Part shown: positions 1 through 64,000 of the stretch, piece after piece
How positions within the stretch are numbered: position 1 is the first letter of the stretch
Layout of the letters: each line of letters begins with the position of its first letter
DNA from: Syntrophales bacterium
Lineage (GTDB): Bacteria; Desulfobacterota; Syntrophia; Syntrophales; UBA2210
Direction: 5' to 3'
NCBI GenBank assembly: GCA_963662405.2
Contig: CAXXKT010000001.1
Span: forward strand, 1,024,001-1,088,000
DNA: 64,000 nucleotides
Notes under the pieces: generated by a model
The model's input: only the letters and a program-made list of their open reading frames with translations
What the model was told of the DNA's origin: nothing
Database searches by the model: none
Program-made: the position numbers and the translations under genes

Positions 1-18
1 CCGCGATCAAGCCCCCTT

Positions 19-1446
19 TTATTGCTTCGCCTCCAGCAGCACCTCTTTCTTTTGCAGATACCGATACTGCTGAAAGGAAACCTCCAGGGCCCGCACGGCA
101 TCTTTGGCCGCGCCGAAGAGTGGCAGCCCCTTTTCCAGCTCCGCGACACGCAGTCTTTCCAGGGCGCTGAACGTGTACAGCGCGGCGGGCTTTTTGTGTC
201 TCCGGCAGAGATGCGTCAGGGTCTCCATCACGTCGATAACGTAATCGCGCCAGAGATTCACCATGTTCAACACGCCGTCGACCTCATCCGCCTCGAGAAG
301 AATCTTGTAGATCTCCAGATAGATGTCGGGCGGGGCGGGTCCGATGTCGACGGGATTGCCGGTATTGAAGACACCCGGCAGTCTTTTCAGTTTCGCCTTC
401 GTCTCCGCGGAAAAGGGCGCCATGATCAGATCCGTTTCCTCCAGCATGTCGGCCCCGATGGTGCCGACCCCGCCGGAATTGGTAAAGACGGCGATGCGAT
501 TTCCGGACAGGAGGGGCATTTCCGTGAAGATCTTCGGTAGGACGCACAGCTCTTCCGGCGAATGGAGTCGGATCATACCCGCCTGGCGGCAGGTGTCGTC
601 GAAGACTGCGTCGTTTTGAGCCATCCCCGCCGTGTGCGACAGGATAGCCCTGCTCCCGGCTTCGCTTCTGCCCGACTTGAAGACCAGCACCGGTTTGCGC
701 GTCCGCCGGACGGACTGCATCAGCTTTCGTCCGTCTTCCACGCCTTCGAGGTAGAGGGCGATGACCTTTGTCCGATCCGTACTGAAATAATCGATGAAAT
801 CGGCCTCGTCCAGATCCGCTTTGTTGCCCAGCGAAACCAGCTTATTGATGCCCGAGATGTCTTCCATCAGGCGCTCCGCGATCAGTGCGGCGACGCCGCC
901 GCTTTGGACGACGTACGAGACGAAGCCGGGATGCCGGATGACCAGAGGCGCAAGATGGTTTGCTCCGTATAAGGTGCTGAATCTGCTGTAGGTATCCAGA
1001 ACCCCAAGACAATTCGGGCCGAGAATGCGTATCCGGTGCAGGCGCATGGCTTCGTCGATTTCCCTTTGGAGCCGTCTCCCCTCGTCGCCCTGTTCGGCAA
1101 AGCCCGAGCTTTCGATGATGACGTTTCGAATCCCGGCCTCGCCGCACTGCCGGACAAAACCCGGAACCACAAAGGCGGGGGTAATGATCACCGCCACATC
1201 GATGGGCTCGCCGATATCTTCGAGCGTTCGGAACCCCCTGGCGCCGCATACATCCTCACCGGCGCGGTTGACGGCATACACCCGGCCGGGATAGCCGATA
1301 TCCTCGGTGAGGACTTTACAGATGGTCGCGCCCAGATTAAACGCCGCGTTGGACGCCCCGATGACTACCACGGAAGACGGATTGAAAAATGTATCCATAT
1401 CGGTGGTAACAAACTGCTTCGCCGCAACAGCATCGGACATACCCAT
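19..1446 (-). CDS. NDP-forming acyl-CoA synthetase (acetate-CoA ligase-like) alpha subunit, CoA-binding protein
   Basis: FFNPSSVVVIGAS CoA-binding start, GPNCLG, QSGG, LGNKAD, SHTAG phospho-His motif, NPVD; no ATP-grasp domain, so a beta subunit may lie off-window. Confidence 0.85.
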   Translation of the reverse strand: MGMSDAVAAKQFVTTDMDTFFNPSSVVVIGASNAAFNLGATICKVLTEDIGYPGRVYAVNRAGEDVCGARGFRTLEDIGEPIDVAVIITPAFVVPGFVRQCGEAGIRNVIIESSGFAEQGDEGRRLQREIDEAMRLHRIRILGPNCLGVLDTYSRFSTLYGANHLAPLVIRHPGFVSYVVQSGGVAALIAERLMEDISGINKLVSLGNKADLDEADFIDYFSTDRTKVIALYLEGVEDGRKLMQSVRRTRKPVLVFKSGRSEAGSRAILSHTAGMAQNDAVFDDTCRQAGMIRLHSPEELCVLPKIFTEMPLLSGNRIAVFTNSGGVGTIGADMLEETDLIMAPFSAETKAKLKRLPGVFNTGNPVDIGPAPPDIYLEIYKILLEADEVDGVLNMVNLWRDYVIDVMETLTHLCRRHKKPAALYTFSALERLRVAELEKGLPLFGAAKDAVRALEVSFQQYRYLQKKEVLLEAKQ

Positions 1447-1503
1447 GGAATGACCTCCCGCCCCTTTCTCAGCCCGGATCCAGCCTGTTCCATACCGCCT
1501 TAT

Positions 1504-1544
1504 GAGAACGTTGTTTACATAAATAAACGGTGTTTATAAGTCAA
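1504..1544 (-). promoter_or_regulatory. Putative TetR operator(s) overlapping the promoter of the acyl-CoA synthetase
   Basis: ATAAAC-GGT-GTTTAT palindrome (1523-1537), degenerate copy GAGAAC-GTT-GTTTAC (1504-1518), TTGACT -35 on the minus strand (1544-1539). Confidence 0.4.
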
Positions 1545-1579
1545 GTCATTTCTATCCCCCTGTAATGAGGCACAGGATA

Positions 1580-2185
1580 TTAAGAATGTATAAAGAGGTG
1601 CGCCAGATGGTGAGCGATTTTATGCCGGTGCTGCAGGACCTGCTCGGTGTTTTTCGCCGGATGGTTTCTGAACGTGGCCACAATGCCGGTCAACGCCGCA
1701 AACAGTGTGTGGGAGTGGTCGCGGATGTTGCCTTCCGCGTTCATTTTTTGGAAGATGATATCCAGGTGATCGAGAATCCTTCGTTCGATTACGGTGAGCT
1801 TTGCAAAAAGTCCGGGGTCCACGGCGGCGCTGAGGAAAAAATTCATCATCATCCTGAAATACTGGTCGTGATGGGTAAAGTAATCGACAAAGAGGGAAAC
1901 CGTATCTTCCAGGGCCCCGTCGGGTGACTCGTTGATGGTGGTGAATATCTTTTCAAAAATCTCGTGGGTCCCCTTCTCAAAGGTCTCGACGAACAGCGTC
2001 TGCTGATCCGGGAAATGCTGATAGATGATGGCGGGGGAGATCCCGGCGCGTCGGGCGATAGCTCTCATGGAGACGGTATCAAACGGTTTTTCCGCGAACT
2101 CCTTCTCCGCGGCATCGATAATAATATCGCGGCGGACCTTTCTCTCTTTCTCTTTCAGTTCGGACAAAACACCTCTGGTTTTCAT
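1580..2185 (-). CDS. TetR/AcrR family transcriptional regulator
   Basis: IIDAAEKEFAEKPFDTVSMRAIARRAGISPAIIYQHF HTH. Confidence 0.92.
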   Translation of the reverse strand: MKTRGVLSELKEKERKVRRDIIIDAAEKEFAEKPFDTVSMRAIARRAGISPAIIYQHFPDQQTLFVETFEKGTHEIFEKIFTTINESPDGALEDTVSLFVDYFTHHDQYFRMMMNFFLSAAVDPGLFAKLTVIERRILDHLDIIFQKMNAEGNIRDHSHTLFAALTGIVATFRNHPAKNTEQVLQHRHKIAHHLAHLFIHS

Positions 2186-2535
2186 GAGAACGCCTCAGTC
2201 CTTGTCTTGGTTTGTGTGAATGATTTCTCAGTCTTTGGAAGGTAGCATTGAAAAAAGGGAGTGTCAAATGCATAGATGTATAATTCGTGGGACACAAGCA
2301 CGCTGCTGCCTCAGACACGTTTATCGGGTTTTGTGAGGGAACGGGGGAGAGTGTGCGAAGAACGGCGAAACAGTTAAGTTGAAGCCAACACTCTCATTGC
2401 TCTTTGCCTGTTCTAACCTGATACTGCGGGATTGTTTGGTCGGGTTTAGGCAGTTCCCTTTCAACAATCCTGCAGTTTTCCCTCATTCCGGGGATCGAAT
2501 GCCATATGGCTGAGCGATGACATTATGGATCAAAT

Positions 2536-3513
2536 CACTACTGTCCCAACGTTATAATTGAAAAGTGCTATAACAATATGAAAGTAAACATTATTCAGCG
2601 AAAAATGTTATTAATCGATTTGAAATTTTCTCTTCCTGAATGTCAAACTCCTGCATCAATTAAGCAGGAGATGACATATGAACTCAGGAAAAACGATCTT
2701 TTCGCAACTAATGGAATTTTTTCCTCTCCACGAATTTCGCACATGTGTCGCGCGATACAACGGCAATTACAAAATCAAAAGCTTCTCTTGCCGGGACCAA
2801 TTTCTCTGCATGGCCTTTGCCCCGCTTACTTACCGCGAAAGCCTGAGGGATATTCAGGCATGCCTCAGGGGAACGAGACACAAACTCGACCATATGGGCA
2901 TCCGTGGGAACGTCTCCCGCAATACCCTGGCCAATGCCAGCAAGGTCAGAGACTGGCGCATCTACTGCGACTTCGCCCAGGTGCTCATCGGAAAGGCCAG
3001 GAGACTGTACTCCCACACCATCGACAAATCAACAGGGATTCAATGCGACTAAACCATTGTGCCCCAGAACTTCTATGCTCAAAAGAACTATCCGGAAAAA
3101 CTACGGAGAATCAGGTATCTCGATGTGAATACCAACAAAAGACTGGTCTTTCTCATCAACAATTTTACGCTTCCGGCAAAAACTATCGCAGAGCATCTAC
3201 CGATGCCGGTGGCACGTAGAACTCTTCTTCAAATGGATCAAACAACATCTGAGAATCAAGTCCTTTTACGGTACCTCGGAGAATGCTATAAAAACACAGA
3301 TCTGGATTGCAATTTCCGTATATGTTCTGGTAGCTATTATCAAGAAGGATTTGAAACTGGACCACAGTTTCTACACAATTTTACAGGTTTTGAGCGTCAC
3401 GCTTTTTGAAAAAGGACCAATTTTACAAGTCCGTACGAATAACGATTACATAAACCCAACCCCTGCCTCTTCTAACCAGCCGAATCTATGCGGGTAATGT
3501 TGGGACAGTAGTG
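2536..3513 (+). mobile_element. Internally deleted IS4-family insertion sequence (978 bp) with intact terminal inverted repeats
   Basis: IRL CACTACTGTCCCAACGTTA (2536-2554) and IRR TAATGTTGGGACAGTAGTG (3495-3513), 18/19 match; encloses transposase remnants; AT-richer than flanks; no clear target duplication. Confidence 0.85.
2678..3497 (+). pseudogene. IS4-family transposase pseudogene (DUF4372-type N-terminus plus DDE C-terminus)
   Basis: MNSGKTIFSQL..YRESLRDI..SRNTLANA..RDWRIY; TAA at 3050-3052 in CD*TI; +1 frameshift near 3195 before YRCRWHVELFFKWIKQHLRIKSFYGTSENAIKTQIW; central catalytic region missing. Confidence 0.85.
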
Positions 3514-3640
3514 AAACAGTATGTACAATTGATTTTGAGGTTGATCTCAGATTTTTTGCTTAGAGCCGATTTATCCCAATATTGGTGTCATACATTGTAT
3601 GCGCCCCGGATAAATCCAAATATTACTGATACTCTTTGCA

Positions 3641-3670
3641 GCATGCCCCGCGGCTTACCGCGTGGTATGC
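3641..3670. repeat. GC-rich imperfect palindrome, REP/IS200-IS605-end-like
   Basis: GCATGCCCCGCGG-CTTA-CCGCGTGGTATGC hairpin. Confidence 0.3.
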
Positions 3671-3904
3671 TGCACTCACAGATCAAAGATTTTCCCCAGT
3701 TCGCGTTGTCGTTTCCCGTGACTCACTCCTGGTTCTCCTGTCACCCTGACAATCTGCCGCGATCCACGAATGCTTGCTTCACGATATCCGTTGTGGTAAC
3801 CACCACGCTCCGCCGGGAAAAATCACGATCATCTTTTCCTGAACGACCCCGGTGGGGCTATTTCGCAGGCGTAACACGCGCATACTATGCTATAGTGGTG
3901 TACC

Positions 3905-6187
3905 ATGATACGAAACCTGTTCAGACGAAGACCCGAGGCCGAACCGATGCAATCGGATATGCATGGTTTTGAAGCGATGAAGGAGGATCTCCTGAGGATC
4001 AATACGCAGGTCTTGTCCTGTTTCGAGAAGGCCAGGACCATCCCCGGCCTGTCCAGCTTTCCCTTCGAGGCGTGGGAAAAGGTGGGGCACAACATCGAGG
4101 AACAGGTCCATGAGGATATCCTGCGGGTGGCCGTTGTGGGGGCCATTAAATCGGGGAAAAGCACCTTCGTGAACGCCCTCTTGGGCGGCGATTACCTGAA
4201 GCGCGGTGCCGGCGTGGTGACGTCGATCGTGACGAGGATTCGCAAGAGTCCTCAACTGCGGGCGGTGCTCGATTTCAAGTCCTGGGACGATATCAATGCG
4301 GATATGCAACAGGCCCTGCTCCTCTTCCCCTCTCTGGACTGGCATCCCGCCGACGGAGAGTTTGACATACGCCGCGAGGAGGATCGCCGGGAGCTGGAGG
4401 AGGCCCTGGATTCGCTGAGCGCCGAGAAGCTGGTGGCGAACGAGACCCTTGATGTGAACGGGGTCCTCCTGACCTCCTATCTGAAGGGATATGACCGGGT
4501 CGGAGAGATGATGGCGCGCGGCAAGGGGTTGCAGAAATTCGAGAGGACGAATTTCACCCACCATAAGGATTTTGTCGGCGATGATTCGCTTGCCGTTTAC
4601 CTGAAAGACCTGGAACTGGGGATACCGGCGAGCCAAATCCTCGGCGAGAATATCGAGTTAGCGGACTGCCAGGGAGTCGATTCTCTCAATCCCCTTCACC
4701 TTGCCATGATTCAGGATTATCTCCTGCGCACCCATCTGATCGTCTATATCCTGAGCAGCCGGACCGGGATCCGTCAGGCCGACATGCGGTTTCTCTCCAT
4801 CATCAAGAAGATGGGACTCATGGAGAATATCTTCTTTGTCGTCAACTGTGATTTCAACGAGCACGAAGATGTCGACGACATGCAGGGGGTGGTCGAGAGG
4901 GTCAGGGAGGAACTGTCGGTTGTCAGGCCCCGGCCGAAACTCTTCGCCTTTTCCGCGCTCTTTCATCTCCTCGAAGAGAATTCGGATCAGATATCACCAC
5001 GGGATCGGGGGCGGATGGAGCTGTGGCAGGAGGAAGAGGCTTTCGCGAATTTCTCCCGTGATGAACGGGGGCGGTTCCTGTCGACCTTGTATGACAAGCT
5101 CAGTCATGACCGGTTTACGCTCCTCCTGAAAAACCATGTGGAGCGCGTCGGGATCATCGCGGCGGGGCTCCATGACTGGTCCCGGCTGAACTACGACATC
5201 CTGACAAAAAACACGGAGGAGGCGCACGCCGCGTTAAAGCGCATAGAGACCGCCCGGGAGACACTGAAACAGCAGCAGGAGCTGATAAAGAACACGATCG
5301 ACGGCACGGCGCACAAGACCAAGCGCGAACTGGGGAAGGATGTGGACCGGTTCCTCGATGCCCGTTTCAGCGAACTGGCCAGGGACGTCAACGGCTTCGT
5401 GCGGCGATACCAGGTCGACTATCGGAAGTGCGAGGACGATCTCGAGGAGGTGGGATTCTCGACGACGCTGTACATGATCTTTCAGGAATTCAAACGCGCC
5501 CTCGACCGGTACCTGGCGGAATCGATCAATCCCCGGCTGATACAGTTTATCAGGGATGAGGAGTTCAAGATCGGCGATGTCCTCGCGAAAACGGCCGCTT
5601 CCTATGACTCCCTGGTGCGCGATGTCCTGCACAAGCACGGGGAGACCCTGCGGCACCTCGGTATTTCGTCACAGGATCATGCCGGCGACGCGATATCCCC
5701 ACCCGACCTGGAGAGCCTGAAACGGAAGGAAGGGTTCAATGCCCCCCCCCTTGTCTCCTCGTTTCGTTACACGGCGAAGATCCGGACGGAGGCGATTGTG
5801 CGCCTCGGCGTGTACAACGCCATCAATTTCGTGAAAAAGCTGATGAAGAAGACGGTTCAGGAGGGAGAAATCGTTGCGTTGAAGGACGGGGTCGCGAGGA
5901 TCAGAAAAGAGACGGAAGATTCCATCTCCTTCCACCTGACCAATTATAAGGAGAACCTCAAGTTTCAGTATCTCTACCGCTTGGTCGATACGGTCGCGAG
6001 CGATCTCTATGAAACCCTCAGAGATCGGTTCAATGTCTTTACCACCGATATGTCGGAGATGGTCGGACTGGTGGATACCAATCAGTCGGCCCGGGAAGAG
6101 ACGGTCGCAATCCTGCACGGTCTGGAGGGGGATTCGCAGGAGATCATGGAACGGATCGATCTTCTGAAAGAGCAGGTCGCGGGTTAA
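3905..6187 (+). CDS. Bacterial dynamin-like GTPase
   Basis: VAVVGAIKSGKSTFVNALLG P-loop, GVVTS, ADCQG (DxPG-like), FFVVNCD, long helical C-terminus, 760 aa. Confidence 0.85.
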   Translation: MIRNLFRRRPEAEPMQSDMHGFEAMKEDLLRINTQVLSCFEKARTIPGLSSFPFEAWEKVGHNIEEQVHEDILRVAVVGAIKSGKSTFVNALLGGDYLKRGAGVVTSIVTRIRKSPQLRAVLDFKSWDDINADMQQALLLFPSLDWHPADGEFDIRREEDRRELEEALDSLSAEKLVANETLDVNGVLLTSYLKGYDRVGEMMARGKGLQKFERTNFTHHKDFVGDDSLAVYLKDLELGIPASQILGENIELADCQGVDSLNPLHLAMIQDYLLRTHLIVYILSSRTGIRQADMRFLSIIKKMGLMENIFFVVNCDFNEHEDVDDMQGVVERVREELSVVRPRPKLFAFSALFHLLEENSDQISPRDRGRMELWQEEEAFANFSRDERGRFLSTLYDKLSHDRFTLLLKNHVERVGIIAAGLHDWSRLNYDILTKNTEEAHAALKRIETARETLKQQQELIKNTIDGTAHKTKRELGKDVDRFLDARFSELARDVNGFVRRYQVDYRKCEDDLEEVGFSTTLYMIFQEFKRALDRYLAESINPRLIQFIRDEEFKIGDVLAKTAASYDSLVRDVLHKHGETLRHLGISSQDHAGDAISPPDLESLKRKEGFNAPPLVSSFRYTAKIRTEAIVRLGVYNAINFVKKLMKKTVQEGEIVALKDGVARIRKETEDSISFHLTNYKENLKFQYLYRLVDTVASDLYETLRDRFNVFTTDMSEMVGLVDTNQSAREETVAILHGLEGDSQEIMERIDLLKEQVAG

Positions 6188-6206
6188 TAGACGGTTTGTG
6201 AAAGTC

Positions 6207-6244
6207 AGGGGCTGCACCGGAGAACGGATGCAGCCCCTTTTTTT
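6207..6244 (+). terminator. Rho-independent terminator
   Basis: AGGGGCTGCA..TGCAGCCCCT stem followed by a T run, 20 nt after the stop. Confidence 0.85.
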
Positions 6245-6256
6245 GTGTCTCAAACG

Positions 6257-7465
6257 TCATGCCGTCCCGCTCGAGGCGGAAAGGGAGGCCATGACCTTTT
6301 GTACGTACAGATCGGTCTGTGTCGCTGCCCGCTCTTCCAGGGGGACCGGGCAGTCATCCCCGAAGGCCCAGAGGATTTCTTCCAGGGCGTAATGGATCTG
6401 CATGTTCGACTTCCGGACGGGACCTCGGAGCTGCATATAGCATCCGGGGCAGTAACAGTTGAGGTCGCCGATCCCGGTCTTCATCACCTGGATCATCTTC
6501 TTTTTGACCTCTTTGACGCCTTGTCCCAGGTCGTAATTGTTGCGCAGGATGGAGACCATCCCGCAGGACAGGTTATCGAACCGATTATTCTCGAGTTCCA
6601 CGACCTCCATCCCCACCGCCTCATGCAATCCCCTGATCGCGTCCAGGAAGCCGTCTCCCAGCTCGCTGCTGTAACAGGAGTCGGTAAGGGCAACCTTCCG
6701 GTTGATCGGGCGTTCAACCCGGATTTCACCGTTCCGGTACTTATCCCAGAGCCACTCCCACACCGATACGATCTCGAAGGGGAGGGTGACGCCGTGATAG
6801 TTCGGCCAGATATTCCCCAGATAGTTGGCGCAGGAGCCGCAGTAGCAGACCAGGCGCTCGGTGTCGAGCTGTTCGAGCAACCCCTTAGTCCGCTCGACGG
6901 TCTCGCTGAAGGTCTGATAGTCCCCGAACCGGTGCGCCAGTTCGCCGCAACACGCGCTCCGGGGGGCGTATTTCGCAAGGCCCTCGAAGACGCGGGAATG
7001 TTCTATGCCGGAGGGGATCTGCCGTCCCATACAGCCGACAAAGAGGACCTCGGGACTTTTCGGAGGGACGATCTCCCATGTGTCCAGGATTTCCTGCTCC
7101 TCTTTCGTTTCCGCGTTATAGACATCAGAGAATATGCTGGAATCGGTCTTCCCGTTCATCTGGTAGTCGATGTATGGCGGGATGCCCGTGCCCGTCCGGC
7201 GATTCTTTTCCACGGCCCGCTCCATGATGAGGGAGTACGGCTTCAACCCGTGAGGACAGTACTTGTTGCAGCCGAAACAGAAGGTACACTCCGTGAGGAC
7301 CCGTTCGGTCTCTTCTCCTCTGAGGAGCCTTCCCATTTCCGCGCGGGCCTCCTCTTTGTCCATCTGCATCACGGGGCAGACCTGCAGGCACAGGCCGCAT
7401 GTTTCACACACCTTCTCGCTTTTTCCCTCCGGATCGAACGCGTCGATAAAGCTCTTTGCCGTCAT
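6257..7465 (-). CDS. Fe-S oxidoreductase, HdrD/GlpC-like (2x[4Fe-4S] plus CCG domains)
   Basis: CETCGLCLQVCP, CTFCFGCNKYCP, SACCG, YCGSC, DSC, LSCG, YCPGC. Confidence 0.85.
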   Translation of the reverse strand: MTAKSFIDAFDPEGKSEKVCETCGLCLQVCPVMQMDKEEARAEMGRLLRGEETERVLTECTFCFGCNKYCPHGLKPYSLIMERAVEKNRRTGTGIPPYIDYQMNGKTDSSIFSDVYNAETKEEQEILDTWEIVPPKSPEVLFVGCMGRQIPSGIEHSRVFEGLAKYAPRSACCGELAHRFGDYQTFSETVERTKGLLEQLDTERLVCYCGSCANYLGNIWPNYHGVTLPFEIVSVWEWLWDKYRNGEIRVERPINRKVALTDSCYSSELGDGFLDAIRGLHEAVGMEVVELENNRFDNLSCGMVSILRNNYDLGQGVKEVKKKMIQVMKTGIGDLNCYCPGCYMQLRGPVRKSNMQIHYALEEILWAFGDDCPVPLEERAATQTDLYVQKVMASLSASSGTA

Positions 7466-7733
7466 CTTCTCCCCCCTTGGTTTTTTTGTTTGAATGCAGG
7501 CTGGTCATTGAACCTGATACAGTCATGACGCTGCCGGTGTGACTGAGCACATTCCTTCGTTTACTCATACCCGGGCGGATGCCTGATTGCCATCCATGCC
7601 GGGATTTCCATAACCGACGTTTTGAACATATCAGAAGGCCTGATATTCCAGTCAAAAATAAAGATACTGAATAAGAAGTCGATTTTTGTCAAGCCAAAAG
7701 GTTGCTGCGGTGATATGGATGTGTTGTGTTCCC

Positions 7734-8951
7734 TCATAACCTCATTAAGCTGTTCGTCAGTACCTGCATGGTCTGGGCAAATTGGCTGTGAGGGTGTGAT
7801 ATCATCATGGGGGTGAGAGACCGTACGCTGTTCTCTATCTCGATCTGCTGGGGAAGCGAACCAAGATAGGGAAGATTGATCGATAGCATCTTCTGTGAGA
7901 CATCCTGCAGACGTTTCACGACCTGGGGGGCATCGCATCGGCTGCTCACTCGATTAATAAGCAGCCGCGGTTTGAAATCATCGATCACCTCTTGGATCAG
8001 GCCGATTTGCTGAGGGTAATGTCTCCTGATTTCCATCATGAGACGGTTGATTTGTATCATGTTTAAATGATTCGATGATTTCGTAAATTTTTCGATAAAC
8101 TGTTCCAGGGGAATGTCTCTCTTATCTTTCCATGCCGATTCAGCCCCAAAGATCCTGTCGAGTTTTCTCAACAGGGCGACCTTGATGAAATTGTAGGCAT
8201 CAAGATAAGAGGCGGGGTCACAGGTTGTCAGGACAACCCCCTGATCCGCCATGAGGAAAAAATCGACAACGTTGAATGAGGTGTCTCCCCCTAAATCCAG
8301 GATGATGTAATCGGCCTTCAGTTCCTTTATCGCTTTCACCAGTTTGAGCTTCCGGGTGAAACCGATGTTGGCCGTTCCCAGCTGTGAGCTGTCACCGCCG
8401 ATCAGCGAAGGCCCATAGGCGGTCGGCACGAGGATTTTCTCGAGGGTAGGTGCTCGTTTGTTCAGATAATCATTGATGTTCCATTGCAGGTATGTCTTGC
8501 CGAGATACAAGTGGAGGTTTGCGCCGCCGAGATCCAGATCGACAACCACCGTTCTTTTGCCGCATGCGGCGAGATAAACCGCGAGATTGGCACTGAATAC
8601 GCTCTTGCCGATTCCCCCCTTCGCACCGCCAACGGCAATGATCCGGGCCCGTGGCCTGATCGTTGCCCCGGGAGATGCATCGGTTGCCGGGACGTGTGAA
8701 CGCAATACCCGATACGCCTGTTCTATCTTGACAAATCGCTCCTTTCTCTTCTCAATCTCATCGGGGTCCGCACTGTGATAGTGATCAGGGTGGTATCGTT
8801 TTGCCTTGATCCTGAATGCCGATTGTATCTTGGACAGGTCGAGGCTTGAGATGAATGCATCGTCCTTTGCATGGTCAATTGAAAAAAGATATGCCGAAGC
8901 CACTCGTATCTGCTGGAGCTCAGTTGTAGCCAGATCGTTTATGGATATCAT
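7734..8951 (-). CDS. J-domain (DnaJ) fused to a MinD/FlhG-type P-loop ATPase
   Basis: IQSAFRIKAKRYHPD..ERFVKIEQAYRVL J-domain; GGAKGGIGKS deviant Walker A, DLDLGGANL, DYIILDLG. Confidence 0.85.
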   Translation of the reverse strand: MISINDLATTELQQIRVASAYLFSIDHAKDDAFISSLDLSKIQSAFRIKAKRYHPDHYHSADPDEIEKRKERFVKIEQAYRVLRSHVPATDASPGATIRPRARIIAVGGAKGGIGKSVFSANLAVYLAACGKRTVVVDLDLGGANLHLYLGKTYLQWNINDYLNKRAPTLEKILVPTAYGPSLIGGDSSQLGTANIGFTRKLKLVKAIKELKADYIILDLGGDTSFNVVDFFLMADQGVVLTTCDPASYLDAYNFIKVALLRKLDRIFGAESAWKDKRDIPLEQFIEKFTKSSNHLNMIQINRLMMEIRRHYPQQIGLIQEVIDDFKPRLLINRVSSRCDAPQVVKRLQDVSQKMLSINLPYLGSLPQQIEIENSVRSLTPMMISHPHSQFAQTMQVLTNSLMRL

Positions 8952-9660
8952 GATTCTCGAACCGTACCTCGTATAAAATCGGGTTATATAACCCTTATAT
9001 CGGTCGGCGTTCGGAGAACATTAACATTTTTTTGTGATGGTAACCCCTCCGATGAAAACCGATTTTGGTTTCTTCCGTACCCATGCCGTGTGCCATAGAC
9101 GGAGAAAACTTTTTTCGTAACGACCAGAGAATAATCAGTATGACCGCCGTTTTTACGAGACAAAAATCACTTGACAACCGACGGGATATGCGGTACGGGG
9201 GCCGCGATTAGAAAGGATGGTAGCCGATAACATTTCATCCCCTGCCCGGGCGCCCTTCCGGCTCCGCGCGTTTGTTCTTGTGATGTCCTGACTGCTTTCC
9301 ATCCTACCGTGAAGTCGAGGTATCCTGATGGAATTTTTTGCATTGCCAACTACCCCCCCTGACATTTCTTGCGTGTTTTTGTTCCTGATGTTTTTTACCA
9401 TGTTGGAAGAGTCGTTGTGGCAGTAAGGGGTTCGAACCCCGGCATATTTGTTACAAAAGCTGTTTGTATAGAGGTCTCAAAACACATCGCCGCCGATCTT
9501 TTCCCTGCATTCCGCAGGGATGTCACGGTGCTGGTGTCTTTTTGGATCATACCGTCGGCTTGTTTCGATCGATCCTCACAGTGTCACAGAAGAATACACG
9601 GATGCGTGGCCTCCGGGGTCTCGTCCCCGTCCTGCAGGGGATGGTGTACGTCTGTTGGAT

Positions 9661-10416
9661 TTATACGGCGACCTTTCCCACCGGCGCGAGGTAGATCGTA
9701 AATTCTTCGGTTCCGTCGACCCCCAGGAACCGGTCCATCGCCTCCTGGTCGTACGCGGCGATGGCACAGGTCCCCGCCCCGATCGCCTCGCAGGCGAGAT
9801 AGAGATTCTGACAGACATGCCCCGCGTCGAGGGCGATCACCTTGTAGGCCGCCCCGCCGTAGCGCCACTCCATCCGGTACGGCACGGCCGTCCAGATGAA
9901 GGTGACCGCCGCCCCGCCCGGCGAACCCTGGCCAAATGCCGCTTTGACGATTGTTTCGGCCAGGCGGTCATCCGTATATTCTAAAAGGAGTTGGTGCTCC
10001 AGGGGGAGGTACCGGTACACCCCCCGATCGATCCCCGCGACATTCAGGGCGCAGAGATATGTCTCGATGGCGTGACGGCACCCCGCCGACGGGACCGTCC
10101 GGTACGTGTGCCCCTGATCGATCCGTTCCCTGATCCCCTGCGTCGCCCAGAGGAGGAAAGAGACCTCCTCGGTGGTGAGGGATTTATCCCCATAGATCCT
10201 GTGGCTCCGGCGGTTGCGGATCGCTTCAGCCAGATCGACCCCGTCGATGCCGCTCCCCGGCGACGGGAGGTCAACCCGTGTCGCTCCGTCCGCGAAGGGT
10301 TTTTCGATGGGAGGCGGGGCGATCCCCCGGCTCTGGTCTGTCGCGGCAAAATCGACGGTCTTGCGGACCGTATCCTTCAGAAAAAATCTTCCGTCCTCAC
10401 GAGATAATCGCGTCAT
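9661..10416 (-). CDS. SagB/ThcOx-family nitroreductase-fold flavoprotein
   Basis: NRRSHR, LLWATQG, RTVPSAG, RMEWRYG..AY..IALDAGHVCQNLYLA. Confidence 0.88.
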   Translation of the reverse strand: MTRLSREDGRFFLKDTVRKTVDFAATDQSRGIAPPPIEKPFADGATRVDLPSPGSGIDGVDLAEAIRNRRSHRIYGDKSLTTEEVSFLLWATQGIRERIDQGHTYRTVPSAGCRHAIETYLCALNVAGIDRGVYRYLPLEHQLLLEYTDDRLAETIVKAAFGQGSPGGAAVTFIWTAVPYRMEWRYGGAAYKVIALDAGHVCQNLYLACEAIGAGTCAIAAYDQEAMDRFLGVDGTEEFTIYLAPVGKVAV

Positions 10417-10486
10417 GTCCCGTTCCCCTTCCACATCTTTTTGTTATGAGATCCGTTTCCCGATCGGTCCTCTGATCAGAGACATA

Positions 10487-11863
10487 TCAGAAATACCAGG
10501 TCAGCCAGGTGTAGGCCGTGTCGGCCGGGGCGATGGAGAGACTGGTCCCGGGCGCGGCCGGGACGGGAAAAGGAAACGCCCAGCCGCCGTATTCGGTGCC
10601 GTCTCCTCCCCGGTTCAGGGTGCCGCCCAGGGTGATCCGGATGTCCTCGGTTATGTCGTATGTCACCCGGGGGAGGATCACGCCCGACGGGTCCTCCAGA
10701 TTGACAATGGTTGTCAGAAAGATATTGACCAGGGGGTGAATCTCCCACTGGAGTGTTCCCGCCGCGTAGAGGCGGCCCAGTGCGGTCAGATCGCCGCGGT
10801 CGAGTCGTTCGATAATATACGGGACGGTCGTATTCCGGGCGTAGTCATCGCTCATGAGACCGTTGTAATAGCATTCCAGGAGACCGTACCAGTTTCTGTC
10901 GGACCAGACCCAGGACAGATCGATATTGGCCACAATCGACACGTAAATTGAGTGTTCTTTCCGGTCTGTCCAGAGGGCGTCGTCATCGTCCGGGACGGTC
11001 AGGACGGTGTCCAGACGCCAGGCCGCCCCCCCGAGATACCCGACAACACCCGCTCCGGCGACGAAGTCGCGGCAGTGCAGCCCGACCATGGCATCCCATT
11101 CCAAAGCGCCCGTCGCCGCGTGGTATTTCACGGCAACCGAGGAAAAATCTCGTGACACGTGGTGATCGGCCGGGTCACGCCGCGGTACCACCAGGAGGTG
11201 CAGATGGCCGAAAGGGCCGGTCGTTTCGATGGAGAACATGTCGTCGCCGATCTTGTAGTCCCGCTCCACGTCGGTGGGCGCGAAGGGGTTGAAGAGGTCC
11301 ATGGGGTTGAAGATCATGCCGTTCCCCCAGGTCACGGCCTGGCGGCCGACCCGGATGTCGACCGGACCGGGATTCCAGGAGAGGTACAGACGGTCCAGGC
11401 GGTGATACCAGATGCAATCATCGTCTTCCTCCAGCCGGGTGGTCAGGTCGAAGAGACGGCGATCGTCTTCGGGGGTGGTCCCGGTGAACAAGGCTGAATC
11501 TTCCAATGCGGGAATTCGATCCAGGAGTTTCAATTGCTGCCGTCGGGAGTCGCCACCGGTCAGCATGTTTTCGTAGTGGATGGTGACGGTCATATTCCCC
11601 GGAAGAGCCGCTTCGTACTTGACCCTCAGTTCTGCTGACCCGTCGAGGAGTGTCTCGTCGTCGTTCTTCTGCGGGCTTTCCGCGGCCGGGTGGGACAGGA
11701 CACCGCGGAGCCTGATATGGCCGCCGAGGTCGCCGGGGGATAATGCCGCCCCGGTCTCTGCCGCGGCCGATACCGTCACCAGGCAGATGAAGAGGACCGT
11801 CGGCAGGATGGACCGCCACCTGTCAAGCGGCAGGTCCCATGGATGTGAATGCGGGTTTTTCAT
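10487..11863 (-). CDS. Putative outer-membrane beta-barrel protein associated with the ABC operon
   Basis: Signal peptide, HRLDRLYL, VGRQAVTWG, NPMDLFNPF, C-terminal YTWLTWYF aromatic end. Confidence 0.7.
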   Translation of the reverse strand: MKNPHSHPWDLPLDRWRSILPTVLFICLVTVSAAAETGAALSPGDLGGHIRLRGVLSHPAAESPQKNDDETLLDGSAELRVKYEAALPGNMTVTIHYENMLTGGDSRRQQLKLLDRIPALEDSALFTGTTPEDDRRLFDLTTRLEEDDDCIWYHRLDRLYLSWNPGPVDIRVGRQAVTWGNGMIFNPMDLFNPFAPTDVERDYKIGDDMFSIETTGPFGHLHLLVVPRRDPADHHVSRDFSSVAVKYHAATGALEWDAMVGLHCRDFVAGAGVVGYLGGAAWRLDTVLTVPDDDDALWTDRKEHSIYVSIVANIDLSWVWSDRNWYGLLECYYNGLMSDDYARNTTVPYIIERLDRGDLTALGRLYAAGTLQWEIHPLVNIFLTTIVNLEDPSGVILPRVTYDITEDIRITLGGTLNRGGDGTEYGGWAFPFPVPAAPGTSLSIAPADTAYTWLTWYF

Positions 11864-11882
11864 GGTCTTTCACGATCGTTGT

Positions 11883-12569
11883 TCAGTCCCGTGATTTCGC
11901 GTTGTCGATACGGCCATCCCTGATGTAGACCAGGCGATGGGCGTGTTCCATCACCATCTTGTCGTGGGTGGAAAAGACGAAGGTCACCTGTCGGTCCGCG
12001 TTCATCTGTTCCATCAGGGCCAGGAGACTCTCCCCGGTCGTGGAATCGAGATTGGCGGTGGGCTCATCGGCCAGGACAATGGCCGGGTTGGACACAATGG
12101 CGCGGGCCACCGCCACGCGTTGCTGCTGGCCGCCGGAGAGTTCGGCCGGACGCCGGTCGTACAGGTCTGCCAGACCCACTTCATCCAGGATGGCCCGCGC
12201 CCGGTCCCGGCGTTCCGATGGGGCAACACCCTGGAGCAGCAGAATGAACTCCACATTTTCCACGGCGGACAAGACCGGCACGAGGTTATAGGACTGGAAG
12301 ACGAAGCCGATGCGGTTGAGCCGCAGTTGTGCCAGTTCGGATTGTGACATGTCGTTGATCAGGTTTCCTTCCACCCGGACCGATCCCTCGTTCATGGTAT
12401 CGAGTCCGCCGATGATATTCAACAGGGTGGTTTTACCCGAGCCTGACGGACCGGCCAGGGCCATAAAATCGCCCTTTTGGATGTCCAGACTGACCCCGCG
12501 GAGGGCCTGTACCTCGACCTTTCCCTGATCGTACACCTTTGTCACGTCCCGTGTTTCGACAATGTTCAT
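11883..12569 (-). CDS. ABC transporter ATP-binding protein (LolD/MacB-like)
   Basis: GPSGSGKT, LSGGQQQRVA, LADEPTANLD, STHD. Confidence 0.95.
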   Translation of the reverse strand: MNIVETRDVTKVYDQGKVEVQALRGVSLDIQKGDFMALAGPSGSGKTTLLNIIGGLDTMNEGSVRVEGNLINDMSQSELAQLRLNRIGFVFQSYNLVPVLSAVENVEFILLLQGVAPSERRDRARAILDEVGLADLYDRRPAELSGGQQQRVAVARAIVSNPAIVLADEPTANLDSTTGESLLALMEQMNADRQVTFVFSTHDKMVMEHAHRLVYIRDGRIDNAKSRD

Positions 12570-12597
12570 AAATGATGTTCCCCTTGGTTATGTATGG

Positions 12598-13824
12598 TCA
12601 TGCTCGGGCCAGCGCTTTCACCGGTGTGATGCGGGCGGCCCGCAGGGCCGGGTAGAGGCTGACGAGAAGACCCAGGATCAGGACCACCAGATTGGCGCGG
12701 ACCACTTCCTTCAGGTGAAGAGCCGGATAGATCACCCGGGGAATGGAAAACCGGTCCGCACCGGCCGCAAAAACGGAGAGATCGATGCCGTGCCGGGCGA
12801 GCGCCCAGATGCTGACATACCCGGTCAGGTTGCCGATCACGATGCCGATGACCAGGATCAGTATGGCCTCGGTCACTACCAGTGCCACGATCTGGCGGGG
12901 GCGCATCCCCAGCGATTTCACCAGACCGAACTCCCTGATCCGCTCCATGACCGCCATGAGAATAGTATTGATAATGCCGAATCCCATGGCCACGAAGACC
13001 ACCACGTACCACAGGATCATGAAGGTATCCCACAGCTCGATCATCGCCGTGATCAGCGGCATGAGTCCCCGGTACCCTGTTACTTCATACTCCCCGGTCG
13101 GTAATGCACGTCGAAGATCGGCAACCACCGGTCCGGTGTCCGCGCGATCCGGCAGGAGGACCGCCACCTCGGAGATGCCGGTCCCCAGCCGCAGCATGTC
13201 CCGGGCGGCGGGAAGGGTGACGAAGACGAAGTTCTTTTCCGTGGCTTCCATCCGGCCCTGATAGATCCCGATGATGCGAAAGGCCCGGGAGCGTATCTCC
13301 CCGTCGGTACCCTGGCTCATGAGGATGATCTTCTTGCCCAGGCCGGTTTCAAAGTCCTCGGCCAGGGCCCGGCCGATCACGATACCGTGGTCCTCCCGGC
13401 CGGTTTCCAGAAACCGCCCCGCTGTAACGGCACCGCCGATGAATGAGATGCGTGCCTCCCGGTCAGGGCGGATGCCGACCATGGTCACACCGGTGGAATG
13501 CCGCGCGTTCTGTGCGATCGCCGAGACCCGGACACGATCGGTCCAGACGGCGCCGGCGGGCAGAACGTGTTCCAGGGCGCTGTGTGCGGCCGTCGGGTCC
13601 TTCATGCTGTTGGCGACCGCCGGGTCGTTCCGATAGCCGGGGTGGTGGATCTGAAGGTGGCCGGTGAGGGTCGCCAGCTGATTTTCGATCATGGCATCGT
13701 ACATTCCGACCATGATACCCCCCAGAAAGATCATACTCCAGACGCCGATGATCACGGCAGTGAGGATCACCGCGGTTCGTTTGGGGTTCCGCCAGATGTT
13801 GCGCCAGGCCAATTGAAGATACAT
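12598..13824 (-). CDS. ABC transporter permease (LolC/E, FtsX-like)
   Basis: LAWRNIWRN, GIINTILMAVMERIREFG, YPALRAA; 4-TM topology. Confidence 0.92.
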   Translation of the reverse strand: MYLQLAWRNIWRNPKRTAVILTAVIIGVWSMIFLGGIMVGMYDAMIENQLATLTGHLQIHHPGYRNDPAVANSMKDPTAAHSALEHVLPAGAVWTDRVRVSAIAQNARHSTGVTMVGIRPDREARISFIGGAVTAGRFLETGREDHGIVIGRALAEDFETGLGKKIILMSQGTDGEIRSRAFRIIGIYQGRMEATEKNFVFVTLPAARDMLRLGTGISEVAVLLPDRADTGPVVADLRRALPTGEYEVTGYRGLMPLITAMIELWDTFMILWYVVVFVAMGFGIINTILMAVMERIREFGLVKSLGMRPRQIVALVVTEAILILVIGIVIGNLTGYVSIWALARHGIDLSVFAAGADRFSIPRVIYPALHLKEVVRANLVVLILGLLVSLYPALRAARITPVKALARA

Positions 13825-13846
13825 ATCGATTCCTCGTCAATCCGGG

Positions 13847-15085
13847 CTACGTCGCGTGCATTGCCTCCACCGGTTTGAATCGACGGACGCGCCATGCCGG
13901 ATAGAGCGCCGTCAGAAAGGTAACCACAAACACCACCGCCGGACCCAGGAGCAGAGACAGCCACGAAAGCTGGGGGCGCAGTGCCTCGGGCAGGCCGTAG
14001 AACCGGAGGATCTCGGCGGCGCCGGCAATATGAATGCCCGTGTGCTGGAAATAGAGGGTGAGGGCCGCGCCCCCGGCGATACCGGCGGCCATACCCACCA
14101 GACATATAAAGGAGGACTCCAGCATCAGGAGGCGGGTCAGCCGGGCATGGGAAACCCCCAGGGCCAGCAACACCCCGAATTCCCGGGTCCGTTCGAATAC
14201 GGCCATGAGGAAGGTGTTCAGGATACTGAAGGCCACCACGATGATCATGATGAGATAGAAGATGACACCGGAGATCAGATCGATCTTGATCCCCTGGAGG
14301 AGACCGGGAATCAGTTCCTGCCAGGTCCAGATCTTCAGGGGATACCGCATATCAAGTCCGGAAAGGGTTTGCTTGAGGGCTGCAGCAGCCGGCTTGACAT
14401 CAGCCAGTGACGGACAGACGGCCACGATTTCATGGACGGCGCCGCGCATGAAATAGAGGCGGTCAAAGGTATCCCGGGTGATCATGGCCACGGAGCGGTC
14501 CATCTCCTCCTGACCGGAAGAAAATATGCCGGCCACGGCGAGCATGCTGGCCGCCACCGAGCCGTCCCGGGCCTGGCCCAGCAGGATCAGTTCGTCCCCC
14601 ACATCGACCCTGAGATTTTCGGCCAGCAGGTCACCGATGATGACCCGGTTGGTATCCCCTGTTGCCAGATAATCGCCCTTCCGGATCACGGCTTCGATGG
14701 TGGTCAGCCTCGCTTCGCGGTCGGGGACGATACCGGTAATCATGGTGCCGTAGGTGCGTTTTTCCGAGGAGAGGAGAGAAAAAGCGTTGGATCGGAAGGT
14801 GTAATCCCTGATGTCGGGGCGGTCTTCGAGCCGGTCGGCCACGGCAGCGGGATCGGATATCACCTTCCGGATCTCCCTGTTTTTCTGGTAGCCCTCTGCC
14901 TTGATCTGGAGGTGGCCGGTATGGATGTTGAGGGAAAACCGGATCATGTCGGCGTAGGAGCCGAACTGGAAGGAGAGCATGAATACCAGGAGAAGACAGG
15001 CGAAGGCGATGGCCAGGATGGTCAGGATGGAACGCCGGGGGTTCCGCCAGATATTGCGCCAGGCCATGGTGAGTTCGATGCCCAT
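13847..15085 (-). CDS. ABC transporter permease (LolC/E, FtsX-like)
   Basis: MAWRNIWRN, ILNTFLMAVFERTREFG, YPAWR. Confidence 0.92.
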   Translation of the reverse strand: MGIELTMAWRNIWRNPRRSILTILAIAFACLLLVFMLSFQFGSYADMIRFSLNIHTGHLQIKAEGYQKNREIRKVISDPAAVADRLEDRPDIRDYTFRSNAFSLLSSEKRTYGTMITGIVPDREARLTTIEAVIRKGDYLATGDTNRVIIGDLLAENLRVDVGDELILLGQARDGSVAASMLAVAGIFSSGQEEMDRSVAMITRDTFDRLYFMRGAVHEIVAVCPSLADVKPAAAALKQTLSGLDMRYPLKIWTWQELIPGLLQGIKIDLISGVIFYLIMIIVVAFSILNTFLMAVFERTREFGVLLALGVSHARLTRLLMLESSFICLVGMAAGIAGGAALTLYFQHTGIHIAGAAEILRFYGLPEALRPQLSWLSLLLGPAVVFVVTFLTALYPAWRVRRFKPVEAMHAT

Positions 15086-15087
15086 GA

Positions 15088-15840
15088 TCACCTCGGCGGG
15101 TTCTTGAGGGCGGAACGGGTGAAGAGGTTCGGCGGGAGCTCCAGATCGAAGGTGACGGCGTCGACCACCAGGAGGGTGTACTCATCCGCGGCATCGGTCT
15201 TGGAGACCTTGAGCGTGCTCGCCAGCACCCGGCCGCCCATGGTCTTGATCTCCAGGGCCTCCATGATCTTGACCAGCGCACCGTCTTCGTCGAAGAATTC
15301 TTCTTTGAGGAGGACATTGTCTTCCCTGATTTCAAAACGGAGTCTGCCCCAGATCACCGGCGCCTCCGGTTTGGCCGGGCTGTCGATGATGTAGACCTTC
15401 TTGCCGTCCACCGTTGTGACATCCGTGAGCCGGTGGATGTAGTCCTCGACGATGGTGTCCGACTTGGCCAGGTCGTCGTTGGAGAAGTCCGATCCCATCC
15501 AGGACTGGGCCATCATGGAGGGGGGGAGCTTGATGACGCGGTTGACCTTGGGGTTGTAGGTCCACATCTCGTTGCCGCGCTTGAGGGTGCCGTTCCCCTC
15601 GTCCCTGGGCGGGGAGAGTACCCAGAAGATACTGTATTCCCGATCCCGGGTGTACCCCTCGATGGTCATGACACGCTCCCAGTCCGGGCGGTGAATGGTC
15701 ATGGTGTTGACGGATTTGCTGGTCATGCCGCGCATCTGGTCCAGGGCGTCGCCGATGATGCCTTCGGGGGATCGCTCGGCCGCGAAGAGGAGGGAAGGGA
15801 TCAGTACCAGAGATAATATCAGGAAAAAAGTCCGTTTCAT
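15088..15840 (-). CDS. Outer-membrane lipoprotein-sorting (LolA-like) protein
   Basis: Signal peptide, MWTYNPKVNRVIKLPPSMMAQSWMGSDFSNDDL motif. Confidence 0.88.
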   Translation of the reverse strand: MKRTFFLILSLVLIPSLLFAAERSPEGIIGDALDQMRGMTSKSVNTMTIHRPDWERVMTIEGYTRDREYSIFWVLSPPRDEGNGTLKRGNEMWTYNPKVNRVIKLPPSMMAQSWMGSDFSNDDLAKSDTIVEDYIHRLTDVTTVDGKKVYIIDSPAKPEAPVIWGRLRFEIREDNVLLKEEFFDEDGALVKIMEALEIKTMGGRVLASTLKVSKTDAADEYTLLVVDAVTFDLELPPNLFTRSALKNPPR

Positions 15841-16187
15841 GACAACCTCCTGTCGGGATCGGCTCCCGACGGATCCAGGTGTAACACGGTCTGTGTTTGA
15901 TAGTATTGGGTGACCGCATCCGGATCGTTCACGGTATCGGATCTATTTGACCGATTGATTCATCATAGGAAGGGTATGGCAGTACTGTCAAGGATAAAGA
16001 GTCATCATTGAAAGGTGTTTTTGTACACGACAAGAGATCTGTCCTCGATATCGTGCCTGCCCGTCCCCCGCATGATTGATCCCGGAGAGGGATGCATCGG
16101 ATGTGTGCGGATGGATTTCCGCCTGCCCGCACGTTCCGGAAGAAAAAAGGGGAGGGGTGGTTGACCTGTGCGACAGGGACCGGTATA

Positions 16188-16516
16188 TCATGAAACCTCG
16201 GCGTGTGATCGAGAAAGTGGAAGCCGAGTATTTTATCACCGGCCACGAGAGGGGTATTCTCAGCAGGAAGGAGTTCCGGACGGGTATGGACCGCTACCTG
16301 GCGGTGATCGATAAACGGGACGAAAAGATCCTCTCCGTCATCTCATCGCCCCTTTCGCTGGAGGAGGTTGTTGACAGGGGACTCATCTACGGCAGGCGAT
16401 TTCACGTGGATGCCTGGGTCAACATGTGGGAATTTATCACGATTAAGAAACACCTCCTGAGAATGGAGCGGCAACAGAAGGTTTCCCGGATCGGCGACCG
16501 GTTCGTTGCCATATGA
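16188..16516 (+). pseudogene. C-terminal fragment of an MBL-fold metallo-hydrolase
   Basis: FITGHERG, YLAVIDKRDEKIL, SLEEVV..LIY, KKHLLRM; no HxHxDH core upstream. Confidence 0.5.
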
Positions 16517-16559
16517 AAAACCAAACACGTTACTGTGTTGTCCGAAGGAGAACGATATA

Positions 16560-16928
16560 ATGCCATGGGTCAGTGAAGAGTTATGTACGGCGTGTGAGAT
16601 ATGTGTCGAGGAATGCCCTGTCGGTGCCATCTCGATGGATACCGGTATCGCCTCTATCGATAACAGCGAATGTATCCGATGCGGGATCTGCCATGATGCG
16701 TGCCCGGTGGAGGCGGTCCGTCACGATGGCGAACGGATCCCCGCAGAGGTAGCGGACAATATGGCGTGGGTACAGCGATTGCTGACGCATGAGTACTATG
16801 CGGACGATCGGGACAAACAGAAGGGACTTGTCGATCGCCTGCGGCGCTATTTCACCAAGAATCGGAAGGTTATGGAACAGACACTGGAGTCCATCAAGAA
16901 CTTGGAGGATACCAGATACCGCGATTAA
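16560..16928 (+). CDS. 2x[4Fe-4S] ferredoxin with helical C-terminal extension
   Basis: CTACEICVEECP, CIRCGICHDACP; AAGGAG RBS before ATG 16560. Confidence 0.88.
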   Translation: MPWVSEELCTACEICVEECPVGAISMDTGIASIDNSECIRCGICHDACPVEAVRHDGERIPAEVADNMAWVQRLLTHEYYADDRDKQKGLVDRLRRYFTKNRKVMEQTLESIKNLEDTRYRD

Positions 16929-17039
16929 CCGTGAACGGAGGTTTTGTTGCCATACCATATCGCGTCTCTCGGTCCTGAGATTCAGAGAGGTAGTACGGGG
17001 TCACCATCTCCTGGCTTCGAACATCATTCGCACACCGGT

Positions 17040-17627
17040 TCATTCCAACAGGGCGGCCAACTTTTTGTACTGTTCAGCGGTTTCGGGTTCGTGCGACGGG
17101 CTGTACAACAGAAATGACGGGTGCGGCAGCGGAAATATCGCCTGTCCCTCCGAGACGATCAGTGAGGCGTAGAGCGGGCGAAAATCCTCCCGCGCCGCCG
17201 GGGGATCGGCGTTATAGATCGTCAGGATGGTCCGCGTCGCATAGTAACCCAGGGGGACGACAACCCGGGGACGAACGATCGCGATCTCCCGTTCGACAAA
17301 GGGGCGACAGGCCTCGATTTCAGCCATTTTGGGGCGACGGTTCTTCGGCAGAAGGCATTTGATCAGGTTCGTCATGTAGATCCGGTCCCGGGTAATATCG
17401 GCAGCCCCGAGGAGCCTGTCCAGGACGGGTCCTGACGGGCCGATGAACATCCGCCCCGCGAGGTCTTCCTTGGTGCCGGGAGAAAGGGCAACAAGCAGCA
17501 ACCGGGCGTTGAGGGTTCCCTCGCCGCACAGGGAGCGGGTCCGGGTGGCCGCGAGACGACATCGCGCGCAGGTCCGGATCTCTTCGTTGAGCCGGTCTAT
17601 CGCTTCGCTCTTTGTATCGGTGGACAT
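17040..17627 (-). CDS. Uracil-DNA glycosylase family 4-like
   Basis: CARC, GEG, ED..GRMFIGPSG, TNLIKC..PKNRRP..EIEAC, HPSFLL. Confidence 0.85.
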   Translation of the reverse strand: MSTDTKSEAIDRLNEEIRTCARCRLAATRTRSLCGEGTLNARLLLVALSPGTKEDLAGRMFIGPSGPVLDRLLGAADITRDRIYMTNLIKCLLPKNRRPKMAEIEACRPFVEREIAIVRPRVVVPLGYYATRTILTIYNADPPAAREDFRPLYASLIVSEGQAIFPLPHPSFLLYSPSHEPETAEQYKKLAALLE

Positions 17628-17662
17628 CGTGGCATCTCTCTCCGGCTCAGCCGTCGTCCGTA

Positions 17663-18469
17663 TCAGGCCTCCTCTTTTAAGGTGGACAGCCGTTCCTCAA
17701 GGTATCGGTGTATGGCGGAAAACAGGGTGTCTATCTGCCTGGATTGGGGCAGGGAGTCACGAATCATTTCCAGGTATCGTCTCGAGCGGACGGCACGGAG
17801 GGTCGGCTCAAAGTTGATATCGAAGACCCAGCCGATCTGGAGGAGTTTGAAGTCATTGAGCGTCTCGACATGGTTGATGTCGACGATCTTGCGCTGCGCC
17901 AAATCCCGGCACACCGCTTCGGAAAACCCTGGTGTATCCGGGAGATCCAGTTCGAGAGTCCCGTTTCGCGCGCCGTCCTTCCGACGGTAATAATCGGTGA
18001 CCACCCGCCAGATGTCCAGCTTGTCGGCATCGCGGAGCAGCTTTGTAAAGAAGAGGCACTCGTCCGTCTCGTTCCGGGGAAGGGTAGCGCGGTTGTGATA
18101 TTGTATGGTGCGACAGATCAGGTCCTGCAGCGGTTCTGCACAGCGTTCGAGGACCCCGAGCCGCTTCAGGATTGTGACGCCCAGTGTGGCGTGGTCTTCG
18201 GACCGCTGGTCCGAAAAGGTCTTGTACCGGGCATACTGTTCGAACCGACCGATATCGTGGAAGAGGGCGAGGACCTCGGCCAGCCGCAGCTCGCCATTTT
18301 GCAGGCCGAGCTGTGCCCCGATGGAGATGATCTCCCTGCAGACCCGCTGAGTGTGCTCCTCTTTCAGGACAATATTTTTTGAATCGTCACTATTCTCTCG
18401 AAAAGTCTTCACATAACCGGCAAGCCAATCCTTGAGATTGTCCAGCAATCCATTACTGATTTCTCCCAC
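17663..18469 (-). CDS. HD-domain phosphohydrolase (start uncertain)
   Basis: KEEHTQRV, ALFHDIGRFEQY, DHA, YHN, RDADKLDI. Confidence 0.88.
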   Translation of the reverse strand: MGEISNGLLDNLKDWLAGYVKTFRENSDDSKNIVLKEEHTQRVCREIISIGAQLGLQNGELRLAEVLALFHDIGRFEQYARYKTFSDQRSEDHATLGVTILKRLGVLERCAEPLQDLICRTIQYHNRATLPRNETDECLFFTKLLRDADKLDIWRVVTDYYRRKDGARNGTLELDLPDTPGFSEAVCRDLAQRKIVDINHVETLNDFKLLQIGWVFDINFEPTLRAVRSRRYLEMIRDSLPQSRQIDTLFSAIHRYLEERLSTLKEEA

Positions 18470-18979
18470 CGGTTCTCTTTCAGACAGTATCTTGGGTGTC
18501 ACTGCGTGTCCCTTCATTCGTTTTGGCCTCGTTTCCCCCTCCCACCAGCCCTCATCAGTATTACTCTTCGTATCAGCACGGTGTTGTAACACACCGGACT
18601 TCAAATCACCAGGCCTCCTCCGTTTCTCCTTCAGGCACGGAGAAGGAACAGAACCGCGTCATCCGGTCAACGTAAACTTCCTGTTGCCGATTCTTCTCAT
18701 ATCTTCTTGTTATTACCTTATGACATGTACCTATATGCGTGCTGTGCGATGGAGGGGAGTGTAAATAAACGTGCGCACATTGAGGTATTGTCGGAGACTA
18801 TCGTCCGATATCTTTCCTCCGGGTTTCCCCAAAAAAACCGTATCCCGTTATCAGTATCTCCTGCAGATGCTTTGTCGGGCGATTTTATATAGTTGAAAAA
18901 CAGGCAGGAAGACCCTTCCGTTTTGCAAAGAGTGATCGTTGAACCGCCCCTGTCTGTCTTGAACGAAGGCGGTCCTTCG

Positions 18980-19013
18980 CTATCGCAGGAGCACGGCCTG
19001 TGCGGCGGCGAGG
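18980..19013 (-). repeat. Direct-repeat copy of the 3' end of the aminotransferase gene (partner at 25474-25507)
   Basis: 32/34 nt identical; both copies encode LAAAQAVLLR-stop. Confidence 0.9.
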
Positions 19014-19039
19014 GGTCGAGTTTTTCCCTCGACCCCTCG
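19009..19039 (-). terminator. Perfect 12-bp hairpin after the ABC operon, lacking a U-tail
   Basis: CGAGGGGTCGAG-TTTTTCC-CTCGACCCCTCG. Confidence 0.55.
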
Positions 19040-19070
19040 GAATGCCCGTGTGGTATGCACGACCGGGAGG

Positions 19071-20819
19071 TTATCTCACCCGGCCTTCCCGCCATGCCTT
19101 GATCAGTCCGTCATAGGGAACCGTTTCACCCTTCGGCTTCTCGTTCGCCAGTTTTGGTTTGGGCGATCCCGGCTTCTTCAGCCATTCCTCTTCGCTGCCG
19201 CACTTGTTCAGCGTGGGAGGAGCCACCTTGCACACCTTCGCGCGCTGCAATCGTTCCATGACACGGTCCATCTCGGCGGCGAGATTGTCCATGGCCCTGT
19301 CGACGGTCACCTCACCGGCAACCGCTTCCCCGATATTCTGCCACCACAATTGTGCCAGTTTTGGATAATCGGGGACGTTGGTGCCGGTTGGTGTCCAGGC
19401 CACGCGTGCGGGGCTGCGGTAGAACTCCACAAATCCACCCAGCCGCGGCGCCCGTTCGGTGAAGGATTCGTGACGAATATCGCTGTCGCGAATCGGCGTC
19501 AATCCCACGTGTGTCTTTTTCAGCGATGTGGTCTTGCAGACACAGAACTGCGCGAAGAGCCAGGCGGCCTTCCGGCGTTCGAGCGGCGTGCTGTACATAA
19601 AGGTCCAGGAACCGCAGTCCTGATATCCCAGCTTCATCCCCTCCTCCCAGTAGGGGCCGTGAGGGGAAGGAGCCATGCGCCACTTCGGGGTGCCGTCCGC
19701 GTTGACCGTCGGCCCCGGGGCGACCATATCAGGCATGAAAGAGGTGTACCAGAATATCTGCTGTGCCACCTTGCCGCTGGAGAGGAAGGGTCCGTAGGTG
19801 TAGAAATCCAGCCCCAGAGCGCCGGGAGGTGCGTATTTGCGAAGCCATTCCATGTACTTGCGTAAGGAATACTTGGCTGCGGGGCCGTTGGCTGCGCCGC
19901 CGCGGCAGGCGCTTGCGCCGACCGGGCGTGAGTTCTCGTCGATACGAATACCCCACTCATCAACGGGGACCCCGTTGGGGATCCCCGAGCTCCCCGCGCC
20001 AGCCATACACAGCCAGGCATCAGTGAACCGCCACCCCAGGTCCGGGGATTTCTTCCCATAGTCGCTATGGCCGTACACGGGTTTGCCGTCGATCTCCTTG
20101 ACGTGCAGGGTGAAGAACTCGGCGATGTCCTCGTATGCCGACCAGTTGACCGGCACGCCGAGCTCGTAGCCGTAGATTTCCTTGAACTTCTTTTTGAAAT
20201 CGGGGCGCTGGAACCAGTCATACCGGAACCAGTACAGGTTGGCGAATTGCTGGTCCGGGAGTTGGTACATCTTGCCGTCCGGGGCGGTGGTGAATGATTT
20301 GCCCATGAAGTCATCCACGTCGAGTGTGGGGAGTGTCACGTCTTTCCCGTCACCCGTCATGAAATCACTTAAGGGGACTACATACCCGTACCGCCAGTGG
20401 GTGCCGATGAGGTCGGAGTCATTCACCCACCCATCATAGATATTCTTCCCGGACGCCCACTGTGTCTGAAGCTTTTCTATGACGTCCCCTTCCTGGATCA
20501 GGTCGAACGAGACCTTGATGCCGGTGATCTCTTCGAAGGCCTTCGCCAGGACCTTGGCCTCATACTCATGGGTGGGGATGGTCTCGGAGACGACTTTGAT
20601 GTTCATCCCTTTGAAGGGCGTGGCCGCGCTGATGAACCACTCCATCTCCTCTATTTGCTGTGCCTTGGTCAAGGTTGACGGTTGAAATTCCGCTTCGACC
20701 CACTTCTTGGCGGCTGCCATGTCCGCGCCCGCCGGGGCGGCGAAGCACACACACAGTGCAGCCACGACCACCCCCAGGATGATCATCCCGGGGCTCCTCC
20801 TGAGTACGTCACGTACCAT
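19071..20819 (-). CDS. Glycerol-type ABC transporter substrate-binding protein (GlpV-like)
   Basis: Signal peptide, EFQPSTL..EMEWF, VVSETIPTHEYE, QLPDQQFANLYWFRYDWF, GYQDCGSWT, PTGTNVPDYPKLAQLWW. Confidence 0.88.
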   Translation of the reverse strand: MVRDVLRRSPGMIILGVVVAALCVCFAAPAGADMAAAKKWVEAEFQPSTLTKAQQIEEMEWFISAATPFKGMNIKVVSETIPTHEYEAKVLAKAFEEITGIKVSFDLIQEGDVIEKLQTQWASGKNIYDGWVNDSDLIGTHWRYGYVVPLSDFMTGDGKDVTLPTLDVDDFMGKSFTTAPDGKMYQLPDQQFANLYWFRYDWFQRPDFKKKFKEIYGYELGVPVNWSAYEDIAEFFTLHVKEIDGKPVYGHSDYGKKSPDLGWRFTDAWLCMAGAGSSGIPNGVPVDEWGIRIDENSRPVGASACRGGAANGPAAKYSLRKYMEWLRKYAPPGALGLDFYTYGPFLSSGKVAQQIFWYTSFMPDMVAPGPTVNADGTPKWRMAPSPHGPYWEEGMKLGYQDCGSWTFMYSTPLERRKAAWLFAQFCVCKTTSLKKTHVGLTPIRDSDIRHESFTERAPRLGGFVEFYRSPARVAWTPTGTNVPDYPKLAQLWWQNIGEAVAGEVTVDRAMDNLAAEMDRVMERLQRAKVCKVAPPTLNKCGSEEEWLKKPGSPKPKLANEKPKGETVPYDGLIKAWREGRVR

Positions 20820-20941
20820 CAAGACACCTCCTCTGGTTAGCCTTCAGTGGCAGTTTTTGGGTAAAAACCGTCTCTCTATCGGCGGTATTAAGGCCGCGAA
20901 CACCACGAATAGAGGACTGACTCCCCCCCCTTTTTTTCTTG

Positions 20942-21220
20942 CTATCCCCAACGCATGACGATGATCATCCAGACGGCCGAGAGAGGGAGCGCGATCCAGA
21001 GAGTGAGATCGGTAAGCCCGATCCAGACAAGATGAATGTAAGCACTCCCCAGCAATCCCAGGAAGAAACGGGTGCCACGCGTTGTGGGGACGATCAAAAA
21101 ACCGCGGCGCTCGATCGTGGGCGATATCAGCTCCCATGCGAGCATGCCGCACAGCATCAAAAAGATGGTAATGAAAAAGGTTGCCGTCGGTAGGGTCCAG
21201 TACATCCAAGCGAAGCTCAT
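20942..21220 (-). CDS. Small integral membrane protein DUF2160 (GlpU-like)
   Basis: WMYWTLPTA, ERRGFL..TTRGTRFFLGLLGSAYIHL. Confidence 0.85.
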   Translation of the reverse strand: MSFAWMYWTLPTATFFITIFLMLCGMLAWELISPTIERRGFLIVPTTRGTRFFLGLLGSAYIHLVWIGLTDLTLWIALPLSAVWMIIVMRWG

Positions 21221-21235
21221 GGTTACTCTCCCCTT

Positions 21236-22039
21236 CTACACCCGGCCCAGGGCGAAGCCCTTGGCGAGATGGTTTCGTACGAACCAGATCACCAGCGCGC
21301 CCGGCACGATAGTCAATATGCCGGCGGCGGCCAGGAGCCCCCAGTCAAGCCCTGTCGCACTAATGGTACGCGTCATGGTGGCAACGATCGGTTTTGCCTC
21401 AGTAACCGTTAATGTCCGGGCGAAGAGCAGCTCAACCCAGCTGAACATGAAACAGAAAAAGGCCGTCACGCCTACCCCCGCCCTGATCAAGGGGATGAAG
21501 ATGGTAATGAAAAATCGGGGAAACTTATACCCGTCGAGAAAAGCGGTCTCGTCGATCTCCTTGGGGATCCCGGACATGAATCCTTCCAGGACCCAGACGG
21601 CGAGCGGTACGTTGAAGAGACAGTGGGCCAAGGCCACCGCAATGTGCGTATCGAGCAACCCGATCGTCGAATAGAGCTGAAAATAGGGGAGGAGGAAGAC
21701 AGCCGGGGGGGCCATGCGGTTCGTCAGCAGCCAGAAGAACATCTGTCCGTCCCCCAGGAACCGGTACCGCGAAAAGGCGTAGGCGGCGGGCAATGCAACG
21801 ATCAGTGATATCGCGGTATTCATGGTGACGTAGATGATTGCGTTGATATACCCGGAGTACCAGGTCGGGTCCGTAAAGATCTTGATATAGTTCATGAATG
21901 TTATGTCGGTCGGGAACAGGGAGAAGGAGGCGAGGATATCGGCATTGCTGCGCAGGGACATATTGAGCATCCAGTAGATCGGAATGAGCAGCAGGAAAAA
22001 ATAGAACAACAGGGCAAGATAACGCTTGTGGAACTTCAT
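21236..22039 (-). CDS. Carbohydrate ABC transporter permease (GlpQ-like)
   Basis: LPAAYAFSRY, FFWLLTNRMAPPAVF, EIDETAFLDG EAA loop; ATG overlaps the upstream stop. Confidence 0.9.
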   Translation of the reverse strand: MKFHKRYLALLFYFFLLLIPIYWMLNMSLRSNADILASFSLFPTDITFMNYIKIFTDPTWYSGYINAIIYVTMNTAISLIVALPAAYAFSRYRFLGDGQMFFWLLTNRMAPPAVFLLPYFQLYSTIGLLDTHIAVALAHCLFNVPLAVWVLEGFMSGIPKEIDETAFLDGYKFPRFFITIFIPLIRAGVGVTAFFCFMFSWVELLFARTLTVTEAKPIVATMTRTISATGLDWGLLAAAGILTIVPGALVIWFVRNHLAKGFALGRV

Positions 22040-22917
22040 GCCTTTTCTCCTTTCCCCACATACAAGAGTGCCTGGTAGAATATGAAACTGAAGAGGAGCA
22101 CGATAAGGAAGTAAATCAGCGAGAATGCCGCGGCCGGTCCGAGGTCGAACTGGCCGGTGGCGAGCTTGACCAAGTAGATCGACAGGAACGTGGTGGAATT
22201 GCCGGGGCCGCCCCCTGTCAGGGCGAAGGGCTCCGCGTAGATCAGGAAACTGTCCATCCACCGCAGCAGGACGGCGATGGTGAGCACCCCGCGCATCTTG
22301 GGGAGCTGGATATACCGGAAGGTTGCCCACGGCGATGCACCGTCGATCTTCGCCGCCTGGAAATAGGCCTCGGGGATGGCCCGCAAACCCGCGTACGACA
22401 GGAGGGCCACCAAGGGGGTCCAGTGCCATACCTCCATTGCCATCAGGGTGATCCAGGCATAGAGCGGTCGTGCCGTGTGATCGAAGGTGTCCTCCAGGAA
22501 GCCCAGGCTGTTGATTCCCACCCCGAACAGGCCGATATCAGGCCGGGTAAAGACGATCCAGGTAGTCCCGATCACGTTCCAGGGGATGAGAAGGGGGAGC
22601 GCCAGGGTTACCAGGGAGATCGAGACCCCCCATCCCTTCTTCGGCATTGCCAGTGCGATCAATATCCCCAGGGGGATCTCTATCAGGAGGACGAGGCCGG
22701 AAAAGAGGAATTGACGCCACAGGGCATCGTGCAACCGGTAGTCGGTCAGCATTTCCTTGAACCACTCCGTCCCGACAAAGACGGTCTCCCCCGGGCCGAA
22801 GATGTCCTGCATCGAGTAGTTGACCACGGTCATCAGGGGGATGATGGCGCTGAAGGCGACAATCACAAAAACGGGGAGCACCAGAATCCACGCCCTGTTA
22901 TCCTGCCACTTATCCAT
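22036..22917 (-). CDS. Carbohydrate ABC transporter permease (GlpP-like)
   Basis: PLMTVVNYS, WHWTPLVALL, YFQAAKIDGAS, GGGPGNSTTFLS. Confidence 0.9.
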   Translation of the reverse strand: MDKWQDNRAWILVLPVFVIVAFSAIIPLMTVVNYSMQDIFGPGETVFVGTEWFKEMLTDYRLHDALWRQFLFSGLVLLIEIPLGILIALAMPKKGWGVSISLVTLALPLLIPWNVIGTTWIVFTRPDIGLFGVGINSLGFLEDTFDHTARPLYAWITLMAMEVWHWTPLVALLSYAGLRAIPEAYFQAAKIDGASPWATFRYIQLPKMRGVLTIAVLLRWMDSFLIYAEPFALTGGGPGNSTTFLSIYLVKLATGQFDLGPAAAFSLIYFLIVLLFSFIFYQALLYVGKGEKA

Positions 22918-22934
22918 ACACCGCTCCTTGTTGT

Positions 22935-24020
22935 CTATGTTACCACCCGGCCGTCGGCAAACAGCCTGATCCACTCCTTCGGGAAGTGGAGCCACACAGT
23001 GCCTGCGGAAACGGGTTTTCCTTCGGGTACCTTGGCGCGGAGGGTATGACCGGCCAGGTCGAGCGTCACGATCCGGTAGCTGCCCTGGTCTTCGATCATC
23101 GTCACGGCGGCCTCGACGCTTGCCTCTCCCGGTTCAAGACGCACATCGAGGTACATCGGCCGGATTCCCACTTCCAGTTTCCCCCGTGCCGCGCGGCCAA
23201 GGGCCGCGGTTGTTTCGTCCAAGGGGATTCCAACCCCGTCGACCCGCGCCGTATTCCCTTCCAGGGTGCACGCGAGAAAGTTCATCCCCGGGCTGCCGAT
23301 GAAGTATCCCACGAAGGTATGTGCGGGGTTTTCAAACAGGTCCTGGGGGGTGCCGATCTGCACGATCTCTCCCTCGACCATGATCGCGACCCGGTCGGCA
23401 AAGGTCAGGGCCTCGATCTGGTCATGCGTCACGTAGATCAGGGTCAGTTTGAGTCGTTCGTGTATCTCCTTGAGCTTGCGCCGCAGGGTCCATTTCAGGT
23501 GCGGGTCGATGACGGTCAGGGGTTCGTCGAAGAGGATCGCCGCCACATCGGCCCTGACCAATCCCCTCCCCAGTGAGACCTTCTGCTTCAGATCGGCGCT
23601 CAATCCGGCGGCCCGTCTATTGATGACGTGTGTCAGGTCGAGCATCTCGGCTACCTCGTTCACGCGCCGGCGGATCTCATTGGTTGCAATCCCCCGGTTC
23701 TGGAGGGGGAAGGCCAGGTTGCCGAACACCGTCATGGTGTCGTACAGAACGGGAAACTGAAAAACCTGAGCGATATTGCGCCGCTCCGGTGTCAATGCGG
23801 AGACATCCTCCCCATTATAGAGGATTTTCCCCGTGGTGGGCTTCAGGAGCCCCGAAATGATGTTCAACAGGGTGGTTTTGCCGCAGCCGGAGGGACCCAG
23901 CAGGGCATAGGCCCCGCCATCTTCCCAGACGGTGTCGATTCGCCGCAGGGCGTAATCCCTCTCCGCCCGGGGCCTTCTCAGGTAGCTGTGGGCAACGTCA
24001 CGCAACTCGATGCGAGCCAT
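22935..24020 (-). CDS. Sugar ABC ATP-binding protein (GlpT-like)
   Basis: GPSGCGKT, AQVFQFPV, FDEPLTVIDP, YVTHDQ. Confidence 0.92.
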   Translation of the reverse strand: MARIELRDVAHSYLRRPRAERDYALRRIDTVWEDGGAYALLGPSGCGKTTLLNIISGLLKPTTGKILYNGEDVSALTPERRNIAQVFQFPVLYDTMTVFGNLAFPLQNRGIATNEIRRRVNEVAEMLDLTHVINRRAAGLSADLKQKVSLGRGLVRADVAAILFDEPLTVIDPHLKWTLRRKLKEIHERLKLTLIYVTHDQIEALTFADRVAIMVEGEIVQIGTPQDLFENPAHTFVGYFIGSPGMNFLACTLEGNTARVDGVGIPLDETTAALGRAARGKLEVGIRPMYLDVRLEPGEASVEAAVTMIEDQGSYRIVTLDLAGHTLRAKVPEGKPVSAGTVWLHFPKEWIRLFADGRVVT

Positions 24021-24029
24021 GTATGTCTC

Positions 24030-25130
24030 CTATGGGGGTTTCCTTTCAAGGGAATCCCCGTTCGGTGACGCGATAAGTGCGCCCGAATCATCGTACACAA
24101 AGAAGGAAGAGGGGTCGACATGGATCGTTATAGGGGCTCCGAGACGAAAGGAATGGACGCCGCTCGCCTGAATTACCAGGCGGATATTCTCATAATCGGC
24201 GTGGATGAATGTCTCCGATCCGTTTATCTCGGATAGCGCTACGGTTGCGTTGATGAGGGTGTCATTCTCCCCGGTTCGTGACAGGGAGAGATGATGGGAG
24301 CGGACACCGAACAGGTATTCCCCGGCGGTGAGGACTTTCAGGTGGTCCTTCAGGGGGATTTTAATGCCGTATCCGAGACGGGCGGCCCCTTCGGTCACGG
24401 TGCCGTTCAGGTAGTTCATGGGGGGGTCGCTGAAGATGTCGGCGACCCCCCGGGTTACCGGATTGTGGTAGACTTCTTCGGTGGGGCCGATCTGCAGGAC
24501 GCGTCCCTTGTCGATAACCACGGTATTTCCTCCCAGCATCAGGGCCTCTGCCGGTTCGGTCGTGGTGTATACGACGATCGCCTTGCGCTGCTTGAAGATT
24601 TCCTGTAGCTCGACCCGCAGTTCTTCGCGCAGTTTGAAATCCAGATTGACCAGGGGTTCATCCAGCAGCAGGAGATCCGATTTTTTGACCAGAGCCCTGG
24701 CGATGGCGGTTCGCTGCTGCTGTCCACCGGAGAGTTCAGCTGGGAGGCGGTCCAGCAGGGGATCGAGATGCAGCATGGCAGCGGTTTCACGGACCCGCCG
24801 ATCGATCTCCTTTTTGCCCTCCCCGCTCAGCTTGAGGGGGGAGGCAATATTGTCGTACACGGTTAGGGAGGGATAATTGATGAATTGCTGGTAGACCATC
24901 GCGATATTGCGTTTTCTGACCTTGACGCCTGCCACGTCTTTCCCGTCTACCAGTACCCGCCCGGAGGAGGGACGGTCAAGCCCGGCTATCATGCGGAGAA
25001 GCGACGTCTTGCCGGCCAGGGTGTGACCAAGGAGGACATTGCGTGATCCTGTCTCGAATTCCAGGTTGATGTCGTCGAGATGAATGTCGCGGCCCACTCT
25101 CTTGGTGACAGCTTCCAGCGATAAGAACAT
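24030..25130 (-). CDS. Sugar ABC ATP-binding protein (GlpS-like)
   Basis: GHTLAGKTS, MVYQQFINYP, LSGGQQQR, LDEPLVNLD. Confidence 0.92.
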   Translation of the reverse strand: MFLSLEAVTKRVGRDIHLDDINLEFETGSRNVLLGHTLAGKTSLLRMIAGLDRPSSGRVLVDGKDVAGVKVRKRNIAMVYQQFINYPSLTVYDNIASPLKLSGEGKKEIDRRVRETAAMLHLDPLLDRLPAELSGGQQQRTAIARALVKKSDLLLLDEPLVNLDFKLREELRVELQEIFKQRKAIVVYTTTEPAEALMLGGNTVVIDKGRVLQIGPTEEVYHNPVTRGVADIFSDPPMNYLNGTVTEGAARLGYGIKIPLKDHLKVLTAGEYLFGVRSHHLSLSRTGENDTLINATVALSEINGSETFIHADYENIRLVIQASGVHSFRLGAPITIHVDPSSFFVYDDSGALIASPNGDSLERKPP

Positions 25131-25473
25131 GAGACGAGCACCTGTTGTGTGTCATGGACACGGAAGGCCGGGCTTGTACTCTCCACCCGGACCCCCCCCT
25201 GATCACTCCCTTCGCACGTTTCTATGCCGGGGGTGTCCATATCATTTCAAGCGAACGGCATCGTTTCCGGTTGGTGGATAGATGCCATGCCATTGAAGCG
25301 TGACGCGCTGCCTCGAGATGTTAAAAAGCCTGCGTGAAGGAGAGAATGTGAAAAATATCAGAATGATAGCAAGAGGACTCACAGAAAAGCAAAAGCACTA
25401 ACGTGAAGATACATACCAAATTATCCATTGCGCCGCCAGTGTTTTTTGATTGCGCCGGGTGCCCCTGCCTGTC

Positions 25474-26640
25474 CTATCGTAAGAGCACGGCCTGTGCGGC
25501 GGCGAGGCCCACTCCCGGTTCGAATCTGTATCCCGTTTTCTCTAATCCTTTCTCTATTGCCCCCACGGTGGCGAGGATGTCGTTCGCGCCGACGACCCCC
25601 ATGTGGCCGATGCGGAAATATGTGTCCCTGATCTCCGCGTGGAGTCCCCCCGCGAGGATGACGCCGGCCTCGGCAATCAGGGGGAGAACGGTGCCGGTCA
25701 CGCCGTCGGGGAAGTAGGGGGCGGTGAGGGTGTTAGCCGCCTTGTCGGGGGTGACCGGGATCTGCTTGAGCCCCAGCGCGGTCATCCCCGCCTTGAAGGA
25801 GTCGCTCATCAGCCGGTGCCGGGCGAAGCGTTTGTCCATCCCCTCGGCGATGATCTGTTCGAGACTGACATTCAGGGCCCAGACGAGGTTGACCGCCTGC
25901 GTCCCGAAATAGGCGGCCTTACGAGCCTCGTATGATTCCATAATGGGAAGCCAGTTTGCCCAGTCGGAATAATAGCTCCCGACGGGGGTCCGGCGGTTCT
26001 TGAATGCCTCGATCGCCTGGGGGCTCGCCATGAGGAGCGCCAGACCGGGGGGGACGCCGATGGCCTTCTGGCAGGCGGTGAGGACGATATCCACGCCCCA
26101 TTCCTCCTGGCGCAACTCCTCGCCGGCGACGGAGCAGACCCCGTCCACGATGCTCAGGATGCCGTACTTGTCGCACAGGGCCGCCAGCCCCTTGACATCG
26201 GTGAGGACGGCGGTGGAGGTGTCGACGTGGGTGACCGTCATTACCGTGAAGTCGCCCTTCTTCATCACGTCCTCCACCTCCTCCAGGGAGGGGGCGTCTC
26301 CGATGGCCGCCGCCTTCACCTGGGTGACCTGTGCGCCGTAGCGTTCCAGGATGGCGGCGAAGCGGTCGCTGAAGTACCCCGTATTGATCACGAGGGCATT
26401 GTCCCCCGGTTCGATGACGTTACAGGCGGCCATATCCATCACCATCGTCCCGGACCCGGCAATGATAAAGGGTTGTCCGCCGGGGCAGAGAAATACGTCG
26501 CGCATCCGCTCGATTGATTCTCCCATGCAATCGGCGAAGGCGGGGGCAACATGGCTTGTGGTCGGCATGGCCATCGCCCGCATCACTTCGGGGGTAAACT
26601 CGATCGGCCCCGGAATCATCAGTAGTTTTCTATCTTTCAT
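25474..26640 (-). CDS. Alanine/serine-glyoxylate aminotransferase family (class V PLP)
   Basis: LLMIPGP, THVDTSTAV, IVDGVCS, TACQKAIGVPPGL, FRIGHMG. Confidence 0.92.
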   Translation of the reverse strand: MKDRKLLMIPGPIEFTPEVMRAMAMPTTSHVAPAFADCMGESIERMRDVFLCPGGQPFIIAGSGTMVMDMAACNVIEPGDNALVINTGYFSDRFAAILERYGAQVTQVKAAAIGDAPSLEEVEDVMKKGDFTVMTVTHVDTSTAVLTDVKGLAALCDKYGILSIVDGVCSVAGEELRQEEWGVDIVLTACQKAIGVPPGLALLMASPQAIEAFKNRRTPVGSYYSDWANWLPIMESYEARKAAYFGTQAVNLVWALNVSLEQIIAEGMDKRFARHRLMSDSFKAGMTALGLKQIPVTPDKAANTLTAPYFPDGVTGTVLPLIAEAGVILAGGLHAEIRDTYFRIGHMGVVGANDILATVGAIEKGLEKTGYRFEPGVGLAAAQAVLLR

Positions 26641-26707
26641 ACTCGATACCTCCCTTGCTGTCTATGAGGAATCGTCTCCTCACCCGGTGAATCGATTCAC
26701 GGTTGGC

Positions 26708-28114
26708 TTACGATCCCGGCTGCCGGGTACCGGAAGGTCCGATCACCCTGACGGAACACAGCCGATCCAGATACGATCCCTTTTTCGATCCCGCACCCAA
26801 TGACAGGTCCGTCACCGCCACGCGGTTGATCACACGGACCCGGTCACGCCACCAGGTTGGTTCCCGGTAACCCCAGGTACAGTGTATAACATAGGGGGCA
26901 TCGTGAACCACCCCGAGGAACAACATGATATGCCCCCGCAGATAGAGGAGGGTGCACCCCCCGATCGCCTGTTTTGAGAGGGTTTCCAGCTTCCTTTCGG
27001 GTACGGTATCGTCCGGATACTCGCCGATCAGCCGCCCCACCCGGGACTGCTTGGAGGAATTCCGGGGGAGCGATATCCCGACCGTTGCGAGGACCTCCTG
27101 GACGAACCGTGAACAGTCCTGCTCGCCGTACATACCTCCCCATCCGTAGGGGGCGTTGAGCAGCTTGAATGCCTGACGGATCACGGTACCGGGGGTATAG
27201 GGAAGATAAGCCTGGTGGATATCGTTCATCCTGATGTACCCCGTCTCTTCGGAGAGCGTCCCGTCATCCGCCCGGAAGGGCAGCCGAACAGCGGCGATTC
27301 CATTCTCACTCCCTGCGAGGGGAAGTCGTGTCCCCATCCGGGCGTACCCATGATATCTCCGCATCCCGGCGTCCCGGAAGAGGGCTCCCTTTCCCCCCGT
27401 CACGACGGCAAAGGGCTCCGCATCGGTAAAACGTTGCATCTCCTCACGGGTGCAGAGGGCCACTGCCTCCACCGGGACCCAGCCGGCGTTGAGGCGGTCA
27501 ATGACATAATACCACGTGCCCTCCGGCGTGGTGTGCGCCACCGCCACGGGGGTGCCGATGTCGAGGGCGCTGTTCTGCAGTTCGTCAAAGTCCCGGTCGT
27601 GTTTCTTCGCGTAGAGAGGTTCCGCGGTGGGGAAGACACGCTGGTGCGTGTAGCGGACGATAAGACCGTACCGCACATCGACCGCGGACGGAACGCCCTC
27701 CAGATTCATATACGGTATCATCGAAGCGTAAAAACCGGACGTAACGGTATCCCCGTTTGCATGGTAGAGACACCGCCCGGCATAATAATCGAGCATTTTA
27801 TTTATCTTCTCCAGCACTTCCTCTCCCGGGAAGGGGGACGCGAGACGGGTGATATCGCGGGTCAGCTCGAGCTCGTCCCCTATGTGCCGGTTCAGATCGG
27901 CAATCCCCTGCCGGTCGAGGATGACCCGGTCCGGAAAGGGGTGGTGCGCAATCCAGAAACCGGCGGTTTTCATCGGGGGGTCAACCCCCGGGAGGAGGGT
28001 CGGGGCGGCATAGTACCGTTGTTCCTTCACCGCGCATCCGCACAGAAAAGCGGCGGTCAGGAAACACAGGAGGGGCAGAAGAATAGTCAGGCGACGGGTA
28101 CGGGTCAGGTGCAT
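26708..28114 (-). CDS. NlpC/P60 family peptidase lipoprotein with SH3 domains
   Basis: Lipobox-like FLCGC, PYGWGG..DCSRF, LPRNS, GHIMLFLG. Confidence 0.85.
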   Translation of the reverse strand: MHLTRTRRLTILLPLLCFLTAAFLCGCAVKEQRYYAAPTLLPGVDPPMKTAGFWIAHHPFPDRVILDRQGIADLNRHIGDELELTRDITRLASPFPGEEVLEKINKMLDYYAGRCLYHANGDTVTSGFYASMIPYMNLEGVPSAVDVRYGLIVRYTHQRVFPTAEPLYAKKHDRDFDELQNSALDIGTPVAVAHTTPEGTWYYVIDRLNAGWVPVEAVALCTREEMQRFTDAEPFAVVTGGKGALFRDAGMRRYHGYARMGTRLPLAGSENGIAAVRLPFRADDGTLSEETGYIRMNDIHQAYLPYTPGTVIRQAFKLLNAPYGWGGMYGEQDCSRFVQEVLATVGISLPRNSSKQSRVGRLIGEYPDDTVPERKLETLSKQAIGGCTLLYLRGHIMLFLGVVHDAPYVIHCTWGYREPTWWRDRVRVINRVAVTDLSLGAGSKKGSYLDRLCSVRVIGPSGTRQPGS

Positions 28115-28166
28115 GGAAGGTCCTCTTTTCCGGTAATACAGATTGCGTGTTACATCCTCGCCGGGA

Positions 28167-30056
28167 TCATCGTTTGCTCTTGACAGGGCCGCGGCAAGCG
28201 TGGTCCTCGACTGAGCGGTCCGCGGGAGGATGAAAATGATCGAATATCTTTTGTGCGGCATTTTCTCCTATTCCCGGTACTTTTTCAAGCTCTTCCCGTG
28301 AGGCTTCCGCGATTTTCCCGATATCCCCGAAAGAGATGAGGAGCGCCTTCTTCCGGGTCGCCCCGATCCCGGGAATCGTGTCCAGGACGGAGCTGAAATC
28401 CTCACGCGTCTTGACCGTACGATGGTAGGTGACCGCGAAACGGTGGGCCTCATCCCGTATCCGCTGCAACAGAAAGAGTGATTGCGGCTGTTTCTCGAGA
28501 TAGAGGGGATTTTTCCGGTTCGGCAGGTAGACACGGTCCCGATCCCGGCGCACCGTTGAGGGCGTCCCGGGAGAAACGATGCGGGCCTCTTTCGCCAGGC
28601 CGATGACGGCCACCCCGTGGATTTCCCGGTCGCGGAGGACGGAGAGGGCGATTCCCATCTGTCCCTTCCCGCCGTCGACGACGATCAGGTCGGGGAGATC
28701 ATCTCCCCCCGCGTAGCGCCGTTCCAGGACCTCGCGCATCATCCCGAAATCGTCGGCCTCATCTTTCGTGCGAATCCTGAAGCGTCGGTAGCGTGACCGG
28801 TCCGGGACCCCGTCGGAGAAGGCAACCATGGAGCCGACGGCGTATTTCCCGCCGATGTTGGATATGTCGAAGCACTCGATGCGCCGGGGCGGCCGTTCCA
28901 GTATGAGAACCCGCGCGAGGCCTTCGATGACCTCCCCGGCGTCCGTTTCCCGTTTTTCTTCTGCCCTGAGGGCGTTTTCGGCGTTGGAAATCGCCAGGGC
29001 GAGGAGGGCCTTTTTCTCCCCCCGCCGGGGGATGATGAGCGAGACCTTCCCTCCCCTCGTTTCGGCGAGCCACTGCTCGATGAGTTCCCCGTCTTCCACC
29101 GCCTCGGAGATGATGACCTCTCCGGGGACGGTAACACCCGTACTGTAATACTGCTTGAGGAGTGAAGAGAAGGCCTCGGCGGTCTCCAGCCGTGTCTTTA
29201 CCGGGGGGAACCGCCGCTGTCCGAGGATGGCCCCCTTCCTGACATGGATGGCGTAGATCTGGAGGAGGTTGCCTTCCCGGTACAGGCCGAAGATGTCCCG
29301 GTCCCGGAGGGATGCCGACACGATCCGCTGTTTTTCCAGTGTGGTCTCGATCGCGGCGATTTTGTCCCGCAGCCGGGCGGCATCCTCGAAGTGCATCTGT
29401 TCCGAGGCCTGTCCCATCCGGGTACGGAGTTGCCGGACGAGCCGCCCGCTCCGCCCCTCGAGAAAGAGGGTCGCCTCGGAGACGATCCGGCGGTATTCCT
29501 CGCGGGTCACGAGGTCGCAGCAGGGGGCGAGGCAGCGGTTGATCTGGTACTCCATGCAGGGGCGGGTTCGCGTCTTGAACTCGAGGTCCCGGCAGGTGCG
29601 CAGGGGGAAGATGCGGTGGAGGTAGCGGAAGGTCTCCTTCATGGAGGCGCTGGAGGAATAGGGGCCGAAATAGCGCGCGCCGTCCTTCCTGATACGGCGG
29701 ACCAACTGGAACCGGGGGAAATCATGGGTCATGTCGAGCCGCAGACAGTAGAAGTTCTTGTCGTCTCGGAGGTCGACGTTGTACCGGGGGCGGTGTTTCT
29801 TGATCAGGTTGTTTTCGAGGATCAGGGCTTCCTTTTCCGTCTGGGTGACGACGAATTCCAGGTCCGCGATGCGGGGGACCAGAAAGGGGATCATCCGCCT
29901 CCCGTCGGTGCCGCCGAAATAGGAGCGGACGCGGGAACGGAGGTCCTTTGCCTTGCCGACGTAGATGACCTTTCCCTCCGCGTCTTTCATGAGATAGACC
30001 CCCGGCCGCCGCGGCGCGGTGCCTATCGTTTCTTTCAGCGCGGCTCTGTCTCCCAT
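28167..30056 (-). CDS. uvrC: Excinuclease ABC subunit C
   Basis: PGVYLMKD..YVGKAKDLRSRV, IECFDISN, DGGKGQ, RDEAHRFA, HhH motifs. Confidence 0.97.
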   Translation of the reverse strand: MGDRAALKETIGTAPRRPGVYLMKDAEGKVIYVGKAKDLRSRVRSYFGGTDGRRMIPFLVPRIADLEFVVTQTEKEALILENNLIKKHRPRYNVDLRDDKNFYCLRLDMTHDFPRFQLVRRIRKDGARYFGPYSSSASMKETFRYLHRIFPLRTCRDLEFKTRTRPCMEYQINRCLAPCCDLVTREEYRRIVSEATLFLEGRSGRLVRQLRTRMGQASEQMHFEDAARLRDKIAAIETTLEKQRIVSASLRDRDIFGLYREGNLLQIYAIHVRKGAILGQRRFPPVKTRLETAEAFSSLLKQYYSTGVTVPGEVIISEAVEDGELIEQWLAETRGGKVSLIIPRRGEKKALLALAISNAENALRAEEKRETDAGEVIEGLARVLILERPPRRIECFDISNIGGKYAVGSMVAFSDGVPDRSRYRRFRIRTKDEADDFGMMREVLERRYAGGDDLPDLIVVDGGKGQMGIALSVLRDREIHGVAVIGLAKEARIVSPGTPSTVRRDRDRVYLPNRKNPLYLEKQPQSLFLLQRIRDEAHRFAVTYHRTVKTREDFSSVLDTIPGIGATRKKALLISFGDIGKIAEASREELEKVPGIGENAAQKIFDHFHPPADRSVEDHACRGPVKSKR

Positions 30057-30074
30057 TGCGTGTCCCGCTCTTCT

Positions 30075-32072
30075 CTATTTCAGGTATCCGAGTTCCGTCT
30101 CCGCCCGTGACAGCTCCTTGATCTCGTCGCGGAGTTTCGCCGCCCGCTCGAATTCGAGGGCCTTCGCCGCCGCCTTCATCTCCTGTTCCAGCTTTCCGAT
30201 CATGGCGGGGATGTCGCCGGATATGTAGGCCTCCATCTTATCCTCGACGCTGACCGTGACATAGTCCGCCTCGTAGATGGAGCTGAGGATGTCGTTCATC
30301 TCCTTCCGGACGGATTCCGGGGTGATATGGTGCTCCTCGTTGAAGGCCTGCTGTATCTTTCTCCTCCGGCGGGTCTCGTCCAGACAGGCCCGGATGGCGG
30401 GGGTGATCTTGTCCGCGTACATGATGACCTGACCCTTGATGTTGCGCGCCGTCCGTCCACTCGTCTGTATCAGCGATCGTTCCGAGCGGAGGAACCCTTG
30501 CTTGTCCGCGTCGAGGATGGCGACCAGTGAGACCTCCGGGATGTCGAGTCCTTCCCTGAGGAGGTTGATCCCGATCAGGGCGTCGTACTGTCCCAGCCGG
30601 AGGTCCCGGATGATCGCAATCCGCTCGAGGGTATTGATGTCGGAGTGGAGATACGCCACCTTCATCCCGAGGTCGTGGTAGTGCTCCGTCAGGTTTTCCG
30701 CCATCCGCTTGGTCAGGGTGGTGACCAGGACCCGGTCCCCCTGTTCGGTCCGTTTCGTGATCTCGCCGAAGAGGTCGTCAACCTGTCCGGCGACCGGCCT
30801 GACTATGATCTCGGGGTCCATCAGACCGGTGGGGCGAATGACCTGCTCCACGACCACGTTTCCCGCCTGCTGCAGCTCATACGCCGCCGGTGTGGCCGAT
30901 ATGTACAATCGCTGGTTGGAGAAGGCCTCGAATTCCCCGAAGGTGAGCGGGCGGTTGTCGAGGGCGGAGGGGAGTCGGAAGCCGTATTCGACGAGGGTTG
31001 TCTTGCGAGAGCGGTCCCCTCTGTACATGGCGTTAATCTGGGGAACGGTGGCGTGACTCTCGTCGAGGATCACGAGGGCGTCCGCCGGGAGGTATTCCAT
31101 CAGGGTGGGGGGTGGGTCTCCCGGTCTGCGTCCGGTCAGGTACCGGGAATAGTTCTCGATCCCCTGGCAGTACCCCATCTCCTCCATCATCTCGATGTCG
31201 AAGAGGGTCCGCTGCTGGAGGCGTTGCGCCTCCAGCAGCTTGTTCTGTTCCTTCAGAAAGGTCAGGCGCTCGGCCAGCTCGTCGCGGATCCCCTCGATGG
31301 CCTGTTTCATGGTGTCACGTGTCGCTACGTAGTGGCTCCCGGGGAAGATGGTGGTCCGGGCGAGGGTGGATATCTTGACCCCCCTGAGCGGATCGACAAC
31401 AGAGATGGCTTCCACGGTGTCCCCGAAAAATTCCACCCGCACGGCCCGCTCCTCTTCGTAGGCGGGGAAGATTTCAACCACATCCCCCCGGACGCGGAAC
31501 GTCCCGCGGTGAAAGTCGATGTCGTTGCGCTCGTACTGGATCTCGACCAGCCGCCTGAGGAGCTCTTCCCGCCCGATCTCCCTGTCCGTTTCGAGGCCGA
31601 TCTGCATGGCGGCGTACCGGTCGGGAGAGCCGATACCGTAGATACAGGAGACGCTGGCCACGACGATGACGTCCCGTCGCTCCAGGAGGGAACGGGTGGC
31701 CGAATGGCGGAGCTTGTCGATCCGATCGTTGATGGAGGAATCCTTCTCGATGTAGGTATCGGTGCTCGGGATGTATGCCTCGGGTTGATAGTAATCGTAG
31801 TAACTGACGAAATACTCCACGGCATTGTTCGGGAAGAAGACCTTGAACTCGTTATAGAGCTGGGCCGCCAAGGTCTTGTTGTGTGCGATGACGAGGGCGG
31901 GACGCTGGGACTGCTCGATCACGTTGGCGACGGTGAAGGTCTTCCCCGAGCCGGTGACCCCCAAGAGGACCTGGTGCCGGTCCCCCCGCTCGACCCCCTC
32001 GGCGAGTCGCGCGATCGCCTCGGGCTGATCCCCTTTGGGCCTGAATTCCGTTACTATGTGCAATGGCTCCAT
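30075..32072 (-). CDS. uvrB: Excinuclease ABC subunit B
   Basis: [47 protein letters not shown]. Confidence 0.98.
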
Positions 32073-32314
32073 CGCATACTTCCCGGGTGGGCGTGCCGCC
32101 CGGCCGGTGTCCTCCTTTCGGAAACCTTTCACTAACTGATGGGTTTTGTCAATAGATTGTTCGAATGTTCTTTCCCGGACATATCGCGATCCGGGAACGT
32201 GATATGTTGACTTTTACCGCAAGGAAAGATATCCTTAAAACCATTGACGGATTTGTGCCCCACCGTGCCGGGCGCATCGAGATCAACCTTGTAGGTGAGA
32301 GATTACCAGGACCG

Positions 32315-33580
32315 TTGGAATACGAACTAACCATTAAGTTGATCTTATTGGCTTTCCTTCTTGTAATATCCGGATTCTTTTCCGGTTCCGAGGCGGCCAT
32401 ATTTTTCCTTACCCCCCTGCATCTTCACAAGATGAAAGAGGAGCGGTTTCCCTTTACGGGGTATGTCGAACGGTTGCTGGCACGCCCGCGGAATCTGCTC
32501 GTCACCATTATCGCCGGGAACGAATCGGTCAATATCGCCATCACCACGCTGACGACCTCCGTCCTGATATATCTCTTCGGGGCCGACGGGAAGTGGATCG
32601 CCATCGCCGTTGCCAGTATTGTCCTGAGCATATTTTGCGAAGCCATACCCAAGACCTTCGGGGTCACTCACCCCATGCGTTTTGCCAGTGCCGTCTCCCT
32701 TCCCCTGGTTGTCTTGACCGGCCTGTTGCGACCGGTCGTCTGGTTTCTCGAAAAGATATCCGACCTGTTTGTCGCGCTCTTCGGGAAGAAACACCGCATA
32801 GAAGAACAGACGCTGACCGAGGATGAGTTTAAGGCGCTGGTCGACGCCGGGCATCAGGAGGGTGCTCTGGAAGAGACGCAAAAGGACCTGATCCACCGGG
32901 TATTCGAGCTTGCCGATACAAAGGTATCCGAGATCATGATACCGCGGGTCGACATGTTTTGCATTCCGGTCGCCATGAGCATGCAGGAGATAGCGAGAGA
33001 AATCATACAAACCCGCGTGGTTCGTATTCCCATCTATGGGGCGAACCGCGACGATATCTTGGGGATCCTCCACTCGAAACACCTGCTGGCCGCAATCGCG
33101 GGAAGCCAGGGTCCTGTCAAATGGCAGAGTCTGATCAAGAAGCCCTACTTCGTCCCCGTAGAAAAAAGAGCAGACGAGATGCTCCGGGATTTCCAGGCGA
33201 GGAGGCTTCAGATTGCGATCGTGGTCGACGAATACGGTGGTGTCGCCGGGGTGGTGACCCTCGATGCGGTCCTCAAAACCCTCTTCGCGGACATCTATGA
33301 GGAACCGGGAGATGACCGGAACCGGATTCAGCGAATCGGCGATCAATCCATCATCTCCGGCATGATGGATATCGAAGATTTCGCCAGTCTTGTCGATATC
33401 CCGATTCCAATGGAAGCCTTCGACACGGCGGGAGGATACATCGTTCACCTCTTCGGGGAACTGCCGGCCGAGGGGGAGACGGTATCGGCAGGGGACTACA
33501 CCTTCACGGCGGAGAAGATAGACAAGGCGCGGATACAGACCATCCGCATCACGAAACGGGAGGACCCTGATCATGACTGA
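32315..33580 (+). CDS. CNNM/CBS/CorC hemolysin-family transporter (start uncertain)
   Basis: SGFFSGSEAA, EAIPKT, IMIPRVD, VVDEYGGVAG. Confidence 0.9.
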   Translation: MEYELTIKLILLAFLLVISGFFSGSEAAIFFLTPLHLHKMKEERFPFTGYVERLLARPRNLLVTIIAGNESVNIAITTLTTSVLIYLFGADGKWIAIAVASIVLSIFCEAIPKTFGVTHPMRFASAVSLPLVVLTGLLRPVVWFLEKISDLFVALFGKKHRIEEQTLTEDEFKALVDAGHQEGALEETQKDLIHRVFELADTKVSEIMIPRVDMFCIPVAMSMQEIAREIIQTRVVRIPIYGANRDDILGILHSKHLLAAIAGSQGPVKWQSLIKKPYFVPVEKRADEMLRDFQARRLQIAIVVDEYGGVAGVVTLDAVLKTLFADIYEEPGDDRNRIQRIGDQSIISGMMDIEDFASLVDIPIPMEAFDTAGGYIVHLFGELPAEGETVSAGDYTFTAEKIDKARIQTIRITKREDPDHD

Positions 33581-34868
33581 TCTCATCTTCCTCCTCTCGA
33601 TCGCCCTGTTCCTCTTTCTGGAGGGGCTTTTCTCCGGCGGGGAACTGGCTCTCGTGTCCTGCGACATCAATATCATGAGACGCAAGGCACAAACCGGTTC
33701 ACGCTCCGCATCCATCGCCCTGAAGTTGATGGAAAAGCCGGAGTGGTTCCTGGCAACCACACTGACCGGTACGAATCTTTGTGCCGTCACCAACACCGCC
33801 CTGACCACGGCCCTCTTCATATCCTCCTTTGGGGCCGAAACGGGGGAACTCCTCTCCATCGTTGTGATGATTCCCCTGATCCTGGTGGTGGGTGAGGTTA
33901 TCCCGAAGAGCATCTTTCAGCAGCACGCGAATCGGATGGTCCCCCGGATTGCCTGGTTTCTCTGGACCGCATCCTGGGTACTCTATCCGATTGTTTTTGT
34001 CCTTTCCCGGATCTCACGGAGAACCGTGTATACCTTTTCCGGGAAACGGGATCACCCGTACCCGTCGTACATAACAAAAAACGGCCTGGAATCGCTCCTG
34101 CGGGATGAACGGGACGGGAGCGACATTATGAAACCGGAAAAAGAGATGATCCGGCGGGTCTTCGATTTTTCCGATTCCACGGCGGATCAGCTGATGGTTC
34201 CCCTCTCAAATGTTACCGTCGTACCGGCGGCCATGCCCCTGCGGGAGGCAATGCACATTATTGCCGATGAAGGGTACTCCTATATCCCGGTTTACCGTGA
34301 CACGGTGTTCAATATTGTCGGAATATTGTACTCCTTTGATATACTGGAGGCCCTCTCGGGAGGTGCAGGGGGACTCAGTTCCCCCGATGAGATGCTCGTC
34401 GAACAGTACATGAAGCCCAAGGTCCTGTACGTTCCCGAAGCCAAACTGGCGAAGGAACTGTTTCTGGAGCTGCAGAACAGGGGTGAGCAGATGGCCGTTA
34501 TCGTCGATGAGTACGGCGGTGCCGTCGGTATCGTCACCATCGAAGATATCCTGGAAGAGATTGTTGGGGAGATCGAAGATGAATACCACAGTGACGGGGA
34601 TATCCTCTATCGCAAGGTTGGCCCGGGACGGTATCTCTTCAATGCACAGGCGAAGATCGATACCGTTCGCGGTCTCCTCCCCGTCGCCATCCCCTCGGGA
34701 GACTATGAGACCCTCGGGGGATTTCTCCTGTATAAGATGGGAAGGATTCCTCGGGGGGGCGAGAGCTACCGGCATGATACGGTTACCTTCGTTGTCGAGG
34801 ACGCCGACATGAAGGTGATCCGTGAGGTCTTGGTCGTCCTTCCCCCCGGTATGGACCTGCTCAGATAG
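33573..34868 (+). CDS. CNNM/CBS/CorC hemolysin-family transporter
   Basis: [42 protein letters not shown]. Confidence 0.92.
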
Positions 34869-34882
34869 AAAGGACCTGATAG

Positions 34883-35647
34883 ATGCGAGAGTCGAATGGA
34901 ACGGAGTTGGCGGCGATTATCCTTGCCGCGGGCAAGGGGACGCGGATGAGGTCCGATCTGGTCAAGGTGCTCCATCCCCTCTGCGGGAAACCGATGGTGT
35001 GGTACGTGGCGGCGCTCGCCCGGACTCTCGGGGTACGGAAAACCGTTGCCGTCGTGGGGCACCAGGCGTCGATGGTCAGGAAAGCCATGGCCGGGCAGGG
35101 GCTCATCTATGCCCTGCAGGAAGAACAGATGGGGAGTGCTCACGCCGTCCTGCAGGCTGCCCAAGCGCTGAATGGATTTGGGGGAGATGTCCTGATACTG
35201 TGCGGCGATGTTCCGCTCCTTCTTCCCGTTACCATTGAATCCCTCCTGACGAGTCACCGCGCCCACGGCGGGGTTATCACGGTCATGACCGCCCTTCTGG
35301 ACGACCCCGGCACATACGGTCGAGTGGTCAAGAACGAGACCGGTGATGTACTGAAGATCGTTGAGGCACGCGACGCCGATCCGGAAGAGAAGAAGATCAA
35401 GGAGATCAATACGGGGATATACTGTGCCCGGGCCGAATTTCTCTTTGAGGCCGTTCGCGTCATAGGAAACACGAACGCCCAGGGCGAGTATTACTTTACC
35501 GACATCTTCGAAATCGCCCGGAACGAAGGGCACAGGACCGGATCATTTATTATCCCCGATCCAGTCGAGGCCATGGGAATCAACACACCGGAAGACCTGA
35601 AGGCGGCGGATAAAATAATGCGATCCCGGTCGCCACATCGATTGTAA
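34883..35647 (+). CDS. GlmU-like N-acetylglucosamine-1-phosphate uridylyltransferase domain only
   Basis: ILAAGKGTRM, KVLHP, GDVPLL, YGRV, EINTG, NAQGEYYFTD, GIN; ends at 254 aa. Confidence 0.88.
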   Translation: MRESNGTELAAIILAAGKGTRMRSDLVKVLHPLCGKPMVWYVAALARTLGVRKTVAVVGHQASMVRKAMAGQGLIYALQEEQMGSAHAVLQAAQALNGFGGDVLILCGDVPLLLPVTIESLLTSHRAHGGVITVMTALLDDPGTYGRVVKNETGDVLKIVEARDADPEEKKIKEINTGIYCARAEFLFEAVRVIGNTNAQGEYYFTDIFEIARNEGHRTGSFIIPDPVEAMGINTPEDLKAADKIMRSRSPHRL

Positions 35648-35802
35648 CCCCGCGAAACAACCATCCGCAGTCTGTTCATGGGAATTCCCCGGTTCAGCTC
35701 AGATTTGTCCTTCCGTTATGTACTTTGGGATTGACTTCAAAAGAGGGAATTGTTAGGAAAACGAGTTTTGAAAAATTAAAGTCCTTTGTGAGGAGGAGTA
35801 CC

Positions 35803-38208
35803 ATGGAAGCCAAGAAGCTCGTACTCTGGTTTAATGAAATAGAGCTGGGGGATATTCCGCAGGTTGGAGGGAAAAATGCATCTCTGGGAGAAATGTTCCG
35901 GGAACTGCCCGCCAAGGGGGTGAACATCCCGGATGGATTCGCCGTCACCGCCGATGCGTACCGATATCTCCTGGAATCCGCAGGCATAGGGGATAAGATC
36001 GAACAGATCCTCTCCGATCTGGATACGCACGACATGCATAACCTCAGCGAAAAAGGGGAAAAGATCAGATCCCTTATATACAACGCAGTGATGCCTGACG
36101 ATCTCAACCAGGCAATTCTCGATGCCTACGGGAAGCTGTGCGAGGAATACGGGAAGGATACCGATGTGGCCGTGCGGTCATCCGCGACGGCCGAAGACCT
36201 GCCCGATGCCAGTTTTGCCGGGCAGCAGGAGACATACCTGAACATCAGGGGAAACGAGGGGCTGATCGATGCCTGCAAGCGATGTTTTGCCTCACTCTTC
36301 ACCAACCGGGCCATTTCATACCGGGAGGACAAGGATTTTGACCACTTGTCCGTTGCTCTTTCCATCGGTGTCCAGAAGATGGTCCGTTCCGACCTGGCGG
36401 CCTCGGGCGTTATCTTCTCCATCGATACCGAATCGGGATTCAAGGATGCCGTTCTCCTCACCGGATCGTACGGTCTGGGCGAGCTGGTTGTTCAGGGAAC
36501 CGTAAATCCCGATGAATTCTACGTCTTTAAGCCGACTCTCAAAACCGGGTTTAAACCGATTCTTCAAAAGAAACTGGGAACCAAAGAGGTCAAGATGATC
36601 TATGCATCGGGGAAGAAAGAGCCCGTCGAGATCGTCCCGGTCCCCGAAGACCAACGAAAACAGTTCTGTATCACGGAAGAAGAGATCCTGAGGCTTGCCC
36701 AGTGGACGGCGATCATCGAAGATCACTACTCCGCCCAGGCCGGGTACTTCAAACCTATGGACATCGAGTGGGGAAAGGACGGCCGCACCGGTGAGCTCTT
36801 CATCCTGCAGGCCCGCCCCGAGACCGTACAGTCACAGAGGGACGCCAATGTCTTGGAAAGTTACAAACTTGCCGAGGCGGCGAACGTCCTCGTGACGGGG
36901 ACGGCGGTCGGATCGAAGATCGGCTCAGGGCCGGCGCATGTTATTGAAAGTGTTAACGAGATCAGAGATTTCAAGAAGGGGGAGGTCCTCATCACCGACA
37001 TGACCGACCCCGACTGGGAGCCGATCATGAAGATCGCCGCTGCCATTGTGACGAACAAAGGCGGGCGGACTTGCCATGCGGCGATTATCAGTCGGGAACT
37101 GGGAGTCCCCTGTATCGTGGGAACGGGGGACGGCACCGAGAAGCTCAAGGATGTCAAAGAGGTGACGGCATCGTGTGCCGAAGGAGAAGTGGGGAACGTC
37201 TATGGGGGGATCCTGAAATACGATGTCACGAGAATCAACCTGGAAGAAATGAAGCGCCCCAAGACCAACATCATGATGAATGTGGGGAATCCCGATATCG
37301 CCTTCAACGTGGCGCATATCCCCAATGACGGGGTCGGACTGGCGCGGCTGGAGTTTATCATCAGCAATTTTATCAAGATACACCCCATGGCCCTGATCAA
37401 GTTTGACACGCTGAAGGATGAAAAGACAAAAAAAGAGATCGAGGAACTCACGCTGGGATATGCGAACAAGGTTGATTTCTTTGTCGACAAGCTGGCGCAG
37501 GGGGTGGCGAAGATCGGTGCCGCCTTCTATCCGAATGACGTCATCGTCAGGATGAGCGATTTCAAGAGCAACGAATACGCCAATCTGATCGGCGGACCAC
37601 TCTTCGAAGTGGAAGAAGAAAACCCGATGATCGGCTTCAGAGGGGCCTCGCGTTACTATGATAATCGCTATCGGGAGGGATTTGAGCTCGAGTGCAAGGC
37701 GATGCTGAAGGTCCGCAACGAGATGGGGCTCTCCAACGTAAAACTGATGATCCCCTTCTGTCGGACCGTCGATGAGGCGAAAAAGGTCGTCGATGTCATG
37801 GCGAAAAACGGTCTCGTCCAGGGGGAAAACGCCCTTGAACTGTACATGATGGTCGAGATTCCGAGCAACGTCGTTTTGATAGAGGAGTTCGGAAAGATCT
37901 TCGACGGATTCTCCATCGGATCGAACGATCTGACCCAGCTCACGTTGGGGCTCGACAGGGATTCGGCTCTGATATCGCATATCTTTGATGAGCGGAACCA
38001 GGCGGTAACGATCCTTATCCGGGATGCGATCGCCAAGGCGAGGAAGATGGGACGGAAGATCGGTATCTGCGGGCAGGCGCCGAGCGATTATCCCGAGTTT
38101 GCGGAGTTTCTGGTCGAATGTGGTATCAACAGCATCTCGCTCATTTCCGATACCGTTATTGAAACGACGCTGAAGGTGCTCGAAACGGAAAAGGCCTTGG
38201 GGCGGTAA
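35803..38208 (+). CDS. ppsA: Phosphoenolpyruvate synthase
   Basis: VGGKNASLGEM, RSSATAEDLP, GGRTCHAAI, GFSIGSNDLTQL, ICGQAPSD; AGGAGG RBS. Confidence 0.97.
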   Translation: MEAKKLVLWFNEIELGDIPQVGGKNASLGEMFRELPAKGVNIPDGFAVTADAYRYLLESAGIGDKIEQILSDLDTHDMHNLSEKGEKIRSLIYNAVMPDDLNQAILDAYGKLCEEYGKDTDVAVRSSATAEDLPDASFAGQQETYLNIRGNEGLIDACKRCFASLFTNRAISYREDKDFDHLSVALSIGVQKMVRSDLAASGVIFSIDTESGFKDAVLLTGSYGLGELVVQGTVNPDEFYVFKPTLKTGFKPILQKKLGTKEVKMIYASGKKEPVEIVPVPEDQRKQFCITEEEILRLAQWTAIIEDHYSAQAGYFKPMDIEWGKDGRTGELFILQARPETVQSQRDANVLESYKLAEAANVLVTGTAVGSKIGSGPAHVIESVNEIRDFKKGEVLITDMTDPDWEPIMKIAAAIVTNKGGRTCHAAIISRELGVPCIVGTGDGTEKLKDVKEVTASCAEGEVGNVYGGILKYDVTRINLEEMKRPKTNIMMNVGNPDIAFNVAHIPNDGVGLARLEFIISNFIKIHPMALIKFDTLKDEKTKKEIEELTLGYANKVDFFVDKLAQGVAKIGAAFYPNDVIVRMSDFKSNEYANLIGGPLFEVEEENPMIGFRGASRYYDNRYREGFELECKAMLKVRNEMGLSNVKLMIPFCRTVDEAKKVVDVMAKNGLVQGENALELYMMVEIPSNVVLIEEFGKIFDGFSIGSNDLTQLTLGLDRDSALISHIFDERNQAVTILIRDAIAKARKMGRKIGICGQAPSDYPEFAEFLVECGINSISLISDTVIETTLKVLETEKALGR

Positions 38209-38235
38209 CTGCTCCGGACAGAGAAAGGTGAATTG

Positions 38236-38275
38236 AAAAAGGGGGTGCGGCCGAAGTAACCGCATCCCCTTTCTT
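38236..38275. terminator. Bidirectional Rho-independent terminator between ppsA and rnpB
   Basis: AAAAA-GGGGGTGCGG..CCGCATCCCC-TTTCTT. Confidence 0.8.
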
Positions 38276-38283
38276 GTACGTGT

Positions 38284-38660
38284 GTCAGAGTAGATCTGTA
38301 AGCCGAGTTCTGTCTCTCTTCCCGGTTCCCCCGGAAGAGCGATGATCATTCATCTGGGACAACGATTGCCCGCTGCCTCAAGCAACCTACCCGGAAACTT
38401 CGGACGGGCCGCCCTCGAACGTTTCCCTATTTGGTCTTGCTCCGGATGGGGTTTACCATGCCTTCCCCGTCACCGGGGAAGCGGTGAGCTCTTACCTCGC
38501 CTTTTCACCCTTACCTCGATGTGTATCGAGGCGGTATCTTTTCTGTGGCACTTTCCTTAGGGTCGCCCCCAGTCGCCGTTAGCGACCATCCTGCCCTGTG
38601 GAGCTCGGACTTTCCTCCGACCCGCCGAAGCGGGCCCGCGATCATCCGATCTGCTCTGAC
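38284..38660 (-). ncRNA. rnpB: RNase P RNA, bacterial class A
   Basis: Minus strand GAGGAAAGTCCGAGC, AGTGCCACAGAAAA, GGGTGAAAAGG, GGTAAACCCC..GAGCAAG, ACAGAACTCGGCTTA; ends pair as P1. Confidence 0.95.
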
Positions 38661-38683
38661 AACAAGAACATTATATCAGGTTT

Positions 38684-39106
38684 CTAAAAGACGTCAACCG
38701 CATCGTCAATGGCCTCATTGGCAAGTTGGTCGGCCATGGCGTTCTCGCTCCGCGGGACATGTGAGACGGTATATCCGTCGAAACGGGAAAGATATTTCCG
38801 TACCTCACGCATCAGGACCTTCAAGCGGTCGTTCTTGATCCGATAAACGCCGGTGATCTGCCTGACCAAAAGCTCAGAATCGAGAAAGATGCGGATGTCT
38901 CTATGCCCCCCGTTCAGTGCCTCCTGAAGTCCCAGAATCAGAGCGTTATACTCGGCCTCATTGTTCGTACAGGTTCCCAGGAATTTCTTTGCGGATGCCA
39001 CCACGTCCCCTTCTTTGTTGAGAAGGACCGCTCCTGCTCCCCCATGGCCGGGATTTCCACGGGACGCACCGTCGGTATACAAGAGGATCGCGTCTTTCTC
39101 AGGCAT
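38684..39106 (-). CDS. rnhA: Ribonuclease HI family protein
   Basis: YTDGASRGNPG, TNNEAEY, DSELLVRQ, HVPRSENAMADQLAN. Confidence 0.92.
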   Translation of the reverse strand: MPEKDAILLYTDGASRGNPGHGGAGAVLLNKEGDVVASAKKFLGTCTNNEAEYNALILGLQEALNGGHRDIRIFLDSELLVRQITGVYRIKNDRLKVLMREVRKYLSRFDGYTVSHVPRSENAMADQLANEAIDDAVDVF

Positions 39107-39827
39107 TGTCGCCGCCGTTTCTGTCTTCCCAGTAGATGATCCGGTCACAGTGGGGACACATCATGAGTCTGTCATTCCGTTGCAGTTCGTTATACATCTG
39201 TGGCGGTATGTTCATGTGACATCCGTGGCAGACCGCCTTCCACACGGGCACTATGACTCTGCCGCCCTTCCTGGATCTGATCATATCGAATTTCTTAAGG
39301 ATTGTTTTATCTGTTTTGCTTCTCACGTTGTCCCGTCTGTGGTGGGCCTTTTCCAGTTCTGAATCAATGGAATTGAGTTCGTTCTCCATTTGTCTGATTT
39401 CTTCTTCACACATGGAGCGGCGTTCGGCTGTCTCGGTCGCCCGTCTCTTAAGAATCTCTCCGGCGGTGTCGATCGCTTCGAGCATCCGAAGGATCTCGTC
39501 TTCCGTTGAACTGTTTTTTGCCTGAATGGACTCAATCTCTTTCAGGAGGGCCTCATATTCTTTGTTACTCTTGACGTCAAACAGACGGCCCTTTGATTTC
39601 TTTACCTGTTCAACACTGTTTTTCAGAGCTGTTTCTTGTGCTTTATGGTCGGCCTTCAGCGCCTCGACCTTCTGTTCGTCTTCATTCAACTCTTTCTCAA
39701 TATCCTCTAACTCTTCGCCGAGTCTTTGTATGTCCTGAGGCAAATTAACTCGTTTTGCAGTCAGGGTGTCGATCTCTCCATTGATGCTCTGAAGCTCAAT
39801 CAACAAACGTATCTGCTCTTTCAACAA
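39099..39827 (-). CDS. Coiled-coil C4-type zinc-ribbon protein (DUF164-like)
   Basis: LIELQ, SNKEYEALLKEIE, CHGC..IPPQ..CPHCDRI. Confidence 0.9.
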   Translation of the reverse strand: MLKEQIRLLIELQSINGEIDTLTAKRVNLPQDIQRLGEELEDIEKELNEDEQKVEALKADHKAQETALKNSVEQVKKSKGRLFDVKSNKEYEALLKEIESIQAKNSSTEDEILRMLEAIDTAGEILKRRATETAERRSMCEEEIRQMENELNSIDSELEKAHHRRDNVRSKTDKTILKKFDMIRSRKGGRVIVPVWKAVCHGCHMNIPPQMYNELQRNDRLMMCPHCDRIIYWEDRNGGDNA

Positions 39828-39851
39828 TTTTCCCCTTTCCTAACGATGCGC

Positions 39852-39884
39852 AAAAAAAAAGTGCACCAGAATCTTGGTGCACTT
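39852..39884 (-). terminator. Rho-independent terminator downstream of the tRNA
   Basis: Minus strand AAGTGCACCA-AGAT-TCTGGTGCACTT hairpin region followed by a T9 run. Confidence 0.75.
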
Positions 39885-39958
39885 CTCAACCGCTCCTTGC
39901 AATGGATGTTTTCCCTTGGCATCTGTATTTTTCTGAAATCCACATATCCTGGTTTTAA

Positions 39959-40034
39959 TGGTGGGCCCACCTGGGTTCGAACCAGGGACCTACCGGTTAT
40001 GAGCCGGTGGCTCTTCCAGCTGAGCTATGGGCCC
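39959..40034 (-). tRNA. tRNA with CAT anticodon, most likely tRNA-Ile2 (lysidine)
   Basis: GGGCCCATAGCTCAGCTGGAAGAGCCACCGGCTCATAACCGGTAGGTCCCTGGTTCGAACCCAGGTGGGCCCACCA; 76 nt, encoded CCA, G1-C72 pair (not initiator), C4-G69 and C5-G68. Confidence 0.93.
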
Positions 40035-40166
40035 AAAGTATCTTTGAGCTAACCAAAAACCACCTCTCTATATGGTATGAGAGCAATTGTCAAGCACTTT
40101 TGTATTAAGGTCTCGCAAGAAATAGTGTTCCGTTCTGAGAATCACCCTGCCGCGATGTCCAATCCA

Positions 40167-41528
40167 TTACATGAACAGGTGTTCGGATAGCGCTTGTATC
40201 GTGTCAATGGTAATGCGAGCTATCTTTTTATCTTGTGTCCTGTCGCCGAGCGAGGTGCCGGGAAAGATGCAGCGGGTGAAGCCCATGCGCGACGCCTCAT
40301 TGATCCTCTCATCCATCCGGCCGACGGTTCGTACCTCCCCCGTCAGCCCCACCTCACCGCAGACGACGGTATCGGCGTCGATCGGCCGATCAAGAAAGCT
40401 GGACATCAACGACGAGATAATCCCGAGGTCCACCGCCGGTTCATCCAGTTTGACACCGCCCGCCACATTGATGAAGATGTCATGGTTCCCCAGGTGCAGG
40501 CCGCACACCTTTTCCATCACCGCCGCAAGGAGCGACACCCGGTTGTGGTCAACACCGATCGTCGTCCTCCGAGGGATACCGAAGGTGTTTTCACTGACCA
40601 GCGACTGGATCTCCACCAGGAGAGGCCGGGTTCCTTCCATGCTGGGAATCACAACCGATCCCGCCGCGCCCTTCGGCCGCTCGGACAGGAAAAGGGCCGA
40701 GGGGTTCTCAATCTCCACGAGACCGCGCTCCCGCATTTCAAAGACCCCAATCTCATTAGTGGGACCGTACCGGTTTTTCACGTTGCGTATGATCCTGAAC
40801 GTGTGTCCCGAGTCGCCTTCGAAATACAGGACCGTATCCACCATGTGCTCCAGGACTCGGGGCCCCGCTATGGATCCCTCCTTTGTGACGTGACCGATCA
40901 GGAAGAGGGGAATCCCCGTTTTCTTGGCCGTGAGGATCAGTTTCCCCGACGCCTCTTTGATCTGACTGACGCTCCCGGGGGCGGAGGTGAGTTCCGATGA
41001 GTAGACCGTCTGGATGGAGTCGATGACCACAACTCCCGGTTGCATTTCCCTGATATGCCGCAGGATATGTTCGAGCGATACCTCGATGAGAACCATCAGG
41101 TTGCTTGATGAGGCACCGACACGTCCCCCCCGCAGCTTGATCTGACGGGCGGATTCCTCCCCTGAGACGTAGAGGGCGACCACCCCGCTAGCGGCAAGAT
41201 TCTGCATGACCTGCAACAGGAGTGTGGATTTTCCGATGCCGGGGTCGCCCCCGATCAGGACGGCTGACCCGCCGACGATCCCGCCCCCCAAGACACGGTC
41301 GATCTCGGCGATCCCGGTTCGGAGGCGGTCCTTTTCGTCCGCAAGGATGGTGTCGATGGGCATGGGTTCCTCATTGAACCATGCCTCCACGGACCCCTCA
41401 GCCGGGGCGATTCGTTCCTCTTCCTCGGCGAACTGGTTCCACTCGCCGCAGGAAGGACACCTCCCGAGCCATTTGGCGGACTGGTGGCCACAATTCTGGC
41501 AGAAGAAGGTCGTTTTGTTCTTTTTCAT
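40167..41528 (-). CDS. radA: DNA repair protein RadA/Sms
   Basis: CQNCG..WLGRCPSCGEW, GDPGIGKST, KNRYG. Confidence 0.97.
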   Translation of the reverse strand: MKKNKTTFFCQNCGHQSAKWLGRCPSCGEWNQFAEEEERIAPAEGSVEAWFNEEPMPIDTILADEKDRLRTGIAEIDRVLGGGIVGGSAVLIGGDPGIGKSTLLLQVMQNLAASGVVALYVSGEESARQIKLRGGRVGASSSNLMVLIEVSLEHILRHIREMQPGVVVIDSIQTVYSSELTSAPGSVSQIKEASGKLILTAKKTGIPLFLIGHVTKEGSIAGPRVLEHMVDTVLYFEGDSGHTFRIIRNVKNRYGPTNEIGVFEMRERGLVEIENPSALFLSERPKGAAGSVVIPSMEGTRPLLVEIQSLVSENTFGIPRRTTIGVDHNRVSLLAAVMEKVCGLHLGNHDIFINVAGGVKLDEPAVDLGIISSLMSSFLDRPIDADTVVCGEVGLTGEVRTVGRMDERINEASRMGFTRCIFPGTSLGDRTQDKKIARITIDTIQALSEHLFM

Positions 41529-41765
41529 GCATCTCCTCCGGATCTGTCGTCCACGAGGTGCACGACCCTGAAACTGTACCCAATCGGGACGGTTTCCGCA
41601 ACTCAAAACCCCCGGTTCGGGGGTGCCGGGGAACGGTTGCGATAGCGTAACAGGACCACCCCTCTGCCTTCCAGAAAAACGGGAAACGTCATCACTTTAT
41701 GGATGGACACGCATCGCCAATTCTGGTATGAAGCCAGTTTGCGACTATGTGAGAAAGAGGTTTGT

Positions 41766-42893
41766 ATGAATAATCCTAACTTCAGTTCCGGTCCGTGTTC
41801 CAAGAGGCCGGGGTGGAACGTAGATGTCTTGAAGGGGGCGGCCGTCGGCCGTTCACACCGCAGTGCTGCCGGGAGGGACAAACTGGCACAAGCGATAAAC
41901 GAAAGCAAAGGAGTGCTCGGGATCCCGGACGATTATCTCCTCGGGATTCTTCCCGGCTCAGATACCGGGGCCTTTGAAGGGGCCATGTGGTCGCTGCTGG
42001 GTCCCCGGCCGGTAACGGTGCTGGCCTGGGAAAGTTTCAGCAAAGGGTGGGCGACGGATGTGGAAAAGCAGTTGAAACTTGGCCCCACCATTCTCGAGGC
42101 CGATTACGGAGAGATCCCGGACCTGCAGGCGATTGACTGGTCGAATGACGTGGTTTTCGTGGCCAACGGGACGACCAGCGGTGTCCGGATCCCGGACTGG
42201 GACTGGATCCCCGATAACCGGGAAGGTCTGACCCTGTGCGATGCAACCAGCGCCGCCTTTGCCATGGAGATCGAATGGTCAAAGGTGGACGTCCTAGCCT
42301 ATTCTTGGCAGAAGTGTCTCGGAGGGGAAGCGGCACATGGGATGTTGGTCCTGAGTCCGCGGGCCGTCGAGCGTTTGGAGAGCTATACGCCGCCGTGGCC
42401 CATGCCGAAGATTTTCCGTATGACGAAAAGTGGAACGCTCAACAGGGCTATCTTCAAGGGGGATACGATCAACACCCCTTCCCTCCTCTGTGTGGAGGAT
42501 TATCTGGATGCCCTTGCCTGGGCAGAAAAATTAGGGTTGGTCGGGCTTATTGCACGAAGCAGGGCCAACCTGGGTGTCGTGGAGGATTGGGTCGGAAGGA
42601 CAGACTGGGTCGAATTTCTCGCCGCGTCTGCAACTATCCGATCCAGTACATCCGTCTGTCTGAAGGTAGCGGATGGCAGGTTTCAGGCACTTTCCAAGAA
42701 CGACCAGTCGGCGTGGATCAAGAAGATCGTCGGCCAATTGAGCTCGGAAGGTGTTGCCCACGACATCGGCTCATATAAAGACGCCCCCCCGGGGTTCCGC
42801 ATCTGGTGCGGTCCCACTGTGGAAGAGGCGGACGTCAGGGCGGTTGTCGAGAGGTTGGAAGAGGCCTGTCTGCAGGGGATGAAAGAGATATAA
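41766..42893 (+). CDS. serC: Phosphoserine aminotransferase (Methanosarcina/alphaproteobacterial type)
   Basis: [38 protein letters not shown]; adjacent to serA. Confidence 0.92.
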
Positions 42894-42941
42894 TCCATCC
42901 GGACATGCCGGTGGCAACATGACGAAAGGATAGACGAACGG

Positions 42942-44525
42942 ATGAAGAAGGTTCTGGTAAGCGATACGCTGGCGAAAGAAGGCGTCGAGATATTTAAAAA
43001 TGCCCCGGGGATCGAGGTTGATGTTATGACCGATCTCACCCCCGATGAATTGAAAGAGATTATCAAGAACTATGACGGGTTGGCGATCCGAAGCGCCACC
43101 AAGGTCACCGAGGAAATCATCGATGCGGCCGATAACCTCAAGGTGGTCGGAAGGGCCGGGATCGGTCTGGATAACGTGGCGGTTGCAACGGCGAGTAAGA
43201 AGGGAATCGTCGTCATGAACACCCCCGGTGGGAATACCATTACTACGGCGGAACACGCCATCGCGATGATGCTTTCCCTGGCTCGGAGGATCCCGCAAGC
43301 CACCGCCTCCATGAAAGAGGAAAAGTGGGAGAAAAAACGGTTTATGGGTTCCGAGGTTTCCAACAAGGTACTGGGAATCGTCGGTATCGGCAGGGTGGGC
43401 TCCATTGTGGCCAACAGGGCCATCGGGCTGACCATGGAAGTCATGGCCTATGACCCCTTTATCTCGCAGGAGGCGGCGGAAAAGATGGGCATTACCCTTG
43501 CTTCGCTTGATGAGGTCCTCCGGAAGGCCGATTTTATCTCGGTGCATACCCCTCTGTCGGACGAGACGCGAGGGCTTATTAATGCCGCTTCCTTTGCGAA
43601 GATGAAGGACGGCGTATTCGTAATCAATTGTGCACGGGGCGGGATCATCGATGAAGACGACCTGTATGATGCCCTCGTTTCGGGTAAGGTCGCCGGTGCC
43701 GCCCTTGACGTCTTTGTCGAGGAGCCCACCAAAAACACAAAGCTTCTCTCCCTCGACACGGTTATCTGTACCCCGCACCTCGGTGCCTCTACGGATGAGG
43801 CACAGCGGAATGTCGCCATCGCGGTCGCTCATCAGATCGTCGATTGTTTGACAACCGGCGAGATAAAAAATGCGGTTAATTTTCCTTCTGTCAGCGCGGA
43901 GGCTCTCTCTCTGATCAGACCCTACCTGGCCCTGGGAGAAAAGGTCGGGACATTTGTGGCACAGATCGTCACCGGTGGGATCACGGAAGTCGCCATTGAA
44001 TACAGTGGCGCCATCCTCGACCACAATGTGGCTCCCGTTACCATTTCCTTCCTGAAGGGGCTCCTCACACCGGCCCTGAAAGAAGGGGTCAATTATATCA
44101 ATGCCCCGGTGATTGCCAAGGAGCGCGGTGTCCGCGTCATAGAGTCGAAAAGCAGCGAGGTGAAGGATTACAAAAATATGATCTCCGTTACCGTGAAGAC
44201 GGATAAGATGGAGGCCTTTGCGGCGGGGGCCATATTTGGGAGAGAGGACCTGAGAATCGTCAGGATCAATCAATTTATGTTGGATGTTATCCCGGAAGGG
44301 TTTATGCTGATGCTGTACAACCATGACAAACCCGGTGTCATCGGTAACATAACCACTACCTTGGGAAATGACAACGTCAATATCGCGCGGCTCCACCTGA
44401 GCCGAGAACAGGTCGACGGGAAGGCTTTGGTAGTTCTGAGCACGGATACCCCCGTGTCCAAGGGGACCATGACAAAACTGAAGGAATTACCCAACATCAT
44501 CTCCGTTATCGGAATCGAGATGTAG
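42942..44525 (+). CDS. serA: D-3-phosphoglycerate dehydrogenase
   Basis: RSATKV, GRAGIGLDN, NCARGG, TPHLGAST, C-terminal ACT domain. Confidence 0.96.
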   Translation: MKKVLVSDTLAKEGVEIFKNAPGIEVDVMTDLTPDELKEIIKNYDGLAIRSATKVTEEIIDAADNLKVVGRAGIGLDNVAVATASKKGIVVMNTPGGNTITTAEHAIAMMLSLARRIPQATASMKEEKWEKKRFMGSEVSNKVLGIVGIGRVGSIVANRAIGLTMEVMAYDPFISQEAAEKMGITLASLDEVLRKADFISVHTPLSDETRGLINAASFAKMKDGVFVINCARGGIIDEDDLYDALVSGKVAGAALDVFVEEPTKNTKLLSLDTVICTPHLGASTDEAQRNVAIAVAHQIVDCLTTGEIKNAVNFPSVSAEALSLIRPYLALGEKVGTFVAQIVTGGITEVAIEYSGAILDHNVAPVTISFLKGLLTPALKEGVNYINAPVIAKERGVRVIESKSSEVKDYKNMISVTVKTDKMEAFAAGAIFGREDLRIVRINQFMLDVIPEGFMLMLYNHDKPGVIGNITTTLGNDNVNIARLHLSREQVDGKALVVLSTDTPVSKGTMTKLKELPNIISVIGIEM

Positions 44526-44558
44526 CCTTATCCTGTTGTAAGGCGGAGGTGGAAACCA

Positions 44559-45854
44559 ATGGCACAGGTAATCATAGTCGGTACCCAGTGGGGGGATGAA
44601 GGAAAAGGAAAGATTGTTGACCTCTATGCCCGTGAGGCGGATGTCATCGTTCGTTTCCAGGGTGGGAATAATGCGGGTCACACCCTGGTGGTCGAGGGGC
44701 GGCAGACTATCCTTCATCTGATACCTTCCGGGGTGCTCCATGACCACAAGATCTGCATCCTCGGCAACGGGATGGTGATCGATCCGGCGGTATTGCTCAC
44801 GGAGATTGACGAGCTTTCCGAACAGGATCTCTTTCCTTCCCACACCAGGCTGTACGTTAGCCACAACGCCCACCTCATCATGCCGTATCATCGACGGTTG
44901 GATGGTGCCCGCGAAACAAAAAAAGGGTCGGCGAAGATCGGCACGACCGGGCGGGGAATCGGTCCTGCCTATGAAGACAAGGTCGCGCGCACCGGTATCA
45001 GGGTGTGTGATCTCCTCGACGGCGAACTGTTCAGTGAAATGCTGCATGCCAATGTGGAGGAGAAGAATTTCTCCCTGACGCAATACTACCATGAAAAACC
45101 CGTGGAATATGATGCTATTTTTGATGAGTATTCCGCGTATGCCGATCGTCTCAGACAGTATGTGGCCAACGCATCCCTGATCATGGAGCAGGAAATGAGA
45201 AAGGGACGGGATATCCTGTTGGAAGGTGCCCAGGGGTGTCATCTCGATATCGACCATGGAACGTATCCCTTTGTCACCTCTTCCAACACGGCGGCGGGGA
45301 GCGCCTGCTGCGGCGCGGGGATCGGTCCCACCCGGATAGACGCCGTCATCGGTATCTGTAAGGCGTATACCACCCGGGTCGGCGCGGGGCCGTTCGTCAC
45401 CGAACTGACCGGGGGGGTGGGTGACCGGATGCAGTCCGTCGGGTGCGAGTTTGGTGCCACCACGGGGCGCAAACGCCGGTGCGGGTGGCTCGATATGGTC
45501 CTGGTCAGGCAGTCGATCCGGGTTGCAGGGATCACCGGCATCGCCCTGACGAAACTGGATGTCCTCACCGGGATCGATCCGATCAAGATATGTGTCGGGT
45601 ATAAGATCGGTGCCGAGGTCTTTTCGGAGTCTGTTCCCCCCACCACCAAGGACATCGAGGCGTGCACCCCCGTCTATGAAGAAATGCCGGGGTGGACCGA
45701 AGATATCGGGGGAGCGAAAACGATGGATGATCTTCCCGTCAATGCACGGAAGTATATCATGCGATTGGAAGGGTTGGCGGGTGTCCCGGTTTCTCTGGTT
45801 TCGGTGGGACCGGGCAGAAACGAAACCATTATGCTGACAAACCCGTTTCGATAG
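44559..45854 (+). CDS. purA: Adenylosuccinate synthetase
   Basis: QWGDEGKGK, GGNNAGHT, IGTTGRGIGP, GTYPFVTSS. Confidence 0.98.
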   Translation: MAQVIIVGTQWGDEGKGKIVDLYAREADVIVRFQGGNNAGHTLVVEGRQTILHLIPSGVLHDHKICILGNGMVIDPAVLLTEIDELSEQDLFPSHTRLYVSHNAHLIMPYHRRLDGARETKKGSAKIGTTGRGIGPAYEDKVARTGIRVCDLLDGELFSEMLHANVEEKNFSLTQYYHEKPVEYDAIFDEYSAYADRLRQYVANASLIMEQEMRKGRDILLEGAQGCHLDIDHGTYPFVTSSNTAAGSACCGAGIGPTRIDAVIGICKAYTTRVGAGPFVTELTGGVGDRMQSVGCEFGATTGRKRRCGWLDMVLVRQSIRVAGITGIALTKLDVLTGIDPIKICVGYKIGAEVFSESVPPTTKDIEACTPVYEEMPGWTEDIGGAKTMDDLPVNARKYIMRLEGLAGVPVSLVSVGPGRNETIMLTNPFR

Positions 45855-45894
45855 GCCGTGAAATCCGGGGAGGTAGTTTTCCATTAAAAAGCCT

Positions 45895-46278
45895 GTGTTG
45901 GAACCGAAAGAACTCCTGCTGCGCTGTGTGAACGCAGCCTTGGAACGGAAGGCCGAAGAGATCGTTATCCTCAGCGTGAAGGATCTCTCCTCTGTGACCG
46001 ATTACTTTGTGATATGCAGTGGAAATTCCGACCGGCAGATACGGTCGCTTGCCGACCACGTCGGGCAGAAACTGAAAAAAGAAGGGGTTTTCCCACTGGG
46101 GATCGAGGGAGAGCGCTCCGGGAGTTGGATCCTGATGGATTACGGTGATGTGATCCTGCACATTTTCTACGGGCCCGTCAGGGAGTTTTATGATATTGAG
46201 GGGTTGTGGTCCGACGCGCCGAAGATGGTTATTGATGAGTCCGTACGGGAGCTGACCGTGCTGCATGAGGATATGTAA
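45895..46278 (+). CDS. rsfS: Ribosome silencing factor
   Basis: KAEEI, DYFVICSG, WILMDYGDVILHIF..REFYDIEGLW. Confidence 0.94.
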   Translation: MLEPKELLLRCVNAALERKAEEIVILSVKDLSSVTDYFVICSGNSDRQIRSLADHVGQKLKKEGVFPLGIEGERSGSWILMDYGDVILHIFYGPVREFYDIEGLWSDAPKMVIDESVRELTVLHEDM

Positions 46279-46999
46279 CGCACAAAATGTAGCTTCAGGT
46301 ATTGTCGATATCCTGCTGCCGCCGACGTGTCCGACGTGCGGGGCAATCCTGCCCGACCCTGCTCAGGGTCCCTTCTGTACCGAGTGTCGTGGTGCTTTCC
46401 ATCGTGTGACCGTTCCGCTCTGTATCTCTTGCGGGTTTCCGTTTCCGGCATCGGCCGGGGCGAACCACCTCTGCGAAGATTGTGTGATATCGCCGCCTCC
46501 CTTCTCGGTAGCACGGGCACTGGGGAGGTATGAGGGGCCGCTCCTCGATGCCATCCATCTATTTAAATATCGCCGGAGGATATCGCTGGGGGAGGCACTG
46601 GGGAGGATGATGGCATATGCCGTGTATGATTCCTTGGTGATAGACGACTATTCTCTGATCATTCCCGTTCCGCTCCATCCGAAGCGTTTGCGGGAGCGGG
46701 GGTTTAATCAGGCGCTCACTCTCGCCCGCGAGGTTGCACGGCGGTATGCCCTCCCTGTTGATCTTCTGGCCCTCAGGAGGCGGGTGCATACCGAGGCACA
46801 GGTGAAACTTGCAGGAAAGGAGCGCAAGGCAAATATGCGAGAGGCCTTTGCAATACAAGATCGGGGAAGGATAGACGGAGAAGAAATACTGTTGATTGAT
46901 GACGTCTACACCACCGGTAGCACGGTTATGGAATGTGCACGGGTCCTGATGCGAAACGGAGCGCGAAAGGTGGCGGTCCTCACGTTGGCGAGGGCCTGA
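46265..46999 (+). CDS. comF: ComF family protein (double zinc ribbon plus PRTase)
   Basis: CPTC, CTEC, CISC, CEDC; PVPLH..RERGFNQA; LIDDVYTTG. Confidence 0.9.
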   Translation: MRICNAQNVASGIVDILLPPTCPTCGAILPDPAQGPFCTECRGAFHRVTVPLCISCGFPFPASAGANHLCEDCVISPPPFSVARALGRYEGPLLDAIHLFKYRRRISLGEALGRMMAYAVYDSLVIDDYSLIIPVPLHPKRLRERGFNQALTLAREVARRYALPVDLLALRRRVHTEAQVKLAGKERKANMREAFAIQDRGRIDGEEILLIDDVYTTGSTVMECARVLMRNGARKVAVLTLARA

Positions 47000-47003
47000 G
47001 AAG

Positions 47004-47540
47004 ATGACAAGAGAGGAGCGCGGGCAGATGCATGTGAGCGGAAAGATACTGTCCAAAGAAGCATTGAAAAACCACTGCGCGGCGCGCAAACGGGAAGGGA
47101 AGCGCATTGTTTTCACCAACGGCTGTTTCGATATTCTCCACATCGGGCATGTCAAGTACCTCGAGCAGGCAAAGGGATTGGGTGATATCCTGATTCTCGC
47201 TCTCAACAGCGATGCCTCGGTACGAGCCATCAAGGGGGCGTTGAGACCGGTTGTCCACCAGGATGAGAGGGCGTATGTCGTGGCATCTCTCGAAGTGGTC
47301 GATTATGTAACCATCTTCACGGAAGAGACCCCCCTCGCGCTGATCGAGTATCTGAAACCTGATATCCTGGTGAAGGGAGGAGACTGGAGCCGCGAGACGG
47401 TTGTGGGGGGTGAATCGGTCGAACGGAACGGGGGGCAGGTTGTCATCATCCCGCAGGTCAGCGAAACCGCAACGGATACTGCGGCTTCGACAACAAGCAT
47501 TATAGACAGAGTAATCCAGGCGTATTCCAAGGAAACGTGA
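47004..47540 (+). CDS. rfaE2: D-glycero-beta-D-manno-heptose-1-phosphate adenylyltransferase
   Basis: VFTNGCFDILHIGH, LNSDASV, PDILVKGGDW, STTSII. Confidence 0.92.
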   Translation: MTREERGQMHVSGKILSKEALKNHCAARKREGKRIVFTNGCFDILHIGHVKYLEQAKGLGDILILALNSDASVRAIKGALRPVVHQDERAYVVASLEVVDYVTIFTEETPLALIEYLKPDILVKGGDWSRETVVGGESVERNGGQVVIIPQVSETATDTAASTTSIIDRVIQAYSKET

Positions 47541-47610
47541 TTTTGCTTTACAAAAATAGTTCCATAGGATATAGGGGGCGTTCAATGAAAGAAGGTGGAG
47601 ATGGGGGTCA

Positions 47611-47973
47611 ATGAAACCGGAGCAGCTTGAGTATTTCAGAAACCTTTTCACGCAAAAGATCGAAGAGCTATTGGGTGAGGCCGGCAAAACCGTTTCCGAG
47701 ATGACTGGTGGAACGGAGAGCTTCCCTGATGTCACCGACAGGGCTTCCCAGGAATCCGACAGGAACTTTGAACTCAGGATCAGGGACCGGGAACGGAAAT
47801 TGGCGAAGAAGATGAGAGAAGCCTTGGAGCGTATCGAGGATGGCACTTTCGGTATCTGCGAGGTGTGCGGGAAAAAGATATCCGACAAGAGATTGCTGGC
47901 ACGCCCGGTTACCACGCTCTGCATTGAATGCAAGACAAAACAGGAGGAACAGGAAAAACAGAGGGGAGAGTGA
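47611..47973 (+). CDS. dksA: RNA polymerase-binding protein DksA
   Basis: [31 protein letters not shown]. Confidence 0.94.
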
Positions 47974-48088
47974 GGCCTTTTCTCCCCGCGCTCGGTTGTT
48001 TCTCTTTGTCCATGAAGACGGCATGTCGTTGTGTCGTTTCCTCGAGTATCCGTAGATTGATGCCGTTCCGGTATCGCCCGCGCCGTAA

Positions 48089-48871
48089 ATGAATAAATCG
48101 GTACATCATATTGTTGTTGGCACGTGTTTCGTGGTGTTGAGCCTTGCCTCTGCGGGGCATGCCTACGTCTTGTCCAGTGAGCAAATGTTGCGGCCGTTTC
48201 TGAAGATGCTCAGAGGTGTCGATACCGTCAGGATCGATATGGCGACTACCATTTACGATGAGCCAACGGCGCCGAGAGAGGTCAGGGAGCAACTCCTGGT
48301 AAAGAAGGGGGGGCGATTCAGGGCGGAAAGAATATTCCCGAGCGGACTCAATATCCTCATGCAGGATGGGCGAAAGGCCCGTGTCGGCGGCCTTCAGACA
48401 CAAGATCCCGACGGACGGAGGATCGACACCGTCTTTCCGACCCTTTTTTCCCAACGATCCAGGGAAGATCTCCTCAATACCCTCAATTACCTCGGGGTGG
48501 ATACACAGACCGTCGGTATCGACCGCATGAACGGGACCGTGGCCTTTGTCGTCGGTGAGCCCCTTGAGCAGAAACCGGGAAGCAGACTATGGGTCGAGCA
48601 GAAACGACGCCTTCCATTGCGATTTGTCGGGGTCGGGATATCCGGCGGAGAAACCGTTACCCTGATGGCTGAATACACGGAATATCGCCAGGTTGATACC
48701 GGCCTCTGGTTTCCCGGAAGGATCGAGTACCATCGGAATGGCAGCTTGCGGGCTGTCAGTGTTATGCGCACGATCTCCCTCAATGAGACACTGGACGAGT
48801 CCCTTTTCAACGGGCACCCGGGAACGGTGGGATGGCTCCCGGTCTCTGATTTTCTCAACATCAAGGAATAA
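48089..48871 (+). CDS. Exported hypothetical protein, possibly LolA-like fold
   Basis: Signal peptide, beta-rich, RLWVE..LPLR, WFPGRIE, LDESLF. Confidence 0.55.
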   Translation: MNKSVHHIVVGTCFVVLSLASAGHAYVLSSEQMLRPFLKMLRGVDTVRIDMATTIYDEPTAPREVREQLLVKKGGRFRAERIFPSGLNILMQDGRKARVGGLQTQDPDGRRIDTVFPTLFSQRSREDLLNTLNYLGVDTQTVGIDRMNGTVAFVVGEPLEQKPGSRLWVEQKRRLPLRFVGVGISGGETVTLMAEYTEYRQVDTGLWFPGRIEYHRNGSLRAVSVMRTISLNETLDESLFNGHPGTVGWLPVSDFLNIKE

Positions 48872-48874
48872 CCG

Positions 48875-51280
48875 GTGTTTATCAACGTCGCGGTCGGCAT
48901 ACCATCTACGGGGCTCTTCACCTACCGTGTCCCTGATGGTATGGAGGGACGGATAGCCGTCGGTAAACGGGTTCTTGTCCCCTTCGGACGGAGGCGGGTC
49001 ACCGGTTATATTATCGAATCGGTTTCTTCGACGGACGTCTCACCTGTGAAAGATATTATCGATATCCTGGATGATATCCCACTCTTCAACGAAGAAGACC
49101 TCGCATTCTACCGGTGGACTTCGGAATACTATCTTTATCCTCTGGGGAAGACCCTCGGCGTTGCCCTGCCCGGCGGGATCGATGTGACGAGTAATCGGTG
49201 GGTCCGGCTGTCCGGTGAGCGGCCGGTGAGCGGCGATGCACTCTCCGATGCCCAGCAAGCGATCATCGAGACGCTGGACGGATATCCTCAGGGACTGCCC
49301 GCCCGCACACTGAAGAAGATCATGCAAAGAAAGAATCTTCTCCCCGATTTGTGCAAGCTTGAAGCGCTTCGGCATCTCATCATGGAGGACCGGCTCGGGA
49401 AGGCCGCAGTGGGCAGGAAGCAGGAGACGATCGTCACGGCGCGGTCTCCCCTCCCGGAGGGGCTTCGGTTGACGGAGAAACAGAAAAATATCTACCGATT
49501 CCTGGAGCGAAACGGGGAGACCGAACTGTCGATCCTCCGCACGAAATTCAAGAATATCAGGGCCTCAGTGACACGGATGGAACGAAAGGGACTTGTTTCC
49601 CTGTCATCTCAGGAGGTCTACCGGAGCCCGATCTTGTCCCCCCGTATCGGCGGCGGGGCAGTGGACATCCATCTGAATGATGAACAGGAAACAGCACTCG
49701 GAGAGATCACGCACGCGATCGTATCCGGGATGTTCTCTCCCTTTCTCCTTCACGGTGTTACCGGGAGCGGGAAGACGGAGGTCTATCTCAAGGCTATCGA
49801 ACAGGTCCTCCTCTTGGGGGGAAGCGCCATCTATCTCGTTCCGGAGATCACCCTGACCCCCCAACTGATGAGCCGAATACGCAGCAGATTTGACAAAAGT
49901 CTTATCGCCATACTGCACAGTGGTGTCGGACGGAGTGCAAAGTATGACGAATGGCGTCGAATCCAGCGAGGGGAGGCTCGAATCGTCATCGGGGCCCGAT
50001 CGGCCATTTTCGCCCCGGTCAAGGAACTGCGGCTCCTGATTGTCGATGAAGAACATGACACATCATACAAGCAGGGAGATCACCTCCCTTACAATGCGCG
50101 CGATCTGGCGATCGTGCGGGCGAAACAGAGATCCGCTACGGTAGTGCTGGGGTCGGCGACCCCCGCCGTTCAGACGTACTTCAACACACAGGCGAAGGAC
50201 TTTACACTCCTCGAGTTGACAAAACGAGTGGCGGGGCGTGATCTCCCTCATGTCGATATTATCGACATGAAGAAAGAAAATGGGCCTCCTCTCCTCTCCT
50301 CGGCCCTCATACAGGCCATCGGAGAGACCCTCGCAAAGGGAAATCAAACGCTCCTTTTCCTCAATAGGAGAGGGTTTCACACCTTTCTTTACTGTCTCGA
50401 TTGTGGTTACCAGTTCAAATGTCTTAACTGCTCCGTCTCCATGACCCATCATATGAGCGACGGATCACTGCGGTGTCACTACTGCGACTTCCACATCAAG
50501 GCCCCGTCGATCTGTCCGACCTGTGGTGGCACCCGGATACGCAGTTACGGGATCGGGACCGAGCGGATCGAGGAGGAGGTTACAAGCCTCTTCCCGAACG
50601 CGCGGGTTGCAAGGATGGACAGTGATTCCACCGCGCAGCGAGGGGCATACGGTAAAATACTCACCGCTCTCGACCGGGGGGAAATCGATATCCTGGTGGG
50701 GACACAGATGATTACGAAGGGGCACGATTTTCCCGGTGTCACCCTGGTGGGGGTGGTAGCGGCGGACACTTCTCTGAATATCCCCGATTTCCGGGCGGCG
50801 GAAAAGACCTTTCAGATCCTGACACAGGTATCGGGCAGGGGGGGGAGAGGCGATTCCCCCGGACGGGTAATCATCCAGACCATGAACCCGAAGAACAGTG
50901 CGGTACAGCAGGCCCGCCGACATGACTATGCCGGATTCTACCATGAAGAGCTTATCCAGCGCCGGGAGCTTGAGTATCCCCCCTTCGGCCGGATGGTCAA
51001 TCTCGCTATTTCCTCGACGAATGAAGTTGTCGCGGGTGAATCCGCGGGGAAATTACATGCGATTGCGATCGATATGATACGCCGTTCACACGGTTCCGTT
51101 GTGGTCTTGGGCCCCGTGGAGGCCCCCTTGTACAAGGTCAAGGGGCGGTACCGGTGGCAGTTGATCCTGAAAGGGACGGACAGATCGGCCCTCCATTCTC
51201 TGACCAGAAGCATCCTGTCATGCGGAATGGCTCCCGGTGTACGCATCCGGGCGGATGTCGATCCGATCAATTTTATGTAG
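48875..51280 (+). CDS. priA: Primosomal protein N'
   Basis: [21 protein letters not shown], four CxxC pairs, GTQMITKGHDFP. Confidence 0.97.
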   Translation: MFINVAVGIPSTGLFTYRVPDGMEGRIAVGKRVLVPFGRRRVTGYIIESVSSTDVSPVKDIIDILDDIPLFNEEDLAFYRWTSEYYLYPLGKTLGVALPGGIDVTSNRWVRLSGERPVSGDALSDAQQAIIETLDGYPQGLPARTLKKIMQRKNLLPDLCKLEALRHLIMEDRLGKAAVGRKQETIVTARSPLPEGLRLTEKQKNIYRFLERNGETELSILRTKFKNIRASVTRMERKGLVSLSSQEVYRSPILSPRIGGGAVDIHLNDEQETALGEITHAIVSGMFSPFLLHGVTGSGKTEVYLKAIEQVLLLGGSAIYLVPEITLTPQLMSRIRSRFDKSLIAILHSGVGRSAKYDEWRRIQRGEARIVIGARSAIFAPVKELRLLIVDEEHDTSYKQGDHLPYNARDLAIVRAKQRSATVVLGSATPAVQTYFNTQAKDFTLLELTKRVAGRDLPHVDIIDMKKENGPPLLSSALIQAIGETLAKGNQTLLFLNRRGFHTFLYCLDCGYQFKCLNCSVSMTHHMSDGSLRCHYCDFHIKAPSICPTCGGTRIRSYGIGTERIEEEVTSLFPNARVARMDSDSTAQRGAYGKILTALDRGEIDILVGTQMITKGHDFPGVTLVGVVAADTSLNIPDFRAAEKTFQILTQVSGRGGRGDSPGRVIIQTMNPKNSAVQQARRHDYAGFYHEELIQRRELEYPPFGRMVNLAISSTNEVVAGESAGKLHAIAIDMIRRSHGSVVVLGPVEAPLYKVKGRYRWQLILKGTDRSALHSLTRSILSCGMAPGVRIRADVDPINFM

Positions 51281-52922
51281 GCCTGTCCGGTTTCTTCCGC
51301 CCCCATTCAGCATCACGCAGATCGACGCGTTTGATCTTCCCGCTGACCGTCTTGGGGAGTTCCGTTACGAACTGAATCTTACGGGGGTACTTATAGGGGG
51401 CCGTGGCCCCCTTGACGTGCTCCTGGAGTTCTCGCACCAGCTCCCCACTCCCGGTAAATCCCGGGGCAAGGACCACGAAGGCCTTGACCACCTCGCCGCG
51501 CATCGAATCCGGGCTGGAGACAACCGCCGATTCCGCCACGGCAGGGTGTTCGATCAGGGCACTCTCCACCTCGAAGGGACCGATCCGATACCCCGAGGTC
51601 AGGATAACGTCATCAGCCCGCCCCACGAACCAGAAATAACCGTCTTCGTCGACGGAGGCCCGGTCCCCCGTCAGGTACCAGTCTCCCCGGTGTGATGCCG
51701 CCGTTTTTTCGGGATCTTTCCAATATTCCCTGAAGAGACCGAGGGGACGCTCCGGTTTCACCCGGATAGCGATATCCCCTTCAACGCCGGGGGGACGGAC
51801 CGATCCCTCGTCATCGATGACCTGGAGATCGAAACCGGGGGTCCTCTTCCCCATGGAGCCGAAGCGCGGTTCGATACAGGGGAAAGAAGCACAGAGACAG
51901 ACCGTTTCCGTCTGGCCGTACCCGTCTCGAATCGTGATTCCCGTTGCCTCCTTCCAGGCGTCGATTATTTCGGCATTGAGCGGCTCTCCGGCACCGACGC
52001 AGTGGCGCAGTGTCGGGAAGGTGCAGTCACTCAGGTCCTGGAGGACCAGCATCCGGTAGAGAGTGGGCGGGCCACACATGGTTGTGATCGGATACTGCCG
52101 AAGAGCGGCGAGGGTCATGGCGGGGTCGATCCGGTCCGCGGTATGGACAAAGACGGCTGCCCCACAATACCACGGGCCGAAATAACTGCTCCATGCGGCC
52201 TTTGCCCACCCGGTGTCACTGATGTTCCAGTGGAGGTCGTCGGGGGTCAGGTCGAGCCAGTACCGTCCCGTCACCTGATGCCCGAGGGGGTACGAGGTGT
52301 GCGTGTGGAGTGTCATTTTCGGGTAACCGGTCGTCCCGGAGGTGAAAAAGACGATGGCACCTTCATCGCTCGTGGTGTCTGCCGTTTCGAAAGCCTCCGG
52401 GGCATTGCGAAGCGCCTCATCGTATGGAATCCATCCCTCTCGCGGGTCCCCGACGATCAATCGTGTCCTGAGTGTCGGGCATTGGTCCGACACCGCTTCC
52501 AGCTTCGGGGCATTGGCAGGGTCCGTGATGAAGCAGGCCGCGCCTGCCGCATTGATCCGGTACGCGATATCCTTGGCGGTCAGTTGAGTGGTGCCGGGGA
52601 TAATGATGACCCCCATGCGGAGACAGGCAGTCATGATCTCCCACCACGCGGGTTGGCGGTTCAGGATGACCATTACCACCTCACCGCGCCTGACCCCCTC
52701 ACGGCTCAAGACGGTGGCGAGTTTTCGGGACGCCCTGCCGATGTCGAGAAAGGTCCGCCTGGATTCCTCCCCTCCTTCCGAGATTGACCACAGGGCGAGC
52801 TTGTCGGGGTCCTCGGCCCATCGGTCGACGATATCTCTCGCAAAGTTGAATCGTTCAGGAACGTTCCATCTGAATTCGGCGTACTCTCTCTCATAATCGG
52901 TCATGTTGCGTGCGCTGGTCAT
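51273..52922 (-). CDS. AMP-forming medium-chain acyl-CoA synthetase (ACSM-like)
   Basis: FTSGTTGYPK, DTGWAK, GYGQTE, GRADDVI..SGYRIGPFEVE, PKTVSGK. Confidence 0.92.
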   Translation of the reverse strand: MTSARNMTDYEREYAEFRWNVPERFNFARDIVDRWAEDPDKLALWSISEGGEESRRTFLDIGRASRKLATVLSREGVRRGEVVMVILNRQPAWWEIMTACLRMGVIIIPGTTQLTAKDIAYRINAAGAACFITDPANAPKLEAVSDQCPTLRTRLIVGDPREGWIPYDEALRNAPEAFETADTTSDEGAIVFFTSGTTGYPKMTLHTHTSYPLGHQVTGRYWLDLTPDDLHWNISDTGWAKAAWSSYFGPWYCGAAVFVHTADRIDPAMTLAALRQYPITTMCGPPTLYRMLVLQDLSDCTFPTLRHCVGAGEPLNAEIIDAWKEATGITIRDGYGQTETVCLCASFPCIEPRFGSMGKRTPGFDLQVIDDEGSVRPPGVEGDIAIRVKPERPLGLFREYWKDPEKTAASHRGDWYLTGDRASVDEDGYFWFVGRADDVILTSGYRIGPFEVESALIEHPAVAESAVVSSPDSMRGEVVKAFVVLAPGFTGSGELVRELQEHVKGATAPYKYPRKIQFVTELPKTVSGKIKRVDLRDAEWGRKKPDRPT

Positions 52923-53120
52923 TGGAATTATCCCCCCACAATATATTTTAAAGCCATATTGTACGATACAATATATTGATAAAGAATATGTGTCAAAGAG
53001 AATCTTGCTTTCCCCTCCGAAACCCTCCTGTTTCATAAAATAATATCATGCGGGCACAGCGTACCCCGGTGAGGCGTCGAAGAGGCGCTGCTCTCCGACA
53101 CGGGGTTTCATGAGCGACGG

Positions 53121-53693
53121 TTATTCGATGATGATATCCTCCAGGAGACGCTTGGGCACATGATGCACGCCCGTTTCATCCCTCCAGTAGTTGACGCTGC
53201 CGGAAGAGACCAGGTCCTCCAGGACTACTTCTTCCTTCGGTTTTCCAAGGGCGATGATGAGCGCAATCTCCAGGTGTGCGGGGATATCGAATTTTCCCCG
53301 CAGCACCTCGCGTTGTATCGAGGCAATCATGCACCCTCCCAACCCCTTTTCCGTTGCGCCGAGGAGAATGCTCTGGGCCGCAATGCCGACATCGCATTTC
53401 AGGAAGGCATTGCTCAGTTGGGTATCCTCCAGCACGATGATGTACGCCGAAGGGCGTTCACCCTCTGAGGGCCCCGGCCAGTCCTTCAGGGCGGCAGCCC
53501 ACGAAAGGGTTGCGAATATCGCGGCATTTGTGTCGGGATCACAGGATACAATGTATTTCAACGGCTGCTGGTTGGCCGCCGAGGCACTCAATCTGGCAAG
53601 ATCCACCAACTCCCGCAGGGTGTCACGCCTGACGGCGGCATCCTGATGGAAACGGCGGAAGCTCCGGTTCTTTGATACGAGGTCTTTGATCAT
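53121..53693 (-). CDS. Nitroreductase family protein
   Basis: NRSFRRF, SASAANQQPL, DVGIAAQSILL, HVPKR. Confidence 0.9.
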   Translation of the reverse strand: MIKDLVSKNRSFRRFHQDAAVRRDTLRELVDLARLSASAANQQPLKYIVSCDPDTNAAIFATLSWAAALKDWPGPSEGERPSAYIIVLEDTQLSNAFLKCDVGIAAQSILLGATEKGLGGCMIASIQREVLRGKFDIPAHLEIALIIALGKPKEEVVLEDLVSSGSVNYWRDETGVHHVPKRLLEDIIIE

Positions 53694-53883
53694 GGTCCCC
53701 TCCCCTTTCACGTGGTTTGCCGGCCGGGAAAGAATCAACCGACTGTTCAAAATATAAAACAGAACGAGGGGAATCTCAAGGATCTTTCTTGATCCGGCTC
53801 CCCGCGTAATGCATCAAAAACAGGCGGGAGTTGTCCGTAAATATCATTTGACTCCGCGCCTCTCCCGTGGCAAGAAATGGGTC

Positions 53884-54618
53884 ATGGATACCCTGGTGCG
53901 TATATCCAAAGTCATCTGGGTCGGATCCTGGGCGGGTCTCGCCACGCTTCTCGTCTTTCTCCCCATGGTGGTGGCCGCCTCGCTGAGTCCCACCGGTAAT
54001 CTCGCCTTTACGATCTCACGGGGGTGGGCGTGGGTCATGCTGCGGGTAACGGGGGTCCGGCTCGCGATCAGGGGGAGAGAAAATATCCGGCCGGGGCAAT
54101 CGTACATCATCATATCAAATCACCAGTCCCATTTTGACATCCTCGCCCTGGTCATACTGCTCGGGGTTCAGTTTCGCTGGATCATCAAAAAGGAGCTGCG
54201 CGCCGTTCCCCTCTTCGGGTTTGCCCTCTATAAATCACGGAATATCTTTATCGACCGGTCGGACCGCGACAAGGCGGTGCGGAGTATTACCGACGGCGTG
54301 CAGCGGCTCCCTGCCGGGGTCAGTGTCCTCTTCTTTGCGGAGGGGACGCGATCGCCCGATGGTCGGATTCAACCGTTCAAGAAAGGCGGTTTCACCACGG
54401 CCGTGGAGAGTGGTCTGCCCATTCTCCCGGTGACGGTCAACGGCAGCAGGAAGGTTCTGCCGAAGGGGACACTGGCGTTCATGCGGAGTCCCATAGAGGT
54501 CGTTGTCGGGGGCCCCATCAATACGGAAACGTATACGCATGACGCCCTTGAAACTCTGATCACGATCACCCGGGATGCCATAATTTCCAATTACAATCCC
54601 GCGTACCCCGAAGGATGA
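53884..54618 (+). CDS. plsC: 1-acyl-sn-glycerol-3-phosphate acyltransferase
   Basis: NHQSHFD, FIDR, FAEGTRS. Confidence 0.88.
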   Translation: MDTLVRISKVIWVGSWAGLATLLVFLPMVVAASLSPTGNLAFTISRGWAWVMLRVTGVRLAIRGRENIRPGQSYIIISNHQSHFDILALVILLGVQFRWIIKKELRAVPLFGFALYKSRNIFIDRSDRDKAVRSITDGVQRLPAGVSVLFFAEGTRSPDGRIQPFKKGGFTTAVESGLPILPVTVNGSRKVLPKGTLAFMRSPIEVVVGGPINTETYTHDALETLITITRDAIISNYNPAYPEG

Positions 54619-56012
54619 ACACCATGGATGAGATCGAAAAATATGCCTACAAAATCGCAAAAAAGATACGGATCAGAATACCGGACGTCCCCGGTGCGCT
54701 GGGAAAGGTCGCAACGGAACTGGGAAAACACGGGGCCGTTCTGGGCGACATTACCAAGGTGCATCTGACATCTTACTACATCACGCGGGACGTCATCATC
54801 TTTTTCGATGATGACAGGCAGTTTTCGGATACAATGACCGCGCTGGAGGCCCTTAAAGGGTACAAGGTCATTTCCATCGAAGATGAGGCCCTGCGGATCC
54901 ACCGCGGCGGGAAGATCGCGGTTATGCCGACGGTGAAGGTGGAGACACTGAGCGATCTCCGGATGATCTATACCCCGGGGGTGGCCCAGGTGTGCAACCA
55001 TATCGTCGGACATCCCGAGGCCGCACGGGAATACACCTCTATCGGTAACTCCGTGTGCATCGCCACCAACGGTTCCGCGATCCTGGGTCTCGGCGACATC
55101 GGTGTCCGCGCCGGGATGCCCGTCATGGAGGGAAAATCGGTGATCCTTCACAAGATGGCTCACGTCAGCTGTGTCCCCCTGCTGGTGGACAGTGGCGATC
55201 CGGCGAGGATCGTCGATACCCTGGAGGCGGTGGCACCGACATTCAGCGTGATCATGATCGAGGATATCAGGGCACCCCTCTGTTTCGAGGTGGAACGGCG
55301 TCTCCAGGAACGGGTCGATATCCCGGTTTTCCACGATGACCAGCACGGAACGGCGACGGTGATCCTCGCCGCCCTCCTGAACGCCCTGAAGAGCACCGGC
55401 AGGCAGAAAGGACGGGTCAAGGTCGTCATCAGCGGCGCCGGGGCGGCGGGGATGGCCACCGCCAGGATGCTCCTGGCATATGGATTCCGGCATCTCGTCA
55501 TCTGCGACCGCGAGGGGGCCATCTGGCAGGGCAGACCGACCCACATGGATGCCTACAAACGTTCCATTGCCGAGATTACCAACCGGCATCGTGAAAAGGG
55601 ATCACTCCGTGATATCATCAGTGGAAAGGATGTCTTCATCGGCGTTTCGTCCTCAAACCTGGTGTCACCGGATATGGTGCGCAGCATGAAAAAGGACTCC
55701 ATCATTTTTGCCCTGGCCAACCCCTTTCCCGAGATACGCCCCGCCGATGCCCTGCAAGCGGGGGCGGCGGTAGCCCTGGACGGCAGGACGGTCAATAATG
55801 CCCTGGTCTTTCCGGGGATCATCCGGGGAACGCTCGACGCCGGGGCCTCGCGGATCACCTACCCCATGAAGTTCAAGGCAGCGGAGGCACTCGCCTCCCT
55901 GGCGGGCAGACACGATGTGGTCCCCGACTTCATGCATCCCCCGGTGCACAGAAAGATTGCCGATGCGGTGCGGGACGCGGCAGACGACGGAGAAGGCCCC
56001 ATCGCGGGTTGA
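54615..56012 (+). CDS. Malic enzyme with N-terminal ACT domain
   Basis: YTPGVA, GLGDIG..PVMEGK, FHDDQHGTA, GAGAAG, FALANP, NNALVFPG. Confidence 0.92.
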   Translation: MNTMDEIEKYAYKIAKKIRIRIPDVPGALGKVATELGKHGAVLGDITKVHLTSYYITRDVIIFFDDDRQFSDTMTALEALKGYKVISIEDEALRIHRGGKIAVMPTVKVETLSDLRMIYTPGVAQVCNHIVGHPEAAREYTSIGNSVCIATNGSAILGLGDIGVRAGMPVMEGKSVILHKMAHVSCVPLLVDSGDPARIVDTLEAVAPTFSVIMIEDIRAPLCFEVERRLQERVDIPVFHDDQHGTATVILAALLNALKSTGRQKGRVKVVISGAGAAGMATARMLLAYGFRHLVICDREGAIWQGRPTHMDAYKRSIAEITNRHREKGSLRDIISGKDVFIGVSSSNLVSPDMVRSMKKDSIIFALANPFPEIRPADALQAGAAVALDGRTVNNALVFPGIIRGTLDAGASRITYPMKFKAAEALASLAGRHDVVPDFMHPPVHRKIADAVRDAADDGEGPIAG

Positions 56013-56052
56013 AGCGTGAAACCCCTCACCCCCCCGGATCTGTGCGCATGCA

Positions 56053-56742
56053 CTAAAATCCCTTGCGCTTGAGCCGTGCGTAGTAACTTGCCGACGTATA
56101 GACCGGAGCGAGGGGGTTGTGTCCTGCGACGCGGTCCTTCACCGCCAGGACGGTGGTCGGCGCATCGGCGTATCGAAAGAAGAGGGAATCGTGCCCGACA
56201 CAGAGGCCGAGGGCGATGTTGAAGTGGGTCCGCGCGTCGTTCAGGATCCGTGCCTGAAGTATGGGGTTGCACATCGATTCATGGCGACCGATGCGGATCT
56301 TCTCTGATTCTTTGATACCGATATCTTCTTTCGGAATAGACCCGACCTTGCATATCACCGATACAACGTCAAATCCTTGGGCTTCGAGGATTTCAACCAC
56401 GAGAGCCGCTTCCCGTGCCAGACCATCACAATAGGCAAGCCCGAGACGGGTATAGCCCATCTTGTGCGCGAATTCACAGATCTCCTGGATACGGGGCTTG
56501 GTGGGATGTGGGATGTAAGGCTGTTGATCCCTGTGGGCATAGCATTCACCTTCCTGTATGGAGGCCTGCCGCGCGAATTCACCGATCTCCTTTTTGCGGT
56601 ATTCCTCCCGGGCCTCCTCGGCAAGGGATCGTTTGTTGAGGGTCGGGCATCCCTTGATCCCCTTTCCTGTGGGGTTAAGACAGCTTTTCTCGCGAACTTG
56701 TAAGGTGCACGCAGCACAACGGGCAGTAGCGATTGTTTTCAT
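56053..56742 (-). CDS. DUF1847 family Cys-rich putative metal-binding protein
   Basis: RIQEICEFA, GLAYC.GL, SVICKVG, MCNPILQA, GLCVGHDSLF, KDRVAGHNP. Confidence 0.85.
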   Translation of the reverse strand: MKTIATARCAACTLQVREKSCLNPTGKGIKGCPTLNKRSLAEEAREEYRKKEIGEFARQASIQEGECYAHRDQQPYIPHPTKPRIQEICEFAHKMGYTRLGLAYCDGLAREAALVVEILEAQGFDVVSVICKVGSIPKEDIGIKESEKIRIGRHESMCNPILQARILNDARTHFNIALGLCVGHDSLFFRYADAPTTVLAVKDRVAGHNPLAPVYTSASYYARLKRKGF

Positions 56743-56953
56743 AGGCGGATACGACTCCCTTCCACGTTTTTGAGAGAGACTACATAAATTTCACCCATAC
56801 CGCAATGGCGGTTCAAACGATGATCTTTTGTTCGCCAATTGACAATCCTCTAAGGATCAAGTATCTCTATCCTCATTGTCCATTGGCTCACAGCGAAAGC
56901 TTTGTGTGCAGGCCGAGCACAAATAACAGCTTGTAAAAAAAGGAGAAGGAACA

Positions 56954-58496
56954 ATGATCAAAACGGTTGAACAGTATCTGGAGAGCTTGAATGACGGCAG
57001 GGAGGTGTGGTGCCTCGGGGAACGAGTTGCCGATGTCCGGACCCACCCGACGATCAGCACCATCATCAGGATGGCCGCTATGGACTATGTCCTGCCGAAC
57101 CATCCCGATTACCGGGATATCTTCGTGACACAGGACGAGGACGGTGAGGACATCAATTTTCTCCTCACCTCGCCGAAGTCCTCGGAAGACATGCTCCGAA
57201 GACGGGAGTGTTACATGGTCGGTATGCGATCGGGCGGGGGCGTCCTGGTGCACTGCATGGGTGCCGATGCGCTGGCCTCTTTCAGCGTGGCCGCCGAGGT
57301 GATGGACAAGAAACTGGGGACCGGGTACGTCGAGCGTGTCGAGCAGTACCGCCGGCATCTCCAGAAAAACGATCTTGCCCTGACCGGCGCCATTACCGAT
57401 GTGAAGGGTGACCGGAGCCTGCACCCCTCACAGCAGAAACAGCACCAGGACTTTTATCTGCGGGTCGTGGATCGTCAGAAGGATGGTATTATCGTTCGGG
57501 GGGCCAAGGTCCACATCAGCGCCTCTCCTTGCGCCAATGAACTCCTCTGTCTCCCCTGCCGGACCCATGGCGAGGCGGATCAGGATTATGCCCTTGCCTT
57601 TGCCGTTCCCGTCAATACCCCAGGGGTAAAGCTCCTGGCTGTGGAGCCGAATGTCCGCCTCTACGGCGAGGAATGCGAATTCGACTATCCTATGTCTGAC
57701 CACCTGCAGCCATCGGAATCGCTGGTTGTATTCGATGACGTATTCGTTCCCTGGGAACGGGTCTTCATGTGCGGTGAATGGCAGTACTCGCAGGTCCTGG
57801 GCCTATGCCTTTGCCAGCTATCACCGCCTCTTCGGCACTTGCAAGATGACGAGTACCCTCGAGACGATGACCGGCGCGGCGAGTCTGATCGCCGAATACA
57901 ACGGGGTCAGGAACGTGCCGCACGTGCGGAAGAAGCTGGCCTGGATGGCCTATATTACCGAAACGGTGCAGATGCTGGCCAAGCAGGCCTGTCTCGACCC
58001 GGTGACCGAGTTCGGCATGGACGTCATGATGCCCAACCGGATGGCCATCAACGCGTCGAAGTTCACCTATGCGAGCAACTTTCACCAGATGGTCCAGAAC
58101 ATGCAGGACATCGGGGGGGGGTTGACCACCACCGTGCCGGCCTTCCGGGATTGGAACAATCCAGAGCTGCAACCCTTTATCGAGAAATATCTGGGGGCGA
58201 AGGGTGATGTGTCGACGGAGGAACGGATCAGGATACTGCGTCTCATAAAGGATGTTACGGGAAACCACTGGGAGGTCGACACCATTCACGGCGAAGGTTC
58301 CATGGCCGCGCAGGAGATGTTCCTCTTCGGCAGCGCCAATTGGAGCAAACTCCACGCTGCGGCGCGGCGAGCAGCCCATATCGACGGGTGGCAGGATGAT
58401 TCCATTTATGGAAAGCTCCCTGTGCGGAGCGATTATGTCACCATGCCCGCTATCGATGAATCGTATGAGAGTATTGCTTCGACGGCTCAGAAGTAA
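56954..58496 (+). pseudogene. 4-hydroxybutyryl-CoA dehydratase / HpaB-family flavoprotein with a +1 frameshift near 57800
   Basis: YLESL, AITDVKGDRS, GIIVRGAK.H, VVFDDVFVPWERVFMCGE in one frame; FASYHR, DIGGG, TIHGEGS in the next; extra G in CTGGGCCTAT (57799-57801). Confidence 0.82.
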
Positions 58497-58505
58497 CGAT
58501 CCACA

Positions 58506-58539
58506 ACCCTGCCCGGGGGCACCTGCCCCGGGGCAGGGT
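58506..58539 (+). terminator. Strong GC hairpin after the dehydratase-like gene
   Basis: ACCCTGCCCGGGGGC-ACCT-GCCCCGGGGCAGGGT, 14 of 15 bp paired, no U-tail. Confidence 0.45.
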
Positions 58540-58600
58540 ACATCCAGATTATCTCCGGCGGTTCGCTCTATTTTTTATCGGATCCAGGGAGAAAAATGTC

Positions 58601-59200
58601 ATGATCAGGGCGATAGCACCGTATCTTGACGGCTTGAATGACGGGAGAGAGCTCTTCTGGTGTCCGGGAGAAAGGGGATCCGATGTCTTGGCTGCCTTTG
58701 CCGTTGCGGCCCAGGTCATGGACAAGGAACTGGAGACCGGGTATACGGGTCGTGTCAGGCAGTACCAGAAACCGCTCCGGGAAAAAGATCTGGCCATTAC
58801 GGCGCCATTACCGATGTGAAGGGGGATCGAAACCTCCATCCCTCGCAGCTGAAACAGCACCCGGATTACTCCCTTGCCAGCTATCATCGCCTCTTCAGTA
58901 CCTGCAGGATGATCGGAAAACTCGAAATCATCACGGGGGCGACAGCCCTCCTGGCCGAACACAACGGGGTGGAGCAGGTGAGTCCCGTCCGCAAGAAACT
59001 TGCGTGGATGGCCATCAATGCCGCGAAATACACCTATGCGAGCAATTTTTATCAGATGTGCCGGAACCTGCGGGATATCGCCGCGGTGCCGATCTTCCGA
59101 GGCTGGAGCGCCGAATGGCAGAAGTCCCGGCGACTGGGAGGAAGATCCGATATATGACATCCTCTCAACGCAAAAGGATCATCACGATCCTCCGATGCCC
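58601..59200 (+). pseudogene. Multiply deleted paralog of the upstream dehydratase-like gene
   Basis: Collinear blocks YLDGLNDGRE, VMDKELETGY, AITDVKGDRNLHPSQ, ASYHRLF, VRKKLAWMAINAAKYTYASNFYQM. Confidence 0.85.
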
Positions 59201-59392
59201 CCGGCCCTTCTCTCCGTCCCGGGGTTATTCAATGATCGGGGGGAGGGATGCTTATTCGCCTTTCGCAGACCGACCGGGGACGGATTTTTCTCCCCAACAC
59301 GAAGATGGCAGCAGGTCATATCAGGTCCTGCGGAGGGATGACACGATTCATGCTGTCGAATGGGGATACCCGGTGAGTGGCCGAAATTGTCA

Positions 59393-59422
59393 TTGACTTA
59401 TCGCTCAAAGATTCCGTATACT
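59393..59422 (+). promoter_or_regulatory. Sigma70-type promoter of the cytochrome operon
   Basis: TTGACT-N18-TATACT; AGGAGG RBS precedes ATG 59495. Confidence 0.6.
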
Positions 59423-59494
59423 ACGGAAAACGTAACGTGCAGCGATTGTTACCTTTCTCCATCATCCGGTTGACCTTGTCCATAGGAGGCCGCC

Positions 59495-61519
59495 ATGAAG
59501 CCGAAGTTGGTATGTGGGGTAGCCGCAGTATTTCTTTCCATTGTCTTTTTCTGCTCCGTCACCGGAGCCGCCGTCTGGAACCACCGCGATGTAAAACTGA
59601 AAAACGAACGGGGAGAACAGATCGCGCCCGATCGGAACGGCGGTGATCCGTACAGTCCGCGCCGAACGTGCGGCGGTTGTCATCCCTATTCGACCATTAC
59701 CTCGGGGTTCCACTTCCAGCAGGGGTTTGACGCCATGAGCGACACCTACAACCCCTGGGAGCCGTGGATCCTGTCCCCGGGCATGTTCGGCAAGTGGTGA
59801 CCCCCCGCGAGCAGGTCTGGCCGTGTCGCCAGCAAAAACAACGATGACCCGAAGCAGATCGATCTGTCCACGTACGACTGGATCGGTGGCTATGGGAAAC
59901 TGAACCCCGCCAAGAAGATCAAATCGCCGTCCTGCGGCTGGTGCCATCCCGGCGGGGCCTCCATGGAATACGGGAGGAAGTGGGACGGTACCCCCGATTA
60001 TTCCATGAACCTTATCGAAGGGGAACGGCGTGCCGTGAACCCTCTCGACGGGGACTATTCGTCAAACCTGACTCCCGACGGCAAGAGTCATTTCAAGGAG
60101 AGCGGTGTCGTTGAGGCCGATTGTCTCCTCTGTCATATGAAGGGGTACAGTTTCGGCGCCCGTAATCAGCAGATCAACCGGAAGAACTATCGATGGGCCG
60201 CAACCGCCGGCGCCGGACTCGGAAATATCAAGGGCGCCATCTTCACCTTTGCCGACAAGGACGCGGGCCCGGGATCGAAGGAGTTTCTCACGGGGACCTG
60301 GAACTTTTCGGACCGTCCCGTCGTGAACTATAACTGGGACAATCGAAACCTCTTTACCCGTTCCGGTCGTCTGCGGGGTGAGGCGATAGCCAAAGAGGTC
60401 GAGACAAAGAGCTGTCTCCAGTGTCACCGGGGACCGGATGCGAAGAAGGTCGGCTGGGTCCATAAACCGGAATTCGATGCCCATTTCAAGGCGGGGCTTT
60501 GGTGCACCGACTGTCACAATCTGGTGGGAGAAACCGAAAAGGAGCGGTTGCACCATCAGATCGCCAAGGGGTGGCATCCCCTGGGGAGCGTGCGGAACGA
60601 TCTCGACGGTGTGGGGATGAAGACCTGCGCGGCGTGTCACCTGGAGGGGAAATACCGGGCCACCCGACCGGGGATGCCGGATGAGGCGAAAGATCCCACG
60701 AAGGTTCATGAGGAAAGATTCCCCGATGTCATGTTTCATTTCGATCTGATCAGCTGCGCCAATTGCCATTCCACGAGGCAACCGGCCATGTCGGGCTATC
60801 TCCTTGACATGGCGATGGGGAAACAGGTCTGGTACACGGCCGGGACACGGGAGGCCATCACCTGGAGTAATGATTTCGGTATCCTGACACCCGAACCCTG
60901 GGCCCCTTGGGTCACCCGGTATGACGCACGCAACGGTCTCGGAGAGCAGTACATCCCTGTTGTCCCCAAGATTGCCCAGTGGTTCGGCGAAAAGACGGAT
61001 CACATGGAGGTCCGGCCGATCATTCTGAAATATGTGAAAAAGGCGTACGGTGCGCTGAGCGCCCCCACTCTCGCGGCTGTCAAAGATGTCACCGGCAAGG
61101 CGGTCAAGCGCCCCACTATCGCGACGGATGCGCAGATCAAAGAGATGATCGAGTCACTTACAGAGATGGGGTTTCATAATGTGGTCTTCGTTTCCGATAA
61201 GATATACGAACTGAAGGACGGGACCGTGGTCTCCTACGAAGACCACCTCACGGCCCATCCCCATAACTTCCCCGTTCACCACAATATCGTCCCCATCGAC
61301 AGGGACGTGACATACGGATCGAGAGGAAAGCCTGACGGGTGTTACGACTGTCATTCCGATACGTCGACATTCTTCACCAGGATGCTGGTTCGAAATCCGG
61401 GGCGTTTCCTGGTTGAGGACTACCCGACCCCCAAAGAGCCGAATGCGGAGCCTCAGATGTATCAATGGGGGTTTAAAGAGGTGCCGATACCCGATGAAAT
61501 TACGGACGGCAAAAAATAG
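59495..61519 (+). CDS. Secreted octaheme cytochrome c, probable selenoprotein (Sec102), 674 aa
   Basis: ORFs 59495-59800 and 59963-61519 are in the same frame, joined by TGA (59798-59800) plus 54 open codons containing CGWCH; 8 CxxCH in total; signal peptide; SECIS-like hairpin. Confidence 0.82.
59801..59833 (+). promoter_or_regulatory. Putative bacterial SECIS element
   Basis: CTGGC-CGTGTC-GCCAG stem-loop, loop 22 nt after TGA with G at loop position 2; also contains GCAGGTCTG as in the E. coli fdhF SECIS apex. Confidence 0.6.
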
Positions 61520-62258
61520 CGGCCTCTATCTGTGGCGATTTTCTCTGGCGGTTCTCTGTCTTCTCTTCGGTGTCCCCGCTGCTGTGGGCGCCGCGGAGGG
61601 AGACCCGGCCGTCATAACGGCGCGAGAGGCACATCGTATGATGCAGGAGCGGGGTGATATCACCTTCATCAATACCATGAGTGTCATCGAATGCCGGGAT
61701 CACCGGATTCCCGGATCGGTGTGCATCCCCTGCCCGAAATTCGAGGGGGAAATATCAAACATCGTGAAAGACAGGAATCGCCCCCTCGTTCTCTACTGTG
61801 CGAGTACCGGCTGCCATCGGAGTATGCATGCGGCCCGCACGGCCCTCGATCTCGGGTACCGGAATGTCTTTGTCCTTGAGGGTGGTCTGCCCGGATGGAA
61901 AGGGGCGGGTTTCTCGATTGAATACGAACGGCGGGTCCCCCGCACGGGGATCGCATCCATCAAACCGAAGGTGCTGAACCGGTGGGTAGCCGATAAAAGG
62001 GATATCCTGATTCTTGATATCCGGTCCCGGGATCTCTTCGACGCAGAGCATATCCCCGGGGCGGTCAATCGTCCCCTCGATGAACTTGAAGACACCTATC
62101 GGGAACTGCCGATGGACAAACGGATCATTGTGGTGGACGAACAGGGACATCGATCCTTCATCGCCGCATGCTATCTGTACGAGCGGGGGCTGGTGGATGT
62201 CCAACGTCTCTTCGGCGGGATGCAGGACTGGAGGTCCTTCATGAAAAGGGAGGAGTAG
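61494..62258 (+). CDS. Exported tandem rhodanese-domain protein
   Basis: Signal peptide; HRIPGS..YCASTGCHRS..LEGGLPGW; second domain LDIRS..HIPGA..VDEQGHRS..LFGGMQDW. Confidence 0.88.
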   Translation: MKLRTAKNSGLYLWRFSLAVLCLLFGVPAAVGAAEGDPAVITAREAHRMMQERGDITFINTMSVIECRDHRIPGSVCIPCPKFEGEISNIVKDRNRPLVLYCASTGCHRSMHAARTALDLGYRNVFVLEGGLPGWKGAGFSIEYERRVPRTGIASIKPKVLNRWVADKRDILILDIRSRDLFDAEHIPGAVNRPLDELEDTYRELPMDKRIIVVDEQGHRSFIAACYLYERGLVDVQRLFGGMQDWRSFMKREE

Positions 62259-64000
62259 ATGAACACCGCCTTGTCGATCGGAAGATGGATGCGTCATCTT
62301 CTCATAATCGCAGTGACAGTCGTTCTGGCCTGCCCTTCCGTGTCGGTTTATGCAGCCGGATACAGTATGTATGTTGCTACGGAACCTGTCCCGGCGGCCT
62401 CGGTCGACTGCCTCTCCTGTCATGATGATTACCTGTTTCGGACGGCCTACCCCGCCTCGGTACACGGCACCCTCGGGTGTGCGAGCTGTCATGATGGTAT
62501 CGTGGATAGCGAGAGCCACATGACGGGAGCGGAACGCTCCACGCTCACGGTCTGCGGGAGCTGCCACGCCGTCATAGCGGAGGAATACCGGCTCAATTAT
62601 CATTATCTGCACCAGGATTTTCAGTGTTACGACTGCCACCGTAATATCCACGCCGTCCAGAGTAGAGATACATCGATGAAACAGGCGACACTCCGGCAGT
62701 GCACCGAATGTCATGCCAACGAGGAATACGCCCATTCGGGACACGGCATCGCCGTCGCGGAGGGGAATGAGGATGCGGCGACCTGTTCGGACTGTCATGG
62801 GCTCCACAGCACGCGGGTCTACCATACGTCCCAGCAGGAATATCCCGCCGAGGCGCGGGAGTTCTATACTCGGACCTGCGTCAGGTGCCATGACGATCGG
62901 GGGATGATGGTCCGCAACGACCTCTCGACGTCCACCGTTGCGTCCTACCGGAGGACCTATCACGGGAAGGTCCAGGACATTGGTCACCCCACCCTGGTTG
63001 CGGGGTGTGCCGACTGTCATACCTCGCATAACATCCTCCCGAAGGATGATCCCGCGTCATCGATCCATCCCGACAATCTGGTCGAGAATTGTGGGAAGTG
63101 TCACACCGGCTTCCATCCGCGGTTCGTCGCCTATCAGGCTCACCCCGATTTCAGCAACCGGGAGCGATATCCCACGCTCTACTGGACAAACGTCTTGATG
63201 ATCGCGCTTCTGGGGGGAACCTTTCTCTTCTTCTGGGTGCATACCTTCCTCTGGTGGCGAAAGACGTATTGGGATAAACACTACATGGAAAAGATGGGGA
63301 TCAGGCCGCGCCTCCCCATGTCGGATACGGAAAGCCTGCAATCCATCGAACGGTTCTCGCGAAAAGATATCGTTGTCCACATCATCCTGGTCATCTCTTT
63401 CCTGACCCTCGTGGCCACGGGATTTCCCCTCAAGTATCATGATGCGCCCTGGGCACGGATCTTTGTCGAGCTGTGGGGCGGTGTTTCCCTCGCCGGGATC
63501 TTTCACCGGGTGGCGGCGGTGGTCCTCTTCGCCCTCTTTTTCTATATCCTGGTGCGGTCCGTCGGCTATCTCTTCCCGAGAAAGGCGGAGACACAGGGAT
63601 GGGTGGATCGTCTGTTTGGTGTGGAATCCCTCTTTTTCAACCGGAAGGACTGGCAGGACATGAAGGGGATGTTCCGGTGGTTCTTCGACCGGGGAGAACA
63701 ACCGCGATTTGATCGGTGGACCTACTGGGAGAAGTTCGATTTTCTCGCCGTCTTCTGGGGGATGGTGATCATCGGCGGCTCGGGGATATTCCTGATGGTT
63801 CCTGAATGGACCTCATATCTTTTCCCCGGTTGGATTCTCAATGTCGCGGCCCTGTTGCACTCGGAAGAGGCGCTCCTGGCCGCGCTCTTCATATTTACCG
63901 TGCATTTCTTCAATACCCATCTGATCCCGAAGAAATTCCCCATGGATCGAACGATATTCACGGGGAGGATAGCGCTTCATGAGCTCTATGAAGAGAAACG
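62259..64000 (+). CDS. CbcL-like nonaheme cytochrome c fused to a membrane cytochrome b (FdnI/HydC-like); truncated by the window end
   Basis: Open frame from ATG 62259 to the end; CLSCH, CASCH, CGSCH, CYDCH, CTECH, CSDCH, CVRCH, CADCH, CGKCH; TM part with VHIILV, FHR, FDRWTYWEKFDFLAVFWG, LHSEEALLA..VHFFNTHL. Confidence 0.9.
   Translation, partial: MNTALSIGRWMRHLLIIAVTVVLACPSVSVYAAGYSMYVATEPVPAASVDCLSCHDDYLFRTAYPASVHGTLGCASCHDGIVDSESHMTGAERSTLTVCGSCHAVIAEEYRLNYHYLHQDFQCYDCHRNIHAVQSRDTSMKQATLRQCTECHANEEYAHSGHGIAVAEGNEDAATCSDCHGLHSTRVYHTSQQEYPAEAREFYTRTCVRCHDDRGMMVRNDLSTSTVASYRRTYHGKVQDIGHPTLVAGCADCHTSHNILPKDDPASSIHPDNLVENCGKCHTGFHPRFVAYQAHPDFSNRERYPTLYWTNVLMIALLGGTFLFFWVHTFLWWRKTYWDKHYMEKMGIRPRLPMSDTESLQSIERFSRKDIVVHIILVISFLTLVATGFPLKYHDAPWARIFVELWGGVSLAGIFHRVAAVVLFALFFYILVRSVGYLFPRKAETQGWVDRLFGVESLFFNRKDWQDMKGMFRWFFDRGEQPRFDRWTYWEKFDFLAVFWGMVIIGGSGIFLMVPEWTSYLFPGWILNVAALLHSEEALLAALFIFTVHFFNTHLIPKKFPMDRTIFTGRIALHELYEEK

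Follow-up and report, generated by a model that had tools for sequence, protein, structure and literature searches.

In the Sud-PsrABC system of Wolinella succinogenes, a periplasmic carrier with the rhodanese fold delivers sulfur from polysulfide to a terminal reductase linked to quinol. This reductase, Psr, contains molybdopterin and has FeS and NrfD-type subunits. MccSep (ExtKL, GSU2937-2936) of Geobacter sulfurreducens is described in the available text of PMC13510729 as a polysulfide reductase that uses selenocysteine (Sec) as the nucleophile. The same text describes a protein of about 49 kDa with five hemes, in which Sec325 belongs to an Ig-like domain at the C terminus and heme 2 is ligated by another conserved cysteine, Cys239, and it includes the rhodanese ExtH in the MccSep gene cluster. 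It is only since 2026, through MccSep, that multiheme cytochrome selenoproteins have been an experimentally grounded enzyme class. The octaheme tetrathionate reductase (OTR) family is, according to the available portion of a 2026 review (PMC13188914), a selenoprotein family known from GenBank annotation only. G. sulfurreducens also possesses CbcL (GSU0274), which the accessible part of PMC9129911 describes as joining a periplasmic domain with nine c-type hemes to a di-heme b-type domain in the membrane.

The locus described here lies on the forward strand of the window (the whole 64,000-nucleotide stretch of Syntrophales DNA that was analyzed) and is, with high confidence from its sequence and that of its relatives, a real selenoprotein gene in which the UGA at 59798 specifies Sec102. 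A 101-residue open reading frame (59495-59800) terminates with SPGMFGKW followed by TGA and shares its frame with a 518-residue open reading frame (59963-61519). When the TGA at 59798-59800 is read as U, one gene spans 59495-61519, its stop codon being at 61517-61519, and yields a product of 674 residues with eight CxxCH motifs and the U at residue 102, between heme motifs 1 and 2, in the setting FGKW-U-PP. The initial annotation had proposed this arrangement, and both the open reading frame listing and the frame translation confirm it; orthologs keep the same read-through frame. A Shine-Dalgarno sequence (GGAGG, 59485-59489) can be read about 5-6 nt ahead of the ATG at 59495. A putative sigma-70-like promoter (TTGACT-18-TATACT, 59393-59422, forward strand) with 10 of 12 matches precedes the start by about 70 nt, a pattern found at 2 sites against 1.9 expected in shuffled sequence and thus weak evidence.

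The predicted signal peptide (about residues 1-25, 59495-59575), in which the structure model has a hydrophobic helix at residues 3-22, belongs to the N-terminal reading frame and is the sole export signal for the entire protein. Heme motif 1 (CGGCH, residues 59-63, 59669-59683) has C59, C62 and H63 invariant in an alignment of 55 sequences (A1). The 54 codons that are non-coding in the annotation (59801-59962) contain the invariant residues K114 and Y127-D128-W129 as well as heme motif 2 (CGWCH, residues 147-151, 59933-59947). The remaining motifs, all invariant in A1, are CLLCH (motif 3, residues 210-214, 60122-60136), CLQCH (motif 4, residues 307-311, 60413-60427), CTDCH (motif 5, residues 337-341, 60503-60517), CAACH (motif 6, residues 378-382, 60626-60640), CANCH (motif 7, residues 421-425, 60755-60769) and CYDCH (motif 8, residues 616-620, 61340-61354). 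The protein has two cysteines outside the CxxCH motifs, both within the signal peptide and none in the mature part. The same alignment has seven invariant histidines outside the motifs for eight hemes, suggesting that the protein is an enzyme rather than a wire.

Gene callers split this gene into exactly two pieces, as database entries of 518 residues (P0002) and 101 residues (P0148) are each named 'hypothetical protein', which is how the initial annotation had expected standard pipelines to treat it. These pieces would fit a UGA that is a true stop, ending a 101-residue monoheme protein and followed by a separately started C-terminal protein; the related possibility is that the codon is read through as Trp, Cys or Arg without Sec. 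Both are very improbable. The 54 conserved codons include a heme motif, yet no in-frame ATG, GTG or TTG occurs between the TGA and 59963. Inspection of the sequence ahead of the ATG at 59963 found no Shine-Dalgarno sequence comparable to GGAGG, in agreement with the earlier claim that the 518-residue reading frame has neither a signal peptide nor a clear ribosome-binding site of its own. Lacking a signal peptide, a separately started C-terminal protein could not get to the heme-attachment machinery in the periplasm. Further points against these readings are that sister sequences show Cys, not Trp or Arg, at the position of the UGA, and that a full set of Sec machinery genes and a hairpin resembling a selenocysteine insertion sequence (SECIS) are present, as described below.

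The TGA is found at the same column in nine of nine close Sec-type relatives. It occupies this column in genomes G000, G009, G015, G020, G029, G321 and G030, in a Desulfomonilia MAG and in a metagenome contig. Homology searches did not find the gene in the seven other genomes of the same genus, and the search for related loci gave only two from genome contigs and one from metagenome contigs. Six aligned orthologs all keep the TGA although their synonymous sites differ by 34-70%, so its conservation is more than chance. In these orthologs, dN/dS is 0.07-0.15 for the N-terminal part, 0.00-0.14 for the 54 'intergenic' codons and 0.07-0.12 for the C-terminal part. Across the phylum sample, one in-frame TGA was found in 30 of the 57 genomes having a relative. 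Among the more distant relatives, the motif GK[WFM]UPP holds the TGA in eight of the nine fetched TGA-bearing loci, the TGA of locus L098 not being placed within this count; of the 401 Desulfobacterota genomes in the sample, about 30 encode cytochromes with the motif, which come in 8-heme and 15-heme forms. This recurrence in separate genomes (nine close and eight distant relatives), together with purifying selection on both sides of the TGA and on the codons between the reading frames, argues against a locus broken by a nonsense mutation or a sequencing error. In addition, a separate sediment study of 2016 yielded contigs over 59762-59846 that match with zero differing letters, whereas no RNA run was found to contain the stretch. 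The initial annotation had regarded a sense codon in reads as grounds for rejecting the selenoprotein; the independent contigs carry the TGA.

The column is variable across the family as a whole, which is one of the points in favor of a broken gene. The nearest full-length homologs carry Cys there, as do P0028, P0035, the GKGC forms and the sister sequences of both Sec lineages, and 17 of 136 family sequences have Cys in total. The residue is Q, S, L, G or another in 111 of the 136, which make up group II and the GKGG/GKGF clades. The earlier expectation of Cys or TGA in homologs held for the close and distant Sec relatives and their sisters and failed for these 111 family members. Cys or Sec at the column is thus a mark of one half of the family tree and not of the whole family. 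The 111 members, group II among them, retain the same operon without Cys or Sec at the column, which indicates that neither residue is needed for the function of every member. K100 is likewise not conserved (K, N, R, Q, S or G). Along with the residue at the column (Sec, Cys, or Q/S/L/G), heme motif 2 also varies in its state within the family.

The host genome encodes the machinery for Sec, with selB (363 bits), selA (607 bits), tRNA-Sec (selC, 75.6 bits) and a Sec-type selD that has a TGA of its own, all over their cut-offs. It also has four FdhA-like genes with one TGA each. The initial annotation had named the four sel genes as what to look for. With the machinery present, the TGA recurring in relatives and Cys in the nearest full-length homologs, its proposal of a hidden octaheme cytochrome c selenoprotein is borne out. 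The selD gene shifts frame at a GGGG run and is thus split between two frames, either by an assembly indel or through damage to the gene; if the frameshift is real, Sec synthesis would fail. An HpaB-like gene upstream of the octaheme gene likewise shows an apparent frame error. The other point for a broken octaheme locus is that the assembly contains these two apparent errors, but both are indels and not substitutions, and a nonsense mutation or sequencing error at the TGA is given very little credence.

Downstream of the UGA is a SECIS-like hairpin, CUGGC-CGUGUC-GCCAG (59817-59832, forward strand), which spans nt +20 to +35 from the U of the UGA. Its apical loop contains GU, and U+19 could bulge if G+18 pairs with C+36. 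When 16 Sec-type genes were aligned, with the five most distant sequences brought into register by a hand-placed gap, RNAalifold predicted the 5-bp stem, and 75 of its 80 cells are paired. On the codon-based alignment, RNAalifold found no structure, a two-codon deletion having shifted the 5' arm out of register; when the gap of this deletion was moved, the stem was recovered. Stem pairs 20-35 and 22-33 each occur as three standard pair types and pair 21-34 as two. Compensatory changes in the hairpin extend across three clades with different peptides (SGRVAS, SSQLAA and RQLAKK), and the paired fraction is 0.85 in register versus 0.21-0.65 when the partner is slid. The same hairpin is kept in two of three Cys forms. 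By energy the hairpin is weak, and folding energy alone was dropped as SECIS evidence: the 63 nt after the UGA fold no better than shuffled sequences (z +1.22), and the mean minimum free energy of Sec genes (-8.7 kcal/mol) does not set them apart from homologs lacking Sec (-10.7 kcal/mol). A scan of the window at the Rfam gathering threshold returned RNase P RNA and one tRNA only, and nothing at the TGA.

On the evidence of sequence profiles and the predicted structure, the octaheme protein is a very distant relative of OTR. A Foldseek search with the predicted structure gave a single match at E <= 0.001, the OTR of Shewanella oneidensis (1sp3, E 1.7e-4), and VIA-align placed 1sp3_A at Z 10.0 (335 of 436 residues aligned, rmsd 4.4) with the next chain at 3.9. 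Comparison by hhalign gave a probability of 94.6% and an E of 6.5e-8, with the eight heme motifs in the same order, and motifs 3-8 (60122-61354) line up in order with motifs 3-8 of the OTR family. Both OTR and the octaheme protein have eight CxxCH motifs in this order, with a Cys/Sec position between motifs 1 and 2 at almost equal distance from motif 1. OTR-family genes carry U (8) or C (12) at NNF[U/C] in 20 of 20 loci, 40-41 residues past the first Cys of heme motif 1, compared with 43 in the octaheme protein, and among the 67 rows of the phylum sample that pass the OTR-family cut-off, 28 carry one in-frame TGA.

The two differ in other ways. Identity to 1sp3 is about 15%, and the octaheme protein exceeds 1sp3 in length by about 230 residues; its model shows a beta-rich insert around residues 430-600. 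Its Sec motif is GK[WFM]UPP, whereas that of the OTR family is LGK-x7/8-NNF[U/C], and the Sec lies 45 residues ahead of heme motif 2, against 10 in OTR. Mowat and coworkers reportedly described in 2004 the Lys56 ligation of OTR and its Cys64 near heme 2; the LGK...NNF[C/U] motif, which contains the Lys ligand, is absent from the octaheme protein, where the sequence is FGKW-U-PP. No convincing alignment with OTR was obtained by hhalign for the segment between hemes 1 and 2. hhalign of the heme 1-heme 3 region of Cys and Sec forms against the OTR N terminus reached a probability of at most 52%, matched the wrong region and failed to place Sec102 in the OTR Cys/Sec column. The structure model, built without hemes, has its lowest confidence around residues 75-100 (pLDDT 44-48). 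The OTR model TIGR04315 (cut-off 375 bits) gave no match to the octaheme protein at E <= 10 and was not among the 14 families listed; a search of the host genome with TIGR04315 gave none at E <= 1e-20.

The initial annotation had pointed to ExtKL as a precedent for a multiheme selenoprotein, a precedent that is real and is now characterized as MccSep in the available text of PMC13510729. Both MccSep and the octaheme protein are multiheme cytochrome c selenoproteins of the periplasm. In each case an in-frame UGA interrupts the gene, a stem-loop lies downstream of it, a rhodanese is encoded nearby and the U is followed by P. Unlike MccSep, the octaheme protein has eight hemes, an N-terminal Sec (Sec102) and no cysteine outside the heme motifs in its mature form. 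The models for MccSep/ExtKL (NF040886) and for the GSU2204-family CXXCH selenoproteins (NF041027) gave no match at E <= 10. The earlier suggestion to compare the protein with ExtKL and OTR models thus found both unmatched at this threshold, and remote homology to OTR emerged from fold comparison and hhalign. A sequence search of the PDB gave no meaningful match in copies that may predate the MccSep coordinates. As far as these comparisons of sequence go, the locus shows a second multiheme Sec lineage that is unrelated in sequence to MccSep and is related instead to OTR.

In nearly every locus retrieved from the order, the octaheme gene is followed directly by a gene for a periplasmic tandem-rhodanese protein of 254 residues with a signal peptide (61494-62258, forward strand; Pfam Rhodanese 1.6e-29, two stretches). 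Its ATG at 61494 overlaps the 3' end of the cytochrome gene by 26 nt. The first rhodanese domain has the Cys loop LYCASTGCHRS, whose position in the second domain lacks a Cys. The third gene (62259-64000, forward strand, extending 163 nt past the end of the window) encodes a putative CbcL-type quinol oxidase of 634 residues with a signal peptide, six or seven hydrophobic stretches after it, nine CxxCH motifs and a cytochrome b membrane domain; its match to Ni_hydr_CYTB at residues 365-548 scores 29.5 bits, slightly under the Pfam cut-off of 30.1 bits. The likeness to CbcL, nine c-type motifs and a b-type membrane domain, is one of architecture, and while CbcL feeds extracellular electron transfer, the third protein is dedicated to the three-gene operon. 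The arrangement octaheme-rhodanese-cytochrome c/b recurs in almost every such locus, and these conserved partners set the operon apart from OTR. A tblastn search with the rhodanese and the cytochrome c/b protein of the window found neither in the distant Sec loci L094-L104, where flanks of only about 1.5 kb were available. Downstream of the trio are an acyl-CoA synthetase-like gene and ABC transporter genes.

The explanation moderately favored overall is that of a Sec octaheme protein, related to OTR, in a sulfur-compound operon with a rhodanese and a CbcL-type protein, and the conservation of a periplasmic rhodanese as the adjacent gene indicates the handling of sulfane sulfur. The octaheme protein is probably an unannotated respiratory enzyme for a sulfur compound and may act as a reductase linked to quinol. 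Its gene context and its distant kinship with OTR suggest that Sec102 could be catalytic or could ligate a heme in an oxidoreductase of sulfur or selenium compounds, as first proposed in the initial annotation. The UGA at 59798 is very probably decoded by SelA, SelB and tRNA-Sec, aided by the hairpin 20-35 nt downstream, and the octaheme gene is probably cotranscribed with those of the tandem rhodanese and the nine-heme/cytochrome b protein. In a working model to which we give even weight for and against, electrons would pass from menaquinol through the CbcL-type protein to the octaheme protein, and Sec102 would attack sulfane sulfur delivered by the rhodanese. The membrane protein would oxidize menaquinol and transfer the electrons via its nine c-hemes to the octaheme enzyme, and the rhodanese would bring sulfane sulfur as a persulfide or polysulfide. 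Sec102, placed near active-site heme 2 by analogy with Cys64 of OTR, would attack the S-S bond as a nucleophile, after which the heme chain would reduce the Se-S adduct and sulfide would be released. The analysis shows that the gene is intact, bears the signature of Sec, lies in a conserved operon and is remotely homologous to OTR; what the enzyme acts on, how Sec is placed relative to a heme and which way electrons flow are inferred. The logic would be the same as that of Sud-PsrABC, but with a heme/Sec enzyme in the role of reductase and a cytochrome c/b fusion in that of quinol oxidase.

Alternatively, the selenoprotein might act as OTR does in vitro, as a tetrathionate/thiosulfate or nitrite/hydroxylamine reductase that binds its substrate at an open heme, with the rhodanese as an accessory and Sec tuning or protecting the site. 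This is unlikely: OTR is the only related solved fold, yet TIGR04315 is unmatched even at E <= 10, and the adjacent periplasmic rhodanese is conserved. Sec usually takes the place of a catalytic Cys, which also counts against it. Heme-centered chemistry may nevertheless suffice because group II retains the operon without Cys or Sec, and OTR is cited as active toward nitrogen as well as sulfur substrates in the available text of PMC13510729. It is less likely still, and on the whole improbable, that the operon serves the reduction or detoxification of selenium or another metalloid, such as selenite or tellurite, and not sulfur respiration. The ext cluster was first tied to selenite/tellurite reduction, according to the accessible part of PMC5877670, and MccSep also reduces selenite, but with polysulfide preferred about sevenfold in the available text of PMC13510729. 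No metalloid-resistance genes flank the trio, and the acyl-CoA synthetase-like and ABC transporter genes are there instead. Rhodaneses, for their part, can carry selenium, which favors such a role.

The octaheme protein shares the Sec setting of MccSep, in that it is periplasmic, has a rhodanese as partner and probably belongs to a chain fed by quinol. Returning to the reading as a sulfur-compound reductase, it is tentatively suggested, as something that may well prove wrong, that the trio forms a molybdenum-free, selenium-dependent menaquinol:polysulfide (or persulfide) oxidoreductase of the OTR lineage, which would be a hidden sulfur-respiring outlet for syntrophic Syntrophales, and that the GK[WFM]UPP proteins would then be among the larger selenoprotein families that catalogues and annotation pipelines still lack. 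The series of Sec, Cys and Q/S/L/G at the column is a natural experiment on the contribution of Sec. If the function is confirmed, it would correct an annotation error by which, across many genomes and metagenomes, each such gene appears as a pair of "hypothetical proteins", and it would offer a plausible role and a catalytic residue for OTR-type enzymes, whose physiological role has so far been unclear. It would also provide a sulfur- or selenium-dependent electron sink for syntrophic degraders of fatty acids and aromatic compounds.

Judged from its sequence, the octaheme cytochrome c gene at 59495-61519 (+) is a real selenoprotein gene that has been mis-split. As the initial annotation had proposed, the ORF listing of the window places a 101-aa ORF (59495-59800) and a 518-aa ORF (59963-61519) in a common frame, one protein being hidden by an in-frame TGA at 59798-59800 (+). 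Translation with TGA read as U yields 674 residues, of which only residue 102 is U; the eight CxxCH motifs of this product are found at residues 59, 147, 210, 307, 337, 378, 421, and 616. GGAGG stands just 5' of the ATG at 59495, and a signal peptide is found in the first ORF only, the 518-aa ORF being without one. The ORF listing contains no in-frame ATG, GTG, or TTG from the TGA to 59963, and heme motif 2 falls inside this start-less stretch. The expectation that automatic annotation would split the gene was borne out by the databases, which carry pieces such as P0002 and P0003 (each 518 aa, "hypothetical protein"), about 20 more entries of 468-553 aa, and an N-terminal piece of 101 aa, P0148. 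At E <= 1e-3, an all-against-all search gave 676 representative clusters, a number that falls to 71 at E <= 1e-30; several of the clusters begin right behind query residue 102, the pattern expected of split Sec genes.

The reading frame is under purifying constraint on both sides of the TGA. Compared with six TGA-type orthologs, the window gene has a Nei-Gojobori dN/dS of 0.07-0.15 over codons 30-101, 0.00-0.14 over the 54 codons from the TGA to the annotated ATG, and 0.07-0.12 in the remainder. The TGA is kept in all six orthologs despite 34-70% synonymous differences. Contigs from a 2016 sediment study cover 59762-59846 with zero differences, and none of the four runs lists a variant at 59798-59800 (X1 and X2 perhaps being the source sample itself).

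The Sec machinery on which the initial annotation depended is encoded in the genome: selB (363 bits), selA (607 bits), tRNA-Sec (75.6 bits), and a Sec-type selD. The selA gene (G000:C1:1010511-1011875, -; G000 is the genome of the window organism) lies on the same contig, about 12-13 kb before the window start and about 72 kb upstream of the selenoprotein operon, while contig 3 carries selB, selD, and tRNA-Sec. Four FdhA-like genes contain one TGA apiece. The selD gene (G000:C3:552135-553065), of the Sec type (GAGUACK), has a frame change at a GGGG run (about 1077-1080 of its locus, L085). If this frame shift were real, Sec synthesis in the organism would be compromised; it is probably a homopolymer error, and deleting one G would bring back ...LSVTG-TVHPDRV.... 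A gene of the HpaB/4-hydroxyphenylacetate-hydroxylase family at 56954-58496 (+) is likewise in two frames with a break near 57770-57800, HpaB_N lying in ORF 56954-58207 and the HpaB C-terminal domain in ORF 57651-58496. A second copy of the HpaB N-terminus, short and degraded, follows within 58601-59160 (+), at 58601-58819 and beyond. The break and the degraded copy are either assembly indels or pseudogenes. Taken together, the frame changes in selD and in the HpaB-like gene upstream of the octaheme gene look like residual indel error in the three-contig assembly.

A six-frame search found the family in 12 of 41 related genomes, with one TGA within the match in G000, G009, G015, G020, G029 (70-86% identity), and G030 (53%). 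A search of 339 genomes from the order placed the family in 91, with G321 supplying an additional TGA form; the 7 other genomes of the window organism's genus gave no match. Two further TGA forms come from a Desulfomonilia MAG and a metagenome contig. The TGA context is FGKW-U-PP in all but one of nine close sequences, the remaining one being FGKG-U-TP. In a phylum sample, 57 of 401 genomes have a relative at E <= 1e-15, and one TGA occurs in 30 of 64 match rows, from 30 genomes. GK[W/F/M]-U-PP stands at the same column in eight of the nine TGA-bearing loci fetched from this sample (the TGA of the ninth, L098, is unplaced); the eight include 865-927-aa forms with 8 CxxCH as well as 15-CxxCH forms, which are open frames of 1140-1652 codons untrimmed to gene ends. 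The distant relatives L094, L096, and L097 have 15 CxxCH and the Sec motif GKWUPP. The idea that homologs carry Cys or TGA at this column held for part of the family only, as U is found in 8 and C in 17 of 136 sequences (a set containing some mutually duplicate protein entries and locus translations) and the other 111 have Q, S, L, G, or another residue. In a midpoint-rooted FastTree phylogeny, two GKWC proteins form the sister group of the GKWU clade, and the GKGU form is nested within GKGC forms. One half of the tree, set apart as group II (GKW[Q/S/L]), and two derived clades (GKGG and GKGF) consist of the sequences free of Cys and Sec.

A stem-loop (CUGGC-CGUGUC-GCCAG in the window) is common to all nine close Sec genes at +20 to +35, counted from the U of UGA. 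At the corresponding place, distant Sec genes have GCAGCC-AGUU-GGCUGC or (UUU)CGCC-AGUU-GGCG(AAA), and the encoded peptides are different. The hairpin of L094, L096, and L097 is the former, equivalently placed and different in sequence. RNAalifold predicted a 5-bp stem over 16 of 16 sequences, themselves related to one another, with 75 of 80 cells paired after one two-codon gap was moved. Three standard pair types occur at each of pairs 20-35 and 22-33 and two at pair 21-34, and the paired fraction is 0.85 in register versus 0.21-0.65 with a slid partner. The hairpin is weak by energy (z = +1.22 versus shuffles for 63 nt of the window), minimum free energy fails to separate Sec (-8.7 kcal/mol) from non-Sec homologs (-10.7 kcal/mol), and the hairpin is also retained in two of three Cys forms. 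The Rfam scan of the window gave no match besides RNase P RNA class A (338 bits, 38283-38657, -) and one tRNA gene (39962-40034, -). The octaheme gene is very probably a genuine selenoprotein gene.

Pfam assigns nothing but generic multiheme domains to the octaheme protein, and NCBIfam gave nothing specific for it. The suggested comparison with ExtKL and octaheme tetrathionate reductase (OTR) models returned no match at E <= 10 to TIGR04315 (OTR family), NF040886 (ExtKL/MccSep), or NF041027 (GSU2204 family), the three models under which a 2026 selenoproteome review tabulates multiheme selenoproteins (PMC13188914). A sequence search of PDB chains gave zero matches. Modeling with AlphaFold2 on a 55-sequence alignment gave a pLDDT of 80.8 (just 44-48 around residues 70-100) and a pTM of 0.83. 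The model's sole Foldseek match at E <= 0.001 is 1sp3, the Shewanella OTR (E 1.7e-4), and a Foldseek-independent structure search gave 1sp3_A with Z 10.0 (335 residues aligned, rmsd 4.4, model residues 28-674) and a runner-up chain with Z 3.9. Profile-profile alignment against 20 phylum OTR-family genes gave a probability of 94.6% (E 6.5e-8) with the eight heme motifs in register. Therefore, the family is a remote branch of the OTR lineage, with about 230 extra residues, mainly in a beta-rich region at about 430-600. OTR is nearer to the window protein by descent than is MccSep (ExtKL), yet the protein is no TIGR04315 member.

TIGR04315 itself is present in 84 of the 401 genomes of the phylum sample. 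Of the 67 OTR-family rows above the cut-off, 28 have one in-frame TGA, and in the 20 OTR-family loci fetched (L064-L083) NNF is followed by U in 8 loci and by C in 12; therefore, Sec-type OTRs are common in the phylum. The selenoproteome review, where it treats them, lists them only as "GenBank annotated" (PMC13188914). The OTR-family U/C site follows an LGK by 8-9 residues and the first Cys of heme motif 1 by 40-41, and it precedes motif 2 by 10. In OTR, Lys56 serves as a heme ligand, and Cys64 is placed close to heme 2. Sec102 is similarly placed, 43 residues past the first Cys of motif 1, but its local sequence is unlike that of the OTR family, K100 is not conserved, and profile alignments gave no reliable alignment of this segment to OTR.

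In the alignment, seven non-motif His are invariant for eight hemes, and K114 and K492 are invariant too. The state of heme motif 2 tracks the residue at the Sec column: CGWCH accompanies W-U/C/Q/S/L, CGWTH accompanies G-U/C, and AGNLH, PGWTH, or SGWMH is found where residue 102 is G or F, so the GKGG and GKGF forms have 7 CxxCH. Degenerate motifs occur in L029-L031, L041-L043, L058, and L061, with the motif His retained. The seven His for eight hemes, the two invariant Lys, and the motif-2 covariation are indirect hints that residue 102 may be coupled to heme 2.

The precedent cited for a multiheme selenoprotein, ExtKL of Geobacter sulfurreducens, has been characterized as MccSep, a pentaheme, tetrameric periplasmic polysulfide reductase (PMC13510729). 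Its Sec325, located in a C-terminal Ig-like domain, attacks the substrate beside heme 2, whose ligands are His and Cys, and its gene cluster encodes the rhodanese ExtH (PMC13510729). The window protein has the same kind of setting, as a periplasmic Sec multiheme enzyme with a rhodanese neighbor, but it differs from MccSep in heme number, Sec position, extra ligand Cys, and HMM match. Its setting is similar to that of MccSep, and it is not a family member. Searches of the open literature for an account of this family turned up only general reviews and the main text of the MccSep paper, and a GKxUPP octaheme selenoprotein was described in none of them.

The following gene (61494-62258, +) codes for an exported tandem rhodanese with the first-domain Cys loop LYCASTGCHRS. 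Similarity of this first domain to NF041203, the "LYCAU" rhodanese-related (seleno)protein family, is weak (62.6 bits, cut-off 115); LYCAS occupies the LYCAU place, and none of the orthologs read had a TGA there. The third gene (+), from 62259 to 163 nt beyond the window end, encodes 634 aa that combine nine CxxCH with a cytochrome b membrane domain, as has been described for CbcL (PMC9129911). By tblastn, nearly every locus fetched from the order has these three genes in this arrangement, irrespective of whether Sec, Cys, or another residue stands at the column; genes downstream of the trio are unrelated. Given its composition and conserved order, the trio resembles a self-contained chain, in which electrons would pass from quinol through nine c-hemes to the octaheme enzyme, with the rhodanese as the sulfur carrier beside it. 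The operon is conserved and putatively quinol-linked and includes a rhodanese, and the family is a widespread, unannotated group of OTR-related Sec/Cys multiheme cytochromes. With alternatives still live, the most likely biochemical role of the octaheme protein would be the reduction of sulfane sulfur.
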